Positions 1 through 23,863 of a stretch of 23,863 nucleotides of DNA are shown here, in pieces. The stretch lies in assembly GCF_003334255.1 (NCBI RefSeq), contig NZ_QOWU01000065.1; one strand, written 5' to 3'. The stretch is from Escherichia coli (GTDB lineage: Bacteria; Pseudomonadota; Gammaproteobacteria; Enterobacterales; Enterobacteriaceae). The position numbers and the translations under genes are program-made. The number at the start of each line of letters is the position of its first letter. Within the stretch, counting starts at the first letter, position 1. The notes beneath the pieces are model-generated. The model ran no database searches and was not told where the DNA came from. It saw nothing but the letters and a program-made list of their open reading frames with translations.

Positions 1-89
1 CTCCGTCTAATTTAGAAGGAGCTCTAATTTAGTCTGCAAGGAGCAGGTGTTACAGACGGCATTGGCTTTACGCTTACAGTTATTACTGA

Positions 90-338
90 AACTACAACAA
101 CATTATCACTATCTTGTTGGGCATCAGCAAGCGAGGCAACAAGAAGATACGAACCTTGCTGGTTCAGTGCGCCAGAGTATTTATACAAAAACTGGAACAC
201 CAGTCAGGCAGGTTGGCCGACTGGGTCCGGGAGTTACTGTGCCGGAAAAGTAACTTTGTCGTGACTTGCGCTCTGGCAAACAAGCTGGCCAGAATAGCCT
301 GGGCACTAACAACACGGCAGCAAACTTACGAAGCATAG
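90..338 (+). pseudogene. IS110-family transposase, 3'-terminal remnant (last ~75 codons only)
   Basis: Translation ...LLGISKRGNKKIRTLLVQCARV...FVVTCALANKLARIAWALTTRQQTYEA matches the conserved C-terminal region of IS110-family transposases. The same frame has a stop at 87-89 and no other frame upstream looks transposase-like, so only the 3' end of the gene is present. Confidence 0.5.
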
Positions 339-595
339 TGAGAGTTATATCTGTTTAAACAATCACTCATCTGGTTTTGCGGATACTGATTATTGATGAT
401 ACGAACGGCCCACCGGCCTGTTGAGGAACCTGTGAAACGGAAAGGCTCATTGAAGCCGTATATTTTCTTGAGGTTCATCAGGCGCGGAACTCATCGAGGC
501 GCGGGAATAAAATCCCATTCAGACGCCGGATAGATTCAAGCAAGCCCACTTATCGTCAAAATCGGTGTTGCAAAAACGGGAGTGACCATAGAGTC

Positions 596-625
596 CGTTT
601 CCCAAACCGCCGTTTCCCAAACCGC
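596..625. repeat. Perfect tandem duplication of a 15-bp unit (cgtttcccaaaccgc x2)
   Basis: Units at 596-610 and 611-625 are identical by direct reading. Confidence 0.9.
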
Positions 626-630
626 CCCCT

Positions 631-668
631 AAAAAACAAGCCGATGATCGTATTTAGCGATCATCGGC
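631..668 (-). terminator. Rho-independent terminator of the minus-strand MFS gene
   Basis: Perfect 11-bp inverted repeat gccgatgatcg / cgatcatcggc (640-650 and 658-668, loop tatttag). On the minus strand it is followed by ttgtttttt (plus-strand A-run 631-636). It lies 14 bp past the stop codon at 682-684. Confidence 0.75.
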
Positions 669-681
669 ATTGTGGTGAAAC

Positions 682-2115
682 TTAATCAGAATAACGTTCG
701 GTTTGAATTGGCTGCAGTTTTTTTCTGCGTTTTGCTAACACTACGCTCTCCATTTTCTCCAGCGAAATGCCTTTTGTTTCCGGCAGGTAACGGCAGATAA
801 AGAAGTAACTGAAGATGCAGCAGATGGCGAATATCCACATTGGAAATGCGCCGTGGAAATGCGAAAGTAAATACGGGTTTTCATTAATCATCGGGAAGAA
901 TTGCGAAACTAAAAAGTTTGCCATCCACATAAATCCGACCGAAATACTCATTCCCTGCGACCTCATCCGGTTAGGGAATATTTCAGAAATAAGCACCCAT
1001 GCACCCACGCCCCAGGAAAGCGCGTAGAAAATCATAAAGAACAGCATACCGAATAGCGCGAAATAACCGGTTGCCTGGCTGTACAGCGCCCATGAGGTGA
1101 GCAACAAGCCGATGATGCTGCCAATAGTGCCTTTACGCATCAGCGACAAACGCCCCATCTTATCCATAATCATTGCGCCAATAATGGAACCGATAAGCTG
1201 AATCACGCCGATCCAGATTGTCTGGAACAGGGCCTCCTGGGCGCTATCGGTCACATCCTTAAGGACGATTGGCGCGTAATACATCATGACGTTAACCCCT
1301 GTTACCTGTTGCAGTATAGCGATCATGCAGCCCAGAATCAGGATGAAACGCACGTTCCCGTCGCGGTAATTAAGTTTTTGATGGGCGTTTAGTTGGTCGT
1401 TTTGCAGTGAGGTTTTTATATCGGCAAGAAGATGTCTGGCATGTTCTTCGTTGGATATTTTGGTCAGTATTTTTAGCGTCTCCTCCTCGCGACCAATCAT
1501 CATCATCCAGCGGGGAGATTCCGGGATTAAAAAGACTAAAATACAGAACAAAATGCAGGGAATAATACCCGCAGCAAACATATAGCGCCAGCCAAGTTCA
1601 ATGAGCCAGGTATCCGCTGCAATCGATGCTATTTTGTAGTTAACGTAGAAGATCAGAATCTGACCGAAAACGATAGCAAACTGCTGCATACTTAATGCTC
1701 TGCCGCGCATGTTTTTCGGTGAGACTTCAGACATATACATCGGTGATACTGTTGCCGCCAGGCCGACTGCCAGTCCACCGATAATGCGATAAATCACAAA
1801 ATGGGTGAACGTGTAGGAGAGGGAGGTGCCCACTGCGGAAATAGTGAATAACAGCGCTGAAACCATCAATGATTTCTTGCGTCCAAAACGTTTGGATAAA
1901 TATCCGGCGCTAAACGAACCAATAACGCACCCCACCACAACGCAGGAAACCGCCCAGCCGATCTCAGCAGGAGATAGATGAAAGTAGCTGGTCAGTGAAC
2001 CAATCGCACCTGAAATAACAGCAGTATCGTAGCCAAATAATATTCCGCCCAGTGCGGCAATCGCGCAGATGCGTAATATGTAACCCGTATTATAACGACT
2101 ATTTGATGTGAACAT
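682..2115 (-). CDS. iolT1: MFS sugar-porter family transporter, myo-inositol:H+ symporter type (IolT-like), 477 aa
   Basis: Long ORF with sugar-porter hallmarks (GxLFGYD..., paired 6-TM halves, PESPRW, PETKG). Start moved to the internal ATG at 2113-2115 (MFTSNSRY...), which has a GGAG about 10 nt upstream and gives the same length as the paralog; the ORF-track start at 2175 has no SD. The paralog number is inferred from gene order and is uncertain. Confidence 0.8.
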   Translation of the reverse strand: MFTSNSRYNTGYILRICAIAALGGILFGYDTAVISGAIGSLTSYFHLSPAEIGWAVSCVVVGCVIGSFSAGYLSKRFGRKKSLMVSALLFTISAVGTSLSYTFTHFVIYRIIGGLAVGLAATVSPMYMSEVSPKNMRGRALSMQQFAIVFGQILIFYVNYKIASIAADTWLIELGWRYMFAAGIIPCILFCILVFLIPESPRWMMMIGREEETLKILTKISNEEHARHLLADIKTSLQNDQLNAHQKLNYRDGNVRFILILGCMIAILQQVTGVNVMMYYAPIVLKDVTDSAQEALFQTIWIGVIQLIGSIIGAMIMDKMGRLSLMRKGTIGSIIGLLLTSWALYSQATGYFALFGMLFFMIFYALSWGVGAWVLISEIFPNRMRSQGMSISVGFMWMANFLVSQFFPMINENPYLLSHFHGAFPMWIFAICCIFSYFFICRYLPETKGISLEKMESVVLAKRRKKLQPIQTERYSD

Positions 2116-2585
2116 AGGTAGATTATCTCCAGAATAAACTTCATCTATATCTATCTGTTTGAATTTAGTGAACAAATAGACAAAGACAAATTCATCTTCT
2201 GTCGGTCATTGCCGTAGCTCTGCCGACGATCTTATAGCTATTGAGAACTCTTGTTTCACAACCTATGTTTTAATTTCAAAACGTTCAATAATGAAACTTG
2301 TGTTTTGTTATGGGTGTCACATTTCGAATTTCATAATCCTGGCGTTTTTTATCGTTAAGATGCTGCGTTTTGCGCAGCACCCTCCTGTATCTTGATGAAT
2401 TTAATTGATTTTATTGCTTTCGTGACAGTGCCTGAACTCAATTTGTCAGGGGCTGTACTTTTTGTTCTTTCCTGGAACATCTCCATTTCGTGAACTTTTG
2501 CATGGAATTTTTCTTCTAATGAATGCAAAAATAAAATGAATAATTTCATTAGTGTGTTGTTTCCTCAACAGGCAAGGGAGGGATT
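2116..2585. promoter_or_regulatory. AT-rich divergent intergenic region carrying the promoters of both iolT-like genes
   Basis: About 470 bp with no convincing ORF between divergently oriented transporter genes; contains a short hairpin tgctgcg-ttttg-cgcagca near 2373-2391. The 64-aa ORF at 2355..2549 is judged spurious. Confidence 0.5.
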
Positions 2586-4022
2586 ATGTCTCAGAGAAGT
2601 AAGTACAATTCGGCCTATGTGTACGTCCTGTGTTGTATTGCGGCGCTGGCTGGATTGATGTTTGGTTATTCAACGGCGGTGATTACCGGGGTAGTATTGC
2701 CTTTACAGCAGTATTACCAACTGACGCCAACCGAGACCGGATGGGCCGTTTCCAGTATCGTGATTGGTTGTATCATCGGCGCGCTGGTCGGTGGAAAAAT
2801 TGCCGATAAACTGGGGCGTAAACCTGCGCTTCTGATCATTGCGATCATTTTTATCGCTTCTTCCTTAGGGGCGGCGATGAGTGAATCGTTCATGATCTTC
2901 TCCCTTTCCCGCATTGTGTGTGGTTTTGCGGTTGGGATGGCCGGAACGGCATCCACCATGTATATGTCTGAACTGGCGCCTGCTGAAATTCGCGGCAAAG
3001 CGCTGGGCATTTACAATATTTCCGTGGTATCTGGCCAGGTTATCGTGTTTATAGTCAACTATCTGATAGCAAAAGGAATGCCTGCTGATGTGTTGGTTTC
3101 CCAGGGCTGGAAGACTATGCTTTTTGCCCAAGTGGTACCCTCCATTGCGATGTTAGCGATTACGCTTTTCCTACCCGAATCACCGGCATGGTGCGCCCGT
3201 AACAACCGCAGCGAAGCCCGTTCGATAAAGGTGCTTACCCGGATCTACAGTGGATTAACGGCCACAGATGTGGCCGCTATTTTTGACAGCATGAAAGAAA
3301 CCGTACGTCCACAGGACAACGTCGCCGGGGGAGAACGCACCAACCTGAAAAGCTCGCCGGTGCTCCGCTATATTCTGTTGGTTGGATGCTGTATCGCCGT
3401 TTTGCAACAGTTCACAGGCGTTAACGTAATGAACTATTATGCGCCGCTGGTGTTGCAGAACAGCAGTACCGAAGTGGTTATGTTCCAGACCATTTTTATC
3501 GCGGTATGTAATGTGGTGGGCAGTTTTATCGGCATGATCCTGTTCGACCGCTATGGCCGTATACCGATTATGAAAATTGGTACCATCGGCTCAATTGTCG
3601 GCCTGTTGATCGCGTCATACGGTTTGTACACCCATGATACAGGCTACATTACCATCTTTGGCATCCTGTTTTTTATGCTGCTGTTTGCCGTCAGCTGGAG
3701 CGTTGGCGCATGGGTACTGATTTCTGAGGTTTTCCCTGAAAAGATAAAAGGTTTTGGGATGGGGCTGGCGGTGAGTCTGATGTGGATAGCCAACTTCCTC
3801 ATCTCACTGTTGTTCCCGGTCATAAATGATAACGCCTGGCTGCAGGAGACCTTCGGCGGCGCTTTCTCGATGTGGATTTTTGTCGTCTTTAATTTGGTCT
3901 GCTATATCTTTATTTCTCGTTATGTGCCGGAAACAAAAGGGGTGCCGCTAACAGAAATTGAACGGCTGGCCGAGAACAAGCTGCGTGAAATTCAGGGGAA
4001 ACGTCGCGATGTAATAGCCTGA
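2586..4022 (+). CDS. iolT2: MFS sugar-porter family transporter, myo-inositol:H+ symporter type (IolT-like), 478 aa
   Basis: ATG at 2586 preceded by aagggaggg; sugar-porter motifs (GLMFGY, PESPAW, PETKG); paralogous to the 682..2115 gene. Paralog number inferred from gene order. Confidence 0.8.
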   Translation: MSQRSKYNSAYVYVLCCIAALAGLMFGYSTAVITGVVLPLQQYYQLTPTETGWAVSSIVIGCIIGALVGGKIADKLGRKPALLIIAIIFIASSLGAAMSESFMIFSLSRIVCGFAVGMAGTASTMYMSELAPAEIRGKALGIYNISVVSGQVIVFIVNYLIAKGMPADVLVSQGWKTMLFAQVVPSIAMLAITLFLPESPAWCARNNRSEARSIKVLTRIYSGLTATDVAAIFDSMKETVRPQDNVAGGERTNLKSSPVLRYILLVGCCIAVLQQFTGVNVMNYYAPLVLQNSSTEVVMFQTIFIAVCNVVGSFIGMILFDRYGRIPIMKIGTIGSIVGLLIASYGLYTHDTGYITIFGILFFMLLFAVSWSVGAWVLISEVFPEKIKGFGMGLAVSLMWIANFLISLLFPVINDNAWLQETFGGAFSMWIFVVFNLVCYIFISRYVPETKGVPLTEIERLAENKLREIQGKRRDVIA

Positions 4023-4037
4023 TACCTCTCCAATATT

Positions 4038-4067
4038 AGCGGAGAATATCCAGAGATATTCTCCGCT
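4038..4067 (+). other. Perfect 12-bp-arm stem-loop 16 bp downstream of iolT2 (possible terminator or protein-binding palindrome)
   Basis: agcggagaatat / atattctccgct with 6-nt loop ccagag; not followed by a U-tract. Confidence 0.4.
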
Positions 4068-4333
4068 GGTTACACAACCTTTACTCCCTCCAGCGAGTGC
4101 GCACAGGATATACCCTGTTGAAACCTCCCCAGTGTTTACCACCTCTATGTAACTAATTGATCCATAATAATATCGGCAAATAGGGTAAGTCTTCTTCTGC
4201 ATCATTATTTTATTGCGTATTCCTGGTGGGGGCCGTGCCGTAAATACGCTATATACAAAACAGGGAAATAATTTTAGAGAAGGTGGATAGCGATCTTATG
4301 AGCGTGTGTGGCGCAGAGTTGAATAATAAATAT

Positions 4334-4357
4334 CCTCCGGCATAGCCGGAGGTTTTT
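4334..4357. terminator. Canonical hairpin plus T-tract, possibly the pre-existing bidirectional terminator between the convergent iolT2 and iolB
   Basis: cctccggc-ata-gccggagg (8-bp perfect stem) followed by ttttt on the plus strand; an A/T-rich run also precedes it. It sits at the inferred right end of the IS200 copy. Confidence 0.5.
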
Positions 4358-4433
4358 CTGATGCGCCTGTAAGGCTCTCTTACCAGCCGCGTCCTAACAG
4401 GCGCATACGATCTGACATTTGCATCAAACTTCG

Positions 4434-4865
4434 TTACTTACGGCCCGTAAACGGGCTGCCCGTTTTATCCTCTTCAAGCTGGTGCTTTATGTATTCCCGT
4501 ATCTTCGCCGTGTTCTTACCCACCGTATCGACATAGTACCCTCTGCACCAGAACTCCCTGTTCCTGTATTTGAATTTTAGATCCCCAAACTGCTCGTAAA
4601 GCATCAGACTACTTTTACCCTTCAGATACCCCATGAAGCTCGACACACTCATCTTCGGCGGGATCTCCAGAAGCATGTGAATATGATCTGCACAACATTC
4701 CGCTTCCAGAATTCGTACGTTTTTCCATTCACACAATTTTCTTAATATGCTGCCTACTGCCCTACGCTTCTCTCCATAGAACGCTTGTCTTCGGTATTTG
4801 GGCGCGAAAACTATGTGATATTTACAGTTCCATCGGGTGTGCGCTAAGCTCTTTTCGTCCCCCAT
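4434..4865 (-). CDS. tnpA: IS200 transposase TnpA (HUH Y1 transposase), 143 aa as encoded here
   Basis: MGDEKSLAHTRWNCKYHIVFAPKYRRQ...ADHIHMLLEIPP...RGYYVDTVG, i.e. the HxH motif and catalytic Tyr region of IS200 TnpA. Start placed at the ATG at 4863-4865 (SD aaggggg); the ORF-track start at 4916 is a TTG in the 5' UTR. Confidence 0.9.
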   Translation of the reverse strand: MGDEKSLAHTRWNCKYHIVFAPKYRRQAFYGEKRRAVGSILRKLCEWKNVRILEAECCADHIHMLLEIPPKMSVSSFMGYLKGKSSLMLYEQFGDLKFKYRNREFWCRGYYVDTVGKNTAKIREYIKHQLEEDKTGSPFTGRK

Positions 4866-5007
4866 TGGGACCCCCTTTTGATTTCTTGTTGAACTTTTGC
4901 AGTTGCCAGACCGCAAGATGTTTTAACAAATCAAAAGGGGTTTTAATAACTGGCTTAAAGCTGAAAGCTTTCCGGCCCCCCCAGCCTAGCTGGGGGGGGG
5001 CATAGAC

Positions 5008-5036
5008 AAAAAAGCCAGCCGCAGAGGACGGCTGGC
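5008..5036 (-). terminator. Hairpin plus U-tract at the IS200 left end; also serves as terminator for iolB read-through
   Basis: On the minus strand gccagccg-tcctctg-cggctggc is followed by tttttt; it lies 22 bp downstream of the iolB stop at 5058-5060. Confidence 0.7.
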
Positions 5037-5057
5037 AAAGTACCACTCAACGAAGTG

Positions 5058-5867
5058 TTATCGCGGGTAGTCTGGTGAGTTAATCCACGCGTGGTTCTCT
5101 TCCCAGGTGAAACGCCATTTTCGTAGCGGGCCGGCCATCACGTTCAGATAGTAGTTATCGTAACCCGCGATGGTGGCAACCGGGTGGTAGCCTTTAGGTA
5201 CTTTCACTACATCCCGGTTATAGACCGCCATACATTCATCCAGGCTGCGATCGTCGGTGTAGACGCGCTGTAAGCAGAATCCCTGAGGTGGATTGAAACG
5301 GTGATAGTATGTCTCTTCCAGATAGGTCTCCTGGCCTTCAACTGCCGTATCGTGCTTGTGTGCGGGCCAGGAGCTGGTATCGCCTTCATTAGTGTACACT
5401 TCAACGACTAGCAGGCTGTCGGCGAGCTGGCTATCAGGAAGGATGTTATGCACCAGGCGCTGATTGCGCCCTTTTCCCCGATGCTCTACCCCGACCTCTT
5501 GTGGCGAGATCAGACGTACTGGAAGCTCTCCGAATCCCGGCGCGCTGCATACGGCCAGCTCAAGGTCGGTTTCGGCTGTCACTTTCGCCTCCGTATGATG
5601 GGGGAGGTAAACCGAATAAGCTGGAATGCGTTCAAACGGACTCATGCGCTGACCAATCCGATAGAAAAAACTGTCGGCGGCCTTAACGCTGGCCAGCCCG
5701 GCAACCAGCACCAGACAGCGTTCACGCTCATCGGACGGCAGGGTTATCGACTCTCCAGCCTTCAACTGCCAGACATCAAAACCGACATACTCCCAGCCTG
5801 CATTTTGAGGGGAAATGTGTTGGATATTTCCCGACTCAGAGGTACAGGTACTCAGCAAGTTGGCCAT
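5058..5867 (-). CDS. iolB: 5-deoxy-glucuronate isomerase IolB
   Basis: 269 aa; the C-terminal half (HRGKG...VHNILPDS...LLVVEVYT...HKHD...YLEETYYH...QRVYTDDRS...YYLNVMAGP) aligns with Bacillus IolB; SD aggag upstream; 24 bp after the iolA stop. Confidence 0.85.
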   Translation of the reverse strand: MANLLSTCTSESGNIQHISPQNAGWEYVGFDVWQLKAGESITLPSDERERCLVLVAGLASVKAADSFFYRIGQRMSPFERIPAYSVYLPHHTEAKVTAETDLELAVCSAPGFGELPVRLISPQEVGVEHRGKGRNQRLVHNILPDSQLADSLLVVEVYTNEGDTSSWPAHKHDTAVEGQETYLEETYYHRFNPPQGFCLQRVYTDDRSLDECMAVYNRDVVKVPKGYHPVATIAGYDNYYLNVMAGPLRKWRFTWEENHAWINSPDYPR

Positions 5868-5891
5868 AATCTTCTCCTTCCTGAAAGCGTA

Positions 5892-7397
5892 TTAACCGAG
5901 AGTTGGCATACTGAACTCCGATACGATCTGCTGTCCGTTCGGCCAACGCGAGGTAACGGTTTTCATCCGGGTATAGAAGCGCACGCCATCCGGCCCATGG
6001 ACGTTCAGGGCGCCAAACACCGAGCGCTTCCAGCCGCCAAAAGAGTGAAATGCCATCGGAACCGGAACTGGAATATTAATACCGACCATCCCGGCTTCAA
6101 CCGACTGGGCGAATTCGCGCGCATAGTGACCGTTGGTGGTGAAAATCACGCTGCCGTTGCCGAATTCATGGGAGTTTACCGTGCTAATGGCGGTGGCATA
6201 ATCCGGGACGCGCACAATTCCGAGAACCGGGCCAAAAATTTCTTCACGCCAGATGGTCATCTCAGGCGTGACGTTATCAAACAGAGTGCCGCCGACATAA
6301 AAGCCTTCAGGATATCCCGCCACGCTATAGTTGCGGCCATCCATGACCAGAGTTGCTCCCTCGCTAACCCCTTTGTCGATGTAACCCAACACTTTCTGTT
6401 GATGAGCACGTGAAACAACCGGGCCCATTTCATTTTCATCTTTGCCGCGCAGCTCTCCCGGGCCGATACGTAGCGCCGCAATCAGCGGTTTCAGGCGTTC
6501 GATCAGACGGTCCGCCGTTTCATCGCCCACCGCGACCACTACCGGCAGCGCCATACAGCGTTCGCCCGCGGAACCAAATGCTCCGCCCATAATGGCGTTG
6601 ACGGTGGCGTCCAGATCTGCATCCGGCATGACGATTGCGTGATTTTTGGCGGCCCCGAAGGCCTGTACGCGTTTGCCATGGGCGCTGGCGGTGGTATAGA
6701 TATGTTCCGCGACGGCGGAGGAACCGACAAAGCTGACGGCCTGTACGCGAGGGTCGCTGGTCAACAGGCTAGCCGCCTCATTGCCACAGTGAACAACGTT
6801 AAACACGCCGTCCGGCAGGCCAGCCTCCTGCAGAAGCTGCGCCATACGTAACGATGCGGACGGCACCAGTGCGGGCGGCTTCAGGACGAAGGTATTGCCG
6901 CAAGCCAGAGCAACCGGGAACATCCACATAGGCACCATTGCCGGGAAGTTAAACGGTGTGATGCCTGCCACAACCCCAAGCGGCTGCATTAATGAAAAGC
7001 TGTCAACGCCTGAGCCGACGTTAAAGGAGTACTCTCCTTTGCTGAGATGCGGGATCCCGCAGGCAAATTCGACAACCTCTATGCCGCGCGTCAGTTCGCC
7101 AAGCGCATCTGACCAGACCTTGCCATGCTCGCTGACGATCAGCGCCGCCAGTTCGTCCCGATGCTTTTCCAGTAATACTTTGAATTCAAAAAGGATACGT
7201 GCCCGGCGTAGCGGAGTCATTTTACTCCATGCCGGAAAAGCCTCATGTGCGCTTTGAATTGCCGCCAGCATCTCCTCTCGGGTGCTCTGGGTGACCTGAC
7301 GAATTACTTTACCGGTGGCCGGATTAGCCACCGGTAGCGTCTCGCCGCTGCTGCTCAGTGTCGTTTTACCATGAATAAAATTGCCGACTGTTTCCAT
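5892..7397 (-). CDS. iolA: Methylmalonate-semialdehyde dehydrogenase (CoA-acylating) IolA, aldehyde dehydrogenase family
   Basis: 501-aa ORF with aldehyde-dehydrogenase architecture; first gene of the iolA-iolB pair; SD aagagga upstream of the ATG. Confidence 0.85.
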   Translation of the reverse strand: METVGNFIHGKTTLSSSGETLPVANPATGKVIRQVTQSTREEMLAAIQSAHEAFPAWSKMTPLRRARILFEFKVLLEKHRDELAALIVSEHGKVWSDALGELTRGIEVVEFACGIPHLSKGEYSFNVGSGVDSFSLMQPLGVVAGITPFNFPAMVPMWMFPVALACGNTFVLKPPALVPSASLRMAQLLQEAGLPDGVFNVVHCGNEAASLLTSDPRVQAVSFVGSSAVAEHIYTTASAHGKRVQAFGAAKNHAIVMPDADLDATVNAIMGGAFGSAGERCMALPVVVAVGDETADRLIERLKPLIAALRIGPGELRGKDENEMGPVVSRAHQQKVLGYIDKGVSEGATLVMDGRNYSVAGYPEGFYVGGTLFDNVTPEMTIWREEIFGPVLGIVRVPDYATAISTVNSHEFGNGSVIFTTNGHYAREFAQSVEAGMVGINIPVPVPMAFHSFGGWKRSVFGALNVHGPDGVRFYTRMKTVTSRWPNGQQIVSEFSMPTLG

Positions 7398-7786
7398 CTC
7401 TTTTTTATCCTCTTAAACCGATGTTGACGACGTTCTGACTGAGCGGTCACAGGAAAGCCTGGTTATCTTCAGCCTAAAACGCATACCGTATTCAATGTAA
7501 ATTTTAGGATTAAAAATTTCAAATCTATTTTTATGAAATTTTATTTTGAAAATTTGACGACTGATTTTTATACGAGGGTATGTGCAGTAAGAAATCAAAA
7601 ATCCAATTAACTTATTGATTTTTATTGTTTTTATTTGGTGTGATATCAATGGTTGTTTGTTGTGATGAGGAAAGATTTGGAAAAAATTATGATCTATATA
7701 GCATTTTTGTTTCATTTGGTGTAGTATAAAAATTCAAATTTCAGGGGTGTTTCGGCACCACAGTTTCGGATATTGGAGGGTAAATC
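7398..7786. promoter_or_regulatory. AT-rich divergent promoter region between iolA and reiD
   Basis: About 390 bp of AT-rich non-coding DNA between divergent genes. Direct repeats atttggtgt(g/a)(a/g)tat at 7634-7647 and 7714-7727, and gtttcgg at 7749-7755 and 7763-7769 just upstream of the reiD SD (ggaggg, 7773-7778). Confidence 0.5.
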
Positions 7787-8656
7787 ATGCGCTTGTGCTT
7801 CTGTCCTTCAGAACGAGAGAATAAGCCCCAGTTGGCGTATGTGAGTCAGGTCAGTGAGAGCAATGGTCCGTATGTCCGGTTCATGCATATGCACCCACAG
7901 ACCGTTGAACTGATTCTTATCACCGAAGGAGACGGGGAGTATTTCATTGGCGATCGCATCTACCCGGTTCGTAAAGGCGACCTGGTCATTTATAACAGCC
8001 AGGTGGTGCATGATGAGTATCTGGAAAGCGGGCGGCCAATTGGCACTATTTGTTGTGGGATTAACAATATTTCGTGTCCGGGTCTACGTGAGAATGCGCT
8101 AATACCGGATGATATTGTGCCGGTTATTCCACTGTATCACCATTATGCGACGGTGGAAAAACTGATGAGCTCCGTGTTTACCGTTATTAATCAGCATGCG
8201 GTGGAAGGGCCAGCAATGGCGCAGCTATTGACCCAGGTAGTACTCAAATACATTGAGGGAAATGTCTTATTGCGCACAGGTAACGATGCCATACAGCGCC
8301 ATGAAAATTTACTTGATTCAATAAAATCCTATATTGATCGCAATTTCTATGAGCCAATTCGGCTGGATACACTGGCGACGAAATTTAATGTCAGTCCTTA
8401 TTATGTTTCCCATGAATTTAAACGCCGCTATGGTTATTCACCGATGGATTACCTGATAAAACGTAGGCTGGGGGAGGCTCAATCGTTACTAACCACGGAT
8501 AAAGGCGGGCGCGAAAAGATCACCTCTATTGCCTATCGTGTTGGCTTTAGCAACCTTAGTCATTTTCAGAATTACTTCAAAAATAAAGTGGGGAAAACAC
8601 CCGGTCAATATCGCAAGGACTATCGTAAAGCTAATTATTTATTATTTGAATATTAA
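7787..8656 (+). CDS. reiD: AraC/XylS-family transcriptional activator with N-terminal cupin-like domain (ReiD-like)
   Basis: 289 aa; C-terminal tandem helix-turn-helix typical of AraC regulators (...SPYYVSHEFKRRYGYSPMDYLIKRRLGEAQ...IAYRVGFSNLSHFQNYFK...). Position between iolA and iolE matches the described island layout. Confidence 0.75.
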   Translation: MRLCFCPSERENKPQLAYVSQVSESNGPYVRFMHMHPQTVELILITEGDGEYFIGDRIYPVRKGDLVIYNSQVVHDEYLESGRPIGTICCGINNISCPGLRENALIPDDIVPVIPLYHHYATVEKLMSSVFTVINQHAVEGPAMAQLLTQVVLKYIEGNVLLRTGNDAIQRHENLLDSIKSYIDRNFYEPIRLDTLATKFNVSPYYVSHEFKRRYGYSPMDYLIKRRLGEAQSLLTTDKGGREKITSIAYRVGFSNLSHFQNYFKNKVGKTPGQYRKDYRKANYLLFEY

Positions 8657-8683
8657 TGCTTGCTAAAATTTAATCGTCATGAG

Positions 8684-8715
8684 AATGGTCGCAATACTGC
8701 GGCCATTTTTTATTG
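8684..8715 (+). terminator. Rho-independent terminator of reiD
   Basis: aatggtcgca-atac-tgcggccatt (10-bp stem with one G-U pair) followed by tttttatt; 28 bp after the reiD stop. Confidence 0.7.
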
Positions 8716-8726
8716 TTATTCCTAAA

Positions 8727-23863: not shown

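Follow-up and report, generated by a model that had tools for sequence, protein, structure and literature searches.

Where does the repressor gene of this inositol island lie? The window analysed here, a 23,863-nucleotide stretch of Escherichia coli DNA, opens with a transposase relic and non-coding DNA beside the transporter gene iolT1, and an RpiR-type iolR (HTH_6 and SIS domains) adjoining that gene is found just outside the window, in contigs that match its left part, and not within it. The sequence-only reading of this stretch proposed that iolR either lies beyond the window edge or was altered or removed by an IS-mediated rearrangement, with de-repressed iol expression as the consequence of the latter. 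Our analysis of related loci favors the first proposal. The left edge is very probably a nested scar of mobile elements where iolR and iolT1 meet tail to tail, with iolR on the far side of an IS66 element and with no de-repression of the iol genes. The features of the scar are collected in Table 1.

Table 1. Features of the left edge of the window, from the IS66 end to iolT1
Feature	Position	Strand	Basis or remark
IS66-family terminal 77 bp, orfA-proximal end	1-77	minus	100% identity to IS66 ends adjoining tnpA/tnpB/tnpC in E. coli
Right-hand copy of the 8-bp IS66 target-site duplication, AGTTATTA	78-85		comparison of L087 and relatives
Mid-gene transposase fragment, residues ~176-189, ...QLLLKLQQHYHYLV (~13 codons)	78-119	plus	alignment to full gene
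Last 74 transposase codons and stop, out of frame with the upstream fragment	114-338	plus	NF033542; full-gene alignment
3' non-coding region of the IS110-family element	339-577	plus	identical in all copies of the IS
Putative seekRNA core	~420-485	plus	stem GGAACC/GGUUC; apical hairpin GGCU-CAUUGA-AGCC
Putative top-strand guide, GAAACGGAAA	near 438-447		complementary to target TTTCCGTTTC
Putative bottom-strand guide, AUAUUUUC	near 460-467		identical to target ATATTTTC; could pair with the bottom strand
Right end of the IS: 12-bp sub-terminal inverted repeat GGGAGTGACCAT (578-589) and 3-bp extension AGA (590-592)	578-592	plus
Outer 22 bp of the right 38-bp Tn3-type inverted repeat (GTCCGTTTCCCAAACCGCCCCC) and 15-bp duplication	593-629		miniature-element comparison
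Perfect tandem duplication, 2 x CCGTTTCCCAAACCG	595-624		TRF; units 595-609 and 610-624
Intrinsic terminator of iolT1, GCCGATGATCG-CTAAATA-CGATCATCGGC, 11-bp stem, then T-run TTGTTTTTT	640-668	minus
iolT1, myo-inositol MFS transporter, 477 aa	682-2115	minus	sugar-porter family matches; identical gene is iolT1 in RefSeq

Identity of the island

Positions 77-23863 are 99.9% identical to seven complete E. coli chromosomes that have the same genes in their RefSeq annotation, and family scans of the large open reading frames return a myo-inositol utilisation island. On the strength of these matches the window is an E. coli (ED1a-type) myo-inositol island, a rare one, and not a Salmonella island. 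Islands of the ED1a type are nearly colinear with that of Salmonella and lack iolI2 and iolH, and iol genes are present in <2% of E. coli genomes (PMC9430895). By the family scans, the island comprises iolT1, iolT2, iolB, iolA, the gene for an AraC-type regulator (ReiD), iolE, iolG1, the gene for a GH30 SrfJ-like protein, iolI, an MFS gene, iolC, iolD, iolG2 and a further MFS gene; an IS200 tnpA and an IS91 pseudogene are the mobile genes inside it. ReiD is the sole regulator that these scans find in the window. When the GTDB species representatives were searched with an IolT1 peptide pattern, Serratia, Yersinia, Mangrovibacter and others matched at <=84% identity, and no Salmonella did.

Both ends of the window stop ~75-77 bp inside IS66-type ends, and it consequently has the look of a complete short-read contig. 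That iolR seems to be absent would then be due to the break of the contig at the repeated IS66.

Position of iolR

A tblastn search of the whole window with IolR returned only noise (E>1), in agreement with the earlier statement that no iolR is encoded here. The terminator assigned earlier to iolT is also borne out and lies 14 bp downstream of the iolT1 stop codon. An exact look-up of IolT1 retrieved ten loci, in all of which iolT1 is followed by a full 334-aa IS110-family transposase gene and a gene for a 277-aa HTH_6/SIS IolR. The order iolR, IS110-family element, iolT1 is kept in 11/11 related E. coli loci, with iolR and iolT1 convergent. In Mangrovibacter the two genes also stand tail to tail, with no IS between them and an IolR that is 90% identical.

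The product of the other IS66 junction was predicted beforehand from the 8-bp target duplication, as a read-through of AGTTATTA into GTAAGCG, and the predicted protein (transposase residues 1-178 followed by VSVNGAPY, 186 aa) was found exactly, in 60 blocks of the collection. Two contigs, L087 (GCA_043676895.1; 52 kb) and L089, hold window positions 1-7563 at 99.987% identity, gapless and with 1 mismatch, and they share the IS66 junction, the 218-bp deletion and the 15-bp duplication that are described below. Both run from iolR through the left part of a miniature element, the 5' half of the IS110-family element, AGTTATTA and a 2,541-bp IS66 into window positions 1-7563. Their iolR is intact, encodes a 277-aa protein identical to that of the relatives, and has its stop codon 3,281 bp left of window position 1. 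In L087 the distance from this stop codon to that of iolT1 is 3,962 bp. In addition, two metagenome contigs (L085 and L086) link the deletion junction to the iolT1 flank and reach ~750 bp further into IS66, and partner contigs from the same two samples carry iolR, the 5' half of the IS and the IS66 tnpC. The genome from which the window comes probably has the L087/L089 arrangement, with the window ending inside IS66, and iolR, which lies intact beyond IS66 in genomes of matching structure, is then expected not to be deleted.

A deletion or inversion mediated by IS66 could instead have removed or displaced iolR in the window's own genome and made the iol genes constitutive. The window ends inside IS66, where its left flank is out of view, and in a further contig (L088; GCA_001299315.1) iolR, the 5' half of the IS and IS66 are followed by unrelated fatty-acid/polyketide-like genes, which indicates that rearrangement at this IS66 site is possible. 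However, iolR is intact even in L088, it shares one contig with window positions 1-7563 in L087 and L089, and both metagenomes with the window's structure hold an intact copy at the other IS66 junction. Removal or displacement of the gene in the window's genome is very unlikely. IolR acts in trans, so that displacement alone would not de-repress the island.

The expected state is thus an intact iolR beyond IS66 and normal regulation of the iol island. The scar lies downstream of both convergent genes, iolR is intact in the matching contigs, and the earlier prediction of de-repressed iol expression is left unsupported; where no regulatory function is lost, there is no de-repression phenotype to infer. 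The idea of an IS-mediated rearrangement survives in part, since an IS66 insertion and a 218-bp deletion did occur, but they destroyed only the older transposase gene and not iolR. The sequence-only reading had also held that an intact iolR to the left, together with the same relic in reference strains, would speak against a rearrangement. An intact gene is indeed found 3,281 bp to the left in the matching contigs and the older IS is ancestral, but the IS66 insertion and the deletion are missing from the relatives.

The IS66 insertion

Positions 1-77 terminate in ...GGCTTTACGCTTAC, the reverse complement of the IS66-type inverted repeat GTAAGCGTAAAGCC, and they close with ...CGCTTAC, the reverse complement of the terminus GTAAGCG. 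The genes tnpA, tnpB and tnpC of this element lie further left of the window on the minus strand, and the complete copy in L087 is 2,541 bp long. At its other junction in L087 the left copy of the target duplication is present (...CAGCCAGTTATTA followed directly by GTAAGCG), and the uninterrupted target site CTCAGCCAGTTATTACTG occurs in 11/11 relatives. A plasmid copy of the identical element also has an 8-bp target duplication (CGGCACTG). The GTAAGCG ends, the gene order tnpA-tnpB-tnpC and the 8-bp target duplication are all those of the IS66 family. Positions 1-77 match nothing in the iol loci of the relatives, and the IS66 junction is found in 0/11 of these loci. A match of positions 1-102 that would have placed IS66 in the same IS on pFORC69-type plasmids was rejected as a chance extension into an AT-rich flank.

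The IS110-family relic

Positions 78-592 are the 3' part of an IS5075/IS4321-like element (IS1111 group, IS110 family) that was cut by IS66. The earlier assignment of the last ~75 codons of an IS110 transposase to 90-338 was correct as to the fragment and mistaken as to its start near 90, because positions 1-77 belong to IS66 and positions 78-119 hold transposase codons in another frame. The open reading frame at 114-338 is recognised by the NCBIfam profile NF033542 ('IS110 family RNA-guided transposase') over positions 272-342 of 343 (E=2e-15). Its sequence recurs at 100% identity in related loci, as the 3' end of a complete gene whose 334-aa product has an N-terminal DEDD (RuvC-like) domain (PF01548, DEDD_Tnp_IS110) and a C-terminal Transposase_20 domain (PF02371). 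In this complete gene, the place to which positions 77-123 align is 218 bp upstream of the place for position 114 onward, and the window consequently carries a 218-bp internal deletion. This deletion sits at a TTGTTG microhomology (114-119) and shifts the frame. Since only the C-terminal 74 codons are kept, the window's transposase copy is a non-functional remnant. From position 114 to 2200, the window is 100% identical to five of the related E. coli loci.

The full element is 1,326 bp long. Its right-end repeat GGGAGTGACCAT has a partner, ATGGTCACTCCC, that lies 7 bp inside the left end of full copies, so that the two 12-bp sub-terminal repeats carry extensions of 7 bp (TAATGAG) and 3 bp, and homology among independent copies ends at the right end, position 592. 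IS1111 elements as a rule have 11-13-bp sub-terminal inverted repeats with a 7-bp left and a 3-bp right extension (PMC11187229). A RefSeq 'IS5075 family' copy of 1,327 bp is likewise inserted in a Tn3-type inverted repeat and shares 97.3% amino acid and 90.5% nucleotide identity with the element. A nucleotide identity of only 90.5% makes this a sister element and not IS5075 itself.

The 218-bp deletion occurs in 0/11 relatives and in none of the complete RefSeq E. coli genomes examined, the composite of IS66 and the deleted IS was found neither in PLSDB nor in complete E. coli genomes, and an exact double-junction search of one genome per species (GTDB representatives) gave no match. A look-up of the 74-aa relic frame returned only short contigs, which hold other, frameshifted copies. 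The 68-aa chimeric frame that spans both junctions was found in 16 short contigs, 0 of which extend past IS66.

If the junctions at 77/78 and 113/114 were assembly chimeras, then the iol locus would contain a full IS and the split copy would reside on a plasmid. Positions 114-592 (479 bp) are identical in plasmid copies of the IS, the short metagenome contigs L026 and L029 show the right part of the composite beside different right flanks, and the window ends ~75-77 bp inside IS66-type ends, as expected of a short-read contig. Yet the same linkage recurs in four independent assemblies (L085, L086, L087 and L089), L087 and L089 cross the whole IS66 from iolR to iolA, and IS66 is flanked on both sides by the 8-bp target duplication that a genuine insertion has to leave; we regard chimeric junctions as highly improbable. 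Recombination between IS copies, trans-mobilisation or chimeric assembly could account for the other flanks of the composite.

The Tn3-type miniature element as target

The bases to the right of the IS come from a miniature element of 232 bp with 38-bp inverted repeats, whose left repeat GGGAGCGGTTTGGGAAACGG begins 8 bp past the iolR stop codon in the relatives. Both flanks of the miniature element are A-runs, so its 5-bp target duplication is ambiguous. Uninterrupted miniature elements read through the insertion point of the IS (...CCGTACAATATT joined directly to GTTCGTTTCCCAAAC...) with a single 15-mer, and they occur, for the most part on plasmids, at 663 places in 367 of 5,426 complete E. 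coli genomes.

Independent copies of the IS have a right flank of ~22 bp, (G/T)TCCGTTT(C/T)CCAA..CCCC, followed by unrelated DNA, and a left flank of ...GTACAATATT or ...CTTAGCGTGGGATATT. Read together, the two flanks form a 38-bp GGGG...TAAG inverted repeat of the Tn3 family. The junctions are identical at >8 independent sites, where the IS divides the repeat into a left part of 16 bp and a right part of 22 bp, and one copy abuts an annotated Tn3-family tnpA. The element was thus found to insert in a site- and orientation-specific manner into a 38-bp Tn3/Tn21-type repeat and to do so without target duplication. Tn3-type inverted repeats are the canonical target of IS4321 and IS5075, for which this behavior is known. 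The older IS occupies the same position in every E. coli-type island examined, which makes it ancestral to the island. The palindrome around the IS was considered as a bidirectional terminator for iolR and iolT1, and this was rejected because its arms are the 38-bp repeats of the multi-copy miniature element.

The non-coding region and a putative seekRNA

The 340 bp between the transposase remnant and iolT1 had been described as non-coding, which they are, but they are not a plain spacer: positions 339-592 are the 3' region and right end of the IS, and positions 593-629 are inverted repeat of the miniature element. For annotation, 339-592 and the 15-bp repeat can be labelled as IS and miniature-element sequence. 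In IS1111 elements the region downstream of tnp encodes a target-selecting seekRNA (PMC11187229), and the 339-592 region of the window may encode one as well. Its two putative guides have matches in the target that overlap at the insertion point. In a comparison of the 254-nt region with shuffled sequences, 0/200 shuffles fold as well (z=-3.47), and the local fold around the putative core is modest (z=-1.26). An Rfam scan of window positions 1-2600 returned no family at E<=1, and guide/target covariation between this IS and IS5075-like variants gave no clean signal. Because its first base falls 77 bp inside the IS66 end, the window shows no more of the IS than the dead 3' part, in which the putative guide-RNA region and the right end are intact.

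The 15-bp tandem repeat

The perfect 2 x 15-bp repeat that was noticed earlier is also detected by TRF, at 595-626 with 2.1 copies and a 100% match; the previous coordinates, 596-625, describe this array with an offset of one base. By chance, ~2e-5 perfect 15-bp tandem duplications would be expected in 23.9 kb. Two 15-mers are present in the window and in loci L002, L003, L004, L005, L007, L008 and L010, and one is present in L001, L006, L009 and L037; E. coli M24 is among the single-copy strains with this island. All other insertion sites of the IS and all uninterrupted miniature elements have a single 15-mer. This copy number, 1 or 2 among island strains and 1 elsewhere, identifies the repeat, by strain comparison, as a strain-variable duplication of inverted-repeat bases of the miniature element. 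Replication slippage with a 2-bp (CC) microhomology is its most likely origin. The possibility that the 15-mer is the IS's own end was rejected, as the 15-mer varies between insertion sites and the IS is constant.

It is very doubtful that the repeat is functional or mechanistic, whether as an IS target duplication, a protein site (for IolR, for example) or a footprint of guide-RNA recombination: it is perfect far beyond chance, abuts the IS at its right end and includes CCGTTTC, the half-site matched by a putative seekRNA guide, but IS1111-type elements make no target duplication (PMC11187229), the two copies lie together to one side of the IS, a single copy is found at all other insertion sites and in every uninterrupted miniature element, full-IS strains with the same island have one or two, and the repeat is downstream of both convergent genes with no promoter near. 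As a strain-variable duplication, the repeat has no evident function and is evidently neither a target duplication nor a regulatory site.

Proposed history of the scar

All junctions, the order of the elements and the intact iolR of the matching contigs are directly seen, and they suggest an order of events. First, a 232-bp Tn3-derived miniature element would have inserted a few bases past the stop codon of iolR and close behind the terminator of iolT1. Second, a 1,326-bp IS5075/IS4321-like element, guided by its putative seekRNA, would have entered a fixed position in the right inverted repeat of the miniature element, leaving no target duplication. Third, in the lineage of the window, a 2,541-bp IS66 would have inserted into transposase codon ~176-178 and generated the 8-bp duplication AGTTATTA. 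A separate event, the 218-bp deletion at the TTGTTG microhomology, would have removed codons ~190-260.

The split element (~3.65 kb) consists of the left end, the 5' part of tnp, IS66, the deleted 3' part of tnp, the intact putative seekRNA region and the right end. It might in addition still move as a non-autonomous IS1111-type element, with plasmid sister copies supplying the transposase in trans and a whole IS66 carried along as cargo into other Tn3-type repeats. If it moves in this way, then the right part of the composite would be found at different inverted-repeat flanks, as in L026 and L029, and the 15-bp duplication could be a by-product of repeated guide-RNA-directed attempts. We consider such mobilisation unlikely.

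Comparison with known systems

The elements of the scar are all of well-known kinds and leave current knowledge unchallenged. Together they provide a natural example of an IS5075-like IS of the guide-RNA type that stands in the repeat of a chromosomal miniature Tn3-type element and was later inactivated by IS66.

With GEI4417/4436 of S. Typhimurium the island shares its genes and their order over the span from iolT1 to the STM4434-like MFS gene, reiD and srfJ among them (PMC9430895), and in both iolR (STM4417) adjoins iolT1 (STM4418) in convergent orientation (PMC9430895). The E. coli-type copy differs in its extra IS200, IS91, IS110-family and IS66 elements and in its lack of iolI2 and iolH (PMC9430895).

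The IS66 of the left edge agrees with ISEc47/ISEc8-like elements in terminus, length (2,541 bp), 8-bp duplication and three-gene layout (as seen in L087 and L036), with no notable difference, and 77 bp of it are inside the window. The miniature element likewise resembles TIMEs and MITEs: it is non-coding, measures ~230 bp, ends in Tn3-type repeats of 38 bp and is present many times, mostly on plasmids.

The seekRNA/bridge-RNA-guided elements ISEc11, ISKpn4 and ISPa11 (PMC11187229) similarly have a non-coding region downstream of tnp, and the top-strand match of the window's putative guides is 5' of the bottom-strand match, which is the order in these elements (PMC11187229). Unlike them, the putative guide region of the window survives without its transposase and is known from sequence alone.

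The closest likeness is to IS5075 and IS4321, with which the element shares a DEDD-type transposase of 334 aa, its length (1,326 versus 1,327 bp), 12-bp sub-terminal repeats with 7-bp and 3-bp extensions, a long non-coding region downstream of tnp, and a single fixed position and orientation in the GGGG...TAAG 38-bp inverted repeat without target duplication. It differs from them in that its target at the iol locus is the repeat of a 232-bp miniature element and not that of a full Tn21-type transposon, and in that the copy in the window is dead, split by IS66 and shortened by the 218-bp deletion.

Miniature element in the iolR-iolT1 spacer

The gap between iolR and iolT1 holds a 232-bp miniature element with Tn3-type inverted repeats of 38 bp. 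Among complete E. coli genomes (5,426 in total), 367 carry this element in uninterrupted form, with copies that are 85-92% identical. It is plasmid-borne at 652 of its 663 places in these genomes, and it is annotated at none of the 663. Among related E. coli iol loci, L001 retains a full left inverted repeat and has a single copy of the 15-bp unit (15-mer) of the tandem repeat. The 15-mer is also single in L006 and L009, two E. coli chromosomes in which the alignment shows that 43 bp are missing from the left inverted repeat (GGGAGCGGTTTGGGAA|CTAACG...). The state of the left repeat and the number of 15-mers therefore define at least three haplotypes of the spacer.

IS66 ends and probable rearrangements

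Both ends of the window break off approximately 75-77 bp into IS66 ends, which suggests that it corresponds to one complete contig of a short-read assembly. In E. coli M24, the tnpA gene of the right-end IS66-type element begins 18 bp beyond the position where the window stops, and iolI2/iolH are missing there.

The L088 contig (GCA_001299315.1, CYUC01000053.1; 7427-19103) continues from iolR, the 5' half of the IS5075/IS4321-like element (the IS) and IS66 into unrelated genes (short-chain dehydrogenase, ACP, FabA-like and ketosynthase). Because these genes replace the IS relic and iolT1, this arrangement implies a further IS66-associated rearrangement that parted iolR from the iol genes in this genome.

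The IS66-interrupted IS with the 218-bp deletion also runs into other right flanks in two short metagenome contigs (L026, 1370-1460; L029, 1474-1527). In one case the IS meets a different Tn3-type inverted repeat, in plasmid-like surroundings that include ParE and a resolvase; in the other, the sequence is cut off at window position 571. Such flanks could have arisen by recombination or trans-mobilisation, or could reflect chimeric assembly.

Mobile-element debris and surroundings of the island

Mobile elements and their remnants in the window
Feature	Position	Strand	Description
Miniature element	593-629; in L002 (a related E. coli iol locus), between iolR and the IS		
IS200/IS605 tnpA	4434-4916	-	Apparently intact; between iolT2 and iolB
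IS200 relic	about 8836-9257	+	Frameshifted; between reiD and iolE
IS91-family transposase pseudogene	15123-16310	-	Split by an internal stop
Second IS66-type element	23789-23863		First ~75 bp; different from the left-end element; GTAAGCGTACAGCC...

To the left of iolR, the E. coli islands, as seen in E. coli M24 (L037, 1-11236), contain an Rpn-family nuclease and a gene for a TOTE conflict-system primase/helicase, together with a truncated epmB and an N6-methylase pseudogene. The iol genes are therefore part of a larger mosaic genomic island.

What the first reader, a model, noticed from the sequence alone, without database searches (positions are those of the whole stretch)
4359..5057. IS200 copy abutting the 3' end of iolB, with a tnpA that appears to lack 9 codons near its C-terminus
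The element is a recognisable IS200, co-oriented with iolB, with its left-end terminator hairpin 22 bp past the iolB stop. The encoded TnpA ends ...HQLEEDKTGSPFTGRK. The canonical IS200 TnpA as I recall it is 152 aa and ends ...EEDKMGEQLSIPYPGSPFTGRK, so this copy seems to carry a 27-bp in-frame deletion, leaving 143 aa. The inferred element length of about 690 bp, against about 707 bp for IS200, fits that. The HxH and Tyr motifs are upstream and intact.
Basis: partly seen in the sequence, partly recalled or inferred. Interest (0 to 1): 0.4.

Follow-up and report, generated by a model that had tools for sequence, protein, structure and literature searches.

The report
Decayed IS200 copy behind iolB
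This is a real but ordinary relic of the insertion sequence IS200, lodged just after the iolB terminator in a Salmonella-derived inositol island of E. coli; its transposase gene has lost 27 bases, removing a conserved C-terminal motif, and its left end is also damaged.

Summary
The 27-bp in-frame deletion is real. tnpA (4434-4865, minus strand) encodes 143 aa, against 152 aa in Salmonella IS200 and E. coli IS200C. The HUH histidines (H61, H63) and Tyr125 are intact.

Two details of the finding are wrong:
- **Boundaries.** Comparison with empty sites puts the element at 4325-5007 (683 bp; 711 bp for canonical copies with the same boundaries), not 4359-5057.
- **Hairpin.** The hairpin 22 bp past the iolB stop (5014-5036, plus T6) is iolB's own terminator. 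It is present in Salmonella loci without the IS. IS200 inserted 3' of its T-run without target duplication, as did all 24 other copies examined.

The deletion lies beyond the Pfam Y1_Tnp domain. It removes M135-P144, including QLSIP, a motif conserved in distant IS200-group transposases that matches the beta-clamp-binding consensus QLSLF.

The left end is also aberrant. The conserved GAAAA and TT flanking the hairpin are replaced by C and G, and the poly-C run varies from C9 to C12 between strains.

The allele occurs only at this one locus: 7 of 5426 complete E. coli genomes, and all 26 contigs read. The most likely reading is a stranded, decaying IS200 copy. Interest is low.

The parts
4325..5007 (-). 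Whole IS200 element, 683 bp (GTCTATG...GGATATTTATT)
   Evidence: Boundaries come from comparison with three empty sites and a filled site, and from the point where homology among 16 copies at different loci breaks. Canonical copies measure 711 bp by the same rule.
4434..4865 (-). tnpA, 143 aa plus stop. Y1 HUH transposase with H61/H63 (4677-4685) and Y125 (4491-4493)
   Evidence: Pfam Y1_Tnp covers residues 11-129. PDB homologues align over residues 4-132. RefSeq annotates it as WP_000502122.1.
4462..4463 (-). Junction of the 27-bp deletion. Canonical nt 547-573 are missing, so codons M135-P144 become T135
4449..4465 (.). 17-nt perfect palindrome AAACGGGC-N-GCCCGTTT created by the deletion
   Evidence: I6. 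The canonical sequence has only CGGGC-A-GCCCG.
4976..4998 (-). IS200 left-end hairpin (classical nts 12-34), altered. The stem is now C7AGC/GCTG7; the conserved flanking GAAAA and TT are replaced by C and G
   Evidence: I4. The hairpin still folds, -13 against -12 kcal/mol as ssDNA. GAAAA...TTCC is conserved in the 24 other copies examined, from Salmonella, E. coli IS200C, the Tatumella type and a copy whose TnpA is 67% identical to IS200's.
4992..5000 (-). Poly-C run (C9 on the minus strand) in the left end. Its length is polymorphic between strains
   Evidence: C9, C10, C11 and C12 occur among E. coli copies of this same insertion. One strain (L011) has a deletion of about 46 bp that removes the hairpin.
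4872..4940 (-). [quoted passage not shown] Identical to the Salmonella IS200 reference copy
   Evidence: I1; Rfam structure. No window-specific differences between alignment positions 34 and 379. Function taken from PMC4513863.
4334..4357 (-). Right-end hairpin CCTCCGGC-TAT-GCCGGAGG (4334-4352), preceded on the minus strand by AAAAA (4353-4357)
   Evidence: I3. Conserved in all copies.
4325..4333 (-). Right terminal ATATTTATT, ending in the putative cleavage pentanucleotide TTATT
   Evidence: Homology among copies ends here.
5008..5036 (-). iolB's own intrinsic terminator: hairpin 5014-5036 plus T6 at 5008-5013. Host DNA, and the insertion target
   Evidence: Present in the empty Salmonella sites L030, L033 and L037 as GGCTGGC-TTTTTT-ATTCAAC. 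Terminator scan; fold -11.2 kcal/mol, z -5.2.
5058..5867 (-). iolB (5-deoxy-glucuronate isomerase), upstream neighbour
   Evidence: The protein is identical to that of Salmonella enterica.
2586..4022 (+). iolT2, convergent with iolB. The IS lies in the convergent intergenic gap and interrupts no gene or promoter

Best explanation
This is a stranded, decaying copy of Salmonella-type IS200.

**Insertion (shown).** The element inserted by the family's single-strand mechanism, without target duplication, immediately 3' of the T-run of iolB's own intrinsic terminator. It lies in the gap between the convergent genes iolB and iolT2.

**Host region (shown).** The 2.9-kb iolA-iolB stretch next to it is over 99% identical to Salmonella enterica, and the locus is present in only 7 of 5426 complete E. 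coli genomes.

**Lesions acquired since insertion (shown).**
1. A 27-bp in-frame deletion just beyond the catalytic domain. It removes M135-P144, including the conserved QLSIP motif.
2. Replacement of the conserved GAAAA and TT that flank the left-end hairpin by a length-unstable poly-C/G run.
3. Two substitutions next to the catalytic tyrosine (Q123R, D124E).

**Predicted consequences (inferred).**
- The catalytic core (HUH, Tyr125) should still fold.
- QLSIP is the putative beta-sliding-clamp-binding motif, so the protein has probably lost its tether to the replication fork.
- By analogy with IS608, where a guide sequence 5' of the hairpin foot pairs with the cleavage site, the A-run lost from the left end would be the guide for the TTTTT cleavage site. 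If so, the element can no longer be cut at its left end.

**Mobility.** The allele has never been seen at a second locus. The element is therefore most likely immobile. The only part unchanged from Salmonella IS200 is the 5'UTR/art200 RNA region.

**Origin of the deletion (inferred).** It probably arose by slipped mispairing between the imperfect direct repeats TGGGTGAGC and CGGG-CAGC, which lie 27 bp apart.
For: - **Deletion and intact motifs:**
- **Terminator is host sequence; precise insertion without duplication:** the empty site is GGCTGGC-T6-ATTCAAC, the filled site is T6|IS|ATTCAAC.
- **Same targeting elsewhere:** all 24 other IS200-group insertions examined sit right after a different host hairpin plus T-run. 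The flanking pentamers are TTTTT 18, TTGTT 3, TTATT 2 and GCTTT 1.
- **Deletion lies outside the core:** Pfam Y1_Tnp ends at residue 129, and solved homologues align only to residues 131-132.
- **The tail is nevertheless conserved.** The 150 listed representatives (clusters at 50% identity) include 66 with an aligned tail. Among these, position 138 is Q in 50, position 139 is L/M/I in 60, position 140 is S/T in 55, position 141 is L/I/M/V/F in 62, P147 is kept in 55 and F148 in 57. Several read QLSLF.
- **Clamp binding:** C-terminal peptides from two E. coli IS200 transposase variants bind the beta clamp in vitro, and Q1/L4-to-Ala mutants do not. The consensus is Q-L-S-L-F/L (PMC3971601).
- **Guide sequences:** in IS608 they lie 5' of the hairpin foot and are essential for the transpososome (PMC3201880).
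- **Left end:** GAAAA...TTCC is conserved even where the stem itself has covaried (L048). In this copy it is replaced, the poly-C run ranges C9-C12, and one strain has lost the hairpin.
- **Single locus:** all 26 contigs read carry the allele between iolB and iolT2. No second copy of the allele exists in 5426 complete E. coli genomes. The closest complete genome has no other megablast-detectable IS200.
- **Salmonella origin of the region:** 18-27 differences in 2887 nt, and an identical IolB protein.
Against: - No transposition, cleavage or clamp-binding assay exists for this allele. Loss of function is inferred.
- In IS608, mutating or deleting a C-terminal clamp-like motif changed neither DnaN interaction nor excision (PMC5027513).
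- A Salmonella lineage with a 14-bp frameshifting deletion that also destroys QLSIP sits at five or more different loci. Tail-less elements can therefore spread, at least with help in trans.
- The exact peptides tested in PMC3971601 could not be read, so equating them with QLSIP is my inference.
- The IS200 guide sequence has not been mapped experimentally. The two inner As of GAAAA may simply pair with TT in the stem.
- IS200 transposes very rarely anyway (PMC4513863), so presence at a single locus is weak evidence of immobility.
Confidence: 0.72

Rival explanations
1. The allele is still an active transposon. The 9-residue loss lies in a flexible tail outside the catalytic fold, and TnpA-143 works normally.
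For: - The Pfam domain and solved homologues end before the deletion, and HUH and Y125 are intact.
- Deleting the IS608 tail motif had no effect on excision (PMC5027513).
- The Salmonella 146-aa tail-less lineage occurs at many loci, including an independent insertion one T away from a 152-aa copy in the same terminator (L016 against L028).
Against: - The deleted motif is strongly conserved across distant homologues.
- The left end has lost the conserved GAAAA/TT and is length-unstable.
- The allele is found at one locus only.
Confidence: 0.13
2. The copy is retained for its RNAs rather than for transposition. The 5'UTR-derived sRNA and art200 are the functional products, and the transposase is free to decay.
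For: - The 5'UTR/art200 region is identical to the Salmonella IS200 reference copy, while both flanking parts of the element carry lesions. Rfam gives a full-length 146-bit match.
- In Salmonella the processed 5'UTR regulates host genes (PMC5435999; bioRxiv 10.1101/2024.06.26.600842).
Against: - About 110 bp without change in an element that differs from its closest relatives by only four point substitutions is expected by chance.
- One E. coli strain carries an extra A inside the stem-loop, and another has lost the left-end hairpin (L011).
- There are no expression data for E. coli.
Confidence: 0.08
3. The 27-bp gap arose in two steps. First came the 14-bp frameshifting deletion seen in the Salmonella 146-aa lineage. 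A second adjacent 13-bp deletion then restored the frame and the terminal GSPFTGRK.
For: - Both deletions end at exactly the same right-hand nucleotide (...|CGGGCAGCC), and 14 + 13 = 27.
- The window element belongs to the same IS200 sub-lineage as the 146-aa copies (shared bases at alignment positions 308, 371, 667). It shares A at position 677 with three of them.
Against: - A full-length 152-aa copy of the same sub-lineage exists (L032), so a direct 27-bp loss is equally possible.
- The support is a single shared site.
- An imperfect direct repeat (TGGGTGAGC / CGGGCAGC) explains a one-step 27-bp slippage.
- No intermediate was found at the iolB site.
Confidence: 0.2
4. There is no real deletion: either an assembly error or the reader misremembered the canonical sequence.
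For: None found.
Against: - The same allele is in 7 independent complete genomes and on 451 contigs.
Confidence: 0.01

Closest known systems
IS200 of Salmonella enterica (RefSeq 'IS200F family'; 152-aa TnpA)
   Same: - About 98.5-99% DNA identity outside the lesions.
- Same 5'UTR stem-loop, right-end hairpin and terminal TTATT.
- Same insertion behaviour: 3' of a host terminator's T-run, with no duplication.
   Different: - 27 bp shorter in tnpA, so it lacks M135-P144.
- Left-end GGAAAA...TT is replaced by G-C4...GG.
- Substitutions Q123R and D124E.
- Four private point substitutions in all.
IS200C of E. coli
   Same: Same architecture and the same 152-aa reading frame. TnpA is 93% identical.
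   Different: - About 91% DNA identity.
- The linker between the left terminus and the hairpin differs (GTGCACA against GTCTATG).
- The window copy is of the Salmonella type, not the resident E. coli type.
Salmonella 146-aa IS200 variant (14-bp deletion, frameshifted tail ...MGEQFGQPVYGP)
   Same: - The deletion ends at the identical right-hand nucleotide.
- It also destroys the QLSIP motif.
- It belongs to the same IS200 sub-lineage.
   Different: - It is out of frame, so it loses the PFTG block as well.
- Its left end is canonical.
- It is present at five or more distinct loci, against one for the window allele.
IS608 (Helicobacter pylori), the mechanistic model of the IS200/IS605 family
   Same: - Y1 HUH transposase (phmmer E 4e-20 to chains 2a6m/2vhg).
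- Subterminal hairpins, insertion 3' of a short specific sequence, no duplication.
- Short sequence 5' of each hairpin foot complementary to the cleavage site. This is shown for IS608 (PMC3201880) and inferred here from AAAA(A) against TTTTT/TTATT.
   Different: - IS608 also carries tnpB and targets TTAC.
- Its C-terminal clamp-like motif was dispensable in assays (PMC5027513).
- The IS200 ends double as transcription terminators (PMC4513863).

Membership tests
IS200/IS605 family (IS200 group) | Encodes a Y1 HUH transposase (Pfam Y1_Tnp) with HUH histidines and a catalytic tyrosine | tested here: met
   Pfam PF01797 covers residues 11-129, E 1.2e-38. H61, H63 and Y125 are present. Y125F is catalytically dead in IS200 (PMC4513863).
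IS200/IS605 family (IS200 group) | Subterminal hairpins at both ends, no terminal inverted repeats | tested here: met
   Left-end hairpin at 4976-4998 and right-end hairpin at 4334-4352. The termini GTCTATG... and ...TTTATT are not inverted repeats.
IS200/IS605 family (IS200 group) | Insertion 3' of a specific tetra- or pentanucleotide without target-site duplication | tested here: met
   Empty site T6-ATTCAAC against filled site T6|IS|ATTCAAC. The flanking pentamer is TTTTT in 19 of 25 sites counting this one.
IS200/IS605 family (IS200 group) | Guide sequence 5' of each hairpin foot, complementary to the cleavage site | tested here: inconclusive
   At the right end, AAAAA precedes the hairpin and TTATT ends the element, which fits. 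At the left end, the GAAAA conserved in all 24 other copies is replaced by C. The IS200 guide has not been mapped experimentally, so this is an analogy to IS608 (PMC3201880).
IS200 proper | 5'UTR with the Shine-Dalgarno-sequestering stem-loop and art200 region (Rfam RF01405) | tested here: met
   146.2 bits against a gathering score of 56, full length 1-124.
IS200 proper, intact reference copy | 152-aa TnpA with the conserved C-terminal [DE]Q[LM][ST][LIMV] and DPF[T]G blocks | tested here: not met
   143 aa. The first block is deleted and the second is retained.
IS200 proper, intact reference copy | Capacity to transpose | not testable with these tools
   Only indirect evidence: the allele is seen at one locus.

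The most novel reading that the evidence does not exclude
The stretch just before CGGGCAGCCCGTTTACGGGCC in IS200 tnpA may be a structure-driven deletion hot spot. Two lineages, the E. coli 143-aa allele and the widespread Salmonella 146-aa allele, independently lost DNA ending at the very same nucleotide. Both losses remove the putative beta-clamp-binding motif QLSIP. If so, loss of clamp binding is a recurrent, possibly favoured, route by which IS200 is attenuated. The 152-, 146- and 143-aa proteins would then form a natural allelic series (both blocks, neither block, PFTG block only) for testing what the conserved tail of Y1 transposases does.
Probability: 0.2. Interest if true: 0.4.

Novelty: already known. 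Interest (0 to 1): 0.15.

Why it matters
In itself this matters little. It is one degenerate copy of a well-known insertion sequence, already in RefSeq as WP_000502122.1. It interrupts no gene.

Three modest points of value:
- It corrects where IS200 ends and shows that the upstream hairpin is the target, not part of the element. That distinction matters for annotation and for studies that count terminators upstream of insertion sequences.
- It marks the inositol island of a few E. coli lineages as a recent import from Salmonella.
- The in-frame loss of exactly the conserved QLS[IL] block, with the PFTG block kept, gives a ready-made natural allele for testing whether clamp binding matters for IS200 transposition.

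Tried and rejected
- **Empty site in E. coli.** A megablast of a synthetic empty-site sequence against 5426 complete E. coli genomes found only 7 genomes, all carrying the IS. Empty sites were obtained instead from contigs that encode the identical IolB protein.
- **Empty site in species-representative genomes.** An exact 41-nt scan found nothing. I did not use the second scan.
- **Exact peptides of Gomez et al. 2014.** Figure 3A is an image and no supplementary text is held, so the identification with QLSIP remains my inference.
- **Left-end change and art200.** I considered that the altered left end might disable the art200 terminator. I rejected this because a 90-nt art200 starting at tnpA codon 3 should end near nt 63 of IS200, by my calculation from PMC4513863. 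That is upstream of the altered hairpin.
- **Simple microhomology at the deletion junction.** I rejected this because no exact repeat flanks the junction. Only the imperfect repeat TGGGTGAGC/CGGGCAGC does, and the deletion also lengthens a palindrome.
- **One-step or two-step origin.** SNP sharing gives only one informative site, so the question is unresolved.
- **Same event as L032?** I considered whether the E. coli insertion and the Salmonella full-length insertion at the same terminator (L032) are one event. The junctions differ by one T on each side, and both reconstitute the empty site exactly, so independent insertion is more parsimonious. This is not proven.

Full report
**Where the window comes from**

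The window is E. coli chromosome. The IS200 region (4330-5060) is 100% identical to strain N2512 and at least 99.5% identical to six other complete genomes. Annotation of N2512 over the same 23.9 kb, read in window order, gives:
- a cut IS110 gene
- iolT1 and iolT2
- the tnpA in question
- iolB, iolA and reiD
- a second, frameshifted IS200/IS605 tnpA
- iolE, iolG1, srfJ and iolI1
- an MFS transporter and an IS91 pseudogene
- the iolC-type kinase/aldolase, iolD, iolG2 and another MFS transporter

This is the Salmonella-type myo-inositol island. Only 7 of 5426 complete E. coli genomes carry the iolB-iolT2 junction, and all seven have the IS. The window's IolB protein is identical to a very common Salmonella enterica protein. 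The 2.9 kb spanning iolA-iolB differs from ten contigs that encode the identical IolB protein by only 18-27 nucleotides. I take these contigs to be Salmonella because that exact protein is named as Salmonella enterica. The distance is no more than the contigs differ among themselves.

tnpA lies at 4434-4865 on the minus strand, co-oriented with iolB (5058-5867). It encodes 143 aa ending ...HQLEEDKTGSPFTGRK. Every reference aligned shows a single 27-nt gap:
- two E. coli IS200C copies
- a 152-aa copy in the same iolB terminator (L032)

The sequence TGGGTGAGCAATTATCGATCCCGTATC is missing between window 4462 and 4463. M135-P144 is replaced by Thr. H61, H63 and Y125 are present, and Y125 is the catalytic residue of IS200 TnpA (PMC4513863). 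Identity as IS200 is secure: Rfam STnc490 at 146 bits and Pfam Y1_Tnp at E 1.2e-38. The allele is not an artefact, since the exact protein is on 451 contigs.

**Boundaries and the hairpin**

Contigs that encode the identical IolB mostly have an empty site reading ...GCCAGCCGTCCTCTGCGGCTGGC-TTTTTT-ATTCAACTC... (L030, L033, L037). The window reads ...GGCTGGC-TTTTTT | GTCTATG...GGATATTTATT | ATTCAACTC. Three conclusions follow:
- The element is 4325-5007, 683 bp.
- It inserted without any target duplication.
- The hairpin at 5014-5036 with its T6 run is iolB's own intrinsic terminator, not part of IS200.

The true left-end hairpin is at 4976-4998. This corresponds to the bidirectional terminator at nts 12-34 of the 707-bp element described in PMC4513863. 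By my boundaries canonical copies measure 711 bp. The difference from 707 is a matter of where the T-rich termini are drawn.

**Targeting pattern**

I examined 24 further insertions:
- Salmonella 152-aa type: 9 copies
- Salmonella 146-aa type: 5 copies
- E. coli IS200C: 2 copies
- the type found in Tatumella ptyseos and in metagenome assemblies: 7 copies
- a metagenomic copy (L048) whose TnpA is 67% identical to IS200's: 1 copy

Every one begins immediately after a different host hairpin followed by a T-run. The last five flanking bases are TTTTT in 18, TTGTT in 3, TTATT in 2 and GCTTT in 1.

Two pairs of copies sit in the same terminator one T apart: window against L032, and L016 against L028. 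Each reconstitutes the empty site exactly. This is best read as independent hits on a hot spot. A recent preprint reports terminator-like sequences enriched just upstream of IS200/IS605 elements (bioRxiv 10.1101/2025.07.22.666184). The data here show that, for IS200, that upstream terminator is the host target.

**What the deletion removes**

The Pfam domain ends at residue 129. Solved homologues (Sulfolobus, IS608, ISDra2) align only to residues 131-132. The catalytic fold is therefore untouched.

The tail is not a free spacer, however. A search of 1.84 billion cluster representatives listed 150 proteins, of which 91 align a Tyr with Tyr125 and 66 of these also have the tail aligned. These 66 show two conserved blocks:
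- **[DE]-Q-[LM]-[ST]-[LIMV].** Q138 in 50 of 66; position 139 is L/M/I in 60; position 140 is S/T in 55; position 141 is hydrophobic in 62.
- **D-P-F-T-G.** P147 in 55; F148 in 57.

A further group of homologues ends right after GEQLTMGNF. These keep the first block and lack the second. Several homologues read QLSLF, the beta-clamp-binding consensus.

Gomez et al. showed that 20-aa C-terminal peptides from two E. coli IS200 transposase variants bind the E. coli beta clamp at the canonical pocket. Q1/L4-to-Ala mutants do not bind (PMC3971601). I could not read the peptide sequences. QLSIP (138-142) is the only sequence in the last 30 residues that fits Q-x-x-[LI], so the identification is my inference.

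The 27-bp deletion removes exactly this block and keeps PFTG. The functional cost is uncertain. For IS608, mutating or deleting a C-terminal clamp-like motif changed neither the DnaN two-hybrid signal nor excision (PMC5027513).

In all 24 other copies the left-end hairpin is flanked by GAAAA on the 5' side and TTCC on the 3' side. This holds even in L048, where the stem itself has changed with compensating substitutions (CCTCCCGC/GCGGGAGG). In the window, GGAAAACCCCC...GGGGGTT has become GCCCCCCCCC...GGGGGGG.

The hairpin still folds (-13 against -12 kcal/mol), but the A-run is gone. In IS608 the cleavage site is recognised by a guide sequence immediately 5' of the hairpin foot, and both are essential for the transpososome (PMC3201880). 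In IS200 both hairpins are preceded by AAAA(A), and the cleavage sites are TTTTT (left flank) and TTATT (right terminus). By that rule the window copy has lost its left guide and should not be cleavable at TTTTT|G. This is analogy, not a test.

The same tract is unstable. Copies of this very insertion in other E. coli strains have C9, C10, C11 or C12, and one strain has lost about 46 bp including the hairpin.

**Other differences and what is unchanged**

Apart from these lesions the element has four private substitutions:
- Q123R and D124E, next to Tyr125
- one synonymous change
- one change in the right-end non-coding region

The 5'UTR stem-loop and art200 region are identical to the Salmonella reference copy.

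**Mobility**

All 26 contigs read that encode the exact 143-aa protein carry it between iolB and iolT2. No other copy of the allele exists in the complete E. coli genomes; a copy lacking the iolB flank would have ranked above the 87-92% IS200C hits. N2512 has no other megablast-detectable IS200.

A Salmonella lineage provides a contrast. Its 14-bp deletion gives a 146-aa protein with the frameshifted tail MGEQFGQPVYGP, and it occurs at five or more loci. Loss of the tail therefore does not by itself prevent spread, though full-length copies could help in trans.

**Origin of the deletion**

The 14-bp and 27-bp deletions end at the same nucleotide, just before CGGGCAGCCCGTTTACGGGCC. Three observations bear on the mechanism:
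- The 27-bp loss lies between imperfect direct repeats: TGGGTGAGC at its start and CGGG-CAGC just after it. This fits slipped mispairing.
- The loss extends a palindrome to AAACGGGC-N-GCCCGTTT (4449-4465).
- A two-step origin (14 bp, then a frame-restoring 13 bp) is possible. The window element belongs to the same sub-lineage as the 146-aa copies and shares one extra site with three of them. A full-length member of that sub-lineage also exists, so this cannot be decided.

**Verdict**

The hairpin attribution and the coordinates are wrong. The element is best described as a stranded Salmonella-type IS200 with three lesions:
- a tail deletion that removes the putative clamp-binding motif
- an aberrant, unstable left end
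- two substitutions beside the catalytic tyrosine

It sits harmlessly between convergent genes in a horizontally acquired island. It is a known kind of element in an ordinary state of decay, so interest is low. Its one useful aspect is as a natural allele for testing the conserved C-terminal tail of IS200-group transposases.

Noticed in passing
window ~8707-9332 (+); tnpA pseudogene 8834-9255; hairpins 8727-8745 and 9304-9322; host hairpin 8685-8706 plus T-run: A second, different IS200-group element with a frameshifted tnpA. It sits right after the reiD terminator hairpin and T-run (TTTTTTATT|GTTATTCC), co-oriented with reiD, the same targeting pattern as the iolB copy. Apparently full-length relatives about 96.6% identical occur on E. 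coli chromosomes and many plasmids.
   Followed up: partly
window 5008-7900 (iolB-iolA) and the whole island: The E. coli myo-inositol island is nearly identical to that of Salmonella enterica: 18-27 differences in 2887 nt, an identical IolB protein, and srfJ and reiD included. It is present in only 7 of 5426 complete E. coli genomes, which suggests recent horizontal transfer.
   Followed up: partly
window 4992-5000; loci L005-L013: The poly-C run in the IS200 left end varies from C9 to C12 between E. coli strains carrying this same insertion. Strain L011 has a deletion of about 46 bp between GCC repeats that removes the hairpin. Homopolymer sequencing error cannot be excluded for the length differences.
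   Followed up: partly
loci L014, L016, L017, L019, L020 (Salmonella): A very common Salmonella IS200 allele (146 aa, listed in more than 6700 blocks of the collection) has a 14-bp frameshifting deletion. Its right boundary is the same nucleotide as that of the 27-bp deletion here. This points to a possible structure-linked deletion hot spot.
   Followed up: partly
window 5007/5008 against L032; L016 against L028: In two cases IS200 copies of different sub-lineages occupy the same host terminator one T apart, and each reconstitutes the empty site exactly. This implies repeated independent insertion into the same T-run.
   Followed up: partly
window 4875-4998 (-): The Rfam STnc490 model matches the tnpA-sense strand. 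PMC4513863 describes art200 (formerly STnc490) as antisense to the tnpA 5'UTR. The family name and the strand of the model seem not to correspond.
   Followed up: no
window 1-353 (+) and ~15123-16310 (-): There is a cut IS110-family ('RNA-guided') transposase gene at the window start and an IS91-family pseudogene with an internal stop inside the island. The island therefore carries at least four IS remnants.
   Followed up: no
window 4449-4465: The deletion junction lies inside a 17-nt perfect palindrome (AAACGGGC-N-GCCCGTTT) that does not exist in full-length IS200.
   Followed up: partly

Follow-up and report, generated by a model that had tools for sequence, protein, structure and literature searches.

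Conserved promoter cores, and a repeat pair that is probably not a conserved operator, in what is most likely the Escherichia coli copy of a Salmonella-type iolA/reiD control region

The genes iolA and reiD, the latter encoding the activator that starts myo-inositol breakdown, face away from one another across a 389-bp intergenic region (positions 7398-7786) within the 23,863-nucleotide stretch of DNA that was analysed here (‘the window’). This divergent region holds both promoters (PiolA and PreiD) as well as the reiD leader. The names iolA, iolB and reiD are identical to those given by PGAP at the twin locus of E. coli, and the gene order (iolT1, iolT2, iolB, iolA, reiD, iolE, iolG1, srfJ onward) matches GEI4417/4436, the myo-inositol island of Salmonella. 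The GC content falls from 0.57 in iolA and 0.445 in reiD (0.50 across the window) to 0.31 in the intergenic region and 0.24 in its core (7480-7740), an AT excess over both the flanks and the window of the kind that marks H-NS-silenced xenogeneic promoters. A sequence-only reading had described an AT-rich control region between the two divergent genes, and its coordinates, flanks and composition all hold. At the gathering threshold, Rfam has no match within 7398-7786, its sole match being the STnc490 of IS200 (4875-4998), and a 100-aa open reading frame annotated by PGAP on the minus strand (7413-7715) was treated as spurious, as it has no family match and lies in indel-rich, poorly conserved DNA. 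The identity of the region offers nothing new, this being an already characterised control region; its features are collected in Table 1.

Table 1. Features of the iolA/reiD region and its flanking genes, in window coordinates
Feature	Coordinates	Strand	Remarks
rssR (STnc2160), sRNA	5007-5075	-	iolB 3' end; 2 differences from 14028
iolB	5058-5867	-	
iolA	5892-7397	-	TIGR01722, 646 bits
Predicted PiolA core	7494-7522	-	-35 TTGAAA 7522-7517; 17-nt spacer; -10 TACATT 7499-7494; from consensus scan
Candidate IolR operator O_A1, AGGATTAAAAATTTCA	7506-7521		Overlaps PiolA -35 and spacer; TGGAT-N6-TTTCA in other genera
Candidate IolR operator O_A2, TGAAATTTTATTTTGA	7534-7549		9/10
Repeat copy 1 with extended likeness	7622-7649 (core 7633-7646)	+	About -104 to -91 of reiD start; in non-conserved spacer
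CRP-like box, AATTATGATCTATATAGCATTT	7685-7706		Centre about -41 of reiD start
Weaker IolR-type palindrome, TAGCATTTTTGTTTCA	7699-7714		8/10; PreiD -35 zone; within PreiD1 fragment
Repeat copy 2	7714-7727	+	PreiD spacer, extended -10 and first half of -10; about -23 to -10
PreiD extended -10 and -10	7722-7737		TAGTATAAA here; TGnTATAAA in relatives; -10 TATAAA 7725-7730
Weaker IolR-type palindrome, TGGTATAAAAATTCAA	7722-7737		8/10 in 14028, 7/10 here (hand count); within PreiD2 fragment
reiD 5' leader, about 51 nt	7736-7786	+	Equals published UTRreiD RNA oligo
GTTTCGG copy 1	7749-7755	+	In leader; altered, with preceding G-run, in Mut2UTRreiD
GTTTCGG copy 2	7763-7769	+	In leader; altered, with CACCAC, in Mut3UTRreiD
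Shine-Dalgarno GGAGGG	7775-7780	+	reiD ATG at 7787
reiD	7787-8656	+	AraC family

Over positions 7300-7900 the window is 99.5-99.7% identical to a chromosomal locus found in seven of 5,426 complete E. coli genomes (STO_Bone1B, for example), and these chromosomal islands bear the window’s own insertion sequences; only two bases within 7398-7786 differ from the E. coli twin, and the copy on a Salmonella IncHI2 plasmid is 97.5% identical. Because its best matches are to these E. coli chromosomal islands, the window most probably carries the version of the Salmonella-type myo-inositol island that is found in E. coli. In S. Typhimurium 14028 (GEI4417/4436), the PiolA/PreiD region has the same genes, orientation and 389-bp length and is about 97-98% identical. 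The window differs from 14028 in a G to A change at position 7723 (which falls in the extended -10 and in an IolR-like half-site), in a 6-nt deletion within reiD, in the IS200 copies that flank its iolBA-reiD block, and in being better matched (99.7%) by the rare E. coli chromosomal island. Most likely, E. coli is the background of this Salmonella-type island, which is accompanied there by insertion sequences and by a point change in the promoter that may influence its inducibility. E. coli K-12 is not known to carry SsrB.

All of the published binding data considered below come from S. Typhimurium 14028, not from the window’s own allele. The corresponding primers and oligonucleotides could be mapped onto the window with zero to two mismatches, and every published site of this kind in 14028 is also found in the window. 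By this mapping, the two ‘PreiD1’ and ‘PreiD2’ fragments span 7651-7724 and 7718-7798, a fragment used for surface plasmon resonance (SPR) spans 7637-7762, and the UTRreiD RNA spans 7736-7786.

For comparison across genera, iolA-reiD regions were aligned from Salmonella-type alleles (L001-L003) and a Salmonella plasmid (L096), from a second E. coli island (L095, 72% identity), from a metagenome contig (L004, ReiD identity 88%), from a Phytobacter-like genome (L093, 84%) and from Gibbsiella quercinecans (L092, 74%). The relatives were obtained by a search for ReiD-encoding contigs and from an E. coli collection; a scan of genome contigs with a ReiD alignment supplied only two useful relatives, its strict peptide patterns having missed Salmonella, Gibbsiella and Brenneria. 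Two further loci (L009 and L011), whose ReiD-like genes (70% and 60% identity) have no iolA neighbour, were left out.

Two deeply conserved blocks emerged, extending from Salmonella to Gibbsiella (ReiD identity 74%). Block A (7495-7548) comprises the predicted -10 (TACATT) and -35 (TTGAAA) of PiolA, on the minus strand, together with their flanks. Block B (7686-7737) comprises TTATGATCT and, after a gap, ATAGCATTT, followed by TTTCATTT, the extended -10 (TGnTATAAA) and an invariant AAAAATTCAA over the start site of reiD. The 135 bp between the blocks are AT-rich and not alignable. The blocks lie 170-172 bp apart in the alleles of Salmonella and E. coli, in the metagenome contig and in the Phytobacter-like genome; strict conservation of this distance was considered and rejected, since it is 163 bp in the second E. 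coli island and 188 bp in Gibbsiella. Downstream of the start site, the leader is 51 nt long in the Salmonella/E. coli lineage and in the second E. coli island, and about 150-200 nt long, and unrelated, in the metagenome contig, the Phytobacter-like genome and Gibbsiella.

The hexamers of PiolA are kept in all relatives (the -10 reads TACAGT in Gibbsiella), and the predicted start of iolA lies near 7487. For PreiD, the 5' end of the published RNA oligonucleotide places the start of reiD at about 7736, which is six to seven bases past the TATAAA hexamer. There is no good -35. One of the cloning primers, which carries the reiD start site in its label, begins at 7479 and may point to a distal start (PMC6288124).

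Upstream of the PreiD -10 lies a CRP-like box that matches the CRP consensus at 17 of 22 positions, the best match in the window (the next best reaches 15), with a core of TATGA-N6-TAGCA (7/10) in which the consensus bases G5 and C16, both of them key positions, are missing. Across genera the box is conserved, its right half reading TAACA in the second E. coli island. Its centre (7695/7696) falls at -40.5 or -41.5 according to whether the start is taken as 7736 or 7737, which is the class II position. Class II CRP-dependent promoters, such as galP1, carry their box near -41. PreiD has in common with them a CRP-like box of 22 bp near that position, the lack of a usable -35 and (in most alleles) an extended -10; its box differs in being degenerate (17/22, core 7/10), and it was missed by the published scan. 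The 7685-7706 element is thus read as the probable CRP box of a class II-type PreiD, with CRP contacts placed by inference, and it is graded no higher than probable because its core is degenerate. CRP is required for growth on inositol, and in strain 14028 it binds the 7637-7762 fragment stably, at 6-11 nM, even though a scan by the same authors had not picked out a CRP consensus site for reiD; the same study saw no binding of SsrB to PiolA or PreiD (PMC10783015). Transcription of reiD would proceed rightwards from about 7736, from a TATAAA that usually follows TGn, with no good -35 and a CRP-like box near -41.

Repression and silencing have likewise been described for this region. IolR binds both PiolA and PreiD, the latter through two fragments (74 and 81 bp) with a 7-nt overlap, and the two PreiD sites are independent, one with an affinity in the low-nM range and the other of about 300 nM (PMC5349611). 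H-NS binds PiolA at 50-65 nM and PreiD at 0.2-1 uM, as judged by electrophoretic mobility shift and SPR, and silences PreiD (PMC10783015). The expectation, raised from sequence, that IolR acts here is supported by the sites within PreiD1 (7651-7724) and PreiD2 (7718-7798) (PMC5349611), as is the expectation that an AT-rich island promoter of this type is a target of nucleoid proteins, through the H-NS binding published for PiolA and PreiD (PMC10783015). PreiD resembles other H-NS-silenced island promoters in its AT excess, its island context and its binding of H-NS, with a modest affinity (0.2-1 uM) and nothing unusual about it; the AT-rich, non-conserved 135 bp between the promoter cores would be the H-NS-bound part. 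Binding of ReiD within 7398-7786, for which an assay had been suggested, is not supported by the literature, since ReiD is reported to act on PiolE and not on this region (PMC5349611).

The same reading had drawn attention to two pairs of direct repeats as candidate regulator-binding or promoter elements. The shorter of these is the heptamer GTTTCGG, whose two copies are indeed found 14 bp apart (start to start) upstream of the reiD Shine-Dalgarno sequence. The heptamer occurs three times in the window as compared with 3.4 expected, and as a short repeat at a 14-bp spacing it is, on its own, statistically unremarkable; in the leader of the second E. coli island the corresponding heptamers are GTTTTGG and GATTCGG. 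Both copies lie in the transcribed leader that begins at about 7736, at the positions altered in the Mut2 and Mut3 variants of the published RNA, and so they are not the promoter elements for which they had been taken. The sRNA RssR, whose gene is also present in the window, binds a 50-nt RNA that stands for the reiD 5' UTR at 5.7 nM and stabilises the mRNA of reiD in strain 14028 (PMC6288124). In SPR measurements the Mut2UTRreiD changes weaken this affinity from 5.7 nM to 2.7 uM, and the Mut3UTRreiD changes leave it near wild type (9.5 nM) with the maximal response halved (PMC6288124). The predicted pairing between RssR and the leader (-20.9 kcal/mol by RNAduplex) is no better than that of shuffled leaders (-21.5 +/- 3.6), nor does cofolding improve on this, so that a role for the leader at the level of RNA rests on the published assays; in such a role, RssR would dock on the leader and the reiD mRNA would be stabilised.

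The longer repeat, ATTTGGTGTNNTAT, is found exactly at 7633-7646 and 7714-7727, as had been reported, with a start-to-start spacing of 81 bp in place of the 80 bp originally given. Across the window, 0.11 matches to it would be expected; its significance was judged inside the AT-rich region and not window-wide. The longest exact direct repeat within 7398-7786 is an unrelated 10-mer that is equalled in 25% of dinucleotide shuffles and is not significant. A 17/21 match around the ATTTGGTGTNNTAT copies is reached in 2.7% of shuffles within the AT-rich region, and when 7622-7649 is aligned locally, with gaps, to 7704-7730 (score 24), the P value is about 0.015-0.02. The pair is therefore marginally beyond chance, given how rarely that match and that alignment appear among shuffles. 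In the Salmonella alleles the likeness of copy 1 to the PreiD core extends over 28-55 nt, taking in the region of the CRP-like box in L003, and three of them reach a P value of at most 0.004 against mononucleotide shuffles.

One explanation of both repeat pairs is that they are chance similarities in low-complexity, AT-rich DNA, meaningful only through the elements they overlap. Exact 9- to 10-mers recur within the region in 25% of shuffles, GTTTCGG appears at the rate expected by chance in the window, and neither repeat is kept across genera. Against this stand the 17/21 match and the gapped alignment, attained by only 1.5-2.7% of shuffles (and by at most 0.4% in three Salmonella alleles), along with the effect of the region of the first GTTTCGG on the binding of RssR in vitro (PMC6288124). 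We regard chance as an unlikely account of the two pairs, if one that retains real weight.

Comparison across relatives also bears on the longer repeat. In the alignment, neither the ATTTGGTGT cores nor GTTTCGG are kept across genera, unlike the elements that neighbour them. At copy 2 the place of the core reads TTTTAAGTG in the metagenome contig and the Phytobacter-like genome, AAATTAATG in Gibbsiella and TTTTTTTAT in the second E. coli island, and even the Salmonella plasmid allele reads ATTTGCTGT. Copy 1 has no counterpart among relatives outside the Salmonella/E. coli lineage; no likeness of its type to the promoter core was seen in the metagenome contig, the Phytobacter-like genome or Gibbsiella, and the bases beside its core differ even among alleles (GATAT, GGCAT, GTCAT and GGTAT). 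The proposal that the two copies are regulator-binding elements is undercut by this absence of the ATTTGGTGT core outside Salmonella and E. coli, and also by position: the smaller fragments bound by IolR do not include copy 1, and copy 2 coincides with the PreiD spacer, extended -10 and -10.

The most developed form of that proposal would make the two ATTTGGTGT copies paired sites of a single regulator (a high- and a low-affinity site for IolR, or sites for autoregulation by ReiD), with bridging across 81 bp tightening repression. Several observations lean towards it, including the somewhat non-random likeness of the copies, the fact that IolR oligomerises and has two sites at PreiD (PMC5349611), the extent of the SPR fragment, which begins within copy 1 and contains copy 2, and the similarity of TGGTG to a TGGAA half-site. 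The small fragments speak otherwise. Copy 1 lies upstream of PreiD1, so that IolR binds the small fragments in its absence, PreiD1 itself included, and PreiD2 still binds although it retains only GGTGTGGTAT of copy 2. Moreover, the cores are not kept in the metagenome contig, the Phytobacter-like genome, Gibbsiella or the second E. coli island despite the presence there of both iolR and reiD, copy 2 carries ATTTGCTGT in the Salmonella plasmid allele, and 81 bp corresponds to 7.7 helical turns. With respect to IolR, copy 1 contains no palindrome of the IolR type at 8/10 or better, and copy 2 merely abuts or overlaps the half-sites of the palindromes at 7699-7714 and 7722-7737. With respect to ReiD, the ATTTGGTGTNNTAT motif is not shared by PiolE, the known ReiD target, and the copies do not form the adjacent direct repeats reaching -35 that are associated with AraC-type activators, as they lie 81 bp apart with copy 2 at -23 to -10. 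What looked like a third copy of ATTTGGTGTNNTAT in PiolE (TTTTTATTTGTCGGTATAT) is not conserved and turned out to be the T-run of the terminator of reiD. Paired sites of one regulator therefore appear very unlikely.

A different possibility is that reiD has a second promoter upstream, at copy 1 (‘P2’), which would derive from partial duplication of the core and give a leader some 130 nt long. The sequence of copy 1 in some alleles, TGGTATCAA, is similar to an extended -10; the likeness of copy 1 to the core reaches about 55 nt, including the CRP-like box, in L003; and the cloning primer that begins at 7479 hints that a longer transcript was considered by its authors. The hexamer at this position, however, is variable (GATATC, GGCATC, GTCATC or GGTATC) and ends in A or C instead of T, the consensus scan returned no plus-strand promoter at copy 1, and the intergenic region is no longer than that of relatives and bears no trace of an inserted duplicate. 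A P2 of this kind is highly improbable. A tandem duplication that would have added 81 bp in Salmonella was rejected as well, because the Salmonella-type region is not longer than that of its relatives (the blocks being 170-172 bp apart in the metagenome contig and the Phytobacter-like genome too), which excludes a simple 81-bp insertion.

We consider it likely, taking these points together, that the locus is simply the known divergent PiolA/PreiD region of a Salmonella-type island and that the ATTTGGTGTNNTAT copies do not represent a conserved operator. The best reading of copy 2 is as the promoter core of PreiD itself, and copy 1 looks like a lineage-specific, imperfect likeness to that core, its origin as a partial copy being an inference from the alignments. 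What stands of the sequence-only interpretation is the divergent region, its silencing and its binding by IolR; what falls is the role given to the repeats. Since the regulation of PreiD is already published, this adds little to it. The interest of the promoter lies in its integration of IolR, H-NS, CRP and the sRNA RssR and in its place beneath the very long and bistable lag that Salmonella shows on inositol, and the value of a base-level map lies in indicating that the eye-catching repeats are not conserved control elements and that mutagenesis would be better aimed elsewhere.

Candidate targets for IolR were found in the iol promoter DNA. The gene for IolR lies just outside the window and is encoded in the E. 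coli twin locus, in Gibbsiella and in the Phytobacter-like genome; the island’s IolR matches HexR/MurR/RpiR and has HTH_6 and SIS domains, which place it in the RpiR family. In Caulobacter, the target of an RpiR-type IolR is the palindrome GGAA-N6-TTCC, in many cases present twice in a promoter; the protein protects this palindrome, and its mutation relieves repression (PMC2597717). For Salmonella, according to two papers, it was not possible to derive a consensus site for IolR (PMC4513076). The exact Caulobacter form has no match in the window, and only an AT-relaxed form, TGRAA-N6-TTYCA, does. Matches to it of at least 9/10 number five in the three iol promoter regions of the window (1203 bp) as compared with 0.69 expected, and none of 1000 shuffles reaches five, with the proviso that the third half-site position was relaxed to R/Y only once the data had been seen; scans of Gibbsiella and of the Phytobacter-like genome had a similar outcome. 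Three taxa share a palindrome that lies some 30 bp upstream of the ATG of iolR.

At PiolA, O_A1 and O_A2 span the -35 and the stretch upstream of it, and their inner halves form a conserved dyad, TTTCA-N12-TGRAA (7517-7538; TTTCA-N12-TGAAA here). In its exact form (TTTCA-N12-TGAAA) this dyad is confined to PiolA until spacing and half-sites are relaxed; as TTTCA-N12/13-TGRAA it occurs once in each of three IolR-regulated divergent regions (at 2274, 7517 and 18785), with a chance probability of about 0.02 per region, and it recurs at the orthologous PiolA and PiolC of other genera with nearly no further matches in 20-kb loci. A sigma-70 PiolA would drive iolA-iolB leftwards, and two overlapping RpiR-type palindromes would occlude it. 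At PreiD, the palindromes at 7699-7714 and 7722-7737 would cover the -35 and the -10/+1 zones, respectively. One weak palindrome falls in each of the published IolR-bound fragments, which fits two independent sites. The second of these has only seven of ten matches here because 7723 is A, and it is not among the window palindromes scoring at least 8; and since the PreiD palindromes overlap the -10, their conservation could reflect the promoter alone.

TGRAA-N6-TTYCA is accordingly put forward as a candidate IolR operator of the Enterobacterales, in which the bases contacted by IolR are predicted by computation. The likeness to the Caulobacter crescentus operators consists in the same repressor family and in a 5-6-5 palindrome that is often paired and lies upstream of iolC, iolA and transporter genes; the half-sites here differ in being AT-shifted (TGRAA/TTYCA), in several cases imperfect, and candidates, and the direct repeats noted earlier are not such palindromes. 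The motif, which may already be listed in curated regulon databases, is a modest by-product of the analysis, although a testable one. In a bolder version, to which we give only a slight chance, pairs of TGRAA-N6-TTYCA at PiolA and PreiD, in cores 163-188 bp apart, would constitute the enterobacterial IolR operator sought in the Salmonella studies, and in the Salmonella/E. coli lineage the copy of ATTTGGTGT 81 bp upstream of the PreiD core would serve as an auxiliary low-affinity contact; if this were true, IolR oligomers could bridge the whole region, and their cooperativity could contribute to the bistable, long-lag induction of growth on inositol.

The window and the matching E. coli chromosomes (for example L094, the locus at 634295-668895 of NZ_CP054169.1) carry a Salmonella-type myo-inositol island in E. 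coli. Among 5,426 complete E. coli genomes, seven, all from human sources, possess a chromosomal copy that is 99.5-99.7% identical to the window over the compared interval (7300-7900), while an eighth harbors a variant island (L095) that is 72% identical. The E. coli copy of the island includes the srfJ effector gene, and IS110, IS200 (two copies), IS91 and IS66 are scattered over it.

Both IS200 copies are inserted directly after an intrinsic terminator. By comparison with the S. Typhimurium 14028 sequence, the insertion point of the first copy is the exact distal edge of the terminator T-run shared by iolB and RssR (the sRNA at the iolB 3' end); the region of a second sRNA, STnc1740 (4023-4324), is intact, yet has been parted from iolB by the element. 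The second copy, which is decayed, lies immediately 3' of the reiD terminator T-run (directly following GCGGCCATTTTTTATT) and approximately 115 bp 5' of the published start of iolE. This copy has displaced the sequence upstream of PiolE by approximately 620 bp, and extends the gap between reiD and iolE from 274 to 877 bp.

Within the divergent iolA/reiD control region, the window and the E. coli genomes that carry the island have in common a G to A change at 7723, which converts the extended -10 element of PreiD from TGGTATAAA to TAGTATAAA. The TGn of this element is present in all other alleles and genera that were examined, and the same substitution also weakens a half-site of an overlapping candidate IolR-type palindrome. 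Transcription of reiD in the E. coli lineage could be either lowered or de-repressed by this change. The same AT-rich region, which is rich in indels between genera, contains an open reading frame of 100 aa that spans both promoter cores and gave no family match; it is probably not a gene.

Selected features, in window coordinates
Feature	Coordinates	Strand	Remark
100-aa ORF	7413-7715	-	annotations of E. coli and Salmonella list it as a hypothetical protein (WP_071602938.1, WP_071786680.1)
IS200 copy 1	4325-5007		683 bp
tnpA of IS200 copy 1	4434-4916	-	
STnc490 leader RNA of IS200 copy 1	4875-4998	-	
IS200 copy 2, decayed	about 8716-9330		frameshifted tnpA, ORF 8965-9255
Further candidate IolR-type palindromes/dyads	2274-2296, 2503-2518		iolT1/iolT2 divergent promoter
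Further candidate IolR-type palindromes/dyads	18785-18818, 18936-18951, 19017-19032		iolC/iolD divergent promoter

The start of reiD assigned by PGAP is a TTG at 7832 (17533 in L094), which yields a product of 274 residues. Published work on reiD uses the ATG that corresponds to 7787; this codon is preceded by GGAGGG and generates an N-terminus (MRLCFC) that is kept in 15 orthologues. The database start probably truncates the gene by 15 codons. Compared with the alleles of Salmonella, codons 13-14 (at 7824) bear an in-frame deletion of 6 nt (AATAAG joined to CCCCAG, versus AATAAGGCTCAGCCCCAG), leaving a product of 289 rather than 291 residues.

In the Salmonella/E. coli lineage, as in L095, the reiD leader is approximately 51 nt long (7736-7786 in the window); it is approximately 150-200 nt long, with unrelated sequence, in a metagenome contig (L004, 948), a Phytobacter-like locus (L093, 10001) and Gibbsiella quercinecans (L092, 10001). 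Because the non-coding part of RssR is also lineage-specific (alignment A3), the sRNA layer acting on reiD seems, from these comparisons, to be a recent addition. In one relative, L005, whose ReiD is 86% identical, a gene for an aldo-keto reductase (2002-2967) is situated between iolA and reiD and ends only 33 bp before the latter, so that reiD in that locus is probably co-transcribed, without a promoter core of its own.

Two of the palindromes that match the candidate IolR operator layout (TGRAA-N6-TTYCA) are perfect at 10 of 10 positions: TGGAATGACGTTTTCA at 18803 and TGGAAGATAAATTTCA at 18936. Since this 5-6-5 layout and the CRP consensus have three positions in common per half-site, the CRP sites predicted in the literature for the iolT1/iolT2 and iolC/iolD promoters might partly be IolR sites.
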